Shown: positions 1 to 64,000 of the stretch, piece after piece
How positions within the stretch are numbered: position 1 is the stretch's first letter
How the letters are laid out: every line of letters starts with the position of its first letter
From: Candidatus Melainabacteria bacterium 17Bon1m
GTDB taxonomy: Bacteria > Cyanobacteriota > Vampirovibrionia > Obscuribacterales > Obscuribacteraceae
Assembly: GCA_032128875.1 (NCBI GenBank)
Contig: JAVLKG010000004.1
Location: 608,001 to 672,000 of the forward strand
Direction of reading: 5' to 3'
DNA: 64,000 nucleotides
Made by a program: the position numbers and the translations under genes
The notes under the pieces: generated by a model
What the model was told of the DNA's origin: nothing
Databases searched by the model: none
The model's input: the letters and a program-made list of their open reading frames with translations, nothing else

Positions 1-1035
1 GACAAAAGCATCGCACGCCTTGTCTAGTATCGAGCGAGTGCGATCGGCGCTTTCATGAAGAGCTGCACTGGCAAGTTTGCGCGCCATATCCAGGCGTCCT
101 AATTGACGGCATGTGCGCCAGACGACCCAGAAAAATGCCGTGATCATGAAAGTAACCAACAAAATACTTCCGGCTTCGGCATTCACCAGACCAGAGCTTT
201 CACCAACAACACGCATCCAGCCGAAAAGTATCGGAAGCCCGATTGCCGTCGGCAGCAAGGTCCTGGCCATCATTCCTCCGGCATCGCCATTGCTGATGAC
301 GACCATTAGTCCTTCTCGTGGACGTGAGGAAAGAATGCCCAGACTCAAAACAAGAAAAGCGACGGCGGTCGGCAAAATCATGTAGTTAAAACTTTGCGGC
401 GCCGAAAAATACTGCAGCTTATACGTATATCCAATTAAAGCTGAAATTGAAAAGAGCAGAGGTATAAAAGCAAGATGCTGAAACAGTCGAACCCGCCCCA
501 ATGCCGGAGCGTCCATCAAAAGAAGCGAAAGACCGGCAGTGAGAATGCAGATTGCGTTGTTTGGAGCAAGAAGAACAGAGTTCGCGCCCTGTTGTGGATT
601 AATAGACGAGTGGAAAAGAACTGCATCGAGATCCACGCTGAAAAATCCGCTGTAAGACCCAAGTGCGAACGCCCCTATGAGTATTGGCACGAGGGCTGTA
701 ATCTGCGAGGCGGTCGCTGCCTTTTTGTCGGAAACACCCTTCAGCGAATAGAGAAGAGCTGCACCCAGAAAGAGCAGAGAAAGTGATCCAGTATTGGAAA
801 CAGGGTAGTTGCCGGAAATCGGATTTTGCAAATACGGCTGATTCAAAAACCAGCCTGTCAAAGCCAAAACGCCAATGCCCATGGTGATAAAGGCGCACCA
901 ATAGGAAAGAATCACAAATGCCTGGCTGACCTTTGCCGTACTGTCATCCGTCACGGGATTAAGACAGGGCGGTTCGGTCCACGGCACCGGAACTAATTCC
1001 GTCAGAGTGTCGAAAGGCCTTGATGGCGTTATCAT
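1..1035 (-). CDS. Partial (runs off window) multi-pass membrane sensor protein followed by the start of a PAS domain; probably a histidine kinase or similar signalling protein
   Basis: Not in the ORF track. Manual translation from ATG 1035 (AGGAG upstream) stays open to position 1. It has about 7-8 hydrophobic segments (WCAFITMGIGVLALTGWFL ... MILPTAVAFLVLSLGIL ... AGGMMARTLLPTAIGLPILFGWMR) and ends LHESADRTRSILDKACDAFV, a typical PAS entry. Confidence 0.8.
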   Translation of the reverse strand, partial: MITPSRPFDTLTELVPVPWTEPPCLNPVTDDSTAKVSQAFVILSYWCAFITMGIGVLALTGWFLNQPYLQNPISGNYPVSNTGSLSLLFLGAALLYSLKGVSDKKAATASQITALVPILIGAFALGSYSGFFSVDLDAVLFHSSINPQQGANSVLLAPNNAICILTAGLSLLLMDAPALGRVRLFQHLAFIPLLFSISALIGYTYKLQYFSAPQSFNYMILPTAVAFLVLSLGILSSRPREGLMVVISNGDAGGMMARTLLPTAIGLPILFGWMRVVGESSGLVNAEAGSILLVTFMITAFFWVVWRTCRQLGRLDMARKLASAALHESADRTRSILDKACDAFV

Positions 1036-1188
1036 TCGCGAATGCTCCTGGTAAGGCACAGGCTTGAATTCGAAGCACCCCTCGTGCCTCTAAAGCCTGC
1101 TGAAGAACATTCACAAAAACCCCTTATTTACGAATATAGATCACATGCCCAGACTCGGCAACAAGATACCTGCAGCGAAGAATATTTA

Positions 1189-2082
1189 TCAGGCGCGAGC
1201 TCGGATTGGAGTTACATTTTCCTCTTCGTCGTAATTGACACCAGTCATACCGAACAAACCGCGTATTACAGAAGCACTGGTACTGGCTTTCAGCCTTTGC
1301 AGGGTAGATTCTGCACGATCGCACACATAGGGATTTTCATCATCGACAAGCATTTCCAGAACGGAAATACCGAGGTGATAGCATTCGGCCAGTGAAAGTC
1401 GAACATCAATGCTTTCGTCACTAAGGAGCCTGAGAACAGCTTCTTTAGGAGTGTTTGCATTGTCCACTACCTGAGCGCGCACTTCTGCAGATGAATGTTG
1501 CGCCAGTTCCATCAGTACAAAACCAGGCGTATGAGGATGGTCGATCAAGCGTAACGCGGTATGCACAGAGAGGTCTCTCCATGCCCTTCCGACCGCTCTT
1601 AGCTGCTCGGTGGCTTCATCTACCTCGGTAGCAGACTCTTCTTGAATTTCCGCTTCTTCGGCGCTCAAGAAATGAACAGACTTCCAGGTGTCGAACGAAC
1701 CAGTTTCAGTAGACGCATGCAGACTGGCTTTCAGACCAAATACCGGTATTTCTTCGGTTATAGACCGTGTTAGCATTTCAGCAACTGGTGTTTCCTCTTG
1801 AGCAAGATTCTCTGTTTCATCCACAGGAAACAATTTTCCGCGCACAAAATCCTTGCAGATTTCCTCAGTTTCTTTGTCTTGATGCAGTGCTTCTCCCCTT
1901 CGTGCCCGCGCTAGAAATTCACCAGAAGCTATAGATGCCTCCATTCCCTTTTCTTTTTGGCTGATAGCGTGCAGCCGTTCGCGTTCTGCAGATTCGAGGT
2001 CGGACGATTTCACACCTGTGAAAATCCTTTCCAGGTTGTAGAAAGCGTCTTTAAAGGCGTTATTTAGAGAGTTCAATAACAT
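1189..2082 (-). CDS. Hypothetical protein with C-terminal HEAT/leucine-rich-variant helical repeats
   Basis: 297 aa ORF with a GGAGG RBS; repeats such as LAQHSSAEVRAQVVDNANTP, LLSDESIDVRLSLAE, LVDDENPYVCDRA. Confidence 0.7.
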   Translation of the reverse strand: MLLNSLNNAFKDAFYNLERIFTGVKSSDLESAERERLHAISQKEKGMEASIASGEFLARARRGEALHQDKETEEICKDFVRGKLFPVDETENLAQEETPVAEMLTRSITEEIPVFGLKASLHASTETGSFDTWKSVHFLSAEEAEIQEESATEVDEATEQLRAVGRAWRDLSVHTALRLIDHPHTPGFVLMELAQHSSAEVRAQVVDNANTPKEAVLRLLSDESIDVRLSLAECYHLGISVLEMLVDDENPYVCDRAESTLQRLKASTSASVIRGLFGMTGVNYDEEENVTPIRARA

Positions 2083-2399
2083 TACTTACCTCCTGCACGC
2101 AAACATGCGTGTCAAAGAAGCTTCAATACCGCGGATATCAGTTAAACCACCAAGTAGATTTAGCATGGCAATGTGAATACCTCTCACGTTGCCCACGCTG
2201 AGTTGCTCATGTTTCGCTCATGATGCCTTGCCGAAGCCACTCTTGGTTAGCTTCGTGATTGAGACTTTCAGTTTTTTTCTCGTTATTTCCATTATGCCCA
2301 ATGGCGACAAGCGGCAACAATAATTGCCGGTTATTGTAAAGAATGTGAAAAAAGCTCCCTCGCGAGAGTGAGTTTTGATGCGGTTTTGCCAACAGGTGC

Positions 2400-3710
2400 T
2401 TAGAATCGCGTACCAGTCATTTGCATTGCGACGAAGCCACCCGCGGTAACTAGAATGAGTATCAAGACGAGGATGATGATCATCTTCGGGCTTTCATAGA
2501 ACGGCTTGGCTGCGGCATTTGGCTTTGACACAGCAGGAACGATTCCGGACTTGTCTTTGATTTGAGTTCCGGTTTGCACCTGCAAACTTTTGTTGTGCAC
2601 CGAGCTCGGTGCTTCTTTCAATTTCATAGATTCTGCGCCGGCATTGATACGCGCTTTCGACAAATCCTGCCCCCCGCGCTCTGCAGGCTGCATACTCGTA
2701 ACAGTAGAGCGCGGTGCTGCGGGCTTTCTGTTGGCCAAAATCTTGCCTACATGCACAAGCGCATCTCTAAACTCTTCCATCGACTGATAGCGATTGTCCG
2801 GTTTCTTCTCGAGCGCCCTGAAGACAATCGTTTCCACTTCTTTCGGCAACTGCAGATCCGGTCGAATTTCAGCAAACGGTTTTGGCGTTTCTCGCACCTG
2901 CATCTCCATCGTCTCAACGATGGTTTTGCCCATCAAAGCCGGATATCCTGTCAGAGACTCGTAGACCATGGTGCCCATCGAATAAATGTCGGAGCGAGCA
3001 TCAAGGATGTGCCCCATGCATTGCTCTGGACTCATGTAAATCGGACTGCCGAATATCTCACCGGTTTGGGTGAGGTTTTGCGATTGGCGCCCGGAGTTGG
3101 GAAGTAGTTTCGCAATACCGAAATCCACTACTTTCGCGACATCGGACTTACCTTCTTCATCGACAAGCATGATATTGCTCGACTTCAAATCGCGGTGGAT
3201 TACTCCGTGACGGTGCGCATGCGCAAGAGCATCGGTAGCCTGAATAAAGATTTTGATTGCACGCTCGCACTCGACCTGATTGTCTCGACGAATGATGTCC
3301 GAAAGACTCTCACCAACGAGGAAGTCCATTACCAAGTATGGGCGTCCGTCATGAATACCGAAGTCGTAAATCTTGATGATATTTTCGTGCTTGAGAAGAC
3401 TTGCGGCTTGTGCTTCTTGCTGAAAACGCTTTACTGAAGTCGGATCCGAGACCAACTGCGACTGCAAAATTTTGATCGCAACTTCGCGATCGACAAATTC
3501 CTGAACGCCTTTATACACAACGCTCATTCCGCCGCGACCGATCTCATTGAGGACACGGTATTTCTCGGCAAGAACTGCATTGAGCAGAGTGTCTTCTTGA
3601 ACAAGCATCAGCAAAGTGGAATCGACGTCGCAAATTACCGATTGAATCGGAAACTCACGTTGACACTTTGGACAACGTTTTTTCTTTGCTTTTTGTGCGC
3701 CTTCTGCCAC
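2400..3710 (-). CDS. Hanks-type Ser/Thr protein kinase with N-terminal Zn-ribbon and C-terminal TM helix
   Basis: GRGGMSVVY, VAIK, HRDLKSSN, DFG, GSPIYMSPE and DIYSMG motifs; N-terminal CPKC-x10-CDVD; C-terminal hydrophobic MIIILVLILILV. Confidence 0.95.
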   Translation of the reverse strand: MAEGAQKAKKKRCPKCQREFPIQSVICDVDSTLLMLVQEDTLLNAVLAEKYRVLNEIGRGGMSVVYKGVQEFVDREVAIKILQSQLVSDPTSVKRFQQEAQAASLLKHENIIKIYDFGIHDGRPYLVMDFLVGESLSDIIRRDNQVECERAIKIFIQATDALAHAHRHGVIHRDLKSSNIMLVDEEGKSDVAKVVDFGIAKLLPNSGRQSQNLTQTGEIFGSPIYMSPEQCMGHILDARSDIYSMGTMVYESLTGYPALMGKTIVETMEMQVRETPKPFAEIRPDLQLPKEVETIVFRALEKKPDNRYQSMEEFRDALVHVGKILANRKPAAPRSTVTSMQPAERGGQDLSKARINAGAESMKLKEAPSSVHNKSLQVQTGTQIKDKSGIVPAVSKPNAAAKPFYESPKMIIILVLILILVTAGGFVAMQMTGTRF

Positions 3711-3857
3711 GCTTGCTCTTACCTGTCAGGTAGTCGCTTGGAATTAATAGGGTCATCGCGCCCAAGCTCAGGCAATGATAGCAAAGCTTGTTTATACATA
3801 TAAGTGACAAATAGACCGGCGCCGCCCAGCGCTTGATAACATCGAAAAACAGACCTG

Positions 3858-4208
3858 TCAGTCTTTTACAGAATCCTTGGCAACAATTTCTACCGCATTT
3901 CCGGCTGAGTCGGCGATGTAAATCGAGCGGGTGCCGTCTCTGTGGGTTTTCAGGTTGCCAAACTGGTCGGCATTCTCGTGAAGAAAGGCGAGATGGGGCG
4001 GATGCTGATTTGGGACAACCAGCGCCAGCTTGATATTCTCAAAGCGCAAAAACGCCCAGGTCTTGTCCTGATATTCGATTTCGCATTTGAAAGTCTCTCT
4101 ATACCAGTCCACCGCCTTGGCGACATCGTCCACTGCAATCGCCACGTGGTCGATTTTGTCCAACAAATCCAAGTTGGAGGCGTCCTGTCTGTCTTTAGTA
4201 TTGGTCAT
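3858..4208 (-). CDS. VOC/glyoxalase family protein (likely start ATG 4208; ORF track extends to 4256)
   Basis: IDHVAIAVDDVAKAVDWY ... HLAF ... YIADSAGNAVE VOC pattern. Confidence 0.85.
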   Translation of the reverse strand: MTNTKDRQDASNLDLLDKIDHVAIAVDDVAKAVDWYRETFKCEIEYQDKTWAFLRFENIKLALVVPNQHPPHLAFLHENADQFGNLKTHRDGTRSIYIADSAGNAVEIVAKDSVKD

Positions 4209-4368
4209 GGTGAGCTCGGTCAATTTTGTGATCGCCATTATTTTGGCAGAAATCACAGGTTTCTATGATTAAGCCATAGACACGCTAATGCAGGAAGACA
4301 GCGAAGGGTGGATACTGGAACTGTTAACTGAAATTGTTATCTGCACTTGCGATCGCAGCGGAGGTGTC

Positions 4369-4818
4369 TTGAGACGAATATTGCCTTGCGCATTGGCTGC
4401 AGTTTTCCTCACGGCGATGGCATTGCCCGCATTCACTCAAAACAATCTTTCCGCGCGCGAGCAGTGGGCACAGACTCATGAGTCCGGTCAGAGAGCTCTC
4501 GACTCAGGAAATTTCGATCAGGCGGAGTCCATTTTCAAAACGGCTCTGGCGCAAGCAAGAGGGCTTGGATATGCCGGTCCGCTAGCCACAAGTCTGTACC
4601 ACCTGGGCAAAGTCTATTATCTGAAAAAACAATATCCAGAGGCTGAAGCCAACTTCAAAGAGGCTCTGGAAATATACGACGAGCAACCCAGGCGCAACAG
4701 CACTGTTTTGATGCAGCTAGTAAAAGACTATGCAAAAATGCTCAGAGAAACTGGACGGGAGCCGGAAGCTGCCGAGCAGGAAGCGCGCATCAAATCGCCT
4801 GAGCATAGATCGAATTAG
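4369..4818 (+). CDS. Secreted small TPR protein (likely start TTG 4369; ORF track starts 4288)
   Basis: GGAGG precedes TTG 4369; signal peptide; TPR helices LATSLYHLGKVYYLKKQYPEAEANFKEALEI. Confidence 0.8.
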   Translation: MRRILPCALAAVFLTAMALPAFTQNNLSAREQWAQTHESGQRALDSGNFDQAESIFKTALAQARGLGYAGPLATSLYHLGKVYYLKKQYPEAEANFKEALEIYDEQPRRNSTVLMQLVKDYAKMLRETGREPEAAEQEARIKSPEHRSN

Positions 4819-4904
4819 CTCCATCACCTTGAATACTCCTGCCGTTATGCTTCCTAGCTTCCAAGGCTTGCTAATATTAGAGCGCTTCCGCTCTTAGAAA
4901 TTTC

Positions 4905-5597
4905 ATGGCCAAAATCCTCATAATCGAAGACGACAAAAAGCTGGCTGAAGGCGTTATCGACTGGCTGGCGATGGAAAAACACACTGTAGACCATGCCGAA
5001 AGCGGTGAAGATGGACTGCAGCTTCTGTCCAATTTCTCCTACGACCTCGTCATCCTCGACTGGAATTTGCCTGGAATTGACGGGCTTGAGGTTTGCAGGA
5101 GACTTCGCGCCGAAGGAAGTGAGCTGCCGATTCTATTTCTGACGGCCCAAGCAAAAGTCGAGAACGTGGAAACAGGGCTCGATGCCGGTGCTGATGATTA
5201 TTTGCAAAAGCCGTTTCAGGTGCGCGAACTTTCAGCACGCATTCGCAGTCTCATGCGGCGTCCAAAAGGACTGCTGACCAATACGGTTACCGCTGGTTAT
5301 CTAACTGTAGAACTGGATAGCCATTACGTCTTAATTGGTGACAAACGAATCAGCCTCACACCAAAAGAGTTTGCGCTGCTCGAGTATTTTATTCGCAATC
5401 CCAACAAGTTCTTCAGCAGCAAAGCTCTACTGGCTGCAGTCTGGCCTTCGGATAGTGAGAGTGCAGAAGAGTCGGTGCGGACGATTATGTTTCACCTGCG
5501 CAAAAAAATTACGCCCCAGGGCGAGAATTGTTTGATCAAGACCGTTCAAGGTTCCGGTTACATTTACGAAACCGATTCAGCAGGCACGAAAGCCTGA
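4905..5597 (+). CDS. OmpR/PhoB-family response regulator
   Basis: Receiver motifs ILIIEDD, LVILDWNLP, FLTA, GADDYLQKPF, plus winged helix LTPKEFALL ... IKTVQGSGY. Confidence 0.95.
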   Translation: MAKILIIEDDKKLAEGVIDWLAMEKHTVDHAESGEDGLQLLSNFSYDLVILDWNLPGIDGLEVCRRLRAEGSELPILFLTAQAKVENVETGLDAGADDYLQKPFQVRELSARIRSLMRRPKGLLTNTVTAGYLTVELDSHYVLIGDKRISLTPKEFALLEYFIRNPNKFFSSKALLAAVWPSDSESAEESVRTIMFHLRKKITPQGENCLIKTVQGSGYIYETDSAGTKA

Positions 5598-5619
5598 TAC
5601 TGCATTTGATGGCAGGCAA

Positions 5620-6486
5620 TCAAGGCAGCTCGATCATAGTTCGAACGTGCCAGAGGTCGGGGAAACAGCGTTTCGTGAGCGTAGATCGCAAATATCCTAC
5701 GCCTTCACTGCCGCCAGTGCCTTGTTTGAATCCGATAATGCGCTCCACAACAGTGACGTGGTGCATGCGCCAGAGCGCAATGTTTTCATCCAGATCGACC
5801 AGAGTTTCTGCTAACTCGTAAATGTCATAATATTTTTCCGGCTCCTGATAAACCTTGCGGAGCTCTTTGACTCGCTGGCTATGCGCTTTTTGACATTCTT
5901 CAGAACCATCCTCTTCGATTTGATGTGCGACATCGAAGCCTCGGTCAATCAGTAATTTCCAAAACGCATCGGCAAGTGTTGGTTCGTCCAAACGCTTTTG
6001 CATTTGAGCGAGTGCCTCTGGTTCGTTGGTGAAAAACTGCAACAGGCGCGCCTCTTTCATACCGGCGGCGAACTCAATTTCTCTGAATTGAGAAGATTGA
6101 AAACCAGACGCCGGGTTCAATTTAGATCTAAATCCAAGGAAATCGACAGGCATCATCGTTTCTAAAATATGAATCTGATTGACCAGTACTTCTCTGAATA
6201 TCGTTGAAACACGGCGCATGAACCATGTGGCGCGAGGTACGTTTCCGGCTGCCAGTTGTCTCATGCTTTCGTCAATTTCATGCAAAATCAGTTTGAACCA
6301 GAGTTCGTAAGTCTGGTGAATGATGATGAAGAGTGGCTCGTCGTGATGAGCGGGATTTGACTGACAGACCTGCAGCTCTTTGATTTCCTTGATTTTCAAG
6401 TAATTGTTATAGCTAAGAGCGCCTGAGCCATAAGGGCAAATGCCCAAATGGTGTTTCTTCGCATCGGTATCCATTTCACTTGTCAT
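5620..6486 (-). CDS. kynA: Tryptophan 2,3-dioxygenase
   Basis: HDEPLFIIIHQTYELWFK, ASGFQSSQFREIEF, WRMHHVTVVERIIG and GTGGSEGVGYL are TDO signatures. Confidence 0.93.
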   Translation of the reverse strand: MTSEMDTDAKKHHLGICPYGSGALSYNNYLKIKEIKELQVCQSNPAHHDEPLFIIIHQTYELWFKLILHEIDESMRQLAAGNVPRATWFMRRVSTIFREVLVNQIHILETMMPVDFLGFRSKLNPASGFQSSQFREIEFAAGMKEARLLQFFTNEPEALAQMQKRLDEPTLADAFWKLLIDRGFDVAHQIEEDGSEECQKAHSQRVKELRKVYQEPEKYYDIYELAETLVDLDENIALWRMHHVTVVERIIGFKQGTGGSEGVGYLRSTLTKRCFPDLWHVRTMIELP

Positions 6487-7807
6487 TGCTTTCTCCCGAC
6501 GTTGGCACTGCAGGTTTTTCTTCTTTCTTCGGCTCTACTTTCGTTTCTGGTTTCGGTGCTGTTTTACTTTCTGCTTTAGATTCTTGAGGCTTTTTATCAA
6601 GGTCTGGCGCCGGCTTCAGTTCAGTGTCAGCCGAGGGCGTATCCCCCTTTTCCTCTGCCTTTGGTTTGGTTTCATTCCTAGGCTCCGGCTTAGCCTCAGG
6701 CTGAGATTTTTTTGCCTTCTCTTTCTTTGCCTTTTGAGGTTTCTTCTTTTCTAACGCCTGCATTGGTTTGCCAGCAACCAGAGGCAACGACACATCAGTA
6801 TCCAAGCGTGTGCCTTCCGCTATCGCAGCGAATGTGGCCGGCTTGTTGCTCGAATATTTGTAGGCCAGTGCACAGGAGATAAATGCGTTTTTGGCCTTCT
6901 TTATCAAAGCGGGAAATGAAATTTGATATGTTTCGACATTGATTGCCTCTGGGCTTACATGAAACAACCGATAAGCGCATGGATAGACAGCAAGACTCGG
7001 TGAGGAAACGTACCAGATATTGTTTTCTTGCTGGACTTTGCTCGTATGCACGTGCCCACTAACAGCAAGGCGTACATATTTTGACGTGGCGAAAATCTCT
7101 CGCGCATTTGCACCGTTTGGCACCGTGTAATCATCCCAGGGCGGGCCGGAATCATAGGGAGATGGCGGCAAAAGCGGGTGATGAGAGAAAACGATAGTGA
7201 ACCGCCGCTGGTGCAGTTTTAAATCTTCCTTCAACCACTCACCTTGAGCGCGACCAAAATCTCCAGTATTGGAATTAGTGCGGCTGGTGTCGAGTCCTAT
7301 GATGTGCACGCCGTCCACAGGATCCTGCGACCAATAAGACTTGGTTGATTCAATGCCTTTGCCTTTCCAGTCAGGACCATAAGTGCGCATTTTGTCCACC
7401 GGAGCAATACCGGATACATCTGATTCACCCAAGACGAAATTCCAGGGCTTGTTCAGGCTCTGGGCAACATCAATGAAGAGCTGCCAATTGGTATCGTCTC
7501 GTCCAGGACCCTCGACGTTGTCGCCGCCGAAGATAGTAAAGTCGACATTCTTCTCATTTAAGCTCTTGACCACATCCTGCAAGAAGAGCTGACTTTCCTG
7601 CAGCATCTTGTAACTGTCAGGCTGTCCTATGCACAGGTGCGCATCAGTCACATAGCCAAAGGTGAATGGCTCGAAAAGTCCGACCGCTGCCTTGGCTTCT
7701 TGGGTCAGTCCAAGACAGCTAACCCCTGCCAGTCCGAAGAGAAATCGGCGCCGGCTCATCATTGACAGACTTTTCGCTTTATCTTGGTAATTTGAAGAAG
7801 AATCCAA
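6476..7807 (-). CDS. Tat-exported calcineurin-like metallophosphoesterase with K/P/E-rich tail (start uncertain; ORF track 7879)
   Basis: SRRRFL twin-arginine signal; TDAH, GGDN, HHP and GHVH motifs; GES in place of GNH. Confidence 0.8.
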   Translation of the reverse strand: MDSSSNYQDKAKSLSMMSRRRFLFGLAGVSCLGLTQEAKAAVGLFEPFTFGYVTDAHLCIGQPDSYKMLQESQLFLQDVVKSLNEKNVDFTIFGGDNVEGPGRDDTNWQLFIDVAQSLNKPWNFVLGESDVSGIAPVDKMRTYGPDWKGKGIESTKSYWSQDPVDGVHIIGLDTSRTNSNTGDFGRAQGEWLKEDLKLHQRRFTIVFSHHPLLPPSPYDSGPPWDDYTVPNGANAREIFATSKYVRLAVSGHVHTSKVQQENNIWYVSSPSLAVYPCAYRLFHVSPEAINVETYQISFPALIKKAKNAFISCALAYKYSSNKPATFAAIAEGTRLDTDVSLPLVAGKPMQALEKKKPQKAKKEKAKKSQPEAKPEPRNETKPKAEEKGDTPSADTELKPAPDLDKKPQESKAESKTAPKPETKVEPKKEEKPAVPTSGESNDK

Positions 7808-8070
7808 GGTGTGTCCCTTTCCAACAGTCCGGCGGAAATATGAATGCTTCCAGTCCGGTCCAGAACATACAGCCATCACTTTATAGCGAATGTCCTCTAC
7901 TTAGCTAATACAAAGCCAGGGACCATCGCATAGTTAGTTACTTTTTAGGCCGCGAGAACCTTCCTTACGACAGATGCGCAGGTTCGGGCGATTATCAGGA
8001 TGTATACTCATTTGCCTGGCGCGCCCATTGAGCAGCTCCCTGCCTGGGAGAACTCGTATTAGATAGGACT

Positions 8071-8535
8071 ATGACCATGACTACGGAAACAAAACAAGAG
8101 CTCGATATCCTGGAAATCAAAAAGCTTTTGCCGCACCGATACCCATTTTTGCTTATTGATCGTGTTACCAGCCTCAATCCGGGTCACGGTGCATCTGGAT
8201 TCAAGAATCTAACGGCGAATGAGCAATTTTTCGAAGGGCATTTTCCACATAAGCCAATCATGCCGGGCGTTTTGATGATCGAAGCGCTGGCACAATTGGG
8301 CTGCATCGCGCTTTTGAGCCATGAGAATTTCAAGGGCAAGCTGGGCGTTTTTACCGGCATCGATGGAGTCAAATTCCGCCAGATGGTTGTCCCGGGCGAC
8401 AGACTGGACATGTCGGTAGAGCTTTTGAAACTCAAAGGACCGCTCGGCAAAATGAAAGGCACAGCCAAAGTGGGAGATAAAGTTGCTTGCGAAGGTGAGA
8501 TCAGCTTCGCCATGATCGATGCAGAAGGTCAATAG
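8071..8535 (+). CDS. fabZ: 3-hydroxyacyl-ACP dehydratase
   Basis: LPHRYPFLLIDRV and FFEGHFP-x-KPIMPGVLMIEALAQ; directly upstream of lpxA. Confidence 0.97.
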   Translation: MTMTTETKQELDILEIKKLLPHRYPFLLIDRVTSLNPGHGASGFKNLTANEQFFEGHFPHKPIMPGVLMIEALAQLGCIALLSHENFKGKLGVFTGIDGVKFRQMVVPGDRLDMSVELLKLKGPLGKMKGTAKVGDKVACEGEISFAMIDAEGQ

Positions 8536-8574
8536 GTCTGCAAACCACTTAAAGAGTCACAGGAAGTAGATTCG

Positions 8575-9411
8575 ATGGTAAGTCAAACAACATCCATTCA
8601 CAAAACTGCCGTCATCAGTGATGGCGCCAAGATCGCCGAAGACGTCGAGATTGGTCCTTATGTAGTAATCGGAGATAACGTCTCCATCGGCAGAGGCACA
8701 AAAATAGGACCTCATGCAGTAATCGATGGAGTAACAACTATCGGTGAAAACTGCAATATTTTTGCCGGAGCCGCAATCGGCTTGCCACCACAAGACCTCA
8801 GTTATAAAGATGCACCGACTGGCGTCATCATGGGAAACAATTGCACGATTCGCGAATACGTGACCATACACCGCGGGTCAAAAGATCCGATGACATTGCT
8901 CGGCAATAATTGCTTTCTGATGAACTACTCTCACGTTGCCCATGACTGCAAAGTTGGAAACAACGTCATCATGGCCAATGGCACCACATTAGGTGGCCAC
9001 GTCGAAGTAGGAGACTTTACGGTATTCGGCGGCCTGGTAGTTTTCCATCAATTCGTCAGAATTGGCAGATTCAATATGGTGTCCGGCAACTCGGGTACCA
9101 GAGTTGATTTGCCGCCCTTCGCATTGACAGACGGACGCCCGCTTTATGTAAGAGGGATAAACGTTGTCGGTTTGCGCAGAGCAAAAATTGCGGCCAATGT
9201 CAGGTCGGCAATTAAAGAAGCCTATCGATTGCTCTACCGCTCGGATTTGAACATGGCAAATGCCTGTACAAGGATTGAGGAAGAGATCGAGCAGTTCGAC
9301 GAAATCAAAGAGATTGTCAACTTCATCCGTGGAAGTAAGCGCGGAGTGGCCCGTGGCAATTTGGGCAATTCGTACGATCTGAGCAGCGAAGAAGACGGAA
9401 GAGCCGACTAA
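8575..9411 (+). CDS. lpxA: Acyl-ACP:UDP-N-acetylglucosamine O-acyltransferase
   Basis: Hexapeptide repeats, PPQDLSY, IREYVTIHRG, HVAHDC, GINVVGLRR. Confidence 0.96.
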   Translation: MVSQTTSIHKTAVISDGAKIAEDVEIGPYVVIGDNVSIGRGTKIGPHAVIDGVTTIGENCNIFAGAAIGLPPQDLSYKDAPTGVIMGNNCTIREYVTIHRGSKDPMTLLGNNCFLMNYSHVAHDCKVGNNVIMANGTTLGGHVEVGDFTVFGGLVVFHQFVRIGRFNMVSGNSGTRVDLPPFALTDGRPLYVRGINVVGLRRAKIAANVRSAIKEAYRLLYRSDLNMANACTRIEEEIEQFDEIKEIVNFIRGSKRGVARGNLGNSYDLSSEEDGRAD

Positions 9412-9583
9412 TCTTCGTACTATTTAAATAGGTAGTAATCCACACCTTGTCAGGTGGCCTCTGTCATAACTTGCCAGCCTGTGCCGCCGGAGGCAAATGC
9501 CGCCCTGTGCACTCCTTGGGCGGTGAGATTCTTTATCCGCCAAAATGATAGAGTAAGGTTACTTTACGCGCCGGTAGCCATTT

Positions 9584-10942
9584 TTGAGTTCTCAAACATC
9601 ACAGACGTCCATCTCTGAATCCGGACAAGTGCAATCTGGTTATGCTTCCTTATTTAAGAACAAGCAATTCATGTTCTTATGGATTGCCCAGATTTTCTCC
9701 CAGTTTGCCGACCGCGCAGTTTTTGTTCTTTTTGTTGCCGTGCTCACAGCACAGCAGACTGCTAAGCAAGCAACTCAAACTCAACCTGTAATCGGCGCTG
9801 CCGAATTGACGAGTTGGTTGTACGTCGCATTTACAATACCGGCGGTGGTGCTCAGCCCTTTTGCCGGTGTCTGTGTTGACCGGTGGTCAAACCGAGCGGT
9901 GCTCGTTGTTTCTAACTTGATCAGGGCGTTTTTCGTGGCACTGGTGGCGCTTAGCTGGGTTAAGCAATATCCGAAAGTGGCCTTCACTCTTGCCTTTTTG
10001 ATATCCATAGGTGCGCAATTTTTTGGTCCGGCAGAAACAGCCTCGATACCACGGCTGGTGAAGAAGGAAGATCTATATTGTGCGAACGCACTTTTCTTCA
10101 CAACGATGATGATCGCCTTGGGCTTTGGCTTTGCCATAGGTGAGCCGATCATCGCGCACACCGGTATTGGTGGCGCACCGTATGCAGTTGCAGGGCTATT
10201 CCTTATAGCTGCATTTCTCTTGATGGGAATACGAGACAACAAACCTCAGAAGCACGATCGTGAACCATGGTGGGAAGAATTGCGTGTCGGCATCGCCTAT
10301 ATCGTCGACAGTCCGCCGGTATTTCGAGCTATTCTCAAGATCACAATTCTCTTCAGCACAATCATTACACTCAATATCATTGCAGTCGCATTGGTCGAGC
10401 AAGTTATGCACTTACAGCCGTTTCAGTTCGGTTATGTAATTGCGGCCGCTGGTCTGGGAATGATGATCGGTAATTTCTGGGTAGGGCATCAAGGACCCAA
10501 TGCATCGCCGCGCTTGATGGTTTACGGCGGATTTGCAGGACTGGGCTTGTGTATGTGTTTGCTGGGCAGCTTGGGTTTCATACAAGATCACCTCTTCCCA
10601 TTAGTTGGCATGGCAGGCGTTTGTTTCAATGGCTGGTTGATGTTGGTGCCTTTGCTTTTTGCAACTTTATTGGGAATCAGCTGCGCGTTTGTCGCCGTAC
10701 CAACTCAAGCATCACTGCAAGCCGCGGTCCCTGAAGACTTGCGAGGCAAGGTTTTCGGCGCTCAAAATACTGCCATGTCTGCGGCATCGACTATCCCTGT
10801 AATCTTGACCGGTGTGTTCGCCGACAACCTTCCAGGCGGTGTCTCGACGACCTTGTTACTGCTCGGCGTGCCTACCTTCTTAACAGGTGCAATACAGGTA
10901 CTAAGAGCGATTCGCGATCCTTCATTGCGGTCCAAACTTTAG
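9584..10942 (+). CDS. MFS transporter (H+ antiporter/DHA3-like)
   Basis: About 12 TM segments; LWIAQIFSQFAD, AGVCVDRWSNR, VPEDLRGKVFG. Confidence 0.9.
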   Translation: MSSQTSQTSISESGQVQSGYASLFKNKQFMFLWIAQIFSQFADRAVFVLFVAVLTAQQTAKQATQTQPVIGAAELTSWLYVAFTIPAVVLSPFAGVCVDRWSNRAVLVVSNLIRAFFVALVALSWVKQYPKVAFTLAFLISIGAQFFGPAETASIPRLVKKEDLYCANALFFTTMMIALGFGFAIGEPIIAHTGIGGAPYAVAGLFLIAAFLLMGIRDNKPQKHDREPWWEELRVGIAYIVDSPPVFRAILKITILFSTIITLNIIAVALVEQVMHLQPFQFGYVIAAAGLGMMIGNFWVGHQGPNASPRLMVYGGFAGLGLCMCLLGSLGFIQDHLFPLVGMAGVCFNGWLMLVPLLFATLLGISCAFVAVPTQASLQAAVPEDLRGKVFGAQNTAMSAASTIPVILTGVFADNLPGGVSTTLLLLGVPTFLTGAIQVLRAIRDPSLRSKL

Positions 10943-11369
10943 ACTAGCTTTCAGGAAAAGTTCGCTCAAGTTTTTCTAGCGCGCTGGCACTATATAAGGT
11001 GGCACCGCAAACACAGACCGGCTCGAAAGTCCGATAACCAGACTGTCGCCATCTGACTGCACTAATGCCGCTTTGCATCGCCGCTGGTATCACTCCTTGA
11101 GTCACTTTGAAAGTACCGCCTCACGAGAATCCATATCCGACGGTGATTAAATGGGATATAGACCTTGGAAACCGATCAGTTATCACACAAACATTTTACA
11201 AGAGTGTCATTCACCGAAAAGCAAACAGGCACGGGGATTTCGGCATTTCGAGCGTTTTTACATTGTTCGCGAAAACATGGACGCGCCGTACAAATTAGGT
11301 AGAATTGCTTGTGTCCCAAGACCGCTGGTCGGGGAATTAGAGAACGCTTGCTAAGAGATGGAGAAAAGC

Positions 11370-11759
11370 ATGTTTAAAAAGTTAGCCTCCTCGTTCTTGC
11401 TGGCTTCGGTATTTGTCGGCTCCTTGGTAGCCCCAGCGATGGCCGACGAAACCACCTTCCAGAAGATAGTTTTTCTTCCGGTAAGAATGGTCGGATCCGG
11501 AGTGGGCACAGTCATCGGAGTGCCGCTCGGAGTTGTCAAAGATGGCAACAGAGGCGCTATCAAGTCGACGAAATGGGTTGCCGGTAAACTCGGTAACGAA
11601 GATGGCAAATACCATCAAATGTTTGGTGCAGTTGTCGGTGGACCTTTCGGTGCAATCGGCGGCGGTACATACGGTATAGCTGATGGTGCTTGGCATGGTA
11701 TGAAGACCGGTTACGAAAAACCGTTCAGCAAAGATGCCTTCACTTTCAAAGACGAATAG
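11370..11759 (+). CDS. Secreted glycine-rich (glycine-zipper-like) protein, paralog 1 of 4
   Basis: GGAG RBS; signal peptide ending PAMA; GKLGNEDG ... GGPFGAIGG ... HGMKTGYEKPFS. Confidence 0.8.
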   Translation: MFKKLASSFLLASVFVGSLVAPAMADETTFQKIVFLPVRMVGSGVGTVIGVPLGVVKDGNRGAIKSTKWVAGKLGNEDGKYHQMFGAVVGGPFGAIGGGTYGIADGAWHGMKTGYEKPFSKDAFTFKDE

Positions 11760-11856
11760 GAAGACATAGGAAAGTCGATGAGACCCCTATCAAGTCATTA
11801 GGTACTTTATGAGGGTGGTTCGCAGTAGAGCCATCCTCCCTGCCAGGTGGAAAAAC

Positions 11857-12240
11857 ATGACCAAAAGAACTCTCGCGATGTTAATTTCAGGAGCGCTCGC
11901 TCTGGGAACGGCCACCCCGTCGTTCGCTGACGGCGATGGTCCTGTTCACAATATGGTTGGATTGGGTGGGGTAACTACCGGTCTGCTGATCGACGTTCCA
12001 GAAGGAATCGTTGTCGATTCGCTGTATCGCGTTCCTATGAAGTGCCAGCGCACTTTGGCCGAGCACTTTGGTGATTCCAAAGGAGCTGGTCAAAATATCG
12101 CAGGCGCACTGCTTGGTTTCCCAGTAGGTTTCGTATGGGGCATCCCTTACGGCGCTTTGCATGGTGCTAAGCATGCCTTCTCGAAGGGCTGGGAAAAGCC
12201 TTTCAGTACTGAATCGTATTTGGTTACCGAAGAGAAGTAG
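11857..12240 (+). CDS. Secreted glycine-rich protein, paralog 2 of 4
   Basis: Signal ending PSFA; HFGDSKG ... GFPVGFVWG ... KGWEKPFS. Confidence 0.8.
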   Translation: MTKRTLAMLISGALALGTATPSFADGDGPVHNMVGLGGVTTGLLIDVPEGIVVDSLYRVPMKCQRTLAEHFGDSKGAGQNIAGALLGFPVGFVWGIPYGALHGAKHAFSKGWEKPFSTESYLVTEEK

Positions 12241-12309
12241 TTACTAGTACTGCCTGGCATCGAGCCAAACAGTTTTGACGGGCAGTCTGGAAATATGGTG
12301 GTAAAAACA

Positions 12310-12708
12310 ATGAAATCAATCGGTCGTATCGTTTTTTCGGCGTTGGTCGCCGTGAGTGCAGTAGCTCCTGCTCTCGCGCTTGACTACGAAGCGAAGCCTG
12401 TAATGTGGGTGCTTCAAGCTCCTTTCAGAACAGCTGGCGCTTTGGAAGGCGCCTTGGTTACTGGCTTGATCAGTGGTCCTATTGACGGCGGCTATCATGG
12501 CTCCCTCAAAGGAACAAAGCACTGGGCAGGCAAATTCGGAGATGAAAAAGGCGCTGGTCAATTGGCCGCGGCCGCTCCGGTATTCGGAACAGGTGGAGCA
12601 ATTGTCGGTGGCACCGTCGCTGGCTTCCACGGATTTGGTCATGGCTGGAAGAAAGGCTGGGAAAAGCCCTACAGCAGATGGTCCTATCTCACCATGGAAG
12701 AGAAATAA
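12310..12708 (+). CDS. Secreted glycine-rich protein, paralog 3 of 4
   Basis: Signal ending PALA; GKFGDEKG ... HGWKKGWEKPYS. Confidence 0.8.
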   Translation: MKSIGRIVFSALVAVSAVAPALALDYEAKPVMWVLQAPFRTAGALEGALVTGLISGPIDGGYHGSLKGTKHWAGKFGDEKGAGQLAAAAPVFGTGGAIVGGTVAGFHGFGHGWKKGWEKPYSRWSYLTMEEK

Positions 12709-12749
12709 GCCCCCCTTGAACCACTTAAATAGGAAAGATGGTGAAAATA

Positions 12750-13199
12750 ATGCGTAAGAAGGTCCTTTCCTCGTTACTTTTGGCGGCTGGTCTGCTTACT
12801 TCGGTAGCAGCTCCGAGCTTTGCCTATCCGGAGCGTCCTGAATCGGCGCGTGTGTATTACGAAATCGCTTACTTCCCATGCAGATTGGTCAGCATGGCCG
12901 TAACAACCATTTGGGATGTTCCGACCGCTGCTTTCCAAGACGCTATCAAGGGCGCGATTGGCGGCACAAAGATGGTTTCCCGCAACCTCGGAAAAGAAGA
13001 CGGCACCTATGAATTGGTAGCCGGCGGCTTGACCGGTGGACCTGTCGGACTCCTCGCCGGTGGACTTTATGGTGCAAGACATGGTTTGTTCTATGGAATG
13101 CATCACGGATTCGTAGGCTATCCGAGTCCCCACTCTGGCAGCCACAGCATGATCTTCCAGGGCAAAGGTTTCGTTGTTCCTTACGACGACAACTACTAA
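12750..13199 (+). CDS. Secreted glycine-rich protein, paralog 4 of 4 (divergent C-terminus)
   Basis: Signal ending PSFA; RNLGKEDG ... GGPVGLLAGGLYGARHG. Confidence 0.78.
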   Translation: MRKKVLSSLLLAAGLLTSVAAPSFAYPERPESARVYYEIAYFPCRLVSMAVTTIWDVPTAAFQDAIKGAIGGTKMVSRNLGKEDGTYELVAGGLTGGPVGLLAGGLYGARHGLFYGMHHGFVGYPSPHSGSHSMIFQGKGFVVPYDDNY

Positions 13200-13261
13200 A
13201 CCCTGGGTTGGCGATGCCTAGCATCGTCTAACAAAACCACCAAAAAACTGTTTGGCTCTTT

Positions 13262-13300
13262 GAGCAAGCATCACCGTTCTGGACGATGCTTGCTCTTTGT
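13262..13300 (+). terminator. Probable intrinsic terminator of the four-paralog operon
   Basis: GAGCAAGCATC / GATGCTTGCTC 11-bp inverted repeat followed by TTTGT. Confidence 0.65.
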
Positions 13301-13542
13301 CATTTAGATGCTAATTCTTGCCAATTTGTAGAAAAACCAGATTCAGTCTCGCTTTGAGTGTGTTTTATATACAGTTTTAAGTGAGCGAGAATTGGGCATT
13401 CTTTATGTGGGTTATGGTATTTCAAGGCTGGTAGGGCGTTTCGCCTGGTAGACTAAATATTGACCCCTCGCATTTTGTCTTCCGGCAGGAAGGCTCGAGT
13501 GCTTTGCCGATTTGAGAATCGCATTTCAGGTAGTCGTTAAGA

Positions 13543-14820
13543 ATGGAAATTGTCAAAGAAAGACGAGCAGGTCCCAAGCGAATTGGTGAGTTGCTTGTGG
13601 CAGCCAATGTAATCCGCCCCGAAGTTCTGATGGAAGCGCTACAAATAGCGAAGAAGTCAACGACTCCATTGGGTCGCGTTCTGATGAGCATTGGCGAAAT
13701 TTCCGAAAGCGATTTGCAAGTCGCTATAGAAGTGCAGTCACTTCTGCGCGAAGGCGTAATCGCCAATGATTTTGGAATTAAGGCTTTGAATTTGGCTTGC
13801 AAGAGCAAGCTGCCCCTGGAAGAGGCATTCCGTCGCCTGGGCTGGCAACCACCTCAGCGCGAGTCCATGTCCTCCAACGAGCTCGGTGAGTTGCTTCAAG
13901 CTGCAGGTGTCGTCACACCCGAGCGCATGGAAGAAGCCGTTCGCCAGAGCCATGAAAACAACCTTCCTGTTGGCCGCTGCCTGGTTCTCAACCGCGCAGT
14001 TTCGCCTGCATTATTGGCCTCGGCTTTGACCGCCCAGGTTCTTCTTCGTGACGGCAAAATTAGCCGTGAGCAAGCTGTAGAAGGCTTGCGTTCAGCATCA
14101 CGTAAGCAACAGACAATCGAGGAGTCTTTGCAGCAAGTCGGCGCCTATAAGCCCGGCAAAGAGTCCGTCAGAGTCGGCGACCTGCTCACCTCAGCAGGCA
14201 TTGTCACCGAAGGCGACAAAATCACCGCAGTAGAGGTCGGTTTGGAAAGCCACAGGCAGATTGGTGACGTGCTTGTTCAATCCGGCATGATTTCCAATAC
14301 AACTCTCGAAGAGAGTTTGAAGCTCCAAGATCTTGTCGCTCAAGGACATTTGAACGCCACTCAGGCAGCAGAGATTTTGCGCACCGCACACACTCAGGGT
14401 GTGACCGTTCGGGCAGTGTTGGAAGAAAAACTCGCTCGAAAAGAGCAAATTGACAAAACAAACACAGTCATCGAGTTTCTCCAATTGTCTGGAATTCTCA
14501 CCGACAATGACATGATCAAGGCGAAAAATCTGTCTCAGCAACTCAGCGTCAGTCTCGGCGAAGTCTTGTTGTCCACTCAAATGGTTGATCAGCGACTCAT
14601 TGATGCTGCTATCCAGAGCCAAGACCTGGTTAAAGACGAGATTCTCAAGCCCGAACAAGTGGCGCGTGTTTTGCAAATGTGCGCTCGCACCGGATTGGAG
14701 TTTCACGAAGCCTTGAAGCAGGTAGCGTGGGACACGCCGGATGAAGTTTCAGATGAAGCTAGTGCCAAGCAGAAATCCTCATGGATGCTCAAGCTCTGGT
14801 CGAAAGTCAAGAAAGACTAG
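13543..14820 (+). CDS. Stand-alone protein made of four MshEN-like (c-di-GMP-binding) modules
   Basis: RIGELLVAANVI...PLGRVLMSIGEISESDLQVAIEVQ matches the MshEN RLGxxLxxxGLxxxxxLxxxLxxQ pattern and recurs four times at about 100-aa spacing. Confidence 0.8.
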   Translation: MEIVKERRAGPKRIGELLVAANVIRPEVLMEALQIAKKSTTPLGRVLMSIGEISESDLQVAIEVQSLLREGVIANDFGIKALNLACKSKLPLEEAFRRLGWQPPQRESMSSNELGELLQAAGVVTPERMEEAVRQSHENNLPVGRCLVLNRAVSPALLASALTAQVLLRDGKISREQAVEGLRSASRKQQTIEESLQQVGAYKPGKESVRVGDLLTSAGIVTEGDKITAVEVGLESHRQIGDVLVQSGMISNTTLEESLKLQDLVAQGHLNATQAAEILRTAHTQGVTVRAVLEEKLARKEQIDKTNTVIEFLQLSGILTDNDMIKAKNLSQQLSVSLGEVLLSTQMVDQRLIDAAIQSQDLVKDEILKPEQVARVLQMCARTGLEFHEALKQVAWDTPDEVSDEASAKQKSSWMLKLWSKVKKD

Positions 14821-14882
14821 AATTTCAGCGCCACCGCTGGTGCTACCGCCAAGGAGATTCATAGTGGCCGGGCCGGAATCCT

Positions 14883-16502
14883 ATGCAATTTGACACCCTG
14901 ATAATGGGCGGCACAATTTACGACGGCTCCGGTCTCGAGCCGTATGTCGCTGATATCGGATTGCGCAGCGGCATAATCGTGGACATCGGCAATCTCAAGT
15001 ATGCGGATGCAACACTGAAAATAGACGCCAGAGGCTTGGCTGTTTCGCCTGGATTTATCAACATGCTCAGCCACGCGACGCGTGCTCTTTTGCATGATGG
15101 GCTGTCGGAAGGAAACATTCACCAGGGCGTTACGCTGGAGGTCATTGGTGAGGGCGTTTCTATGGGCCCGCTCAATGATCAAATGGCCAAAGAAATGACC
15201 GATGAGCAGACTGACATCAAATTCACGATTAATTGGCGCAGCCTGGGCGAGTTTTTAAACCGCCTGCAATTGAAAGGTATTTCAACCAACGTTGCCTCCT
15301 TTGTCGGCGCCACAACCGTGCGTGAATACGTGTTGGGTCAGGAAGACAGAAAACCTGATGAACGCGAACTTACTATGATGCGCAACTTGGTTTCTCTGGC
15401 GATGTCCGAAGGTGCAGTCGGAATATCGTCCGCATTGATTTATGCGCCGGCATGTTTTGCAGACACGGATGAACTCGTTGCGCTTGCTGAAGAGGCAGGA
15501 AAACGAGGTGGTATCTACGCTTCGCATTTGCGCAGCGAAGGAGACCATTTACTTGAGGGCGTGCGCGAACTTATCACGATCTGTCAGAAAGCAAAAATTC
15601 CCAGTGAAATCTATCACCTCAAAGCCGCCGGCAAGCGTAATTGGTCGAAGATGGATGAAGCCATCGCTGAAATCGAAAAGGCGCGCAGCGCCGGTCATCG
15701 AGTATCTGCAGACATGTACCTGTATACAAGGGCGCAGACGGGGCTTGATGCCGCTATGCCGACATGGGTGCAGGAAGGTGGTCTAAACAAGTGGATAAAG
15801 CGCTTGCAAGAGCCCGAAACACGCGCTCGTGTCAAGCAAGAGATGCTCAGTGATACTGCGGACTGGGAGAACGGCTACATGCATGCCGGACCGGATGGAA
15901 TATTGCTTGTCGGCTTCAAAAGCGAAGCGCTGAAACCACTGGTCGGTAAGACGTTAAAGCAAATCGCTGATGAGCGTGGCAGAGAACCTGCTGATGTGGC
16001 AATGGATCTCGTCGTGGAGGACGGCAGTCGGGTAGAGACAGTTTATTCATGGATGAGCGAAGAAAACCTTGTGAAACAGGTCAAATTGCCGTGGATGACT
16101 TTCGGTTCTGACGGTTCGTCGATGTCGCCATCGGGTGAATATTTGAAATCTCAAACCCACCCACGCGCTTACGGCAACTTTGCTCGCTTGCTGGAAAAAT
16201 ATGTTCGAAACGAGAAAGTTGTTACCCTGCCAGATGCAATACGTCGTCTAACTGCATTGCCGGCAGCCAATCTCGGCTTGCTGTTCAGAGGCAAGATTGA
16301 TCAAGGCTACGCGGCTGATATTGCTATTTTTGATCCTGAAAAAATCCGTGAGAAAGCGACCTTTGAAAATGCACATCAACTTTCGGAAGGAATGGTGCAT
16401 GTTCTAGTTAATGGAGTTCCAGTTCTTCAGAATGGAAAACATACTGGCAATAAGCCGGGCCTCGTGCTGCGCCGCCGCATGAGCCACAGAATGATCTGCT
16501 GA
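14883..16502 (+). CDS. N-acyl-D-amino-acid deacylase (amidohydrolase family)
   Basis: GGTIYDGSG, PGFINMLSHA, YASHLRSEG, EIYHLK, THPRAYGNF, GYAADIAIFDP. Confidence 0.9.
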   Translation: MQFDTLIMGGTIYDGSGLEPYVADIGLRSGIIVDIGNLKYADATLKIDARGLAVSPGFINMLSHATRALLHDGLSEGNIHQGVTLEVIGEGVSMGPLNDQMAKEMTDEQTDIKFTINWRSLGEFLNRLQLKGISTNVASFVGATTVREYVLGQEDRKPDERELTMMRNLVSLAMSEGAVGISSALIYAPACFADTDELVALAEEAGKRGGIYASHLRSEGDHLLEGVRELITICQKAKIPSEIYHLKAAGKRNWSKMDEAIAEIEKARSAGHRVSADMYLYTRAQTGLDAAMPTWVQEGGLNKWIKRLQEPETRARVKQEMLSDTADWENGYMHAGPDGILLVGFKSEALKPLVGKTLKQIADERGREPADVAMDLVVEDGSRVETVYSWMSEENLVKQVKLPWMTFGSDGSSMSPSGEYLKSQTHPRAYGNFARLLEKYVRNEKVVTLPDAIRRLTALPAANLGLLFRGKIDQGYAADIAIFDPEKIREKATFENAHQLSEGMVHVLVNGVPVLQNGKHTGNKPGLVLRRRMSHRMIC

Positions 16503-16565
16503 CCAGTTCGTTGAATGCCATACCGCTCTATAAACGTCTTCTGCTGATCAGTCCGTCGCTCTATC

Positions 16566-17354
16566 TTATGCTGCTTTATAAACGTCGCTCAGATCGCCTT
16601 GCTGGATGAAGTCTTCTATCATCTGCGCCATGAGTTCTGGGTCGCTCACTGAGAGGCAATGCGCCGAGCCGATAACATTGATCGCCTGGCAGTTTGGGAT
16701 CATCTCGAATTTTTCCTGGACAAGGTCTTCGCTCGAAAGCTTGTCATTCTCACCTTTAATAAGGAGAATCGGAATGCCGCATCTGAGCAATGCGCCATCA
16801 AGATCGTGCTCTGACATGTATCCCAATTGTTCAAGACACCTGTCCACGCCTATGCGCGTGATGTCACCAATAACAGTTGGAACCATTACGGGAGGCTCAA
16901 ACAGTCCATCTTTTATTAAGTCTGCCATCAAAGACTGAACGGATCTTCCCTGCACATCTGTTGGTCCGATGAGAATCAGGGCTTTGGCATTAACGCAATC
17001 CATTGCTGCCAATTCGGCGGAGATATTACAGCCATACGAACCACCTACCAACACAGGGTTTGCGATACCTTGCGCTTCGAGAAATTCACTGAGTGCTTGA
17101 GCATGTTCTTTGATATTTAGAGCAAACTCCGGTGTTTCACTTTTCCCGTGTCCAAGCATGTTCGGCACACAAACCGTGTGTTTAGCGGCGAGCAGCTTTG
17201 CGGTTCGCTCCATGTAACTTGCCGAAACGAGCAGTCCGTGTACAAGAACGTAACACTCAGCATTGGGCTCGTTTGAACGCGACATAAGCGCGTGCATCCG
17301 GCCGAAGCTGGTGTCTTTATAGACATCTTCGTATTGAACGGCATCGTCGAACAT
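16566..17354 (-). CDS. Alpha/beta hydrolase
   Basis: VLVHGL, GHGKS, nucleophile elbow GGSYG, GEND, SAH. Confidence 0.85.
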   Translation of the reverse strand: MFDDAVQYEDVYKDTSFGRMHALMSRSNEPNAECYVLVHGLLVSASYMERTAKLLAAKHTVCVPNMLGHGKSETPEFALNIKEHAQALSEFLEAQGIANPVLVGGSYGCNISAELAAMDCVNAKALILIGPTDVQGRSVQSLMADLIKDGLFEPPVMVPTVIGDITRIGVDRCLEQLGYMSEHDLDGALLRCGIPILLIKGENDKLSSEDLVQEKFEMIPNCQAINVIGSAHCLSVSDPELMAQMIEDFIQQGDLSDVYKAA

Positions 17355-17647
17355 GGGCGTAACCTGTCCTCAATTCAGTTGTGTGTTTGCTGTTCGCCTG
17401 TTCTAAGGCGTTGTAAAGCTCCAAAGGTTCCCATTCTCGCCCAGTTTTTCACTTTTCGCGACGCGTAAAGTTGACCAGTTGAGCCTTTCAAGATTTGCCG
17501 AAGCCAATTTAGCCCCACTGGTTGTCCGCAGAACAAAATTTCAAACAGGGCTTAGGTTTTGGGAATTTCGCAATTATTTTTGCAACTCCGCCTAATTACT
17601 CCGGCGCCCCCGTTATCCAAAACGTGAGACCCCCGTGAGGTGAAGAG

Positions 17648-17956
17648 ATGAAAGCTGTTTTCTCGATGATGTTGCTGGTTGTAGGTTTTGGAACCTTCAC
17701 CTCGCAGGCTCAAGCTCAAGAAGGTTTCCTGCCACGCGGTGGTTGGGACGGCAACAACCTCAGAATCTCCGTAACCCAATCCAAATTAATTTCGCCCCAA
17801 ACTTCGATTCGCGGTGGCGGCTGGGATCTTAATAACTGCAGAGTCTCTGCCAACCACACCAAACTCATCCCGCAAACCGAGACCCTCGTGGGTGGATGGG
17901 ACCGCAATAACTGCAGAATTTCTGCAGGTCACAGCAAATTACTCCAAGCACAGTAA
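17648..17956 (+). CDS. Small secreted protein with three GGWDxNN repeats
   Basis: GAGGTG RBS; signal peptide ending AQA; three 25-26 aa repeats. Confidence 0.8.
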   Translation: MKAVFSMMLLVVGFGTFTSQAQAQEGFLPRGGWDGNNLRISVTQSKLISPQTSIRGGGWDLNNCRVSANHTKLIPQTETLVGGWDRNNCRISAGHSKLLQAQ

Positions 17957-18070
17957 TACGAACTAGAAAGAGGGCACCTGTTTCAGCGCATGGGCGCTGG
18001 TTCTAGGTGGGCACGACCTCGATCTGTGGTGTCACTGCCGGACTGACATTGAATCCATTGAGGGGTGGGT

Positions 18071-19714
18071 TCATTGCTCACCGGCAGATGAGCCATTTTT
18101 GGCGTTTTTCAGCCTGTCCAAAATTGCCTTGCAGTCAGGATTTTCTTGTTGAGATGCAGGCAAAGCCTCAATTGCTGTTGCTGCCTTTTTGAGCATGACG
18201 AAGCTTTCCGCCTCCTGATTCATGCGGTGCAAAAGCTCCGACAGATTAGCGAGACTGGTCGCATACGAAACGCTATTGCCGGTTTTCAATTTTTCCCTGA
18301 TGGCTAATACAAAAGTCTGGCGCGCATTTTCCAGCTCATTGCTTTCTGCGTACATATAACCGAGTTCATCCAGAGCATCAGCTAAATCCGGATCCGGATG
18401 CTGCGCAGCTGCGGTGTATATTGCGATACTGCGTTGAAGCAATTGCCTCCCCGCCTTTTTATTTCCAGCTGCAGATTCAATCTGAGCAAGCGATCTCAAA
18501 CCGCCTGCGTACTCGCGACTGGCTACACCGAAGGATAGCTTCCTTATGAAATTCGCTTCGATTTGGGTATCACGTGCCAAATCAAATTGCTTGTCCGCGC
18601 AAAGTGCGTTGGCATAATCATCGCGGTACTGAGCCAGGTCCGGATTCTTGTTGCCGAGCACAGTCTTGCCACTTTCCACCGCGTTTTTCAGGAGCTCCAG
18701 TGCTCGTTTGGTATCTCCTGTCGCCAGTAAAACAACCCCGAGATTCGCGGATGAAGAGAGGGTCTCCGGGTGGTTTGCTCCAAGCTTGCTCATCCGAATT
18801 TCCTGGGCTTCTTCAAGATGCTCGAGGGCCGATCTTAAATCGCCCATTTTGTATTCAACACAACCCAAATCGAGATATGAATTCGCAACATCAGGATGAT
18901 TCTCACCGCCAATCTCAAGGCGCTGCTTAAGCCCGTCTTGGAGAATCGGCAAAGCCTTCTGATAGTCACCCATCCAAAAATACAGAGCACCCAAATTGTT
19001 CGTAGCTGTTGCCAGCAAAAGTTTTTGCGAACCATTCTTTAAAATCGGCAATGCGCTTTCCAGCTCTGCCAGGGCTTCTTTGTACTTTCCTTGTTGTCTC
19101 AGAGCATTTGCCAAAACCACCTGATGCATCGCTTGGTTCTCTTTGCCGAGACCGCCTTCAAGCGAGTAGCTCATGGCCTTGCGTGCGTTTTTCTCGGACT
19201 CTGAGAATTCGCCGGCACTATTATTGAAAAGCGCTAGATAGTTATATGCGGCCGAAAGCCGAAGCGGGTCGGTCGTTTTTTGCTTTTCCAAAGCGGAGAC
19301 ACCGCGCATAATCCAGCTTCTTGCCTCAGGATACAGACCTTCTAGTCTGTACACATTGCCCATTAAAATCCACGACTCCGGCAAGCGATTCTTATCAGAG
19401 CTCTGGTTAAGCGCAATGTCTTCTTCGAGCTTTGATTTAGCGTGCTCGAAATTGCAAGCCTCTGCATATTCCATGGCCGCTTCGCGAAGCGCATCAGAAT
19501 CTGACTTTTGAGTTTGTGTGTGAACAGTCGCGCTCTCTAAAGTCTCTGCTGAGGTAGCGGCGAAGACAGGCTTTTGGGAGAAACAGCTGAAACTTGCAAC
19601 CAATAAACCAATTGCCAAAGAGACCATAAGGGATGCCCTTGTCGGGCACCCCTCATTTTGAACTCGTGAAACCGTAAGCTCGCGCTTACAATTACATGTT
19701 TGAGATGATTGCAT
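18071..19714 (-). CDS. Exported kinesin-light-chain-type TPR protein (start uncertain, possibly ATG 19627)
   Basis: Signal-like N-terminus; repeats [36 protein letters not shown]. Confidence 0.88.
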
Positions 19715-20951
19715 CGCCGAATTCGCTTGTCTTCAGCTTGGTAGCTCCGCTCATCAAGCGCTCGAGGTCATAGGTGACCTTCTTCTGCTGGATGGTCTTC
19801 GCCAATCCTTCGTGAATCAAGTTGCAAGCTTCGGTCCAGCCCATGTACTCAAGCATCATTGCGCCGGAAAGAATTACCGAACCCGGGTTGATGACGTCTT
19901 TGTCAGCGTACTTGGGTGCAGTGCCGTGTGTGGCTTCGAAGATAGCGCAATCGTCGCCGATGTTGGCGCCAGGGGCGATACCGAGTCCGCCTACTTGAGC
20001 GGCGCACGCATCAGAGAGATAGTCTCCGTTCAAGTTGGTGGTGGCGAGAACCGAGTATTCATCCGGTCTGGTCAACACTTGTTGGAACATAGAGTCAGCG
20101 ATTCTGTCGTTGAGAAGAATCTTGTCGGCTGGCATTTTGCCATCCATCTTGTCCCAGAGGGTTTCTTCGCTAACGATTTTGGATTTGAAAGGCTCTTCGC
20201 CTGCAGCCAATTCATAACCCCAGTCTCTGAAAGCACCTTCAGTGAACTTTTGGATGTTGCCTTTGTGAACCATGGTGACGCTCTTCTTGCCGCGTGCGAT
20301 GGCGTATTCCATTGCACGCTTGATCAAGCGTTGCGAGCCGAATTTGGAAATTGGCTTGATGCCGATACCGGAATCCGGACGCACTTTCTTGCCGAGGCTC
20401 TCGCAGAGGTCGATGAACTTCTTAGCTTCCGGCGAACCAGCGACGTACTCGATACCGGAGTATACGTCTTCAGTGTTTTCACGGAAGATAACAACATCGA
20501 GCTTCTCAGGTGCCACTACTGGTGAAGGCACACCCTTGAAGTAGCGAACCGGACGTACGCAGCAATACAGATCGAAGATCTGACGGAGTGAAACGTTCAA
20601 GCTGCGGATGCCACCACCAACCGGGGTGGTCAACGGTCCTTTGATACCTACGCCGAACTCTTTGAGAGCGGCCAGGGTGTCTTCAGGAAGCCATTCGCCA
20701 GTTTGATCCTTTGCTTTTTCACCAGCATAGACTTCAAACCATTTGATGGACTTCTCTTCACCGTACGCTTTCTTGACAGCAGCGTCGATTACTCTTACCG
20801 ATGCTTTCCAAATGTCGCGACCAGTCCCGTCTCCTTCGATAAAAGGAATGATGGGGTGGTTGGGGGTAATCGGCTTGCCGTCCTTGAAGGTGATCTTCTC
20901 GCCTTGCGGAACTTTGAGGCCGTTGTAAGTCTTATCAATCACTTGTCCCAT
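19692..20951 (-). CDS. icd: NADP-dependent isocitrate dehydrogenase (likely start ATG 20951)
   Basis: [63 protein letters not shown]. Confidence 0.97.
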
Positions 20952-21282
20952 TGTTTCACCCTTATTTCCACGCTTACTCAAAATAGATGACACCGAATCA
21001 AAGGCGGCAGAAGCTCGTCCTCGGTTCGATTTCAAGGAATGAGAATAACACCGGATCTCCTACAACCCAGAAACCGCAAGCAAATGATCCGTTTTTGATT
21101 ACATTGCCAAGAAGATGAAAACATCATAATTTCCTGCACTGGCCGCGCTTTGCGGATAAATTTGGTTGCGGGGAGAGCCAACTTCACCGGCTTAATGGTC
21201 GGCTGGAAAAAAGACGGTTAACGGTCTTTTTTCTAAGTCCATAAGTTTGCTCTGAAAAGTACCAGTTGCCAGGAGAAATGAC

Positions 21283-22869
21283 GTGGATCTTGCTCTTTCA
21301 CTCAGGCGTGCGGTTTCGCTCTACGGGCATCACGAAGCCATTTGCGACCAGGACATCAGGTACACATATCGGCAGTTTGGAGAAAGGGTGGCTGCGCTCA
21401 GCAAAGGACTGTCCAAGCTTGGCGTGAAAAAGGGCGAAACCGTAGCGATAGTTTGCCCAAACACGCACCACTACATGGAAGCCTATTACGCCTGTGCTGT
21501 AGCCGGTATCGTCTTGAACCCCTTGAATTTCCGGCTGGCGGCTAAGGAAATTTCGACAATTCTTGCTGACAGCAGTGCAAGGGCGATAATCGTTCATCAC
21601 GACTTTGCAGATCTCTTTAAAAGCGCGATGTCCTACGGTGACATTGCCGGATTTGACCACCTTATCTACATCGGCGAAGGCGCGCTTGATAGCAAACTGA
21701 AGCAGCAGGCATATGAAGCCGTAATCAAAAGCAATGACGGCGCCGAATTACCGGATATTGCAATCAACGGCTCTGATTTGGCTCAGCTGTACTACACGAG
21801 TGGAACAACCGGCCGAGCGAAAGGAGTAATGCTCACGCAGGAGAATGTTACATCTCACGCTTTGGCTTCCATTCCAGAATTTGAACTAAGCGATGCTGAC
21901 ACCTGGGCTCATATTGGTCCACTTTTCCATCTTGTCGATGCATGGGCAGTGTTTGCAGGTACTTGGGTAGGAGCCCGCCATGTATTTGCTCCTTACTTTA
22001 GAGCAGAAGAGGTTCTAGATCTTTTCCAAAAGGAAAAGGTGACAAAGACCGCTCTTGTTCCCACCATGCTGAATGCACTCTTGAATGAACCATCGGTAAA
22101 AGACCGTTCTTTCCCAACTTTGGAAGTAATTACCACTGCAGGCTCACCCGTCGCACCAGAAATCGTGAAGCGCACATGTGAAACATTCGGCTGCCAATAC
22201 TGGCAATTTTATGGAATGACAGAATGCAGTCCTCTGCTCACCATCAGCAAGCCAAAATCAAGCATGAAGGTTTGGCCCGCTGAAAAACTGCTTGCAGTCA
22301 CTAGTAGAACAGGTCGGACTGTTATTGGAGTAGAACTAAAAGTCGTAAAAGACGATGGCTCTGAAGTAGCGCGCGACGACCAAGAAGTCGGTGAGATTGT
22401 TGTGCGTGGACCATCAATAACCCCAGGATATTGGAAGCAACCGGAAGCCACGAGCGCCACAATCGTTGATGGTTGGCTGCACACCGGAGACCTTGCCGTG
22501 GTCGATTCAGAAGGATATGTGAATATTGTCGATCGCAAGAAAGACATGATTATTACCGGCGGTGAAAATGTTTTTTCAACAGAAGTCGAATATTGTTTGT
22601 ACGAACATCCGGATATCGTAGAATGCGCAGTCTTTGGAATCCCTGATAAAGACTGGGGAGAGAAGGTCAAAGCGGTCATCGTGAAACGTGAGGGTTCTTC
22701 AATCGCAGAAGCCGATGTGATTGCTTATGTGCGAACAAAATTAGCTGCGTACAAGGCTCCACGCAGTGTAGATTTCCTGGAAGCATTGCCTAAAACAGGT
22801 AGCGGCAAGATCTACAAGAAAGGCTTGCGAGATCCCTATTGGGAAAAACAAGGCAAGCACATCAACTAA
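21283..22869 (+). CDS. Long-chain acyl-CoA synthetase (AMP-binding family)
   Basis: YYTSGTTGRAKG, YGMTE, HTGDL, DRKKDMIITGGENV, PKTGSGKI. Confidence 0.93.
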   Translation: MDLALSLRRAVSLYGHHEAICDQDIRYTYRQFGERVAALSKGLSKLGVKKGETVAIVCPNTHHYMEAYYACAVAGIVLNPLNFRLAAKEISTILADSSARAIIVHHDFADLFKSAMSYGDIAGFDHLIYIGEGALDSKLKQQAYEAVIKSNDGAELPDIAINGSDLAQLYYTSGTTGRAKGVMLTQENVTSHALASIPEFELSDADTWAHIGPLFHLVDAWAVFAGTWVGARHVFAPYFRAEEVLDLFQKEKVTKTALVPTMLNALLNEPSVKDRSFPTLEVITTAGSPVAPEIVKRTCETFGCQYWQFYGMTECSPLLTISKPKSSMKVWPAEKLLAVTSRTGRTVIGVELKVVKDDGSEVARDDQEVGEIVVRGPSITPGYWKQPEATSATIVDGWLHTGDLAVVDSEGYVNIVDRKKDMIITGGENVFSTEVEYCLYEHPDIVECAVFGIPDKDWGEKVKAVIVKREGSSIAEADVIAYVRTKLAAYKAPRSVDFLEALPKTGSGKIYKKGLRDPYWEKQGKHIN

Positions 22870-22884
22870 CTTAGGAAAGAAACG

Positions 22885-23505
22885 ATGCCTGAGATAGATC
22901 CAGAAAACCTGGCCGAAAGGACAGTTTTGCATGAAGGGTTGGAGCAGAATGGATCACACGCAGACTTGCCGGCCGCTGAGATTGCGAAGAACTCGCTTGC
23001 AGACAGCAAAGAAAGTGCCCAAGTTTCAACTTTTCGCCCCAGCAATAGAAGCACGACAGCCAGTCGAGATTTCAACACAATAGATATCGATAGTCCTTTC
23101 GTTCATTTCACTACAGCTTCAGTGCTTTTCGTGCTTCTCATTGCAGTAAGTGTTTCATTCGTCGCATCAACCTATGCTTGGCCAACACAACTGTCCTGGC
23201 CGATTGCCGACGGTCAAGTGAAAAAAATAGAAGTACGTGGCAAGCGTGCAGCTCGTTTTTATTATGACTATTCAATTGGCAACAGGACCTTTGAGGGAAT
23301 GAATCTCAAATCAGATTCACTTGAACACACAATCAAAGTAGGGGACAGAGTCCACGTACGCTACAATCCGAACGACACCCGCGAATCGGTCATGGAGGGA
23401 GGATTTAACGTATTGGAGACGCCATTTTATCTCCTCGTTTGTTGCGGACTGTTTTTAGCGTTCATAGTCTACTTTGGCAAAGGTCTACGAAAACTTCGCT
23501 CCTAA
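22885..23505 (+). CDS. DUF3592-like membrane protein
   Basis: TM helix, SWPIADGQV, YDYSIGNRTF, VGDRVHVRYNP, second TM helix. Confidence 0.7.
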   Translation: MPEIDPENLAERTVLHEGLEQNGSHADLPAAEIAKNSLADSKESAQVSTFRPSNRSTTASRDFNTIDIDSPFVHFTTASVLFVLLIAVSVSFVASTYAWPTQLSWPIADGQVKKIEVRGKRAARFYYDYSIGNRTFEGMNLKSDSLEHTIKVGDRVHVRYNPNDTRESVMEGGFNVLETPFYLLVCCGLFLAFIVYFGKGLRKLRS

Positions 23506-24675
23506 AACCGCAACTTTCTCAAGCCGCTCAACCTCCTCTCTTGTCAGACCAAGGCCACATAAAACTTCCATTGAATCGTGAGACTTGTCGTCACGTGCCA
23601 CAACATCATTTTCGTCTCTGTTGAAAACAGGCGTTGTCATCTGAGGTACGGCGCCAAGAACTGGATGTGTAGCGTTTACCAATAATTTTCTCTCTTTTGT
23701 GGGCAAGGTGGAAAGTGCCTCCTGCAGAGTATTTACAGGTGACACGCAGCAATCGCTACCATCGAAAATGACATTCCATTCCGCCAGAGTTTTCTTCTCA
23801 ATTTCGCCGGCGAGCGTCGCTTTTAAGTCATGATCTTCTGGTTTTACTATTTTCGGCTTTAAGTCTTCGCGACCAATTAAAGTGCAAAATTTCTCCCAGA
23901 AGGGACGTTCCAGCGATGCGACCGCTAGATATCTGTCATCTTTGCACTTGTATAGACAATAATTAGGCATTTCATTTGGATAGTTGAATCCACCTATAAC
24001 CGGATCAACACCCGTGTACAACAGACCGGTAGTGAGAATGTTCAGAGTGGAAAGCGAGCATTCGAACATACTTATATCAATATGCTTTCCTTTGCCGGTT
24101 GTTTCACGCTCCATCAAATGAGCACTTACAGCGAGTGCACCATAAAGCGCCGACATGTAGTCACTGACGAGTATGCCTGGTAAAGTTGGCGAACCATCAG
24201 GGTTTTTATGTTGGTTTAGAACACCAGACTCCGCGACGAAATTAAGATCGTGACCGGGTCTTTGACTCCATTGGCTTTTCTGTCCATAACCGGAAATCGA
24301 AAGAAAGATCAAACGTGGATTGATTTCAGAAAGTTGTTCAAAGCCGATACCAAGCCGCTCCATGACCTCCGGACGGAAGTTCTCTACGACAACATCAACT
24401 TCTTTTATAAGTCGATGAATTAGTTGCACTCCTTGCGTTTTTTTCAAATCAATCGAAAGACGTTTCTTATTTCTGTGCAAACTCCAATAGTACAAACTCT
24501 CTCCGTCGACGACTGGCGGAAGCCGCTTGCCGAGACCGGGTTCAAGAGGTTCTATCCGTATGACCTGCATGCCCATGTCGGACAGAATTGTCGAACACAA
24601 TTCACCTGGCAGCAGATGTGCAAAATCGAGAACCTTGAACTTCGAAAGAGTAGTGGTGTTCACAGTGTTTTCCAA
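23485..24675 (-). CDS. CaiB/BaiF family III CoA-transferase (methylacyl-CoA racemase-like)
   Basis: KVLDFAHLLPG, RNKKRLSIDLK, DVVVENFRP, ISGYGQ, GHDLNF. Confidence 0.92.
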   Translation of the reverse strand: MENTVNTTTLSKFKVLDFAHLLPGELCSTILSDMGMQVIRIEPLEPGLGKRLPPVVDGESLYYWSLHRNKKRLSIDLKKTQGVQLIHRLIKEVDVVVENFRPEVMERLGIGFEQLSEINPRLIFLSISGYGQKSQWSQRPGHDLNFVAESGVLNQHKNPDGSPTLPGILVSDYMSALYGALAVSAHLMERETTGKGKHIDISMFECSLSTLNILTTGLLYTGVDPVIGGFNYPNEMPNYCLYKCKDDRYLAVASLERPFWEKFCTLIGREDLKPKIVKPEDHDLKATLAGEIEKKTLAEWNVIFDGSDCCVSPVNTLQEALSTLPTKERKLLVNATHPVLGAVPQMTTPVFNRDENDVVARDDKSHDSMEVLCGLGLTREEVERLEKVAVLGAKFS

Positions 24676-24744
24676 TTGAATTTCATACAGTTTGCGGTTA
24701 GAGTCGCTATTATCCCACTAGCATGTCTTCGGTGTTTTCAAGTA

Positions 24745-25035
24745 ATGACAAAGAAAATTACAAAGGGCAGGAAGCGAAAGACAGTCTTTAATGAGCCGCT
24801 GAAGCCATTGCCAGAAGAGGATCGCTATACGGATGCCCCACTCTTTGGACTAGGGAAAGTTTTTCGGATTTTTGATCGCGTTCCGCCATGGGTAATAGCC
24901 GGACAGGGGTTGGTCGTTTCTGCAATCATCTGCTGGTTTGTTGGAAAGTCAGACGCACTCGTATGTACGACCATCGCAATTGGCAGCATTCTCATCTGGG
25001 GCTCAGTCTATGTGGTACTTAAGCGAAAAGAGTGA
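24745..25035 (+). CDS. Small two-TM membrane protein (start ATG 24745; the longer track ORF overlaps the CaiB gene)
   Basis: Basic N-terminus followed by two hydrophobic helices; fills the gap between flanking genes. Confidence 0.6.
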   Translation: MTKKITKGRKRKTVFNEPLKPLPEEDRYTDAPLFGLGKVFRIFDRVPPWVIAGQGLVVSAIICWFVGKSDALVCTTIAIGSILIWGSVYVVLKRKE

Positions 25036-25101
25036 AAACTCCACCGGCTGAGTCATGTCAGATTCAAAAGTTAAGCTATAGTTAGTAGTAGTCTGGCTCA
25101 G

Positions 25102-26364
25102 ATGAGGCTGACATTGAACCGAACACACTTACTGCTTGCTTCCACACTTTCACTGCTCTTTAGCGGAGCGGCATCTTATGCCTCAGAAACGGAAACCTCG
25201 CAGAGTGCCGCCAACCCACATGACGCTTTGGTTTTGATTGAAGAAGGCGATCGGCAATTCCATGCGGATAATCTGAGCGAAGCAATAGCCACCTACAGGA
25301 AAGCTGCGCACGCAGCTCCCCTCAACTCAACTGCACATGAGCGCCTGGCACGCGCCCTCAGCCTCAATGACTCGATGAGAGAGGCGGAGCAAGAAGCAAA
25401 GCAAGCGATAACCTTGGATGGCAAAAACTCATTAGCACATACTTGGTATGGCTGGATCTTGGGCCGGCAGGGCAAATACAAGGCTGCTTTGGCAGAGGAA
25501 ACTGTTGCTGTCGATCTCGATGAAAAAAATGCATTTGCTTATCAAACAATGGGTTTGATACTGACGAGCACTGGCGACTACAACCAGGCTATAAGGGCTT
25601 ACGAGCGAGCGATTCGGCTGGACCCTGATGATTTGGGGTCTTATTTGAATATGGCCGCTGCAATGGGTCGCAAAGGTGACTACGCCGGTGCTGCCAGCGT
25701 GTATCGAAAAGCCATTACGCTGAATAGGCGTTCTTCTCTAGCGCATTTGGGCTTGGGGTCTGCCCTGGGTAAGATTGGCGACCTCGATGGGCAAGTTAAA
25801 GAACTTCAGACCGCAGTGGCACTGTCACCGAAGAGTGCCAATGCGCACGGCAGACTTGGCTTTGCGTACTCTCAAAAGAAAGACTTCCGAAGCGCAATGC
25901 GCGAAGGGATTGTGGCTTCTGTCCTCCGCGTGGAAAACTCTTGGAGTTCCTTCATGCGTGCCATGATCACAACCTGGGCGGCTGTATTCTTAGTCTTCGG
26001 CGCCATTTTTGCATTCGTGTTTTTTGGCTCGCGATTCAAGCCGCAACCGGGAGAAGAAGTTCTAAAATCATATTTTTTGATCTTTCACAAAGACAGACCG
26101 GGACGCTTTATTATCACTTCTCGAAGACTAGTTTATGTTCCGGAAGCCGTTTCCCAGTGGTTTGGCGCCACCCGAATGAGTATCGAAAGAGAGCAAGTCG
26201 AGAGGATTGTTTCGACCAGCAGCGTCAGCGGCGGAGCAATAAGCATCGCCACCAAAGATGGTGTCACGCACAAATTCTCAATGCCAAATCTTGTGCTGGA
26301 CCCACTGTCGAAAAAACTTGATTCACTCAATTTAGGAACACCAACGGATCTAGTTTCTGCTTAA
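25102..26364 (+). CDS. Signal peptide, TPR array, TM helix and C-terminal GRAM/PH-like domain
   Basis: About 7 TPRs; TM WAAVFLVFGAIFAFVFF; PGEEVL...GRFIITSRRLVY. Confidence 0.85.
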   Translation: MRLTLNRTHLLLASTLSLLFSGAASYASETETSQSAANPHDALVLIEEGDRQFHADNLSEAIATYRKAAHAAPLNSTAHERLARALSLNDSMREAEQEAKQAITLDGKNSLAHTWYGWILGRQGKYKAALAEETVAVDLDEKNAFAYQTMGLILTSTGDYNQAIRAYERAIRLDPDDLGSYLNMAAAMGRKGDYAGAASVYRKAITLNRRSSLAHLGLGSALGKIGDLDGQVKELQTAVALSPKSANAHGRLGFAYSQKKDFRSAMREGIVASVLRVENSWSSFMRAMITTWAAVFLVFGAIFAFVFFGSRFKPQPGEEVLKSYFLIFHKDRPGRFIITSRRLVYVPEAVSQWFGATRMSIEREQVERIVSTSSVSGGAISIATKDGVTHKFSMPNLVLDPLSKKLDSLNLGTPTDLVSA

Positions 26365-26375
26365 GCAAATTGATG

Positions 26376-29300
26376 CTAGGCGCCCGGCGGTGTCTGTTCT
26401 CCGCCACCGCTGCCATTGTTGCCGCCATCACTGCCGCTTCCACTTCCCCCATTGAGAATGCTCTTACGCAATTCAACCAATTGCTGCCCAATCTCAGATC
26501 TGGGGTTAATTGCAATTCCACGGGTGCATGTCGCTACCGCATTTGCGCTTTCGCCACGGGTCACCTGGCAATTGGCCAAATGTAGATATAAGATCTGACT
26601 GGTAGGATTCTTCGCAATCGCATCTTCAATTATTTTGATGGCTTTGTCCTGCTGTCCAGAGCCCATCAGCATATCGATGTAGATGACGGTATCTTGCGGT
26701 CCCAGAGCCCCGAGGGGATACAGCGCATCAAACTGACCTGCAGCTTCACCAAGCTGGTCTGCCTGCTTATAAGCGTAAGCAAGATAACGTCTGGCTCTCA
26801 CATCCTTCGGATTCATCTTAACCGCCTGCTCCAATGTTGGAACAGCCGTCAGATAGTCGCCTCGCTTGTATGCGCTGTAGCCGTCATTTATCAATGTATC
26901 GAAGGGTTTAGCTGCAAGTGAAGCCAAATAGGCATCACTCGGACCTTCACGTTGAACACCAGTGGAACGCACGCGTGTGATTTTAGCAAATGCTACGCGA
27001 GCCTTGTCTAGAGCCACTTTTGCATCCGACTGCGAGGGGTCCAGAGCAACAACTTTAGACAAGTCTTCTTGCGCACTGGCAAACTTCTCTTGCTGCAAAT
27101 ACAGCATCCCTCGAGACTTGTATGCGATGACGTTTTTAGGATCGAGCTTCAGTGCCTCACCGAAGTCTTCCGCCGCACGCATTTTGTTGCCGAACTTCAC
27201 GCTAAGCAATCCATGTTTGACAATCGCATCGACATCCGACTTATCCATTTCCATTGCTTTTTCAGTAGTGACAATGCCCTCACCAACCTTGCCAGACGCT
27301 GCCAGAGCATCGGCTAAGGCCAAGATGACATCACTATTGTGTGGAAATTTCGTTTCTGCCTCTTTTAAGTCATCAACAGCTTTTGCGGCTTGTCTATTAG
27401 CAATCTGAAATTGCGAATTGACAATATACAGCTGAGCTGTTTGCTGCGCTCCCATCAGCTGTTTCGCTTTGCCTATGTCTTTTCCGGCAAGATCAAGCTT
27501 ACGATCATTGATATACGCTTGCGCACGCTCAAGCAGAATACTGGAGTCCTTTGGACTGAATTTAATTGCCTTCTCAAACTCGCCATAAGCATCTGCATTC
27601 TTCTTTTGTGCAAGACGCAGTGCTGCTCTCGCGGCATACACAGGACCGCTCTTCGGATTTTTCTTAACGACAGCGTCGAGATCCTTTTGCGCATTAGCAA
27701 TGTCACGCATGCCTATGTAAGCACGCGCCCGCAGAATCAAAACTTCCTTGTTTGCAGGGCTGGCAGCAAGCGCTTTGCCAGCTTCAATGATTGCGCGCTC
27801 GTAAAGTCTTTTCTCATTCGAAACCGCAATCTTGCCGATCATAGCGGGGAGATAATTCGGCTTGCGATCGAGGCATCGATTGTACATGTCTGCCGCTTTC
27901 TGTAAATCGCCAACTCTCAGATAAGCATTAGCCAGGCTAAGCAACTGGTCAAAACGCCAGGATTGCTCGCCTTCTTGTTGCAAGAGCTTCTCATAGTCGG
28001 CAACAGACTGTGCGTAATTTCCCAACTTATAGCTGACAGCTGCTCTACGTTCTAACGCATCTCGCATATCAGGGCTCAATTTGAGAGCCGTATCGTATTC
28101 ATTGTATGCGTCGTTATACTTTTCAGTCAGATAGAGCGCACTTCCCTTCAAGAAGTGAGCTTCGGCGGACAAGGGATACAGAGTCAATGCGATGCCGAGC
28201 GAGCTAAGTGCACCATTGTAATCCTTCTTTTGCAAAGCTTGACGTGCACTAATTGTCTCCGCACGCACAGTCATCACAGCAGCAAGAGTGCTTAATATAG
28301 CTACCGCGGCAATGATCAACATGGCGCGTTTTTGAGGCAAATACGATTTCACCACAGGTAGCGTATGAGCCATCTTCTGCATGACTTTCAGCTTCTCGCG
28401 TGCAATTTCGCGCTCCGGAGACGGCTCTTCGAGAGGAGCAAGACGCGCCACTGCCGGTGATGGCGTTCGTCCCCGCGACCCATCTTTCTTACCTGGTGTC
28501 GCCGATGGTGCGGTGCCTAGATCGGGAAGTTTCGCAAGAACATCTTTGAGACTATCAGTACTAAGAGCATCCAGATTGCTCTCATCTACTTGCTCTTCAA
28601 GCTTCTTGAGGGCAGCAATTATGGCTGCTTTCTTCTCCGGTGACTCTTGCTTAACAGCGTCACGAATCTCGTCTTTGGGAGATTTTACATCTTCTGCTGC
28701 ATCAGCCTTTGCAACAACAGGCTCTGGCAGTTTAAGAATCTGAAGAGCCGCAGTTTCAGCCTGCTCTATTGAATTTTTCTTCTCGGGTTTGTCGATCGAC
28801 TCAGGCTTGTCTTGCCCTTTTTCTGCTTTTGCCTGCGCGCCTTCTGCTCTCTTCTTGGTAACGAAATCGCTGAGCTTGACTCTTTCAGGCTTGTAGAACT
28901 TATCAACGCCGGCGAGTTTTTCTTCTTTTGGCTCTTCTGTCTTAGGTGGAATATCGGTCTTGAGAAAGTCTGGTACATCAGCAGCAGAGCCAGAGAACGC
29001 AACCTCTTCGTCAATAGCTGCGGAGTTTGCAGTGTCAGCTAAAACTTCATCATCGGAATCCGACGCAAACTCTTCAATTTTAGAAATCTCAAGGTTCTCT
29101 GAAACTTCGGAGACTTCCGGAGCTTCCTCCACTTCAGCAGTAGCTGAAACACTAGAAGCTTCCGAAAGTTCCCAGACCTCAGAGACCTCAGAGACTTTAG
29201 AACCGACTGCAGAATCTGCAACCTTCGCATCAGTGGCTTCACCGTCAATGGACTCAGCGTCAATTGACGTGGACTCAATGGCACGCTCAGCGGCTTCGGT

Positions 29301-30893
29301 CTCAATAGCTTCAGTAGTGGTTGGCTCTTCTTTTGCGACAACAGGCGGAGACTTTGCTCTATCGGCAGGTTTTATGACCTTTAGAACACCAGTTAGTGGC
29401 GTATCGTCAGTCGGCTCCATTGCTGCCAAGCCAGATCTAGATGTTTTGGCATCTTGAGGTTCGACAATGACCTTCTTAGGTGCTGTTTCAATTGAAGCAG
29501 CGGAAGGGGCAGCTACTTCAGGCTCATCTTCAGCCAGGAGAGCCGCTAATTCTTCTTCAGGGGTGCGAGAAAGCCTGGAAGTAGTTCCAGTCTTCTCCAT
29601 ATGAGGAGCGTCCTTCTTTCCTTCTTTGGTTTCTTCGCCGGTAGTTCCATCTGCTTTAGCCGCCGATTCTTCTCTTCCAGCAACAGCAGATTTCATCTCT
29701 TCTGTAGCCTTAGGTCCGCCGATACGTTGCGCTTTTATTTCCTTCTTGGATGACTCAATGCGTCCAACTTTTCCTGGAGCACTGGTTGATTTGTCTGTTT
29801 TCTCGTTCTTCTCAAGCTTTTCCTTCTCGACACGTTCTTTCTCTTGGGCTTCTTGCTCCAAGCGCTCACGTTCATCAGCTTTTTGTCTTTCCTGCTCTTC
29901 AAGTTCGCGAGCTTCAGACTCCTCTCGTGCGCGAGCTTCGGCTTCTTCGCGCTCCCTCGCTGCTTCTTCCTCTGCCTCTCTTCGCGCTTCTTCTTGTCTC
30001 GCCTTCAGCTTCGCTGCGGCTTCTTTCTGCAGGCGCTCGCGCTCTGCTATCTCACGCTCGGCTTCTTCTCGTTCTGCCTCTTCCTTCTCAGCCCTGGCTT
30101 TAGCGGCGGCAGCAATTCTTTCTTCTTCAGCTCTTTCTTCGCGATCCTTAGCCTCGCGTTCTTCACGCTCTCGAGCTTCTCGCTCTTCCCTCTCCCGCGA
30201 CTCCTGCTCAGCTCTCTTGAGCAGTCTTGCTTCCAGGGCCGCGCGCTCTCGGGCTTCCTCTTCTTCCTGTTCGCGAGCGAGACGCTCTCTGGCTTCTCTC
30301 TCTGCCCGTTCTTTATCTTCATGCTTCGAACGCACTGCATTTTGCTTGGCGGCAAGTTCTTTGGCTGCTTCTTCTTCCGCCCGTTTCTTCAGGGCTTCTT
30401 CACGCTCCGCGGCTTCTCGGGCTGCGAATTCACGCTCTGCCTTTTCACGCTGCGCAGCGGCTCTTGCCGCCTCTTCACGCTCAGCAGCTGCTTGTTTAGC
30501 ACGCTTAGCAGCAGCTTCTTTCTCCTCCTGTTCTCTTACAGAAGGCGATGCTTGCTGTTGAGGCATTTCCTTGCTTGCGCGTTCGGCACGCACGCGTTCA
30601 ATACGCTCGACTCCATCCTTTGGCGGTTCAGAAAGCGCTTTGAGCTTAGTATTACTAACCTTGCTCATATCGACGGTTTTGTTTATGACAGCGTCAAGTT
30701 CGTCTTCTTCTTCGTTGGCCGTCAAACCCCAGCCCATTGAGAGCTCGTCCATGAGGTTTTCGTCATCAGAATAAATAAAGCCTGCTGGCGGCATCTTGCC
30801 AGGGTTTTGCTTTGAAGACGCGCCGCTGTTAGCGGAGCCTGACCCGCTAGATGGTCTTTTTTGTTCGCCCGAGTCTGTTTTGGGTTTTCCCAT
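26376..30893 (-). CDS. 1505-aa bitopic protein: charged/low-complexity N-terminal region, single TM, long TPR array
   Basis: E/R/A/K-rich block (about aa 115-365), acidic linker, TM AMLIIAAVAILSTLAAVM, more than a dozen TPR-like repeats. Confidence 0.88.
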   Translation of the reverse strand: MGKPKTDSGEQKRPSSGSGSANSGASSKQNPGKMPPAGFIYSDDENLMDELSMGWGLTANEEEDELDAVINKTVDMSKVSNTKLKALSEPPKDGVERIERVRAERASKEMPQQQASPSVREQEEKEAAAKRAKQAAAEREEAARAAAQREKAEREFAAREAAEREEALKKRAEEEAAKELAAKQNAVRSKHEDKERAEREARERLAREQEEEEARERAALEARLLKRAEQESREREEREAREREEREAKDREERAEEERIAAAAKARAEKEEAEREEAEREIAERERLQKEAAAKLKARQEEARREAEEEAAREREEAEARAREESEARELEEQERQKADERERLEQEAQEKERVEKEKLEKNEKTDKSTSAPGKVGRIESSKKEIKAQRIGGPKATEEMKSAVAGREESAAKADGTTGEETKEGKKDAPHMEKTGTTSRLSRTPEEELAALLAEDEPEVAAPSAASIETAPKKVIVEPQDAKTSRSGLAAMEPTDDTPLTGVLKVIKPADRAKSPPVVAKEEPTTTEAIETEAAERAIESTSIDAESIDGEATDAKVADSAVGSKVSEVSEVWELSEASSVSATAEVEEAPEVSEVSENLEISKIEEFASDSDDEVLADTANSAAIDEEVAFSGSAADVPDFLKTDIPPKTEEPKEEKLAGVDKFYKPERVKLSDFVTKKRAEGAQAKAEKGQDKPESIDKPEKKNSIEQAETAALQILKLPEPVVAKADAAEDVKSPKDEIRDAVKQESPEKKAAIIAALKKLEEQVDESNLDALSTDSLKDVLAKLPDLGTAPSATPGKKDGSRGRTPSPAVARLAPLEEPSPEREIAREKLKVMQKMAHTLPVVKSYLPQKRAMLIIAAVAILSTLAAVMTVRAETISARQALQKKDYNGALSSLGIALTLYPLSAEAHFLKGSALYLTEKYNDAYNEYDTALKLSPDMRDALERRAAVSYKLGNYAQSVADYEKLLQQEGEQSWRFDQLLSLANAYLRVGDLQKAADMYNRCLDRKPNYLPAMIGKIAVSNEKRLYERAIIEAGKALAASPANKEVLILRARAYIGMRDIANAQKDLDAVVKKNPKSGPVYAARAALRLAQKKNADAYGEFEKAIKFSPKDSSILLERAQAYINDRKLDLAGKDIGKAKQLMGAQQTAQLYIVNSQFQIANRQAAKAVDDLKEAETKFPHNSDVILALADALAASGKVGEGIVTTEKAMEMDKSDVDAIVKHGLLSVKFGNKMRAAEDFGEALKLDPKNVIAYKSRGMLYLQQEKFASAQEDLSKVVALDPSQSDAKVALDKARVAFAKITRVRSTGVQREGPSDAYLASLAAKPFDTLINDGYSAYKRGDYLTAVPTLEQAVKMNPKDVRARRYLAYAYKQADQLGEAAGQFDALYPLGALGPQDTVIYIDMLMGSGQQDKAIKIIEDAIAKNPTSQILYLHLANCQVTRGESANAVATCTRGIAINPRSEIGQQLVELRKSILNGGSGSGSDGGNNGSGGGEQTPPGA

Positions 30894-31534
30894 CTGATTC
30901 TGACTAAGACTCCCGAAGGAAGGTCAAGCTGGTTTCAATCCGCGCGCCACAAGCGCACAGAGACTATTTGAACAGCGCAAGTGAGCCAAAAAGCACCCGC
31001 TGTTGCACTATTCACTTTCCCCGATATATAAGACCTCTAACATCACTAGAGATATAGAGTAAAGAGCAGTTCGCAATCGGCAATTCTCCGTTCATCTCTC
31101 TCGAAAACACGCGCTTATCAGTCGCTTGAACAAAGCGAAGTTTGGAGAAATTGAGCTTGATTTCGGAAGGTGTTTTCATCAAATTCTCCGCCAAGACTGG
31201 CGACGGAACTACCACCGCCAGTGGTGGCACGTTTTGATTCAGAGTGTAATAAGACACTGATGCCACGCTTATTGGCTAAGTTCAGTGGCACCAGTACTTT
31301 TGACCCTTGCCCAACTCGCCGTGGTGTATCCAATTGAAGACTGTTAAGCAAAATTGGGGTACTTTGTGTCTACTTTCAGTAATTTGACTTATAGACACCT
31401 TAGAAAGGTCCAATTGCTGCCCAAAAACGGACGTTTCTACTGAGTGTAAAAGACTTACTTCAACCCATTCCAACTGTCGGATATTCAAGAATAACTCTTT
31501 TCTTTAATAGATACAGTCGTCTTGTCCATCATAC

Positions 31535-31613
31535 GACAATACGAATAATAGACAATAGAAAATACAACACATCGACAATACGACTTGTGTACAATTCTTA
31601 AATCAGACAATTG
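31535..31613 (+). repeat. 8-bp-period GACAATAC-like repeat array (left copy)
   Basis: GACAAT at 31535, 31551, 31574 and 31606; in-register variants at 31543, 31582 and 31590. Confidence 0.65.
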
Positions 31614-31747
31614 GCGGACTGGAAGATGTTAAGGACATTCCACAACTTTTCCACAACTTTGCCATATGCTCGCTGTAATTCTTGGAAACCTTCCCTTTCC
31701 CTCCCTATACTTTTTACTAGCCCCTAACCGGGTGCAATGGCGGTTTC

Positions 31748-32533
31748 ATGTTTGACACAAGCAGCTCCACGTCTCTGCCTGCCTCTGGTGGCGCCTCACC
31801 ACAGGCAGTTAAAGAGGATTTCGGACGTTTAGTGCGTCGAATACAGCAATCTAACTCTGGACAATTTGCTCCAATAAAAGAAGTCGAGACCGATTCCGGC
31901 AAGGTTTTCGTTGTTCATAACCGTGACTGGAGTCAATACCGGCGTTTGGCTATGCAGGCTCAAGAAGCTGGCAATCTCGCTCAGGCAGAGTTTATGTGGC
32001 TGGCATCTTTGGGAGAAGCAAAGGCATTCCATCAACATGATCCAAGATTGATGGTCAGCATAGAAAGCCTCACCTGTCTGTACGCCTCGCTTGGACGTTT
32101 TGACCAAGCGGAATCTTTTGGCAAACAGTCAGTCGAAATCGCCCTGCAGGCATTCGGCAATGATCATCCTAATCTGGCTCGCTGCCTCAATAATCTTGCT
32201 GGACTTTATTATCAGCAAGGCAGATATGCTGAGGCCGAACCAATATGCCGCCGCTTGCTGGCCATCAATGAAAAGAACTATCCTCCTGAACACCCTGATG
32301 TCATCACCGCAACGACCAACCTTGCCATGCTCTATCACGTGCAAGGCAAGTACAAATTGGCTGAGCGTCTGTATATCAGACTGATCTCAATGGAAGGCAC
32401 CGAGCTGAGCAAGAATCAACATCAGCTCGCAGCCCTCTTGGCTAATTACGCAGAGCTCTTGCAGGCTACTGGTAGGTCAAGCCTAGCCACCGAAGTTAGA
32501 AGTCGAGGCAGCAGCTTGTTTCAAACTGCATAA
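31748..32533 (+). CDS. Cytoplasmic kinesin-light-chain-type TPR protein
   Basis: HPNLARCLNNLAGLYYQQGRYAEAEP and HPDVITATTNLAMLY. Confidence 0.88.
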   Translation: MFDTSSSTSLPASGGASPQAVKEDFGRLVRRIQQSNSGQFAPIKEVETDSGKVFVVHNRDWSQYRRLAMQAQEAGNLAQAEFMWLASLGEAKAFHQHDPRLMVSIESLTCLYASLGRFDQAESFGKQSVEIALQAFGNDHPNLARCLNNLAGLYYQQGRYAEAEPICRRLLAINEKNYPPEHPDVITATTNLAMLYHVQGKYKLAERLYIRLISMEGTELSKNQHQLAALLANYAELLQATGRSSLATEVRSRGSSLFQTA

Positions 32534-32607
32534 GGTTTGAGCAAGAAAATTGGTCATTCAAACATACATCTATTGTCGATTTGAATGCGCCTCCACCGGC
32601 GGTGACG

Positions 32608-32635
32608 AGGGCCGATAATGTATATTATGTTTCAT
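32608..32635. other. dif: dif-like XerC/XerD recombination site
   Basis: AGGGCCGATAA-TGTATA-TTATGTTTCAT: 22/28 identical to E. coli dif (GGTGCGCATAATGTATATTATGTTAAAT), 17 of them contiguous; intergenic between convergent genes. Confidence 0.8.
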
Positions 32636-32743
32636 CGCCATGCGCTGACCACGAAAAGCAGGCGCCCGTCAGCGTTTTCGGGCGCACCCTTTAGGCGGTC
32701 ATTAGAGCGATTTTTGTGATCCAGGGTGTGTAATCACAAGGTC

Positions 32744-33397
32744 TTAATTCTGACGATCCATTTCAAGGGCATGCGTCAATCTCTCGTCGACCCATCCGCG
32801 ACGTTCGAGAAGAGATACCAAAGGTTGGTTAAGACTCTTCTGTTCCATCTGTGCGATTAGCACCATGTCCTCACTGACAATGTCCAGAGCAATCAGTCGC
32901 CGACCATCCGGATCGGTGCATTGAGAAGGCACATCGATCATCTCTTGACCGAGAAGCAACCCTTCTAACTGAATTGGAGATAAAAACTGTTTGTCTTGCA
33001 GAACTTCTCCCAACGGAATTCCAGAAGCAATTTGCTCCTCAACAGCTTCAGAAAGTTGTTCCATAGATATAAGACCAGAGGCAACGCAGATCTGCCCCAG
33101 GCGCGGATGTGTGTACTTGGTATCACCTGCAGATTCGCCACCAGATATAGGGGCACCGTGAAATCCTGCATCCTTTATCTGTGACATTGCATCAGCCATC
33201 TTAGCGATCGCCTTCTTCGCTAGAGCGCCGTTTTTATCGTCATCTGCCAATAAGTGAAGCGCTGCACTGATACGATCAAAAGCTGCCTGGGCTTCCGCAA
33301 CAGGAGCATTGTCCACCAAACCGAGAATCGCATAGGGACTGATGTCCACGCAAATATCCTCTGGAGATCCCGAGTGCAAAACACTTAAAGGATACAT
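32744..33397 (-). CDS. J-domain-like N-terminus fused to MshEN-like motifs
   Basis: SPYAILGL...AEAQAAFDRI with no HPD; PRLGQICVASGLISMEQLSEAVEEQ...PLGEVLQDKQFLS. Confidence 0.72.
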   Translation of the reverse strand: MYPLSVLHSGSPEDICVDISPYAILGLVDNAPVAEAQAAFDRISAALHLLADDDKNGALAKKAIAKMADAMSQIKDAGFHGAPISGGESAGDTKYTHPRLGQICVASGLISMEQLSEAVEEQIASGIPLGEVLQDKQFLSPIQLEGLLLGQEMIDVPSQCTDPDGRRLIALDIVSEDMVLIAQMEQKSLNQPLVSLLERRGWVDERLTHALEMDRQN

Positions 33398-33433
33398 TAT
33401 TGATCTTCCTGAAAGAGTTTTATATCCATTCGA

Positions 33434-33521
33434 ATTGTCGAATTGTCTACTGTCCGAGCACTAACAGCAATACGACAATACGAACTGTGCACAAGTCAAC
33501 AGTACTATTGTATTACTGTTA
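33434..33521. repeat. 8-bp-period GACAATAC-like repeat array (right copy)
   Basis: Inverted ATTGTC at 33434 and 33442; forward octamers AGCAATAC GACAATAC GAACTGTG CACAAGTC AACAGTAC from 33466. Confidence 0.62.
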
Positions 33522-33771
33522 GAAAAGTGAACATGTCGTCTTATTGAATTTATCAATGTTCAACACTGCGATGGTTTGAACATTACTCCGTTCAGAAATT
33601 CGTCACTTCATAAGGTCGGCATATGGACATGACAAAGGTTCGGACGTCCAAACTGTTCTAAATTCGAACAATTGAAGCTTGAATTAGCAACCTTAAAAGC
33701 TAAAGATGCGACAAGCCGTTAAAGTACCAGATGTCGCAGCCGGCCTCGCGACTTTGAAAAGACGGTGTTGA

Positions 33772-34908
33772 ATGAAGTTCGAAAAGAAGACTCTTGCATA
33801 TCTTGTGATCGGCATACTCTGCCTATCTTTCGCGCTTTCCTACTTCTACAAGCCTCAGCCTCCAGTTCGCGAACTCGTGAGAGCAAGCCAGGAAATGCCT
33901 GCCGGAACACAGTTGCCTGCCACTGGCGCAGCACCAATGGCAAGTCGTGTAGCCAACTCTTTCACACTTGCACTGGTTCTAGTGAAGAGCGAATTTTCTG
34001 AAAAGAACGCCACAGGGCTAGAATACCTGCGCGTTTGGGCGCAAGAAAACTTCCAGAGAGATCCTTCTTTTTTGCGTCCGGTGACGCTGAAAGTCCCGGT
34101 GGAAGTGCATCACAGCATTATCGACTCACTTTTCTTCAACTTATTTGCTGGGCCTGTGTACATTCTTCAGGCTAGAGTAATGGATTTACTCGCATCCCGG
34201 ATAGATGACTTTCATCACAGTCGCGCATACTTGAGCTTTGCAAGCGACTATTACGAAGCATTTGGCATGGATCAAGAATCTGCATCACTGCTGGCCAGAT
34301 ACCAGTCAGAACGAGCAAAATCTTCAGTAAATGTCATTCTTTGTGCTGCTTTTTGGTTGCTGGTAACAACAGGCGGAATTATCTCCGTCTTCGCTTCTCC
34401 GCCTGCGATGCGTAAATCCAGAGGGCAATGGCTTCTTGCATACGGATGGCTTTTAGTTTCATTGCTTTATTTCGTGGTCGGTTGGATGGAAAATCTTGTC
34501 GCAGTAATGGCTTCCTCAGTTATATGCGGCGCAATTGGGCTGTATTTATACAAGCCCTTTAAAATTCAAGTCTCCGAAGATAGTGCACTGAGCTTAAAAC
34601 TCGTCACCCCGAGCCCTCAATTTATTGCAATAGTGGCTTGGATTTCGGTCTCTCTGGTAGCTATCCGTTTAATCACCTGGATCAAAACAGGCACACTCTT
34701 TGCCCCCGATCCGCTCACTTTGCTGGCTTCAAGCTGGTCAGGAGACTTCCTGCACGAGCCTGCCCATGCAAAGAAAAACATCAAGAACTTCGTGGCTTCT
34801 GTTTGGCTTTTATACGGCTTCTGGACAGCGTACTACGTCAGCTATGACCCAAAGACCTCTGCCGAAGTAGAGCGCACGCTCGATTCGCTTCAGCCAATCA
34901 ACAAGTAG
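33772..34908 (+). CDS. Hypothetical integral membrane protein
   Basis: 378 aa; N-terminal TM, soluble domain, about 5 C-terminal TM helices. Confidence 0.75.
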   Translation: MKFEKKTLAYLVIGILCLSFALSYFYKPQPPVRELVRASQEMPAGTQLPATGAAPMASRVANSFTLALVLVKSEFSEKNATGLEYLRVWAQENFQRDPSFLRPVTLKVPVEVHHSIIDSLFFNLFAGPVYILQARVMDLLASRIDDFHHSRAYLSFASDYYEAFGMDQESASLLARYQSERAKSSVNVILCAAFWLLVTTGGIISVFASPPAMRKSRGQWLLAYGWLLVSLLYFVVGWMENLVAVMASSVICGAIGLYLYKPFKIQVSEDSALSLKLVTPSPQFIAIVAWISVSLVAIRLITWIKTGTLFAPDPLTLLASSWSGDFLHEPAHAKKNIKNFVASVWLLYGFWTAYYVSYDPKTSAEVERTLDSLQPINK

Positions 34909-34912
34909 CGCT

Positions 34913-35629
34913 CTAAACGGTTCTATCCTGCTCTTCAGCCCTATGACGGACCATTGAAGCCGTCTGGCGGTTATGGATAATGCTCGCGTAGTCGAAATTG
35001 CCCACGGCTCGGCCTGCAGCCACTGCTGCCAGAGCATTACGCACCTTGTCCATCATCGCTCCGACTGCACCTTGCTTTACAGCGCCGTCGGGAAATCCGT
35101 TTAAGTTGCTGTAGGCACTGAGCAATCTGCCCAGGTCACCAGCGTCAGCGGTGCCAACATTGATTTCACCTAGGACGCTGCCAATTTGAGCATCTGCCTC
35201 GTTGAGATATGCCTTCTGCTTCTCTGGCGGCACAGAAGTGGAGCTTGCAATTGCCTCAGACAACATGCGAGCAACATCTTCTGGTTTCGTCTTGAAAGTG
35301 TTTGCGAGATTTTGCAATTGATCACGGTCGGGATGGGCGAAGTCGAGCGAACGCAGGTCGAAAGGACTTTGCAGACCTTGATCAGTTCCCCTCAGGGCGG
35401 CAAATTCCGTCCCCGCCGCACCGGTGAAGGTAACATCATTAAGCCAGCCTATATCGTTTCGAGGAGCGTCATTCTGTTTGCTGAACGAATGACCTTGCAT
35501 AACGTCGGCGAAATTAACCGGAGAATACTGCTCGGAATGATCATCCTCGAGCGCGTTGTCAGTCCCCCCGTTTTGAATGGTCAAATCGGGATTATCTTGC
35601 TGATTGCCATTTTGCTGCTTGAAGCTCAA
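34913..35629 (-). CDS. Hypothetical protein
   Basis: 238 aa ORF (TTG start) filling the gap; Q/N/D-rich N-terminus and helical C-terminus; no family recognised. Confidence 0.6.
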   Translation of the reverse strand: MSFKQQNGNQQDNPDLTIQNGGTDNALEDDHSEQYSPVNFADVMQGHSFSKQNDAPRNDIGWLNDVTFTGAAGTEFAALRGTDQGLQSPFDLRSLDFAHPDRDQLQNLANTFKTKPEDVARMLSEAIASSTSVPPEKQKAYLNEADAQIGSVLGEINVGTADAGDLGRLLSAYSNLNGFPDGAVKQGAVGAMMDKVRNALAAVAAGRAVGNFDYASIIHNRQTASMVRHRAEEQDRTV

Positions 35630-35867
35630 GGAAACAACCCTGCATGAGCAAAAGAGAAATGACCAGTCGGACGAAGAGAACTTAGATTCCTAGTAATAAA
35701 ACCAGTATCTATTCTCACCAAGAGCATGTCAATTCGTATTTCTACGTACACGATTTAGCTTCTGTCAATTGCCAAGTCTTTAGAAAGTCACCTCTTGTAC
35801 CGAGACATTGCGTCTCGCAAGGCAATTCAAGTTTAATAAGCCCGGAATGCCTTAAAATATCGCCTAT

Positions 35868-35951
35868 GCCCTTGTGTCGGAACTGGTATACGAGACGCAC
35901 TTAAAATGCGTTGCCCGTAAGGGATTGAGGGTCCGAATCCCTCCAAGGGCA
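35868..35951 (+). tRNA. trnL: tRNA-Leu (anticodon TAA), long variable arm, no intron, CCA not encoded
   Basis: Acceptor stem GCCCTTG/CAAGGGC plus A; anticodon arm ACGCA-CTTAAAA-TGCGT; T arm GAGGG-TCCGAAT-CCCTC. Confidence 0.93.
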
Positions 35952-35976
35952 AACTCTTCAATTTGAAAACACAAAT

Positions 35977-36010
35977 AACCCCTGAGAAGTAAATTCGTCA
36001 GGGGTTTTTC
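35977..36010 (+). terminator. Intrinsic terminator downstream of the tRNA
   Basis: AACCCCTGA / TCAGGGGTT stem running into a T-run. Confidence 0.75.
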
Positions 36011-36059
36011 GTTTAGATTTCAAGAAATCGCACAAGCTTCAGAGAGCCTAAGGCAGCTC

Positions 36060-36770
36060 TTAGTCTGTGTCGTCTCTAAATTGAGTCCACGGAATTGCGG
36101 TCGCAGTTCCTTCCTTGCACTTAGCACATGAATCAGGAAGAGCGACTTCGATTGGCACCTGCAGCGCCGCATAGAGCTTCTCTTCCCAGCGTTCTTCCGC
36201 AGAGATGACACCATTGCCGGTGCCTTTTGCAAATACCGCAGCAGCCACTGGTTTACCACCCATTTGTTCTGCAAATGCAGGCAAGCGCTCACCAACACAG
36301 CGTCCATGCTGAGCTACCGGATTGAAAACAAGAACACGATCGCCATTGTTGATATTGCCTTCGACCAGTTTGGAACCAAACCAGCCGGTGGGCAAATACT
36401 CCCAGAATGCGGCTTTCTTCTTGCGGCGGGACACGAGCTCTTTAACAATGCGCACCGCAGATGGTTGCGCAGGTGCAAAGACGACTTCAAATCCGATGTG
36501 GTTGTTGTCTATCCAGGTCTCGATATCATCAACGATCCAGCCAACATACTCAGCATTCTCAGTGATCGGTTCCAAAATAAACAGCGCATCCATGTGGTTG
36601 CCCACGCGATTGCCGTCCGTCTCCGGAAACTGATAGTGTTCGCCGGTGACGTGCACGCCAGGCACGGCAATCAATTCATTGAGCTGATCGGCAGGGAATG
36701 TGTCCGATGCGAATTGAATGCTTTTGGCTTTTGATTTAGTTTTCACAGCTGTTTTATTTGATTGTCGCAT
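36060..36770 (-). CDS. Type I phosphoribosyltransferase-like (PyrE-like) protein with a degenerate PRPP loop
   Basis: GDRVLVFNPVAQHG at the VLVVEDVxTTG position; C-terminal CAKCKEG; start ATG 36770 overlaps the upstream gene. Confidence 0.65.
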   Translation of the reverse strand: MRQSNKTAVKTKSKAKSIQFASDTFPADQLNELIAVPGVHVTGEHYQFPETDGNRVGNHMDALFILEPITENAEYVGWIVDDIETWIDNNHIGFEVVFAPAQPSAVRIVKELVSRRKKKAAFWEYLPTGWFGSKLVEGNINNGDRVLVFNPVAQHGRCVGERLPAFAEQMGGKPVAAAVFAKGTGNGVISAEERWEEKLYAALQVPIEVALPDSCAKCKEGTATAIPWTQFRDDTD

Positions 36771-37602
36771 ATTCTTTGCAGCCAACTTTTACTTTGTTTT
36801 CCAGTACACCTAAACCCGAGACTTCCATAGTGACTACGTCACCATCTTTCAGCCAGCCAAACTTGGCCGGTGCTAACTCCTTACCCGTTTGCGGATCAGT
36901 CTTAGCCATAAATTCTGCAATGCAGCCATTTCCTACTGTTCCCGAACCGAGCACATAACCTTCATGAACAGCGATGTTCTGCTTGCCGAGCCAAGCTATA
37001 AGCCTAGGGAAGCTCCAGGCTTGCTTGTTTCCGGTCGTCGGGTGCGTGTGATAGAGCGAATTGTAGTTCGATTTCGCTCTCTCTTCGCCATTAATCTTGA
37101 GAATCATTTCGGCATCTAATACGCCGTTTTCATCCATCTTGACGTCTTTGGCGGGGACGAGTTTTGGTCCGAAGCTTTTGCCTATGATGAACTTGCTGTT
37201 GGTCGGTCCCAAGCCGTCCATGTCTTTCTTTTGAACGTCGCGAGCGGACCAATCATTACAAATCGTCAAGTAGCAATGATCTTTGAAGAATTGAAGCGCT
37301 TCCTTCTCATCGGTGATAAGAGCCGATTTGCCCACTACACAAGCGATTTCGAATTCATAGTCAGGAGCCTTCACGAATTCAGGTATCGAGACTACTTCGC
37401 CAGGTCCAAACAGCTTTTCCGGCGCAAGGTCCAAACTGTAATAGGCTGCATGGTCGTACCAGCCCGGCCAAATGGAAGCACCGCGCTTATCTCGAATTTG
37501 CTTAACGTGTGTTTCGAAGCCTAGAAAATCAATAAAGAACCGCGGTTCGGGAATCTCTGTTCCAAACAGCTTGATTTTCGGCACGCTTCTTTCAAAGAGC
37601 AT
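36754..37602 (-). CDS. Fumarylacetoacetate hydrolase family protein (likely start ATG 37602)
   Basis: DFLGFETHV, PDYEFEIA, CNDWSARDVQ, GSGTVGNGC, WLKDGDVVTMEVSGLGVLEN. Confidence 0.9.
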   Translation of the reverse strand: MLFERSVPKIKLFGTEIPEPRFFIDFLGFETHVKQIRDKRGASIWPGWYDHAAYYSLDLAPEKLFGPGEVVSIPEFVKAPDYEFEIACVVGKSALITDEKEALQFFKDHCYLTICNDWSARDVQKKDMDGLGPTNSKFIIGKSFGPKLVPAKDVKMDENGVLDAEMILKINGEERAKSNYNSLYHTHPTTGNKQAWSFPRLIAWLGKQNIAVHEGYVLGSGTVGNGCIAEFMAKTDPQTGKELAPAKFGWLKDGDVVTMEVSGLGVLENKVKVGCKEYATIK

Positions 37603-37716
37603 TAGGGCACCCCACAGTCTCTCTATAGGCAACAAGCACGAGCTCTCGCCCGTGCGAAGCGACTATTATGCCACGACTTAACGCTTTGATGACCTTTTTG
37701 AGGGTTGCTGTTATAA

Positions 37717-38163
37717 ATGTCGGCTGAGGACGCCGAGAAGGAATTGGTCTACATGAAGCATACTAAAGCGTTTGAGAAACTCGTTGCGGACATTAAATCG
37801 CAAGTCCGCGAAATCAGTCCGAAAGAAGTTTTGGAAAAACTCGATCGCAAGGATAATTTTCACTTTGTCGACGTTAGAGAAGATCACGAATGGCTTGAAG
37901 GACACGCAAAAGGCGCATGCCATATCTCTAGAGGCATTATCGAACGCGACATCGAGAAATTGATTCCCAACTACGATGCTCCAATTGTGCTGTACTGCGG
38001 AGGTGGATATCGCTCTGCACTATCTGCAGTGAATATCCAAAAGATGGGCTACACGAATGTTCTGTCAATGGCGGGCGGAATTCGCGATTGGAGAGAACAA
38101 AATTTGCCGGAAGAAAAACCGCCCGAGGGTGTGGCCGCATACGTGTCACCACACGTCAAATGA
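37717..38163 (+). CDS. Single-domain rhodanese/sulfurtransferase
   Basis: VDVREDHEW, GHAKGA, active loop YCGGGYRS, MAGGIRDW. Confidence 0.92.
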   Translation: MSAEDAEKELVYMKHTKAFEKLVADIKSQVREISPKEVLEKLDRKDNFHFVDVREDHEWLEGHAKGACHISRGIIERDIEKLIPNYDAPIVLYCGGGYRSALSAVNIQKMGYTNVLSMAGGIRDWREQNLPEEKPPEGVAAYVSPHVK

Positions 38164-38396
38164 AGGCACCAAAACTAGTTCTTCCATCTTTCGCAGCGTT
38201 GTATATCTGCAGTATTTCCAGGGCATATTCAAAGTCACTCGAAGATATATTTACCGAGATGCTTGCACTGCGCACCACAGAGCCAGCCGGCTTTTGGGCG
38301 ATGGTCTGCTGCATCGGTTTGCTCTTTTCTCTAGCCTTCGGATTGATGGCTCTGACGATGGGTTATTACGTCAGACACTGGACTAAGCGCAAATAG
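38160..38396 (+). CDS. Small two-TM membrane protein, coupled to the rhodanese gene by an ATGA overlap
   Basis: ATG 38160 overlaps the TGA of the upstream gene; two hydrophobic segments. Confidence 0.55.
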   Translation: MKAPKLVLPSFAALYICSISRAYSKSLEDIFTEMLALRTTEPAGFWAMVCCIGLLFSLAFGLMALTMGYYVRHWTKRK

Positions 38397-38495
38397 ACGG
38401 CTTTTTCAGGTAGCCAAGCGTTGCCATTATTTGTGATACCACAGATAATGGCACTGTAGTCTATTCATTCACGAAATTACTAGAAAGAGTTTTAC

Positions 38496-38933
38496 ATGAG
38501 CAGCGAGCCGCTTCAAAGTTCAAACAGCAATCCGCTAGACCTCACTGGACTTGAGGATCTGCTTGAGCGAGCGCAGTTGGAAGTAGTTACTTCGGCACCA
38601 GATGTGGAGGCAGAGGTAGTCTCTTCTAAGGAAACCGAAAATTCTCCAACGGAAGCACAATTGGTTTTGGATCTGCTCAATCACTTGATGCAAGTCAATG
38701 AATTGGTTGTAGAAACCAATCGCCGACTAAATCTTGCAACTTCTAGACTGGGTCAATTGGACGAAATGCTTACAGCCCAAAGCGTCTGGCTCGAGCGCCT
38801 GCCCGCCCTGGAAATTAAAGCTGCTCAATTGGAAGAAGTTCAATTAAGGCTTGAGGTAGCCACCACAGAAAATGAATGGCTCAAGAAAAGCTGGATTAAT
38901 AAGTTTCTCTCGGCAATAAAAGACAGAGCATAG
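38496..38933 (+). CDS. Hypothetical coiled-coil protein
   Basis: 145 aa; L/E/Q heptads; amphipathic C-terminal WLKKSWINKFL. Confidence 0.65.
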   Translation: MSSEPLQSSNSNPLDLTGLEDLLERAQLEVVTSAPDVEAEVVSSKETENSPTEAQLVLDLLNHLMQVNELVVETNRRLNLATSRLGQLDEMLTAQSVWLERLPALEIKAAQLEEVQLRLEVATTENEWLKKSWINKFLSAIKDRA

Positions 38934-39053
38934 GCACAAAAGCCATAGAGTTAGCTTTCTGGAGGTCTCGAAAACGGGACCTCCTTTGTTTTTCCTCTAA
39001 AAGCACGCCAGAGAGGCATTATGAGGTATGATCTCCCGCCTGGGGGAGACCAT

Positions 39054-39809
39054 ATGACTAAGAGACACACTCTTGTTGCCCTGGCTGTATCCGGCTTGTT
39101 TTTTTTGACCGGAACAGTTGATGGCAAAGTTTTGCGAGCTGAAATCAACCACAGCGAGGTCGCAGAACCTGTAGAAGCTAAGTTGCTGCCGGGGCAAATT
39201 TTCGATGTCGCTAATCTGCCACCGGGCTCGACCGGTGACGCCAACAATTGGTACAAAATTCCGAAATGGCTGGCTGGCACCTGGCACAAGGAAAGCCAAA
39301 CCAATTCGTATCAATACAACTATTTGACTCGCCAGGAAGATAACACTCAACGCACTGTTGTAGCCAAAGGCAATGGCGTTTGGGGAACTCAAACAGATGC
39401 TCAAGGCGAAATCTGGGAATTTAATCCAGCCCCTTACGTAGATACCGTGGATGGTGGCACCGACACAATCGTTCAATTGATCAGATCATCAGAACCTGTG
39501 GAAATGACGAGCGATCGATTCATCAAAAACACTCTCGACACGCAGTTGCGCGTCGATAAGGCCACCGGACGAATTAAGACCGTACAAACAGCAGAACAAA
39601 TCTCTACCTATACAATCGATTCACCTGGTGTCTTGAAACGAGAGACCTCATCAAAGGTATTCGGTCATGATGGAAAGCCTCTCATGCTCGCGAAGTCTGT
39701 CGCTTTTGAAAACAAAATCGCAGAATATGAGCCGAGAGACACTCTCAATGGCAAAAATCTAAAATCGATGTTTCAGGAATATTTGGATCAAAGTAAAACG
39801 GTCGATTAA
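39054..39809 (+). CDS. Exported hypothetical beta-rich protein
   Basis: GGGGGAG RBS before ATG 39054; signal peptide; WYKIPKWLAGTW. Confidence 0.75.
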   Translation: MTKRHTLVALAVSGLFFLTGTVDGKVLRAEINHSEVAEPVEAKLLPGQIFDVANLPPGSTGDANNWYKIPKWLAGTWHKESQTNSYQYNYLTRQEDNTQRTVVAKGNGVWGTQTDAQGEIWEFNPAPYVDTVDGGTDTIVQLIRSSEPVEMTSDRFIKNTLDTQLRVDKATGRIKTVQTAEQISTYTIDSPGVLKRETSSKVFGHDGKPLMLAKSVAFENKIAEYEPRDTLNGKNLKSMFQEYLDQSKTVD

Positions 39810-39824
39810 AGAGTGAGGTAACTG

Positions 39825-42512
39825 GTGAAACGTCTCAAAGCCATCTCTTGTTCATTGCTTGCAGCATGTGCTCTTTTAACAGCGTTTCAACCCGGACAGG
39901 GGAAGGTGGCATCGCTTTCTCCGGCTGCTGATTCATTCCGTTTGCCGCGAAGCGTCACACCAGAGAGTTACGACCTTTTTATCGATCCGGACTTAGAGAA
40001 AGGAACGTTCAAAGGAACCGAAAACATCGTCCTTAATGCTGTTCAAACAGTAGACAGAATCTATTTGAACTCACATGGACTATCTATAGAAAGCGCCGAA
40101 CTTACCGCTGAAGGTGACAAAAGATCAGGCAAGTCGGCGGCTTCAGTGACTATCGCCAAAAGCGAGCAAGTGGTCACTTTCTTGCTTTCAAAACCTATTG
40201 AACCTGGTAAGTACACCCTTAAGATTTCCTATTCCGGCCGCATGAATGACAAACTCTGCGGCTTCTACAAAGTCAAAGCCAAGGACGGCGAAGGTCATAC
40301 CGTCACTTTAGGCGCCACTCAGATGGAACCGACGGACGCCCGTCGAATGTTTCCATGTTTTGACGAACCTGATTTCAAAGCTACTTTCAAACTGAAAGTC
40401 ACAGTCGATCAAGGCAACACGGCCATTTCGAACAGTGCCGTTTCTCGAGAAGTCAAACAAAAAGGTTCAAGCAAGAGAATTGTCGAGTTTGCACCGACAC
40501 CAAAAATGTCAACCTATCTTGTTGCGCTCTTGGTCGGACCGTTTTCCTCTACTCCTCCATTAGTCGCAAATTCCATACCTATTCGTGTATGGGCGGTTAA
40601 AGGCTCTGAAAAACTCGGGCTCTTCGCGCGCAACCAAGCGGCAAAGATGATGCCGTACTTTCTGAATTACTTCGCTCAACCATATGCCGGCAACAAGCTA
40701 GATTTGATAGCAATTCCAGAGTTCGAAGCTGGTGCGATGGAAAACTTGGGCGCAATTACCTTCAGAGAAGAAACACTTTTAGTCGACGAGAAGAGTGCCT
40801 CCGTTGCCGCTCAAAAGCGTGTTTCAGAGGTGGTAGCCCATGAAATGGCACACCTCTGGTTCGGCGATTTAGTGACTATGAAATGGTGGGACGATCTTTG
40901 GCTGAACGAGGCTTTCGCCACCTGGATGTCTGAAAAGACTGTCGATTATGTGCGCCCAGACTGGCAAACATGGGAGTTTTTCACATTTGATCGCCTTGGC
41001 GCAATGGAAATTGACGAGTTGATGTCGACTCGCTCCATACACGCTGAAGTCAAAAACCCACTCGAAGCAATAGAAATGTTTGACGGCATCACATACAGCA
41101 AAGGTGCTTCTATTCTGCGAATGCTGGAAATATATTTAGGCGAAAAGGTATTTCAAACCGGCGTGCAAAATTACATGCGCGAACACAAATTCGGCAACGC
41201 GACGACGAGCGATTTGTGGAATTCCCTACAAGCAGCCTCCCAAAAACCTGTCTCCGACATCATGTACGCCTGGGTTCATTCTCCTGGCTTTCCTGTTATC
41301 GATGCTCAAAGGAAGGAGAATGGAACTGCGATTCGCCTCGGACAATCGCGATTTGTAATGGACCCTGCTGCCAGGTTAAAACCGGCGAATGCAAACGCTC
41401 TTTGGGCAATACCGGTTTCCTGGCGTTTGCTGAAAACTGACCAGCCGGCTAATCAAAAGCTTAGTTTTCTTCTCTCTTCAAAGACGGCTCCGATGGTCGA
41501 TCTGCCAAAAGATCAAATACCACTTCTGAATGCCCAAGCATCAGGCTATTATCGGGTCAACTATCCAGAAACTTGGCTTCGCGGCCTACTTTCCGCCGGG
41601 TTGGACAAACTGAGTATTGCTGAGCGCATGACGCTTCTGTCCGATCAATGGACTCTAACGTTTGCAGGAATCTCACCACTCGCTAACTATTTCCAATTGT
41701 TCAACGAATACGAATCCCAAATGGATCCGCAGTTGATCGAGATGAGAGTAGAGTGCCTAGATCGACTTTACGGGCTGCTCGACGCGAAAAGTGTTCCAAG
41801 CTTCGAACGATTCGTGCGAAAGCATTTAAATGCAACGGCAACGAAATTTGGTTGGTCATCCAAACCAAATGAAAGCGATTTGATTCGCTCAGCCAGGGGT
41901 GATGTCCTTCTAGCCCTGGGCACGATAGGGCAGGATCCTGCGACGATTGCCGAAGCGCGCAAGCAGTTTAATGTCTATCTTGCGGATTCGAGGAAAGTAG
42001 AACCAGACCTGCTCGATCCAATTTTCAAAATTGTCGCCTTCAACGGCGACGCCAAAGACTATCAAAAGATGGACAACCTCTGGCGCACAGCCAAAACTCC
42101 TGAAGAACGCGTGCGAAGCATGATGTCCCTGCCGTTTTTCAGAAAGCCTGAACTTATCGATCGCACTTTAAAGTTCAGCATTGGAAATGAAATTCGCCTT
42201 CAAGACTCTCCGAAATTGTTGGGCAATATTCTCATAATGCCTCACGCAAAACAGCCGGGCTTCAAGTTTGTCAGAGAGAACTTTGCGCTTATCAAGAAAC
42301 ATCTGCCAATGCCGACGGTACCGCATGTGGTGTGCTCACTAGAATCCATTTGCACGCCACAAGAGGAGAAGGAATATATTCAATTCCTTGCTGCAAATCC
42401 GATTCCAGCGGGACGTAAGCGCATTCAACAAGCATTAGAAACAGTGCACAATCGGGTTAATTTCCGTAATCGTTCGAGTGCGGAATTAGACAAGATTCTG
42501 AGTGGTTTTTAG
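39825..42512 (+). CDS. Exported M1-family aminopeptidase with ERAP1-like C-terminal domain
   Basis: GAMEN, HEMAH-x18-E (WLNE), ARRMFPCFDEP, YSKG; signal peptide. Confidence 0.95.
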   Translation: MKRLKAISCSLLAACALLTAFQPGQGKVASLSPAADSFRLPRSVTPESYDLFIDPDLEKGTFKGTENIVLNAVQTVDRIYLNSHGLSIESAELTAEGDKRSGKSAASVTIAKSEQVVTFLLSKPIEPGKYTLKISYSGRMNDKLCGFYKVKAKDGEGHTVTLGATQMEPTDARRMFPCFDEPDFKATFKLKVTVDQGNTAISNSAVSREVKQKGSSKRIVEFAPTPKMSTYLVALLVGPFSSTPPLVANSIPIRVWAVKGSEKLGLFARNQAAKMMPYFLNYFAQPYAGNKLDLIAIPEFEAGAMENLGAITFREETLLVDEKSASVAAQKRVSEVVAHEMAHLWFGDLVTMKWWDDLWLNEAFATWMSEKTVDYVRPDWQTWEFFTFDRLGAMEIDELMSTRSIHAEVKNPLEAIEMFDGITYSKGASILRMLEIYLGEKVFQTGVQNYMREHKFGNATTSDLWNSLQAASQKPVSDIMYAWVHSPGFPVIDAQRKENGTAIRLGQSRFVMDPAARLKPANANALWAIPVSWRLLKTDQPANQKLSFLLSSKTAPMVDLPKDQIPLLNAQASGYYRVNYPETWLRGLLSAGLDKLSIAERMTLLSDQWTLTFAGISPLANYFQLFNEYESQMDPQLIEMRVECLDRLYGLLDAKSVPSFERFVRKHLNATATKFGWSSKPNESDLIRSARGDVLLALGTIGQDPATIAEARKQFNVYLADSRKVEPDLLDPIFKIVAFNGDAKDYQKMDNLWRTAKTPEERVRSMMSLPFFRKPELIDRTLKFSIGNEIRLQDSPKLLGNILIMPHAKQPGFKFVRENFALIKKHLPMPTVPHVVCSLESICTPQEEKEYIQFLAANPIPAGRKRIQQALETVHNRVNFRNRSSAELDKILSGF

Positions 42513-42597
42513 ATCATTGCGGCAAGAATGTAATCGTCAGTGCGAATTTGAAACATTTACTCGTGGCGTTCGGAAAGTGTTCCAAGACCATATAAAA

Positions 42598-42618
42598 AAG
42601 GCGGCAACCTGCCGCCTT
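42598..42618 (-). promoter_or_regulatory. SECIS-like hairpin / intrinsic terminator after paralog A
   Basis: AAGGCGGCA-GGT-TGCCGCCTT running into a T6 tract; starts 12 nt after the TGA. Confidence 0.6.
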
Positions 42619-42624
42619 GAAGAA

Positions 42625-43116
42625 CTAGTTTCAGCCACCGCCGCCGCCTCCACCGCCGCCGCCCCAACTGCGACCTCCAGTGGATAAACGCGCAAACAGA
42701 TTGCCTTGACCTGCATAAGTTCGACTGGCTGCGTATCTCTCAACCTGGCTATAGCCAACAGCAGCCAAATATTTCAGCTGCGGATCTTTTGAAAAGCTGG
42801 AGACGACCTGATAGTGCTGAGCGGCCTGAGCCAACTGATTCATATTGTGGAAGCAGTAGGCAATGTAATAGTGCGTTTTGTCTCGACAATATCCATTTCG
42901 ATCCAAGCGATCGAAAATCTCATAAGCATCCTTGTACTTCTTGTCATAGACGAGCCTAACCGCCTTATAAAACTCAGGTGGATAGGTTGCCGCCTTCGAT
43001 GATTTCTTTCCCTTTTTACCCTTAGCTTCGGCGTCATTACCGGAAGGCATGATTCCCTGACTTGCGACAACCACAAGCAACACTGCTGCATAGACAAGCG
43101 AACGATTCTGTTTCAT
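42625..43116 (-). CDS. Exported TPR-like protein with poly-Gly tail; candidate selenoprotein (TGA 42631-42633 read as Sec, stop TAG 42625-42627)
   Basis: Signal ending AEA; helical core paralogous to the neighbour; ends GGC-TGA-AAC-TAG. The CDS is well supported; the Sec reading is a hypothesis. Confidence 0.8.
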
Positions 43117-43158
43117 TGACTTTCCACTTCGGCAACTTGGTAGCGTTCACATTGAGCC

Positions 43159-43179
43159 CGGGCGGCAACCTGCTGCCCG
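43159..43179 (-). promoter_or_regulatory. SECIS-like hairpin after paralog B
   Basis: CGGGCAGCA-GGT-TGCCGCCCG, starts 14 nt after the TGA, no T-tract; 16/17 nt core identity to the 42598-42618 hairpin. Confidence 0.6.
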
Positions 43180-43187
43180 CAAATCAA

Positions 43188-43712
43188 CTACCGTCAGCCA
43201 CGTGGGCCGCAATCTGCGGCACTGGAGCCTCCCCCGCCCCATGGACCTGCTGCGTTGCTGGGTCCTGTAGACATTCGAGCAAAGAGATTTCCCTGCCCCG
43301 CATAAGTGCGATTCTTTGCGTATTTTGCTACCTGCCCATAACCGACTGCAGCTAGATATTTAAGCTGCGGGTCTTTGGAAAAGCTGTATACGACTTGATA
43401 GTGCTGTGCTGCTTCCTGCAGTTGATTCATGTTGTGTTTGCAAAGACCCATGTAATAGTGAGTCTTATCACGGCAAAAACCATTTCGGTCCAGGCGATCG
43501 AATATATCGAAGGCGTCCTTGTATTTCTTCTCGTAGACAACCAGCTTAATAGCGTCGTTGAACTCGGGCGGGTACGGAGGAAGCTTTTTTGCAGCCTGAG
43601 CCTTTCCTTTCTTCGCTTTGGCCTCTGCAATCTGCCCAAAAGGCGAAATGCCCTGATTGACGAAAAGAATCGTCAACATTCCAGCAAGAAGGGACAAATG
43701 ATTGGATTTCAC
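43188..43712 (-). CDS. Exported TPR-like protein with Gly-rich tail ending CGPRG; candidate selenoprotein (TGA 43194-43196 read as Sec, stop TAG 43188-43190)
   Basis: Signal ending AEA; YPPEF...IFDRLDRNGFCRDKTHYY...FSKDPQLKYLAAVGY...RTYAGQGNLFAR shared with paralog A; ends GGC-TGA-CGG-TAG. Confidence 0.8.
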
Positions 43713-43819
43713 GTTTTTGGGTGGCCCGAGCTACATCTACCATCTAAGCATATTGCCGAAAAGGGAGTGTTTGTAAACCCCCACCCCTTTCTTTTATTAA
43801 TGTCAGGTAACCTTCGAAA

Positions 43820-45067
43820 CTACTCCAAGATGTTCAGCAGTTCAAGGCAAAGGCTGTTCCAGCTCATGAACTGGGGCGCAAATAATGGTTCTCCCGTATC
43901 TGCGTGATAGTTCTCAAATAAGGTACCTTTCGCTTCAAGTCCGGTCGCTAGGGTGTTAACAACCAACTCTGCGACCTTTTGAGCATCTTTGTTGAACTTT
44001 TCGCGCACCAGCGCGCGAGCAATCAGGGCATTGGGCAAAACCCACATCGGTCCCTGCCAGTTAGAACAGATGACACGCCCATACAATCCGCGCTTTGCCT
44101 GATTGTACAAAGGCTCGGAAGCAGCAACACTTGCAATGCCCGCGCTTCTAAGGAAGTGATCGCTCGACATGATGTTCTTCTCGATTACGGCTTGAGTGCG
44201 TTCGTTATTAGTAGTCCCCATAATCACAGGACAGAGGCCAGTCCATGCTCTCAGACGGCAATGCTGCTTTGTTTTTGGATCATAGTTGTAATAGATTGAA
44301 TCTTCTTGCGACCAGAGCAACGAGTCTATTTTTTCAGCAAGAGCAGTCGCCTTGGCGTCATATTCGGCAGCCAATTTTTCGTTGCCGCCAATTTTTGCCA
44401 GCTCATTCATGGCTCGAAATTCTGCAACCAGATACGCATTTATGTCAGCTGCAAGCAGCCGTCCATCAGGGAAATTGGCGATGTCATCATTCTCGCCTTT
44501 GGCTGCTTCGAGTGGATAGAGCAGCGCCAGATTATCGTCTACACCGCTTTCCAAAACGTTTCGCCAGAAATACAATCCACTCTCGTGCTTGCGTTTTGCA
44601 TCGAAATATTTGAGATAACAATCCAACCCTTCCAAATGTCGATTGTCTATTGATGCAGATTTTGTACTCTGCTTTGCGGCAAAAAGGAGAGTCTGTGCAA
44701 GAAACGGTTTGCACTGGTCGCCGTTGTCCCAAATGCGACTGGGGGAAACAGTGCGCGGAACATGACCATCGCCTTCCTGAAGGCTGAGGAAGTTTTCCAC
44801 TACATCTTGAGCGAGCCCTTCTATACCGGCTTTCACAGATGCCTGTGCAAAAAAGCACGCGTCCCAGTCGTACATCTGCAAATAGTGACCGGTCAAAGAG
44901 CGATCGGAGACTTCACTCGAGTCATCAGCGCCCGCAACCACGTCATAAGATGGTGTCACAAAGCGATGTTTCAGCAAGCCTTTCGGATCATGAATACAGC
45001 TTTTAGCCTTTTCCAGAAAAAATCCCTTCAACTTTTTCGCTTGCGCTGTTGTCGAAGCTGTCGGCAT
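43820..45067 (-). CDS. (alpha/alpha)6 glycoside hydrolase, GH63/trehalase-like
   Basis: MYDWD, ESGVDD, NWQGPMW and FENY motifs. Confidence 0.8.
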   Translation of the reverse strand: MPTASTTAQAKKLKGFFLEKAKSCIHDPKGLLKHRFVTPSYDVVAGADDSSEVSDRSLTGHYLQMYDWDACFFAQASVKAGIEGLAQDVVENFLSLQEGDGHVPRTVSPSRIWDNGDQCKPFLAQTLLFAAKQSTKSASIDNRHLEGLDCYLKYFDAKRKHESGLYFWRNVLESGVDDNLALLYPLEAAKGENDDIANFPDGRLLAADINAYLVAEFRAMNELAKIGGNEKLAAEYDAKATALAEKIDSLLWSQEDSIYYNYDPKTKQHCRLRAWTGLCPVIMGTTNNERTQAVIEKNIMSSDHFLRSAGIASVAASEPLYNQAKRGLYGRVICSNWQGPMWVLPNALIARALVREKFNKDAQKVAELVVNTLATGLEAKGTLFENYHADTGEPLFAPQFMSWNSLCLELLNILE

Positions 45068-45088
45068 TTCGTTCTCCTCTCGTGAAAT

Positions 45089-47893
45089 TTAGCCCGTGCT
45101 TTGCAGTCCTGAAGCCACACCGGTAATGCTCATTAGCACGTAATCTAACAGTGCTTGACGGTCGCAAACATCGGATTTAGCGTCGATTCCTCTGACCTTC
45201 TTCAAAAATTGAACTTGCAGGTAGCTAACCGGATCTACATATGGATTACGCAACTCAATAGACTTTCTTAGATAGAGCGTACTGTCCAGAAGTTCCGACT
45301 GTCTTGAAATTGAAAGGATAGCCTCGCGTGTCCAACTGAATTCTTCTTCAATGCGGCTGAAATACTCATCTTTCAACTTCTTAGACTCAACGAGATTGTC
45401 TGCGTAGTACCGCGCGATTTCAAGGTCGGCTACGGCAAGCGCAGTTTCGATTTTCTTTACTAACCCAGTGAAGAATGGCCAGTCCGAATACATCGCGCGC
45501 ATTGTTTCTAACGCCGCAGGATCACCTTCGGTTACTTGATGATAGGCCGAGCCAAACCCGTACCAGCCAGGCAGCATGAATCGACTTTGTGTCCAGGCAA
45601 AAACCCAAGGAATCGCGCGCAAATCGTCAATTGATTGGCTGCCGGACTTTCTACGTGCTGGACGCGAGCCCATTCGCAACTCTCCAATTTCCGGCAACGG
45701 TGTTGTCTGGTGGAAGAATTCGATGAAATCCTTCGAGCCGTGAACGAGTTCTCTATAGGCTGTAAACGACTTTGCCGAAAGCGACTCCAGAAGTGGCATA
45801 CGCTCTTTGTAAATCGATTCGGATTTCTCGTCAAAACTATCAATACTCGCTTCGATTACTGCAGCAGCCAGCCGGTCGAAGTTTCTCACGGCAATATCAT
45901 TCATCGCGTACTTCGCAGCGATTACTTCGCCCTGCTCAGTTATCTTGATGCGATGATCGACAGTGCCCTCTGGTTGAGCAAGAATGGCTCTGTGAGTAGG
46001 TCCGCCACCACGTCCGATGGTGCCGCCTCGACCATGAAAAAGTCGAAGCTGAATGCCTTCCTTGCGCCCGAATTGAACAAGTGCTCGCTGCGCTTTATAC
46101 AATTCCCAATTCGCAGCCGTAATTCCGCCATTTTTGCCGGAGTCGCTGTACCCAATCATCACTTCCTGAAGATTGGATCTGCTCTTCAAATAATTCTTGT
46201 ATGCGCCAACTTGCAACAGTGCTTCGAACAGCTTCGGTGCGTTCTGCAAGTCTTCGATTGTTTCAAACAGCGGCACCACACTTATCGTGCGATCGCTTTT
46301 TTCCACACTGTACAACCCTGCTTCCTTTGCAAAAAGAAGGATCGCAAGCAAATCACTTTTGCTCTGCGTCATGCTGACTATATAAGTATCAATCGCAGGA
46401 ATGCCAAATTTGTCCTGGAGCGCAGTCATCGTGCGAAAAACTTCGATCGTTTGATTTGTCGACTCGGAAAACTGAGGATGAGCCGGAATTAGAGGTCGGG
46501 GATTTTCGATTTCTTTGGCAAGGAAAGAAACTTTCTCGTCCTCGCTCAGCCCGCGATAGCCGCCTTCAATCAGCTTCAGCGATTTACTGATTTCGTCGAG
46601 GGCATCAAGATGTCGCTCACTGTGCTGGCGTACGTCGAGTTTTGCCAGGTGAAATCCGAAGATATCGACTGCATAAAGCATCTTCTTTAGGCTCGTCAAA
46701 CTAGCAATGCAGCCGTTCGACTCCAGCGCGCCATAAATCATATTGAGTTCACTGCGAAACTCTAAATGGTGCTGATATGCTCCAGGTTCGCCGGATGAAT
46801 TCAAAGCACGACGCAATTTCTCTTGTATAAAGAGCAGCTTCTGTCGGACTTCCTCGAGACGATAGCGATCTCTGTACCTTTCATCAAGCTCTGGGAATAG
46901 AACGCGGTCTTGCTCGAGCGACGCATAGAACTCGTCGTCCATTTTGAGCCAATTTTGTGAGTGGCTCAAGTCGTTGAAGAGCGTTTCCATCTCTTTCATG
47001 TAATGCTTAAGAACCAGCGAGCGCTGGTAATTAAGTGTCTTTACCGTCACTTCCGGAGTGACGAAAGGATTGCCGTCACGGTCGCCGCCGATCCAAGAGC
47101 CAAATGTTATGAACCGCCGACTCTGTAGCGGATTCCACTTTTGCTCACCGGACAATTTGTCCAACTCCAAAACAAGGTCGTGGTGAACATCAAGAATCGC
47201 GCGAATAACAACATTCTCGAAGTGATAGAGCCCATAGCGAACTTCATCCATCACCTGAGGCTTGAAATAAATGACGTGGTCGGTCATCCATAACGATTCG
47301 ATGACCTTTAACAAATCGTCCGTAACAGCTTTCGTTTCTCGACGCGAAAGAGGTGGATGATCACGTCGCTTCAGAAGCCTCGCCAATTCAAGCTGTTTGA
47401 TTAAAACCGTTCGCCGGGTAATTTCAGTTGGGTGAGCAGTGAAAACAACTTGCACGTCCAGTTTGGAAATCGCTTGCTGCAGCTTCTCTTTTCCGTCTTT
47501 GCTGTTTTCCATCCGGTGAAAAACGCTTGTTAGCGAATCAGGCTCGGGACGGTCGTTTGCTTCATGCTCTCTTTGGGTGCGGCGACGCACGCGATGATTT
47601 TGCTCGGCGATGTTGATGAGATCAAAATACGTAAGAAAAGCTTTGATAACCTTTCCAGACGTTTCAACATCAAGACTTTCTACAAGCTCCGACAACTCTT
47701 TTTGTATTTCCGGCGTCGGATTGTTGTGTATTGATTTCGACAGCAGCCTGAATCGCTCGACTACATCAAAGAGCTTGTCGCCTTCGAAACGCCGAATTGT
47801 GTCGCCTAGTAAACTGCCGAGCAGGCGAACATCTTCACGCAGCGGACGATCACGGTCGTCGGTCTTTTCTTTGCTAACGCTAGATGAGCTCAT
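45089..47893 (-). CDS. ppc: Phosphoenolpyruvate carboxylase
   Basis: VFTAHPTE, SWIGGDRDGNP, QEVMIGYSDSGK, FHGRGGTIGRGGGP, TEQGE, LRAIPWVFAWTQ. Confidence 0.97.
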   Translation of the reverse strand: MSSSSVSKEKTDDRDRPLREDVRLLGSLLGDTIRRFEGDKLFDVVERFRLLSKSIHNNPTPEIQKELSELVESLDVETSGKVIKAFLTYFDLINIAEQNHRVRRRTQREHEANDRPEPDSLTSVFHRMENSKDGKEKLQQAISKLDVQVVFTAHPTEITRRTVLIKQLELARLLKRRDHPPLSRRETKAVTDDLLKVIESLWMTDHVIYFKPQVMDEVRYGLYHFENVVIRAILDVHHDLVLELDKLSGEQKWNPLQSRRFITFGSWIGGDRDGNPFVTPEVTVKTLNYQRSLVLKHYMKEMETLFNDLSHSQNWLKMDDEFYASLEQDRVLFPELDERYRDRYRLEEVRQKLLFIQEKLRRALNSSGEPGAYQHHLEFRSELNMIYGALESNGCIASLTSLKKMLYAVDIFGFHLAKLDVRQHSERHLDALDEISKSLKLIEGGYRGLSEDEKVSFLAKEIENPRPLIPAHPQFSESTNQTIEVFRTMTALQDKFGIPAIDTYIVSMTQSKSDLLAILLFAKEAGLYSVEKSDRTISVVPLFETIEDLQNAPKLFEALLQVGAYKNYLKSRSNLQEVMIGYSDSGKNGGITAANWELYKAQRALVQFGRKEGIQLRLFHGRGGTIGRGGGPTHRAILAQPEGTVDHRIKITEQGEVIAAKYAMNDIAVRNFDRLAAAVIEASIDSFDEKSESIYKERMPLLESLSAKSFTAYRELVHGSKDFIEFFHQTTPLPEIGELRMGSRPARRKSGSQSIDDLRAIPWVFAWTQSRFMLPGWYGFGSAYHQVTEGDPAALETMRAMYSDWPFFTGLVKKIETALAVADLEIARYYADNLVESKKLKDEYFSRIEEEFSWTREAILSISRQSELLDSTLYLRKSIELRNPYVDPVSYLQVQFLKKVRGIDAKSDVCDRQALLDYVLMSITGVASGLQSTG

Positions 47894-48897
47894 CGCTCTC
47901 CATTCAGACAGTTATCCCAGTCAGATGCGAAATCGAGAATCTTCTCTTTCAAGCTTTTCAAAACGTTGGAGCGTTTCATCGCCCAATTGATTTCTTTCAT
48001 GTTGTCGCCCTTCATTGCGGCGATACCAACCTGTTCGAGAAACGCCAATTCTTTGTCCACATCACCAACAACCTGCATGCACAGGTTTGCAACTTGCTGG
48101 CTGTTCTGCCGGAATTGTTCTGGAATACCGGGCTTTCCACTTCCCTTCGGAGCGGCAGACACTTGCGGGGCTGCACCGCCGCGACGCATCTCAAGGAAGT
48201 CAGCTTCAGACAAAAGCCACTTGCTCTCGTCCGCATCGTAAGAGCGATCAGGATCGATCTGCTCTTCTGCATGCGTTGCAATAGAAAACTCCTCTGTGTC
48301 CGAGGCCTCTTTGCGCGCTACTTTGATCACCTGTCCAAAAATGCGCTTCGCCAACTGACCTATGTTTGCGCTGGAAAGACCGCGGCCTAGCAGCGAACGG
48401 CTGGTGTGACCATCTTCGGTCGTTTCTATAATCTGCATGTACGGCTTGCGATTCGGATCACCCGGTCGAAACCCTATGAGAATGTCGGTCGGAACCACGA
48501 ACACCAGGATTTTGCCCATATACGCCTGAACAACAATTGCCCATTCACGGGTCGAGACGTGACCCTGGAAATATTTGACGTTGTGGGAGAAACGGCTGAA
48601 ATCTTTGAACTCGTACTCGCCTTTTGGGCGCTCGCAGTGAACCTTTAGCGATTCGTGAATAGGATTTTTGTTAAACTCGGCGACATAACGGCTGAGATAG
48701 TCGAATAACAGGTCTACATAGGCGCTGGTACTCAGGTTCTCCGCCTCGGGAGCTGCCTGCAGGTGCAAGGTCTGGTCTGCTTGCAAAGCGCTCGAATCAA
48801 GAACCGACAGCCACTGCCGAGTTTCCTCACTGGCATTGCGATCTTTGACATTGCCCAAAATCATATTTCTAAGATCGCTTTCGCTCGTGTCTGTCAT
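47890..48897 (-). CDS. Hypothetical protein, translationally coupled to ppc
   Basis: 335 aa ORF with GGAG RBS; 4-nt overlap with the ppc start. Confidence 0.75.
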   Translation of the reverse strand: MTDTSESDLRNMILGNVKDRNASEETRQWLSVLDSSALQADQTLHLQAAPEAENLSTSAYVDLLFDYLSRYVAEFNKNPIHESLKVHCERPKGEYEFKDFSRFSHNVKYFQGHVSTREWAIVVQAYMGKILVFVVPTDILIGFRPGDPNRKPYMQIIETTEDGHTSRSLLGRGLSSANIGQLAKRIFGQVIKVARKEASDTEEFSIATHAEEQIDPDRSYDADESKWLLSEADFLEMRRGGAAPQVSAAPKGSGKPGIPEQFRQNSQQVANLCMQVVGDVDKELAFLEQVGIAAMKGDNMKEINWAMKRSNVLKSLKEKILDFASDWDNCLNGER

Positions 48898-48948
48898 CTC
48901 TTAACTTTCTCCGCGTACGACGAGGGTGAATTATATCTCATCACCTAA

Positions 48949-49644
48949 TTACTTTTTGCCTTCCCATTCCTGCAGAAATCTTTCTACAAACTCTTCCACG
49001 TACTTATGCCTTTCTTCCGCTAGAGCGCGAGCAGAGTCGGTGTTGAGGCGGTCTTTCAGCAGGAAAATCTTTTCGTAGAAGTGATTCAAGGTAGTGCCTT
49101 TCGCTTTCTTGTATTCCTCGAACGTTTGATGCATGACCGGTGGTTGGTCGGGATCGTACATTTGACGATCGAACTTGCCGCCATAGGCAAAAGTACGAGC
49201 AATGCCAATGGCGCCCAAAGCGTCCAAACGATCGGCATCTTGAACGACTTTCCCTTCTACTGACTCGGGCGTGGTCGTCACTCCAGCGCCTTTGTAGGAG
49301 ACCTCTTTGATGATCGCTGCTACCTTTTCAATCGTTTCTTTTGACTCACCAAGCGATTGCAGCCACTCGGAAGCTACTCGCGGTCCTACGCTCAAGTCAC
49401 CGTCGTGAAACTTCCAATCAGCTATGTCATGCAGGAGAGCGGCCAGCTCCGCCACATAGACATCTGCGCCCTCTTCTTCAGCCAGACGCACGGCCAGCGC
49501 TCTGACGCGCATGATGTGGAAATAGTCGTGTCCGGACGCTTCTTCACCCAAAGTGTCTTTGACGAGCTGGACAGTCTTTTCGACAGTTTGCGTCTGCTCG
49601 CTAGTAAGAGTTGTTGAGTTCTTCTGAACCTTTGAGCTAGTCAC
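48949..49644 (-). CDS. HD-domain phosphohydrolase (YpgQ/YedJ-like)
   Basis: GHDYFHIMRV, ALLHDIAD, VQDADRLDALGAIGIARTF, HFYEK. Confidence 0.92.
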   Translation of the reverse strand: MTSSKVQKNSTTLTSEQTQTVEKTVQLVKDTLGEEASGHDYFHIMRVRALAVRLAEEEGADVYVAELAALLHDIADWKFHDGDLSVGPRVASEWLQSLGESKETIEKVAAIIKEVSYKGAGVTTTPESVEGKVVQDADRLDALGAIGIARTFAYGGKFDRQMYDPDQPPVMHQTFEEYKKAKGTTLNHFYEKIFLLKDRLNTDSARALAEERHKYVEEFVERFLQEWEGKK

Positions 49645-49693
49645 CCGCTCCTCCTCATGTGTATGAATTTTGTTGTTTTGTCAAAATATTCAA

Positions 49694-50203
49694 TTATTGC
49701 GATCTGGTAAGTTTCAAAATTTCTTTGCTGTAAGTAGGGTATGAAACGAGCAGCTCATCTCGTTTTCCATGCTCGTAATCAGCGAAATCAAACGCGGGAG
49801 CAACCGTGCAGCCGAGCAGTGCAAATGACCCACCTTCAGCTAGACAGGCCGCCTGCCAGCATCCGCCATGCACCACCGCCTGCGGTGCGGTACCGTCCGT
49901 CAAACTTGCACTGAGGACGTTTACTTGCAGCTGCCCATCTTGCTTTATAACGAAAAGCTCCACAGGATCGCCGGCGTAGAAATGCCAAATTTCATCGGAC
50001 GGAAGACGGTGAAAGGCCGAGAAAGTATCGTTGGAAAGCAAGAAATAAATGCAAGTCGAAACTGACTTTTGACTGCCGTGTCCGCTTTCAGCCATTTTTC
50101 TATCCGATCGATATGTCTCACGGAAATAGCCGCCTTCGAGCGGCAGCGGCTTAAGTCCCAGCTTCTCAATTAGCAATTCGGCGTCTTTTTTCGATGTTTT
50201 CAT
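49694..50203 (-). CDS. DUF985 (Cupin_5) cupin protein (likely start ATG 50203)
   Basis: EGGYFRETYRS, IYFLL, SAFHRLPSDEIWHFYAG, GCTVAPAFDF. Confidence 0.9.
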   Translation of the reverse strand: MKTSKKDAELLIEKLGLKPLPLEGGYFRETYRSDRKMAESGHGSQKSVSTCIYFLLSNDTFSAFHRLPSDEIWHFYAGDPVELFVIKQDGQLQVNVLSASLTDGTAPQAVVHGGCWQAACLAEGGSFALLGCTVAPAFDFADYEHGKRDELLVSYPTYSKEILKLTRSQ

Positions 50204-50312
50204 TGTGCAAAGAGAACATTCCCGACGCCTCAGGTTACGAAGAGGCAAGGGAAGGATTTGGCTAGTCTGTGTATGATACTTTGGTTCCGGACACATTTCA
50301 GAAATTGGAAAA

Positions 50313-51125
50313 ATGACAGAAAAGCTGACAGCCAAGAATTTAGGCGCTCTCAACGAATCAAACACCCTTTGGGCAAAAGCAAAAGCGTGTCTGCCGCACA
50401 AAGAGCGGATTGAAGCAGAATCGCTTTACAAGCAAGCTATCGACAAACGCATAGCCGCGATTGGCGAAGACGACTACTCTGTGAGCCAGCTACTTGACGA
50501 GCTAGGCGCGCTGTATTTAGAAATGGGTCGCGTTGAGCCGGCCCTGGAGCAATTCAAGAGAGCGGTTGCTCTTCTCGAAAAGAATTTTTATGCAGGTCAT
50601 TACTACCTTGGACCTGTTGTCGAACATCTTGGCGACTGTGCCGCCAAACAAGGCAAATGGGAAGAGGCCGAAACCCAATACAAACGCGCGCTCGATATCT
50701 TTGACAAAACCCTGAGCGGCGACCATCGCTTTGTGTTCATCACGATGCACAAATATGCGACCGCCCTTCGTCATCAGAGCAAATTTACCGAAGCCGAGAC
50801 CGTCGTCAACAAAGCATTGAAGACGATCGATTCTCCGCTCGGACCGGCTGAGGAATTTAGATTCGATCTGGCATTGCTTTACCAGGCACAAGATAAAAAT
50901 CCTGAAGCCGAAGCGCAATACAAGCTGGCTATCGAAGGTTTCCGTCAAAGACGCAACATGCCCAGATTGGGTACGTGCCTCGAGAGTTTTGCCGGGCTTC
51001 TGAAGAAAATGGGCAGAGAGAAAGACGCAAAAGCCATGAACGAGCTTGCCGAAAAATACGTCAAAGTTCAGCATGGTTATGAGGAATCCGAAGCGTTTTT
51101 CCCAAGCACGTTGCTGCGCGCCTGA
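50313..51125 (+). CDS. TPR protein (kinesin-light-chain type)
   Basis: Repeated helical hairpins, e.g. AESLYKQAI and AETQYKRALDIFDKTL. Confidence 0.85.
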   Translation: MTEKLTAKNLGALNESNTLWAKAKACLPHKERIEAESLYKQAIDKRIAAIGEDDYSVSQLLDELGALYLEMGRVEPALEQFKRAVALLEKNFYAGHYYLGPVVEHLGDCAAKQGKWEEAETQYKRALDIFDKTLSGDHRFVFITMHKYATALRHQSKFTEAETVVNKALKTIDSPLGPAEEFRFDLALLYQAQDKNPEAEAQYKLAIEGFRQRRNMPRLGTCLESFAGLLKKMGREKDAKAMNELAEKYVKVQHGYEESEAFFPSTLLRA

Positions 51126-51454
51126 TAAAAACAGTTCGAATTCTTTCAATACTGCCAGCGACTTATCTGCGACATGCCTTAAGACTGGCAAAGCGGTCAT
51201 CGTTTTGATTTAGCCTATTCAACTCTCGACGCTGCGCGCGTTTGATAGTTTTCTTCAACCTTGCAATTACCTTGTTGAAAAACTGTTGACACCCAAACTA
51301 GACTTAATTTTTTCCGTTTGGCAAAAAACTTTTATTTTCCAAAACCTTTACTGCATGCGCTTTTACGGAAACATGATGCAGAGATTTGGAATTTAGTCCC
51401 CCCGTGGGGTGATTTCTTGGGGCGTCGAAATGGGAGTATGTTGTTAATAAGGGG

Positions 51455-51772
51455 GTGACGAAACTGCGAAGTGCAGAGTCGTCGAGCATCGCTATGGCAA
51501 AAGATTTGAACTTACACGAAAGACTAATTTCCGAACTCGGTGTGGTACTGCAAGAGCGCCGAGCTCGCTTACACATGTCGCAAAGCGACCTTGCAGAATC
51601 AAGTCGTTTTCATCGCTCGTATATAAGTGACGTAGAAAGGGGAGCACGGAATATTTCCGTGAAAAACCTCAGCCGTCTTGCATTGGCTCTAGACATTCCA
51701 GTCTCGACCATCCTGGTGCAAGTAGAAAAACGGCTATCGACGAAGACTGGACGAACTCGAAAACGCGCTTAG
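51455..51772 (+). CDS. XRE-family HTH transcriptional regulator (alternative start ATG 51494)
   Basis: MSQSDLAESSRFHRSYISDVERGARNISVKNLSRLALAL. Confidence 0.9.
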   Translation: MTKLRSAESSSIAMAKDLNLHERLISELGVVLQERRARLHMSQSDLAESSRFHRSYISDVERGARNISVKNLSRLALALDIPVSTILVQVEKRLSTKTGRTRKRA

Positions 51773-51780
51773 GAAAGACT

Positions 51781-51823
51781 CGAAAAAATATCAGTCGCGA
51801 TTCGGCGATCTGATATTTTTTCG
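51781..51823. terminator. Bidirectional terminator between convergent genes
   Basis: CGAAAAAATATCAG...CTGATATTTTTTCG long inverted repeat with A and T runs. Confidence 0.75.
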
Positions 51824-51871
51824 GCAGCATTAGTAACCCGCATTTGCGGTGCCACTGTTCTTAGTGGCAGA

Positions 51872-52987
51872 TCAATATTGTTCGATTGAAAAACTCACAG
51901 GGCTCTCTGCTGCCCTGTAGAGAGCTGATTCAGCATTGTCTGCTGGTTTTAGCAGCCCTGTTGCAACTTGGATCAACTCGCCTGGTCCTATGGACGAGCC
52001 TTTGATATTTGCAGGTCCACTGATTTTCATCGGATCACAGATCTCGACGGCAAAATCTTGCAATCCGGAATTCTTGAAGAAAGCCTCTGCGTTGACCACG
52101 CGAGACATCATGCCGTGCTTCACTGTCACTTTGGCCGGAGGATATGAAACTCCAAGTTTCAACAGTGGCTCCATATCAGCCATGACCCATTTTGCGCTGT
52201 CAAATGCAAGTTGCCCGCAATTTTTGATAAGCGCCAAACCATCATGAAATGCCGCTTCCGTAAGATAAGCCCATTCAACAACTTCTAACGTTCTATCTTT
52301 CGGATCTTGCAGATTCCATATCATGTACCCATCGTCGTGAAGATAAAGTACAAACTGGCGCTCCGGACGTGCTAGTTGGCGCTCCCAGCGAGCAGTGTTT
52401 CGCTCCAAACTCAAATTGGACATTTTTGTCCATCGCTGATGAACAGGCATCAAAGCCTCGTAGTCGCTCAGCTTCACAGGCTTGAACCGGCTGCTCTCGC
52501 CGACTGTAGGAATTGAATCGATTTTCTGCGTTATTTCGTACTGCAAATCAGTGACTGCATATCCCATCTTCTCGTAGAAGGGATATGAGAAAGGCCAGAG
52601 TGCTGAAATCTCGACTTTCTCTTCATTCAACCTTTTCAGCACATCTCGAAGAACCTCACGCACCAAGCCTTTCTTACGCATCGGAGGACTGCAAGCAACG
52701 CCGGCGATACCACCGCATTTGAGCACACGTCCATTGAAATTAATATCGAACATAATGACTGTGGCAAGCGCATGCGGGTAATCATCAACAAAAGCGCCGA
52801 CAGCGAAATCACTCACTTCAAATGCAAAACGCTTCCATCGCTCTTCGTCAGTAAAACCAAACGCCGTTTTCCAAGTTTCGACCGCATACAAAAAATCTCC
52901 CGTCTCGACAGTCCGAATAACGGCGTCAATATCTCCAACGCGTGTAAATTTCGAACCAAGATTTGTCGCCATGGACGGCTTCGTCAT
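51872..52987 (-). CDS. Eis-like GNAT acetyltransferase
   Basis: GGIAGVACSPPMRKKGL and SALWPFSYPFYEKMGY. Confidence 0.88.
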   Translation of the reverse strand: MTKPSMATNLGSKFTRVGDIDAVIRTVETGDFLYAVETWKTAFGFTDEERWKRFAFEVSDFAVGAFVDDYPHALATVIMFDINFNGRVLKCGGIAGVACSPPMRKKGLVREVLRDVLKRLNEEKVEISALWPFSYPFYEKMGYAVTDLQYEITQKIDSIPTVGESSRFKPVKLSDYEALMPVHQRWTKMSNLSLERNTARWERQLARPERQFVLYLHDDGYMIWNLQDPKDRTLEVVEWAYLTEAAFHDGLALIKNCGQLAFDSAKWVMADMEPLLKLGVSYPPAKVTVKHGMMSRVVNAEAFFKNSGLQDFAVEICDPMKISGPANIKGSSIGPGELIQVATGLLKPADNAESALYRAAESPVSFSIEQY

Positions 52988-53064
52988 CAGAACCTCTGGC
53001 TTTACCGATAAAGTTTTAGGACATCATTATATAACCGCCTTCCACCCGGGTATAAAATCGGCGG

Positions 53065-53814
53065 TTGCACTTGGAGAAATTTGTGTCTGACGATAAAAAA
53101 GCAAAAGAAGCGGAGTTTTATCGTCGTATTGCCGAGCTGCGCAGCAAAAACAATCAGTTTCCGTGGACCAGCGGCGAAATTCCCATTTTCGAGCTGCCCA
53201 AAGAGCAAACGAAGCTTCATGCGGACGCTGAAGCCGAAGACAGCCACATGTCCCTCGACGAGATTGAACGGCGAGTGCTGATGGATCTCGTTGCTCCGAC
53301 ATACAACTTTCGAACATTCTACAAAAGACTGAATTACGAACTGAAGCGCGCCAACCGGTACGACCGAGCCCTTTCGCTTCTCGTGGTCGCAATTGATGGA
53401 CTCACCGACATCGGCAAATCCAGAGGCATGGAAGTGCACGACAATATTGTCGCCGCAGGTGCTGCAGTAATGCTCACTTCCATTCGCGATATCGACTTGA
53501 TTGGCCGCTGCAGAGAAGATGCATTCGGCATCATCCTTCCGGAAACCCCACGGTCAGGGGCAGAAGTTGCCGCTGAGCGCATTCGAACCAGACTTGAAAA
53601 TTATGAAGTAGTCATCAAAGGACGCAGCTATTTAGTAAGCGTCAGCATCGGCGTGTCATGTTTTTCAGGAAGACCGCTCGTAGACAGCGGTTATGGACAA
53701 GGTCCATCCGTCGAAGACGTTTTCGCATGTGCCGCCGAAGCAGTCATGTTCCGCATGTCCAACGGTGGCAATGGCATTACATTCGCCGACGAACTCGATA
53801 TGTCGAGACGCTGA
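53065..53814 (+). CDS. Degenerate GGDEF-domain protein with intact RxxD I-site
   Basis: YNFRTFYKRLNYELKRANRY, RDID-LIGRC-REDAF-GIILPET, AAERIR, VSVSIGV. Confidence 0.85.
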   Translation: MHLEKFVSDDKKAKEAEFYRRIAELRSKNNQFPWTSGEIPIFELPKEQTKLHADAEAEDSHMSLDEIERRVLMDLVAPTYNFRTFYKRLNYELKRANRYDRALSLLVVAIDGLTDIGKSRGMEVHDNIVAAGAAVMLTSIRDIDLIGRCREDAFGIILPETPRSGAEVAAERIRTRLENYEVVIKGRSYLVSVSIGVSCFSGRPLVDSGYGQGPSVEDVFACAAEAVMFRMSNGGNGITFADELDMSRR

Positions 53815-53834
53815 GCGAAGGTTCAAAACCTGTG

Positions 53835-56800
53835 CTATTTGCCTATCTCGACTAGCGCTTCTTCAAAGCTCAAGCGTCCACTGCGAACAGCGCCAAGAAC
53901 ATAAATCGCCTGCTCATTTGTCAGATAGCGACTGCGCGTCAGTCCCTGACAGCGAACAACCACATCCAACGTGTCGTCATTGACAAGCCCTAGAGCCATC
54001 AAAAGATCGGGAGCCATCGAAGCATCTTCCAAAGCTTTCTCTAAAGCAGAAGCAATATCTTTCTTGCTGAAGAAACCCGACATGGTGAGAAGCTCAACAA
54101 TTGTGGCGTCCGCTTGGGGTTGCGGAGGAAGGGGCGGTGGAGGCGTGTAAGTTACAGGCGTAGCCGGGGCTCCACGATGTTCGACAATATATGCCAACTC
54201 CGCTTGAGCTTCTGCAATTTCCAGTGGAACAGGCAAGAGATTGCTGACGGATACGGAAACAGCACGCTGCTTGATGGAAGCCATCTTCGATTGCGTGTTG
54301 CTTGCCTTTCCGCCAGGACCGACTGGCATCAACTCACCGATTTGAGCACTGGCATCCAGTCCTGCTTGAGCGGCAGGAACGAGATCTTCGATGAAATCAG
54401 GTACGCCGGCTCCGCCCTTCTTGCCGAACATAGTTGCAGGATGGGCTTGATTCTTTTGAGTAGTCCAAGACGGCATTGCCTCTGCTTCTTTTATGCTCTG
54501 CAAGCCGGTTTGAGATTTTCCAGCTTGTCCTTTCTTGCCCTTTGCAGGTTGCTTGGAAAGTTTGTTTTGTGATTGCGAGGCTTTACTTTTACCCTTCTTA
54601 CCTTTTGCAGGTGCAGCTTCCTTTTTGTCATCAGCCGAATCGCTGTCATCTTCTGCAAGAAGTGTGAGTGCTTCGGAAGGTGTGATCGCAAACAAACGAC
54701 CAGTGTCACTTGGAGCATAGTCGGACTTGAGCGAAATCTTGGTACCTTTTCCAAATCCTGCAATATGCCCAGGACGACCTGTTTCGATCGGCATGGAAAT
54801 AGGCATGGAAATCGGCAAGCCGACTGGCTTCTGTATCGACTTGGTAGCAGGAGCTTCGGCAACTGGCGCAGGGGCTTGTGCTGGAACCGTTTGTTCTTCC
54901 GTTGGTGCTTCTTCAACCTTATCTTGAACTTTTTCTGGTTCTAACTCAGATTTTGCTTCCGCTTCAGCATTTGCTTCTGCATCTACTCTTGTTTCTACTT
55001 TTGCTTCCGATTTTGACTCGGTCTCTAATTGCTCTGTCTTTTCAGACTTCTCGCTCGTCTCGTCCGCGTCATTCCTTAATTGCTCAACGGGCTTGTTGAA
55101 AGGCGCAGGCAATTCGAGATCGAATTCCATTTTGAAATTCGGCTCGTCATCGTCGTCTTCCTCTTCAGCGTCTTTGGCAAGGTCGAGAAGCTCTTTCTCG
55201 GGTGGCATTTCAGCTTCTTCGCGTTGCGACGGCTGGAAGTCATGCGACGGTGCTGCGGGTGAAGCAGTGGACGGCGTTTCTGAAACCGGCGGCGAAGCAA
55301 ATGCAGGGTTTGACTGCTCTGGTTGTGATTCGGGTCCTTTAGATACAGGCAAACTGCCGCCAGGAGTTGACGAACCTGCAGGAGAGCCAGATGGGGCACC
55401 AAATGGATTTCTCATCTCGGAAGATGGTCTAGATGTAGCCGATGTCGAGAGCGGAGCGGCTTCCGGTCTGGATGGAACCAATGGTACCGGCTCCGACTTT
55501 TGCTGAGAAGCTGGTTCTTGCCTTGCGGTGTCAGCCTCAGAGTCCAGCGACGTGATCTGAGGTTGCCCCCACGACAGCTTTCTTGGAGACGGAAGGTCTG
55601 CAGCGGCATCGCCACCTTTCGGAGCGGCCCAACCCAAACGCGATGCCAGTTGAGCAGCCGCATTCTTAAGTTGACCAGGATCTTTGGAAACGTCCTCAGC
55701 TCTGACAGGCTCTAATGCAGGCACAGGCTGTGAGGCTGGAAGCGGCGGAGCGGCAGGAGGAGCCGGGGTTGGGGAAGTAGGAGGTGGGACAGTCGCTGCC
55801 GGTGCGGACGAAGCAGATACTGGAGCTTGAGACGAAGGAAATTCCTGTGCTGCTGAAACTGCATTGTGAACGGTTTCAGCCTGATGCTGATGTTGTGCTT
55901 GAGGGGTTGAGGAAGATGGCGGCGCTGAGTGGTGCGGCACAGGGGCTGCGTGCTGTTGATGAACAGGCTGCTGCGGCGGCGTCTGATGCTGATGCTGCAT
56001 TTGCTGCTGTTGTTGCAGTTGAGCGTGCAAATTTGACGCTTGCTGCGGCATTTGCTGAGGAGGCATCGGAGCATTCTGCGCAGGCATATTCCAATTCGGT
56101 GGCGGTGGCGCACCCTGAGGAGGCATTTGCTGCGGATAGCCGGGAGGAGGAGCGTAGCCTTCGGGAGGCATAGACGGTGGCTGCGGAAAGCCTGGCAATG
56201 GCACTCCCAAGCCATGATGGCGTGGAACACTTCCGTGCCAACTTCCCCAAGGGTCGTCGGGAGCAGGCCCACCGTAGGGCGCATGCCCATAGGGTGTGTT
56301 GTAACCATAAATAGGTGCTGGCATCTGCTGCGGCATTGGTTGCTGCATTTGCGGAGGCATTGGTTGCTGCATTTGCTGAGGCATCGGTTGCTGCATTTGC
56401 GGAGGCATCGGCTGTTGCATTTGCGGCGGCATCGGCTGTTGCATTTGCTGCGGCATTGGCTGCTGCATTTGAGGCGGCATCTGCATCGGTTGAGTTTGCT
56501 GATGCTGCATCGGATGCCCTTGCGGCTGCTGATGATGCTGCTGTTGATCTTGAAAATATTGCTGTTGCAATTGAGCATGCAACTGAGAAGGCTGATGCTG
56601 CGGCGGCGCATGAACAGGAACTTGTTGCGGCGGCTGCTGTTGATAGGGATGAGGATGAGGCTGCTGTTGATGCTGTTGATGTTGTTGCTGGTGGTGCAGC
56701 TGCTGGTGTTGCGGCTGTGGACGAGGACCTTCCAGAGTATCTCTCAGAGTACTCATAACGGACGAAGGTTTGAGCGGCTGCTCTGTCGCGTAGTCAGTAC

Positions 56801-57374
56801 GCTTCATGGCGGCTTCAGCCTTCGACCAAATCTTCATCGCCGCTTTCAATTCTTCGATTGCAGCATCGCGCGGGAGAATTCCGTCACGAATTTGCTCCTG
56901 AGCACGAAGCACAGTGGGCAAAAGCGAGGCGTGGATAATGCCTTGTGTTACGAGCGTGCCGCCAAGAGGAAGCCCAGTTTCAACACTTGCCTTCAAAGCG
57001 GCATTGAGCTGATCGGTACTGATGATATCTGCATCTACCAACAATTCTCCGAGCCTGTTGGTCGAACCCTTGGCTTGGGGATGGCGGTCCATGCGCTTGA
57101 GCGCTTCATGAATCGGCTGGCGGTCGCGTGCTGCAACTGCCAAAGCCTCAATGCCTACATCCGGAGGAACCAGCCCGTCACGAATAATTGACTGTGCTTC
57201 GAGCGCCAACTGGAAGATGTCCGGCGAAATTCTGCCGTCCATGGTCAAAACACGCCCCATCGGCATGCCCAGTCTTCTGGAGACTGCCATGGCTTCTGTC
57301 AGATCGCCCGAAGAAATCAGCCCACTCCTGACCAGCAAGTCGCCGATCATTATGTTCTTTTCGTCGTCAGACAT
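53835..57374 (-). CDS. 1179-aa protein: two N-terminal MshEN-like modules, long Q/P/H-rich and acidic disordered linker, C-terminal MshEN-like module
   Basis: MIGDLLVRSGLIS...PMGRVL, NRLGELLVDADIISTDQLNAAL...PLGGTL; C-terminal TIVELLTMSGFFS...LSFEEALVEIG. Confidence 0.82.
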   Translation of the reverse strand: MSDDEKNIMIGDLLVRSGLISSGDLTEAMAVSRRLGMPMGRVLTMDGRISPDIFQLALEAQSIIRDGLVPPDVGIEALAVAARDRQPIHEALKRMDRHPQAKGSTNRLGELLVDADIISTDQLNAALKASVETGLPLGGTLVTQGIIHASLLPTVLRAQEQIRDGILPRDAAIEELKAAMKIWSKAEAAMKRTDYATEQPLKPSSVMSTLRDTLEGPRPQPQHQQLHHQQQHQQHQQQPHPHPYQQQPPQQVPVHAPPQHQPSQLHAQLQQQYFQDQQQHHQQPQGHPMQHQQTQPMQMPPQMQQPMPQQMQQPMPPQMQQPMPPQMQQPMPQQMQQPMPPQMQQPMPQQMPAPIYGYNTPYGHAPYGGPAPDDPWGSWHGSVPRHHGLGVPLPGFPQPPSMPPEGYAPPPGYPQQMPPQGAPPPPNWNMPAQNAPMPPQQMPQQASNLHAQLQQQQQMQHQHQTPPQQPVHQQHAAPVPHHSAPPSSSTPQAQHQHQAETVHNAVSAAQEFPSSQAPVSASSAPAATVPPPTSPTPAPPAAPPLPASQPVPALEPVRAEDVSKDPGQLKNAAAQLASRLGWAAPKGGDAAADLPSPRKLSWGQPQITSLDSEADTARQEPASQQKSEPVPLVPSRPEAAPLSTSATSRPSSEMRNPFGAPSGSPAGSSTPGGSLPVSKGPESQPEQSNPAFASPPVSETPSTASPAAPSHDFQPSQREEAEMPPEKELLDLAKDAEEEDDDDEPNFKMEFDLELPAPFNKPVEQLRNDADETSEKSEKTEQLETESKSEAKVETRVDAEANAEAEAKSELEPEKVQDKVEEAPTEEQTVPAQAPAPVAEAPATKSIQKPVGLPISMPISMPIETGRPGHIAGFGKGTKISLKSDYAPSDTGRLFAITPSEALTLLAEDDSDSADDKKEAAPAKGKKGKSKASQSQNKLSKQPAKGKKGQAGKSQTGLQSIKEAEAMPSWTTQKNQAHPATMFGKKGGAGVPDFIEDLVPAAQAGLDASAQIGELMPVGPGGKASNTQSKMASIKQRAVSVSVSNLLPVPLEIAEAQAELAYIVEHRGAPATPVTYTPPPPLPPQPQADATIVELLTMSGFFSKKDIASALEKALEDASMAPDLLMALGLVNDDTLDVVVRCQGLTRSRYLTNEQAIYVLGAVRSGRLSFEEALVEIGK
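56328..56471 (-). repeat. Coding tandem repeat, 6 x 24 bp, encoding QMQQPMP(P/Q)
   Basis: Six consecutive in-frame units with synonymous variation. Confidence 0.9.
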
Positions 57375-57668
57375 TCGGGTTCCCCTTAAAACAGCGCCGG
57401 AGGTTCAAAACCTCAATTCAGAACAGGACCGCCGCCAGCAGTCTCTCTAATTGTTTGTACCCTTCCTATTCTCTATCTAAATGCTTTTTTTTCCCAATCC
57501 CCCATACGGGTTACGAAAAAGAAAGAAATTCGGGGCGTTGTGCGACGATTGAGCGGATTGCCATAGCCAGTTAAGCATGTATCCAATTGAACACATAAAC
57601 GCCCGACGGAACCATTGATTACTGAGTTCTGCTGATTTATGACAGTCAATGCCACCGCATGCAGTGCA

Positions 57669-58553
57669 TTATCTCAAAATCGAAACACCGCTCAAAAGAA
57701 AATCTATGGCACGGACATCCACAGTATTGCCAGCCAGCTTGAGTTTTGCCTGAGTAGAAAGTTCTTCAGGAAAGGAGAAATCGGATGAAAAACCCATTAA
57801 CGCGACTATTTCTTCAGGCGAAAAACGTCTGATTTGCTGGTCATCGACGGCAATGAAGGTGCCGCTTGATTTAAAGCTCTTCCAGTAGCCACTGGTAAAA
57901 CAAATCGCATACGCGTCTTGATCGCACGGATTGATGATATGCAAGGAAGGGGCATACCTCTCGAAGTCTTTCCGAGAAACGATTAGCTCAGTGTCGTATG
58001 TTTCCCTTATAAAATTAGTGAGGCTTTTTACTTCGACTTTCTGAAGCGCAGGGGGCTCAAAAGTAACACCATCAGTGGTGGCGACGAGATAAAGGCGAGG
58101 ACGGCGCATTTTTAGACCGAAATCAGTCGGGGAAAGCTCTAGAAAATGACTGTGGTAGCCTAATTCGCCTAAGGTTCGCTCCACCAGCCGATGAGCATCT
58201 GAGTCTTTAAATCCAACAACATTTTCCAGCATCAACACTTTGGGTTTATGCTGCCTCAAATGGTCGAAAAGATTGATTAAAGATCGCGCACGTGGGTCTG
58301 CCAGCCCCTTCTGATTGCCTCTTACGGAATAAGGTTGGCACGGAGGACTCATCCACCACATGTCCGCCTGTGGAAGTTCGGACGACACAATCGTGTCTAA
58401 ATTGCGAGATCTTGGCTTCATGCCGTGATTAAGCTCATAGGTGGCATTGGCGCGCGGGTCTTGATCGAAGGCTGCGACTACCTCGATATTGCGCTTAGCG
58501 GCTGCTTCTGCGAATGCTCCAATGCCGGAGAACAACTCTAGCGCTTTGATCAT
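57669..58553 (-). CDS. C5-cytosine methyltransferase of Dnmt2/TRDMT1 type (probable tRNA C38 methyltransferase)
   Basis: ELFSGIG, MSPPCQPY, ENVVGF, LSPTDFG..RRPRLY, CFTSGY, RRFSPEEI, LAGN. Confidence 0.85.
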   Translation of the reverse strand: MIKALELFSGIGAFAEAAAKRNIEVVAAFDQDPRANATYELNHGMKPRSRNLDTIVSSELPQADMWWMSPPCQPYSVRGNQKGLADPRARSLINLFDHLRQHKPKVLMLENVVGFKDSDAHRLVERTLGELGYHSHFLELSPTDFGLKMRRPRLYLVATTDGVTFEPPALQKVEVKSLTNFIRETYDTELIVSRKDFERYAPSLHIINPCDQDAYAICFTSGYWKSFKSSGTFIAVDDQQIRRFSPEEIVALMGFSSDFSFPEELSTQAKLKLAGNTVDVRAIDFLLSGVSILR

Positions 58554-58571
58554 TGAAAGTGATTTATTGGC

Positions 58572-59444
58572 TTAAAGAACAATTTTTTCTGGAGAATAAG
58601 TAACTGATGAAGTCTCCTTCAGCAGGTCTTCCATCGTCGGTATCTCAGTCATCGTAGGCTTTTTGCCTTCAGGATAATCGAGGCGGAAAATCTTGGCGTT
58701 GGTAATGGACTTGTCCACGCCTGCATAGACCATCAGATAGACTTTCTTTCCTTCCCATCCGGCACCGAGAGAGCCTCCCGGCCCACCCATGCAATCAATC
58801 CAGCGCAGCGTCTTGCCTTCGACTGCAACCACCGGAAACTTCTTTTTCCATTCGGCGAAAGGCTCTTTACTTGAATAATGCCATTCGCGGCCGATCGTAT
58901 CGTTTTCGATCACATAGTTTTTGAAAACAATCGGCTCCTTAGCTTTCGGGTCCATCAGACCCGTCGCCATCGAACCATAGCAGCACTTCTTCAAGTCGCC
59001 AGCAAACAAAATTTCCGGCTCGTATTTGTAGTAGAGATACACAAAGCCACAGGACTCCCCACCCAGATTTCCGTTGTCGTTGGTCTCCGGATAAGTCATG
59101 TTGGGTGCGTCATTGAAGTTACCCCGGGGTTGCGTATGAAAGCGCAAACCTCCTTTTGTCCAGCCGGACGTAAGAACATTGATTGACTCCACCTTGGAGT
59201 CTTCGCCTACCGGCGGCTTTTTCAACGGCAACTTATTGGTGAATTCTTCCGGCTTCCAACCCTCCCCTTCTGCATCGCTGAAAGGGTGAAACGGTGAAAA
59301 ACGAACCGGTGCTTCTGGTGACGCAAAGTAATCGTCTTTGGTTGTAGCGGTCCTGTCACCGAAGTCGGCGCAGCCGGTAAGAAAAGTGGTGGAAAAAATT
59401 GCAGTGACCAATAATCCGCATAGCTGCACGGGCAATTTTTTCAT
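58572..59444 (-). CDS. Hypothetical lipoprotein
   Basis: Lipobox LTGC after a hydrophobic signal; GGAG RBS. Confidence 0.78.
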   Translation of the reverse strand: MKKLPVQLCGLLVTAIFSTTFLTGCADFGDRTATTKDDYFASPEAPVRFSPFHPFSDAEGEGWKPEEFTNKLPLKKPPVGEDSKVESINVLTSGWTKGGLRFHTQPRGNFNDAPNMTYPETNDNGNLGGESCGFVYLYYKYEPEILFAGDLKKCCYGSMATGLMDPKAKEPIVFKNYVIENDTIGREWHYSSKEPFAEWKKKFPVVAVEGKTLRWIDCMGGPGGSLGAGWEGKKVYLMVYAGVDKSITNAKIFRLDYPEGKKPTMTEIPTMEDLLKETSSVTYSPEKIVL

Positions 59445-59809
59445 TTAGAACTATCTCCGGAATCGGGATTCTTTTCGGTCACCAGCTAAAGAGATTCCAT
59501 ACTAAGCCAACATGCTAATACTACATAAGATAAGACCAAAGGTGGGCTCATGACTTCTATTCCCTTTCTTCAATTCTTGAAAAGTTTCGAAGATTGGAAG
59601 ATGTGAAGGTTCGGGCGTATATATCCAATTCCATTGCGTAAAGTAACTGTCACCGAATTGACGCTCTTTTGAAGATGAAGACTGGGCTTCCATCGGCGTT
59701 GCAAAGACGATTTAAGCTGCGTGAGCAAAGTTGAATCGACCGATTGGGGCTCCCAAACCCGTTGTCATCATGGATGTGGCGGTAAACTAGGACATAGTGG
59801 AGGGTCTGG

Positions 59810-62356
59810 ATGTCCGTCAATAACCCCCAGTCCACGGGGAGCAGCAAAACTTGCACAGCCTGCGGTCGCCGTTATCAAGGCGATATGACCGTGTGTCCCG
59901 ACGACAACATGCCACTGATGACCGTGCCGGACGAGGATTTAGTCGGCACAGTCCTGGAAAACAAATACGAAATTCTTGAAAAAATTGGCGCAGGCGGCAT
60001 GGGAGCCGTCTACAAAGCCAGACACCAACTTATGCACCGCCAGGTGGCTATCAAGATGGTCTTGGCACAGTTGAGCGCAAATTCGATGACCTTGAAGCGG
60101 TTCACGCAAGAAGCGCGCGCGACCAGTCAGCTCAACCATCCCAACATTCTGACTGTCTTCGATTTCGGGATTTCGCCAAGCAATCAACCTTATCTGGTCA
60201 TGGACTTTTTGGAAGGCGTTAATTTCGGACGCGTTCTGGAAGAAACACGCCAAATACCTGTCCCGAGAGCGATTGGGATATTTTTGCAAGTTTGTGCCGC
60301 ACTCGGTCATGCCCACCAGAAAGGCATTGTCCACAGAGATTTGAAGCCTTCCAACATCATGCTTATCGAGCTTGATGGGCAACCGGATTTTGTCAAAGTT
60401 CTCGATTTCGGAATTGCTAAAGTCCTCTCTTCAGTCGACGGTGAGACAGACAATCTAACTCGCACCGGAGAAGTATTCGGAAGCCCGTTGTACATGAGTC
60501 CGGAGCAATTCCGCGGCAAATCAATGGATGCACGCTCCGACATCTATTCGCTTGGTTGCGTCATGTACCGAAGCTTGGCAGGCATTTGCCCTGTCACCGG
60601 AAAAGATGTACTCGAATGCATGTACAAGCATGTCAACGAAACCATTCCGCCATTTTCAGTCACGGCGCCGGAAGCTGAAATTCCAGAACGCTTAGAGCAA
60701 ATCATCATGAAGGCGCTGGCCAAAAATCCAGACGATCGCTACGCATCGATGAATGATTTGAGAGCTGATTTAGAACAGTGCGCAGAAGAACTGGCTCTTG
60801 GTCCGCTCGGTCCCGCCTTTCTTCGCTCTGGCAACTTTACTGCGTCAGATCCGGCATTGATGGCTTTTCCCAGCGGTACCTATCGTTCTGTTGGTTTGAA
60901 TACACCATTACCATCGCAGATAAATACAGGAAGCGAGACACCTGCAGAACATCAAACAGCGCTGCAAAACGCACACGCAGCTGCAGAAGCCGCTGTTCAA
61001 GCGGCCGCCGACGCTCAAGACGCAGCTCTCGGAAAAACATCGGCTCAGGTGATTCCACCAGGCGGTTCTGTTCCGGAAGTTGAGACTCCAGCAAGCTGGG
61101 TAACTGCTCCTCATCAAATTCCGCAAGGTGCAGCCGAGCCAGTAGGAAATGTTACCGGTAGTATTTCAATTAGCGGTCCTACGGTGCCGGCCGACCAAGT
61201 GCGCAACATTGACTCCGGCGTAGCATCAAACAATCAGTTGGTGATCACTTATTCGCAACCGGTTGCTCAAGAAAAATCCGGGCTCGATAAGCGCATAATC
61301 ATTGCCGGTGCAGCAGTGCTCGTGCTTGGAGTCGGCGGTTTTGTGTTTTCCCAGATGGGTCACAATACTTCCCAGCCTGACCAGCCACATGTCGTTGCTA
61401 ATCCAAAAACATATGAAGACTTCACGTCGAGCGGACTCTCGCATTATTCTGAAGGTCGCTATGCGGACGCTGTCAAAGAGCTGAAGAAAGCTAATGATTT
61501 TGCTCGCAGTTTTGCCGAAACCGATAAACGCAAATTGGAGAGCTGGATCAATTTAGGTGAAGCGCATGTCGCCAACGACGACTACAAAGAAGCTGAAGCT
61601 TGCCTCAATCATGCAGCACTGATTCTGAGGAATACGAATCAAACGCAAGGCAAAGAATTCGCTCGCGTACAACAAGACCTTGGCGAACTGCGCCTTAACT
61701 CCGGCGACCTCAAAGCGGCCGAGACTTGTTTCAAAAAAGCACTCGACGTTCGTATGAAATTGTCCGGCACTGATAAAGAAGATGCCGCCGATTCGCTGCA
61801 AGGGCTCGCATCGATTTCAATTCAAAGACGCAATTACAAGGACGCAATCGCAAAGCTGCACGAAGCGCAGAAGTTGATTGAAACGACTTCCGGAAAAGAA
61901 GATCGTGACTACGTTGCCGTTGTAACCGACTTAGCCAGAGCCGAACAAATGGCTGCCACCAAGAAAGAACAACTTTCGACAATTCAAGCTGAGTACGAGC
62001 AGGCCTTGAGTTTGGGCACAAAAGTTTATCCACCTGACCATCCGCAGATTGGCAAGATCAATCTTGCACTTGCCACTATCCTCTATTCTGAAGACAAATT
62101 GGATGACGCCGAAGCACGCTTCAACGAAGCGATTCGCATCACAACGAAGAATGGCGGTGAGAAGAGCGTGGACATGGCTCAGATGAAAGCGTCTCTAGCT
62201 ATTTTGAACATGAGACAGCAGCGTTATGGTGGCGCCGAACAATTGTTTGCCGATGCTATCAAGATCGGCACGCAAAAGCTGGGCGAGACTAACGATGCTG
62301 TTCGCCGTTGGCAAAAATACAAAGCCGAGTGCGAAAAACTGCGCAGACGCGGCTAA
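59810..62356 (+). CDS. Receptor-type Ser/Thr kinase: Zn-ribbon, kinase, TM, extracytoplasmic TPRs
   Basis: CTAC-x10-CPDD; GAGGMGAVY, HRDLKPSN, DFG, GSPLYMSPE; TM IIIAGAAVLVLGVGGFVF; TPR repeats. Confidence 0.95.
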   Translation: MSVNNPQSTGSSKTCTACGRRYQGDMTVCPDDNMPLMTVPDEDLVGTVLENKYEILEKIGAGGMGAVYKARHQLMHRQVAIKMVLAQLSANSMTLKRFTQEARATSQLNHPNILTVFDFGISPSNQPYLVMDFLEGVNFGRVLEETRQIPVPRAIGIFLQVCAALGHAHQKGIVHRDLKPSNIMLIELDGQPDFVKVLDFGIAKVLSSVDGETDNLTRTGEVFGSPLYMSPEQFRGKSMDARSDIYSLGCVMYRSLAGICPVTGKDVLECMYKHVNETIPPFSVTAPEAEIPERLEQIIMKALAKNPDDRYASMNDLRADLEQCAEELALGPLGPAFLRSGNFTASDPALMAFPSGTYRSVGLNTPLPSQINTGSETPAEHQTALQNAHAAAEAAVQAAADAQDAALGKTSAQVIPPGGSVPEVETPASWVTAPHQIPQGAAEPVGNVTGSISISGPTVPADQVRNIDSGVASNNQLVITYSQPVAQEKSGLDKRIIIAGAAVLVLGVGGFVFSQMGHNTSQPDQPHVVANPKTYEDFTSSGLSHYSEGRYADAVKELKKANDFARSFAETDKRKLESWINLGEAHVANDDYKEAEACLNHAALILRNTNQTQGKEFARVQQDLGELRLNSGDLKAAETCFKKALDVRMKLSGTDKEDAADSLQGLASISIQRRNYKDAIAKLHEAQKLIETTSGKEDRDYVAVVTDLARAEQMAATKKEQLSTIQAEYEQALSLGTKVYPPDHPQIGKINLALATILYSEDKLDDAEARFNEAIRITTKNGGEKSVDMAQMKASLAILNMRQQRYGGAEQLFADAIKIGTQKLGETNDAVRRWQKYKAECEKLRRRG

Positions 62357-62361
62357 TTTTT

Positions 62362-63786
62362 CTACCTGCCGGTAAGTTCGCTAGGAACAAAGCCTATGTC
62401 CTTTGAGCCCAAAAGGCTCTTGGTCAAGCTTCCTCCTGCTACAACCATTTCGTGCATAGCTTCATCCAAATGGCGATCTCTAACTACAATAGGATCTCCA
62501 TCCGGCGCCGCGAAGAGAGCAGCTTTGCGCATTAGCTCGCCGATAAACGCACCGCTTGCTCCAGCCGTCCGCTTGATGAAGACTTCCATGTTCTCGCACT
62601 TGACGGTCAGTCCTTTGGAGTAAACATCGAAGAGACGTCGGCGACATTCCGCATCCGGAAGCGGCACTTCATAGGCCTGGTCTATGCGTCCAGGACGCGC
62701 AGCCAAAGCAGGTTCTAAAATCTCAGGACGATTAGTTGTGAGAACGAAAAGAACATCTACGTCATCAGACAATCCGTCCATCTCGTTCATCAGTTCTAGA
62801 AGAACGGCTTGATTGCAGCCATTGCTTGTAGTTCGATCTTCGGCGATTAAATCCACGTCTTCAATGATTACCATCGCCGGCTCTAGCCATCGAGCGAAAA
62901 ACGCCGTTCTGGCAATCAACCCCTGACCACGTCCAGTCACTAGAAGGACGGTCCGCTCTTTCATTGCCGAAGCCAGATACATTGAAGTCAATGTCTTGCC
63001 GGTACCTGGTTTGCCGTGCAAAAGAATTCCCCGCTTGAGTTTGCGTCCAGCGTTCTTCAGCGCTTGGCTGTATTGCCCAACATCTACCGTTTGTCTTTCA
63101 ATGCGCTTCAAAAGACCTTCTGGCAAAATAATCTGTTCGCGTGTGATTGCCGGGACGGTATGAAACTTAAGTGTGCCACCACCGCCCATCCCGGCAACTG
63201 AAGCAGGACCTTCAATCACTGAGAGCATCTTGCCGCGATAGACGTTGTTTTTGCCCATGTGACGCTGAATATCTTTGATGAACTTCTCTGCCGACTCACG
63301 ATTTTCCGACATTACGTCAATGACAATCGGCGAGGCGCCCGCAAAATCCATCATCGAGCCCTGGCGTAAAAGCAGAGCCAGTTTAGGATTTCCGGTTATC
63401 AAATACAATCCGCCTTGAACGCATGCGAGTTTGCGCCCGCTGTCGAGTTCCATATTTAGATACTGTACTGTTCCTTCTTTCGCTCCACCCAAACCAACAA
63501 AACTTGCCACTGATTGCGATGCGACAAGATCAGACAGCGATGTTCCAGTCAGGTTGTTCAAAAATCCACCCTGAATTCCCAAAATTGTTGTGCTGCGACC
63601 ATTCTTGGTAGTCAGCTCATCCAGGGCGATCTGAAGGTTCGCCTGATTGTATCTCTCAAACTGTTCGGTAACTATAGAGAGCGTGGCTGGATCCTTGCCC
63701 ATGTGCTCGCAAATTTTGGTCCTTAAATCCTTCGGCATCAGATTGCCCGGAACCAGATCTTTCATGTTGAAACCAGAGAAAGTCAT
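62362..63786 (-). CDS. AAA+ ATPase (classical AAA clade) with uncharacterised N-terminal domain (likely start ATG 63786)
   Basis: Walker A GKPGTGKT, Walker B VIIEDVD, SRH TTNRPEILEPALAARPGRID; GGAGG RBS. Confidence 0.9.
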   Translation of the reverse strand: MTFSGFNMKDLVPGNLMPKDLRTKICEHMGKDPATLSIVTEQFERYNQANLQIALDELTTKNGRSTTILGIQGGFLNNLTGTSLSDLVASQSVASFVGLGGAKEGTVQYLNMELDSGRKLACVQGGLYLITGNPKLALLLRQGSMMDFAGASPIVIDVMSENRESAEKFIKDIQRHMGKNNVYRGKMLSVIEGPASVAGMGGGGTLKFHTVPAITREQIILPEGLLKRIERQTVDVGQYSQALKNAGRKLKRGILLHGKPGTGKTLTSMYLASAMKERTVLLVTGRGQGLIARTAFFARWLEPAMVIIEDVDLIAEDRTTSNGCNQAVLLELMNEMDGLSDDVDVLFVLTTNRPEILEPALAARPGRIDQAYEVPLPDAECRRRLFDVYSKGLTVKCENMEVFIKRTAGASGAFIGELMRKAALFAAPDGDPIVVRDRHLDEAMHEMVVAGGSLTKSLLGSKDIGFVPSELTGR

Positions 63787-64000
63787 TCTTTGTCCTCCAG
63801 CTATGCGGCGCAATCACTGCACCTGATTTAGATATCGACGTATGGTCCAGCCTTGCAAATGAAACTACATGCATTCCATTACAAGGCCGAAAGTGACGCA
63901 ATCGAAAGGATGCACTGCTTTTCTTAATTAGCGCAAAATGAGCGCTATTCCGGGCGTTTGGAAAGGGCGCCGGCAGGCAAACACCATATAATTATGGTTC

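Follow-up and report, generated by a model that had tools for sequence, protein, structure and literature searches.

Two tandem minus-strand genes in the window analyzed here (the whole 64,000-nucleotide stretch from Candidatus Melainabacteria bacterium 17Bon1m) very probably encode members of a selenoprotein family of Obscuribacteraceae-type Melainabacteria (probability about 0.86), in which the TGA that appears to close each reading frame would instead be decoded as a penultimate selenocysteine (Sec). We infer the insertion of Sec from computed features: the structure of the genes and its conservation, the RNA hairpin downstream of the TGA, the co-occurrence with the Sec machinery and the existence of Cys homologs. 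The elements of the two genes, referred to as paralogs A and B, are as follows.

43188..43712, minus strand: paralog A, re-read coding sequence; GTG start at 43712; orthologs keep the TGA and the Arg codon
43196-43194, minus strand: paralog A, putative Sec codon TGA, then CGG (Arg), the putative true stop TAG at 43190-43188, and TT
43160..43178, minus strand: paralog A, SECIS-like hairpin GGGCAGCA-GGU-UGCCGCCC, with one A.C mismatch
42625..43116, minus strand: paralog B, re-read coding sequence; ATG start at 43116; orthologs have AAC or AAT after the TGA
42633-42631, minus strand: paralog B, putative Sec codon TGA, then AAC (Asn), the putative true stop TAG at 42627-42625, and TT
42618..42598, minus strand: paralog B, SECIS-like hairpin AAGGCGGCA-GGU-UGCCGCCUU, with a T-run at 42597-42592 (whole element 42592..42618)

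Gene ends and hairpins of the two paralogs

Translated by table 11 as far as the TGA, paralog A (43712..43194) gives 172 aa with the tail ..DCGPRG and paralog B (43116..42631) gives 161 aa with the tail ..GGGGGGGG, while the re-read products comprise 174 aa and 163 aa and have the C-termini ..AADCGPRG-U-R and ..GGGGGGGG-U-N, respectively. The pattern that had first drawn attention to this locus, Gly-TGA-(one codon)-TAG followed by a GGU-loop hairpin, is thus present in both genes. It is an uncommon one in the source genome, where TGA is used less than either other stop, closing 25.4% of the 3546 open frames that are 300 codons or longer, and where 7.9% of these TGA-ended frames meet another in-frame stop one or two sense codons later, and because both features are infrequent, the TGA-X-stop layout goes beyond chance expectation. 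The prediction that standard annotation would stop at the TGA holds for every public gene call for the family, and these calls appear to lack the last 2-6 residues, the crucial one among them.

The hairpin cores of the two paralogs differ at 1 of 17 positions, in agreement with the 16/17 identity given in the preliminary description, and the loop G lies 21 nt (B) and 23 nt (A) after the TGA, also as described; counted to the T of the TGA, the first loop G is at 24 nt (B) and 26 nt (A). The distance of 12-14 nt quoted there for the base of the hairpin fares less well, since the GGC(G/A)GC core begins at 14 nt (B) and 16 nt (A), and a value of 12 is obtained for B only when two outer A-U pairs are counted. 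In folding calculations, hairpin B reaches -23.6 kcal/mol (z = -3.2), and a 61-nt fold of hairpin A is no better than those of shuffled sequences (z = 0.24). With its T-run, hairpin B has the textbook pattern of an intrinsic terminator and probably also serves as one. Hairpin A does not fit this pattern; no T-run follows it, and the start of paralog B lies ~45 nt downstream. No Rfam family was matched by the hairpins.

Conservation across the family

A query with a single protein returned seven named loci in metagenome-assembled genomes (MAGs), and the 3' ends of 50 genes were read among 104 family genomes. The family set contains 48 genes of the TGA type, drawn from 42 genomes in 22 genera, although the genomes are related to one another, so that the counts given below overstate the number of independent observations. 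TGA is the first stop in all 48 of these genes and is preceded by a Gly codon in 39. The second stop, in contrast, varies freely between TAG (22 genes), TAA (16) and TGA (10), and is separated from the TGA by one sense codon in 23 genes, two in 17, three in 4, four in 2 and five in 2. These intervening codons differ synonymously among homologs, as illustrated by Arg (CGG/CGA/CGT/CGC), Asn (AAC/AAT), an Arg-Arg pair for which six codon combinations occur, and a Gly-Gly pair that is also synonymously varied. Because of these synonymous changes, the codons downstream of the TGA look translated, albeit with a coding signal as thin as the 1-5 codons that carry it. No homolog uses TAA or TAG at the TGA position, and Cys variants exist; the preliminary description had named free use of these stops among homologs, coupled with a lack of Cys forms, as evidence against Sec.

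The hairpin is likewise a family feature. In an alignment of 30 hairpin sequences, 86.9% of the cells pair, compensatory changes are found in 9 of 9 stem pairs and the first loop G is invariant. The covariation score of 0.453 compares with 0.187 in shuffled alignments, none of 500 of which reach it, and falls to 0.095-0.158 when the pairing partners are slid out of register. Furthermore, the loop GG is placed 20-26 nt from the UGA in 39 of the 48 genes, whereas the interval between the second stop and the stem ranges from -9 to +10, such that the hairpin can overlap the last codons. As the distance to the UGA is steady and that to the second stop is variable, the hairpin is positioned relative to the UGA rather than to the true stop. 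A T-rich stretch (at least 5 T in 9 nt) follows 12 of the 48 hairpins and is lacking after the other 36, and the terminator role is therefore optional and not the conserved feature. A strict finder of perfect stems detected no stem of at least 5 bp in three of the 48 genes; for two of these (G008 A and G034), ViennaRNA minimum free energy (MFE) folds contain an imperfect or short GGU-centered stem, and for the third (G027), a short AGCAGGUUGCU stem was recognized by sequence inspection and stem count and is absent from the MFE fold.

Sec machinery and the SelW-like control

The source genome contains the components for which the preliminary description had asked: tRNA-Sec (67.5 bits; called SeC(tca) by ARAGORN) together with SelA (430 bits), SelB (286 bits) and SelD (370 bits), all four scoring above their curated cut-offs. 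Conversely, in five family genomes without SelA, neither a tRNA-Sec above the cut-off nor the TGA form was found, and inspection of the DNA of one of them (G024) revealed a Cys form, ..QRCQPN-TAG, with no hairpin. Several genomes that have the TGA form gave no SelA match; these are incomplete MAGs, and the four that were tested contain tRNA-Sec, SelB and SelD. Eight Cys-terminal homologs (..GCH*, ..GGCQ*, ..CGRH* and others, where the asterisk marks the stop) have their Cys aligned to the Sec column, in an alignment where Sec was written as C and the aligner consequently leans toward such a pairing. With regard to expression, three RNA-labelled sequencing runs yield the locus on contigs 13-124 kb long and at flat depth, a DNA-like picture that attests to its presence only. 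Drinking-water, aquifer and plankton metagenomes are among the data sets in which these bacteria occur.

An internal control is provided by a SelW-like protein of the source genome (Rdx family PF10262, 68.8 bits across the CGA-U motif), which relies on the same Sec machinery and whose SECIS, GCUGUC-AGGUU-GGCAGC, has its GG at 25 nt from the UGA, as compared with 24 and 26 nt in paralogs B and A, and the same apical C-AGGUU-G. The loop variants GGC and GUU that occur among relatives are also found both in the SelW set and in the candidate set. A covariance model built from the candidate hairpins alone matched the exact SECIS in 23 of 24 TGA-type SelW loci, and gave no match at that site in four Cys-type SelW loci; the individual matches are weak (E 0.006 to 9), and their strength lies in where they fall. 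The two systems differ in the placement of the elements and in the protein that carries them: SelW is a cytoplasmic protein of thioredoxin-like fold with Sec near its N-terminus (CxxU) and a translated SECIS, while in the candidate family Sec would sit at the C-terminal end of a TPR protein and the SECIS would be left untranslated.

A scan of the genome for the CAGGTTG core returned 31 hairpins, of which only those of paralog B and SelW are preceded by a sensible frame, and none follows an unrelated gene ending in TAA or TAG, an arrangement that would have spoken against a role in Sec insertion. One apparent case, after a 288-aa TAG-ended frame (contig C5, near 126440), was rejected, as it lies antisense inside a gene of at least 426 aa. 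Genome-wide scans for mini-SECIS elements yielded 164 and 275 candidates, nearly all of them noise.

It is unlikely that the gene ends reflect ordinary termination, with the TGA as a real stop, the second stop as a safeguard against leakiness of the UGA, and the hairpin as an inherited terminator or mRNA-stability element. Such an arrangement would account for the terminator pattern of hairpin B and its T-run, the T-rich sequence after 12 of 48 hairpins, the failure of the hairpin A fold to exceed shuffles and the ends of the public gene calls. It sits poorly, however, with the retention of the least used stop in 48 of 48 genes across 22 genera next to a second stop that is free to change, with synonymous change in the intervening codons, and with a hairpin that is mostly (36 of 48) without a T-run, conserves a loop GGU for which a terminator has no need, is fixed in distance to the TGA even to the point of overlapping the last codons, and matches the SECIS of SelW. 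The layout was also missing from the five family genomes without SelA and tRNA-Sec, one of which has a Cys form with TAG and no hairpin instead. Less probable still, and in our assessment very improbable, is read-through of the UGA with insertion of another residue, for example by a near-cognate Trp or Cys tRNA aided by the downstream hairpin. In other systems, read-through of a stop codon can be stimulated by structures downstream of it, but the loop and spacing of the hairpin are those of bona fide SECIS elements of the same genomes, the TGA form was not found in the five family genomes without tRNA-Sec and SelA, and homologs carry Cys, not Trp, at the Sec position.

Under Sec insertion, a ribosome arriving at the UGA would encounter SelB and Sec-tRNA(Sec) held by the GGU-loop hairpin, the base of which lies ~12-19 nt downstream; Sec would be inserted, 1-5 further residues would be added, and termination would follow at the second stop. 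Since the true stop would be only 1-5 codons past the UGA, the SECIS would be situated almost entirely within the 3' untranslated region. Failure of Sec insertion would lead to termination at the UGA and a protein of A or B shorter by its last two residues only.

Protein architecture, probable role and significance

An AF2 model of the protein comprises a signal helix (residues 5-18), a TPR-like bundle (49-134; five helices, pLDDT >90) and a disordered tail, which bears out the earlier proposal of a signal peptide and TPR-like scaffold with a flexible tail. Matches to Pfam TPR_1, TPR_2, TPR_6 and ANAPC3 (E 0.01-0.5) are under the cut-off, and the best Foldseek matches are generic TPR domains (YbgF, Tah1, SycD/IpgC), none at E <=0.001. 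The product would be exported by its N-terminal signal peptide and present a five-helix TPR-like domain with a Gly-rich tail bearing a selenol at the tip. Sec would usually occur as G-U-X, with many members having a Cys adjoining (C-U) or five residues earlier (CxxxxU). The CxxxxU motif proposed from paralog A indeed recurs in several genera (DCGPxG-U, GCGSFG-U, DCPPSG-U), and vicinal C-U tails (e.g. G-C-U-H, R-C-U-G-R) are also present in the family. Less durable was the suggestion that the Cys of NG(Y/F)CRD is a conserved partner of the Sec: this segment is deleted in several distant members of the 22 aligned, which rules it out as a general partner. Of the same 22 sequences, 19 retain the Cys of the GLC(Y/K) helix.

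The most likely role, as judged from domain-fusion logic and motifs, is extracytoplasmic thiol/selenol redox chemistry, because sister proteins exist that join this TPR module to a thioredoxin domain with a WCGPC motif. The source genome itself has a TPR-thioredoxin fusion with WUGPC (contig C2; PF00085, 69 bits). By profile matches, these fusions share a homologous signal peptide and TPR-like module with the short forms, as well as a Cys/Sec motif of redox type that follows a flexible linker on its C-terminal side, and both would use Sec in the source genome. They differ in having a complete thioredoxin fold, where the short forms have a bare Gly-rich tail of ~10-40 residues ending in Sec; no thioredoxin-family Pfam match was found in paralogs A and B. 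In such a role, the TPR domain would keep a substrate or partner in place while the mobile tail acts as the redox arm. The neighboring genes differ between genera and include no conserved redox partner. In the closest genera an aminopeptidase N gene adjoins the locus, and in one sub-clade a GCV_T_C+TPR gene lies upstream.

A further possibility, less probable than not yet much likelier than the alternatives to Sec weighed above, is a tail that does carry Sec without being a redox catalyst, the selenol serving instead as a metal or metalloid ligand or as a selenium carrier on the flexible Gly-/His-rich arm. The His-rich tails of some members (..GGGGHHHH, ..HGHGRHH, ..SHHHSHH) would suit such a function, as would the scarcity of resolving thiols, since 35 of the 48 tails lack a Cys within reach for the resolution of a selenenylsulfide. 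A metal-ligand role is also considered possible for Sec in C-terminal 'UXX-star' families in a 2026 review (PMC13188914). The redox role is favored over metal binding by the fusion of the same TPR module to thioredoxin domains with WCGPC or WUGPC and by the recurrence of CxxxxU and C-U tails, and genes for metal transport or resistance are not conserved beside the locus.

Among known systems, the closest in layout are the families with a C-terminal Sec, namely 'UXX-star' 1 (NF041114), 'UXX-star' 2 (NF041211, GxGU), 'HUGP/GUXX-star' (NF041212) and 'KCU-star' (NF033934), as given in Table 1 of that review (PMC13188914). The Sec of these families, like that predicted here, falls among the final two to four residues and frequently follows a Gly; automatic gene calls end such proteins prematurely at the TGA, and the SECIS consequently lies at or beyond the true stop. 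No sequence relationship emerged from the NCBIfam models: when the two re-read proteins were compared by hmmscan with NCBIfam release 20.0, there was no match to NF041114, NF041211, NF041212 or NF033934 at E <=1 (HMMER filters may drop matches with E above about 0.1), the output being weak TPR-type matches far under the cut-off. In the text of PMC13188914, 'TPR' and 'tetratricopeptide' have 0 occurrences, and its Table 1 contains no TPR protein. The candidate family is absent from the family lists checked, that is, from the 2026 list of 119 families and from NCBIfam release 20.0.

Mammalian thioredoxin reductase (TrxR) has a C-terminal Gly-Cys-Sec-Gly arm, and the present proteins would resemble TrxR, SELENOK and SELENOS in that a flexible tail rich in Gly carries Sec at or near the penultimate position, with the G-C-U-H and R-C-U-G-R termini reproducing a vicinal Cys-Sec pair. 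No homology is involved, however, and the scaffold (flavoenzyme or membrane protein versus TPR), the compartment and the SECIS type are all different; the likeness is at most a functional analogy. The preliminary description also cited the C-terminal CxxxxC of FrnE-type oxidoreductases as a point of comparison. A precedent at the RNA level is the production of rat TrxR1 (Sec498-Gly499) in E. coli, where a 17-nt bacterial SECIS with a near-identical apex, located after the stop, supports the penultimate Sec (PMC3834832). In the genes described here, a bacterial SECIS would act naturally from within the 3' untranslated region, a placement for which most known examples are engineered constructs, and, if confirmed, they would also be a natural case of a single hairpin that directs Sec insertion and terminates transcription as well. 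Protein engineering could in turn use the short tail motifs G-U-R, C-U-H and CGPxG-U as compact selenol tags.

If the reading is confirmed, the prokaryotic selenoprotein families now listed, roughly 119 in number, would gain one more, built on a scaffold of a new type (TPR); in literature searches, no paper on selenoproteins in non-photosynthetic Melainabacteria was found. A Molybdop_Fe4S4 (formate-dehydrogenase-type) domain was not found in the 93%-complete source genome, and because of this, the family, together with the SelW-like and Sec-containing TPR-thioredoxin proteins, may be what keeps the Sec trait in the Obscuribacteraceae-type group. A broader and more tentative proposal, which we rate somewhat below even odds, is that these Melainabacteria keep the Sec machinery largely for exported TPR proteins in which a selenol tail (G-U-X, C-U-X or CxxxxU) would be the sole catalytic element, an extracytoplasmic analogue of the thioredoxin-reductase/SELENOK/S arm, with a SECIS past the true stop that can double as a terminator and with selenium supply deciding between an active form and an inactive one shorter by two residues.

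Tandem genes ending at a conserved TGA

Two tandem minus-strand genes for predicted exported proteins, paralogs A and B, end by table 11 at a TGA followed by a single sense codon, a second stop and a hairpin with a GGU loop. On comparative sequence grounds, this gene structure is read, with a probability of roughly 0.86, as a TGA decoded as a putative C-terminal selenocysteine (Sec, U).

43712..43194, minus strand: paralog A, 172 aa by table 11
43116..42631, minus strand: paralog B, 161 aa by table 11
43178..43160, minus strand: hairpin after paralog A, GGGCAGCA-GGU-UGCCGCCC, with one A.C mismatch and no T-run
42618..42598, minus strand: hairpin after paralog B, AAGGCGGCA-GGU-UGCCGCCUU, with a T-run directly 3'

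Paralog A terminates in ..AADCGPRG before TGA CGG TAG, and paralog B in ..GGGGGGGG before TGA AAC TAG. The positions assigned to these elements in the preliminary description, its 16/17 identity between the two hairpins and its UGA-to-loop distances all hold on the window sequence; the hairpin cores are offset from the TGA by slightly more than it gave (14 and 16 nt). Paralog B is convergent with a gene for an M1 aminopeptidase N (39825-42512, plus strand), and an aminopeptidase adjoins the family gene also in genus g4 (locus L034). The other neighbours, both on the minus strand, are an MGH1-like glycoside hydrolase (43820-45067) and a 934-aa frame (45089-47893) resembling PEP carboxylase, a label given by eye and not by domain scan. 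Sequencing runs X2-X4, filed as RNA-Seq, were set aside as expression evidence: they return the 42000-44400 locus in contigs of 13-124 kb at flat depth and appear to hold genomic DNA of 17Bon1m.

A protein search of 60 relatives found homologs in 31/36 genomes of the same family, and nothing beyond weak TPR matches outside it. Their 3' ends were read on DNA in two batches, the first of which comprised 30 genes ending in TGA and one third-paralog gene ending ..GGGSCNGRNW-TAA, five weak matches being rejected as other TPR proteins. The second batch, 20 further loci picked from other genera once a profile had been run against all 104 family genomes, comprised 18 TGA forms, one thioredoxin fusion and one Cys form. 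The pooled TGA-form genes number 48, from 42 genomes and 22 genera; these genomes are related, so the counts are not independent events. The first stop, where the preliminary description placed Sec, is TGA in 48/48, preceded by Gly in 39 genes, Ser in 4, Thr in 2, Cys in 2 and Ala in 1. One sense codon separates it from the second stop in 23 genes, two in 17, three in 4, four in 2 and five in 2; the second stop itself is TAG in 22, TAA in 16 and TGA in 10. Flanks, sense codons and second stop have all diverged, with the TGA unchanged. The sense codons past the TGA behave as translated codons would, with Arg written as CGG, CGA, CGT or CGC in A-type genes (CAG once), Asn as AAC or AAT in B-type genes, and, in other genera, Arg-Arg as any of six codon pairs and Gly-Gly likewise with synonymous variation.

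A third paralog clade of the same genus (third gene of locus L032 on contig C109 of relative G002; proteins P0027 and P0029) has ordinary stops, with termini ..SCNGRNW-TAA, ..NTCGW and ..NSYGW and a near-terminal Cys in 2/3. Of the close homologs in a second protein database, 29 look complete; the Gly that precedes the TGA is the last residue in 26 of these, whereas one ends in RR and two in W, both of the latter belonging to the third-paralog clade. In one sub-clade (loci L043:3-1289:+, L044:1975-3369:- and L045:2-1288:+), the family gene comes immediately after a same-strand gene for a GCV_T_C barrel plus TPR protein of ~430-460 aa.

Selenocysteine machinery and a SelW-like control

The window occupies C4:608001-672000 of the source assembly (G000; 7.55 Mb, 35 contigs, 93% complete), which contains a tRNA-Sec (67.5 bits against a cut-off of 47; called SeC, anticodon tca, by ARAGORN), SelA (430 bits), SelB (286 bits, above its cut-off) and SelD (370 bits). 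The full machinery on which the preliminary description depended is present, and the source organism is predicted to be able to make selenoproteins. TGA is not generally reassigned in this genome. It is the least used stop, ending 25.4% of 3546 open frames of at least 300 codons; a second in-frame stop follows after one or two sense codons in just 7.9% of the TGA-ended frames of this length.

SelA is found in 83/104 family genomes. Four close relatives carry TGA forms with no SelA match, most likely as a result of incomplete assembly, because tRNA-Sec, SelB and SelD are present in all four. The SelA-less G016, G024, G029, G036 and G085 have no tRNA-Sec above cut-off, and in these five the family profile finds long fusion-type frames only, bar a 152-codon frame in G024 ending ..GWQRCQPN-TAG, without hairpin. 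Against 1.84 billion representative proteins, the profile returned 369 matches at E up to 1e-10, most of whose tails end at Gly, as expected if gene calls cut at the TGA; other tails read ..RGCH, ..RRGCH, ..TAGCH, ..GGCQ, ..VCGRH, ..SCGRR and ..GGCGHRRSR. When four Sec forms were aligned with eight such Cys forms, every sequence had Cys or Sec in the Sec column; Sec was written as C in that alignment, biasing the aligner toward this pairing. Cys variants at the TGA position, which the preliminary description looked for, are represented by the eight Cys-terminal homologs and the G024 form.

A scan of G000 for CAGGTTG-core hairpins found 31, of which 2/31 lie 3' of a TGA with a sensible frame, namely that of paralog B and that of a gene on contig C3:

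C3:460599-460937 (locus L052:97-438:-), minus strand: SelW-like selenoprotein gene, CGA-U motif, in-frame TGA

Its product reads MAKRFKITYCGA-U-GYQ.. and falls in the Rdx family (PF10262, 68.8 bits), with the Sec position inside the match; its SECIS, GCUGUC-AGGUU-GGCAGC, places the GG 25 nt from the U of the UGA, compared with 24 and 26 nt in the paralogs. The TGA and hairpin are kept in SelW-like orthologs of 24 relatives, and loop variants GGC and GUU occur in this SECIS set and the candidate hairpin set alike. TGC-type orthologs (read in G030 and G032, both with SelA) are without the hairpin, and the SelW-like orthologs of the SelA-less G029 and G036 are without an in-frame stop. A covariance model made from the 30 candidate hairpins only was applied, filters off, to 95.9 kb of SelW loci; it matched the SECIS position in 23/24 TGA-type loci and gave no match there in four Cys-type loci. 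Its E-values are weak singly (0.006 to 9), no surprise for a model of 27 positions, and the evidence is the match location. The preliminary description had raised the case of the same hairpin behind unrelated TAA- or TAG-ended genes; an apparent instance, 3' of a TAG-ended frame, lies antisense inside a larger gene and was discarded.

The hairpin as a conserved RNA structure

The hairpin is a conserved RNA structure positioned relative to the TGA. In an alignment of 30 hairpins (six centred by hand; pairs counted on a 9-bp stem), 86.9% of cells are paired, compensatory changes occur in 9/9 stem pairs, and the covariation score is 0.453 versus 0.187 in shuffles (0/500 reach it) and 0.095-0.158 with the partners slid. 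No sequence departs from G at the first loop position, and hardly any does at the second. Measured from the U of the UGA, the loop GG falls at 20-26 nt in 39/48 genes, and the gap from second stop to stem ranges from -9 nt, where the hairpin begins inside the last codons, to +10 nt. A strict stem finder missed three imperfect hairpins of the 48 genes (G008 A, G034 and G027); MFE folds give a GGU-centred stem in G008 A and a weaker one in G034, and the short stem of G027 is visible in the sequence and a 4-pair count, not in the MFE fold. Rfam holds no model matching the hairpins.

Hairpin B is far stabler than shuffled sequence (z = -3.2) and, with its T-run, also fits a simple transcription terminator pattern, a role that the hairpin could optionally take; the 61-nt fold around hairpin A is no better than shuffles (z = 0.24). 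A terminator requires a T-run, however, and T-rich sequence follows only 12/48 hairpins, whereas the conserved loop and the fixed distance to an upstream codon are features for which a terminator has no need. As far as sequence can tell, the properties of the hairpin are exactly those of a bacterial SECIS. In one study, Sec498 of rat TrxR1 made in E. coli, its penultimate residue, was supported by a 17-nt SECIS of E. coli type whose apex is GCAGGUCUGC (PMC3834832), which shows that such an element can function from beyond the stop; in the paralog hairpins the apex reads GCAGGUUGC.

Protein architecture, function and novelty

Pfam gave sub-threshold TPR matches only for the paralog proteins, and NCBIfam nothing above noise. 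In an AlphaFold model that took a 22-row alignment as input, a hydrophobic helix near the N-terminus (residues 5-18), taken as a putative signal peptide, is joined by a disordered, Lys-rich linker to a bundle of five helices (residues 49-134, pLDDT > 90), and the tail is disordered from ~residue 140. Foldseek matches the model to generic TPR domains (YbgF, Tah1, SycD/IpgC), all with E above 0.001. The HYY motif, Q97, A101 and a domain-closing R-T-Y-x-G-x-G motif are invariant. The Cys of NG(Y/F)CRD, earlier suggested as a partner for Sec, is absent from distant members; a GLC(Y/K) helix Cys is present in 19/22 aligned sequences. Tails are of poly-Gly then U, CxxxxU (CGPxG-U, GCGSFG-U, DCPPSG-U) or vicinal Cys-Sec type (..RC-U-GR, ..GC-U-H), with a Cys at most 8 residues before Sec in 13/48 genes. 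His-rich tails occur where the gene call ends in P0087, P0094 and P0124 (..GGGGHHHH, ..HGHGRHH, ..SHHHSHH).

The profile search also returned the same signal peptide and TPR module joined by a linker to a thioredoxin domain with WCGPC, WCHVC or WCSWC, and some gene calls end ..EFYTDW, exactly where a TGA-initiated thioredoxin motif would begin. Related proteins are encoded in G000:

Contig C2, locus L085:497-1159:-, minus strand: TPR-thioredoxin fusion, 220 aa, W-U-G-P-C, in-frame TGA
Contig C10, locus L084:1150-1956:+, plus strand: further TPR-module protein, predicted exported
Contig C1, locus L086:258-1538:-, minus strand: further TPR-module protein, predicted exported

The C2 fusion contains the stretch ..YEFYADW-U-GPCKKF.., and its PF00085 match (69 bits) extends over the Sec position; a gene of relative G012 (L051) has the same layout and downstream sequence, and the SECIS looks unlike the GGU-loop type. 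One of the other two proteins is fused to a degenerate thioredoxin-like region without CxxC, and the other to two retropepsin-type aspartyl-protease domains. Because the TPR module is fused to thioredoxin, thioredoxin-like and aspartyl-protease domains, it would be a general exported scaffold in the lineage, joined at least twice to selenol/thiol redox chemistry.

An extracytoplasmic redox arm is the preferred function, at about even odds, because the module is fused to thioredoxin domains with Cys/Sec motifs; the gene neighbours lend this no support. The tail may alternatively bind metal, as some members have His-rich tails and the excerpted text of a 2026 review allows that a C-terminal Sec may coordinate metal (PMC13188914).

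With fusion forms counted, the profile matches 99/104 family genomes (34/37 genera) at E up to 1e-12; in a sample of 300 further genomes of the phylum it matches none at E up to 1e-15. The named records that contain close homologs are MAGs bearing the labels Candidatus Melainabacteria, Obscuribacterales or Obscuribacteraceae. The excerpted review text counts 119 prokaryotic selenoprotein families or subfamilies, with no TPR protein among those it names, and includes 'UXX-star' 1 and 2, 'HUGP/GUXX-star', 'KCU-star' and SaoC, whose Sec lies at the extreme C-terminus (PMC13188914), so that the kind is already known. The 'UXX-star', 'HUGP/GUXX-star' and 'KCU-star' NCBIfam models do not match the paralog proteins, and the supplements of their defining papers may bear on novelty. 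The nine new families of deep-Sep include no TPR protein in the excerpted text (PMC12013277). Literature searches gave nutrition or gut topics only for selenoproteins and Melainabacteria, nothing linking selenocysteine and Obscuribacter, and, for selenocysteine, tetratricopeptide, SECIS and bacteria, none relevant among the matches listed.

The penultimate-Sec selenoprotein proposed in the preliminary description is borne out by every computational criterion of the field that was used, with Sec machinery, a conserved TGA, coding conservation beyond it, a covarying SECIS at the right distance and Sec/Cys pairs all found, and by the SelW control in the same genome. Among bacterial selenoproteins with C-terminal Sec, the predicted exported TPR scaffold and the tandem copies are unusual, as is an untranslated putative SECIS able to double as a terminator. 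Formate dehydrogenases are the usual main selenoproteins of bacteria; the corresponding Molybdop_Fe4S4 domain was not found in the 93%-complete G000, so this enzyme type appears to be absent, and the SelW-like and TPR-type proteins may be what the Sec trait of this organism rests on.
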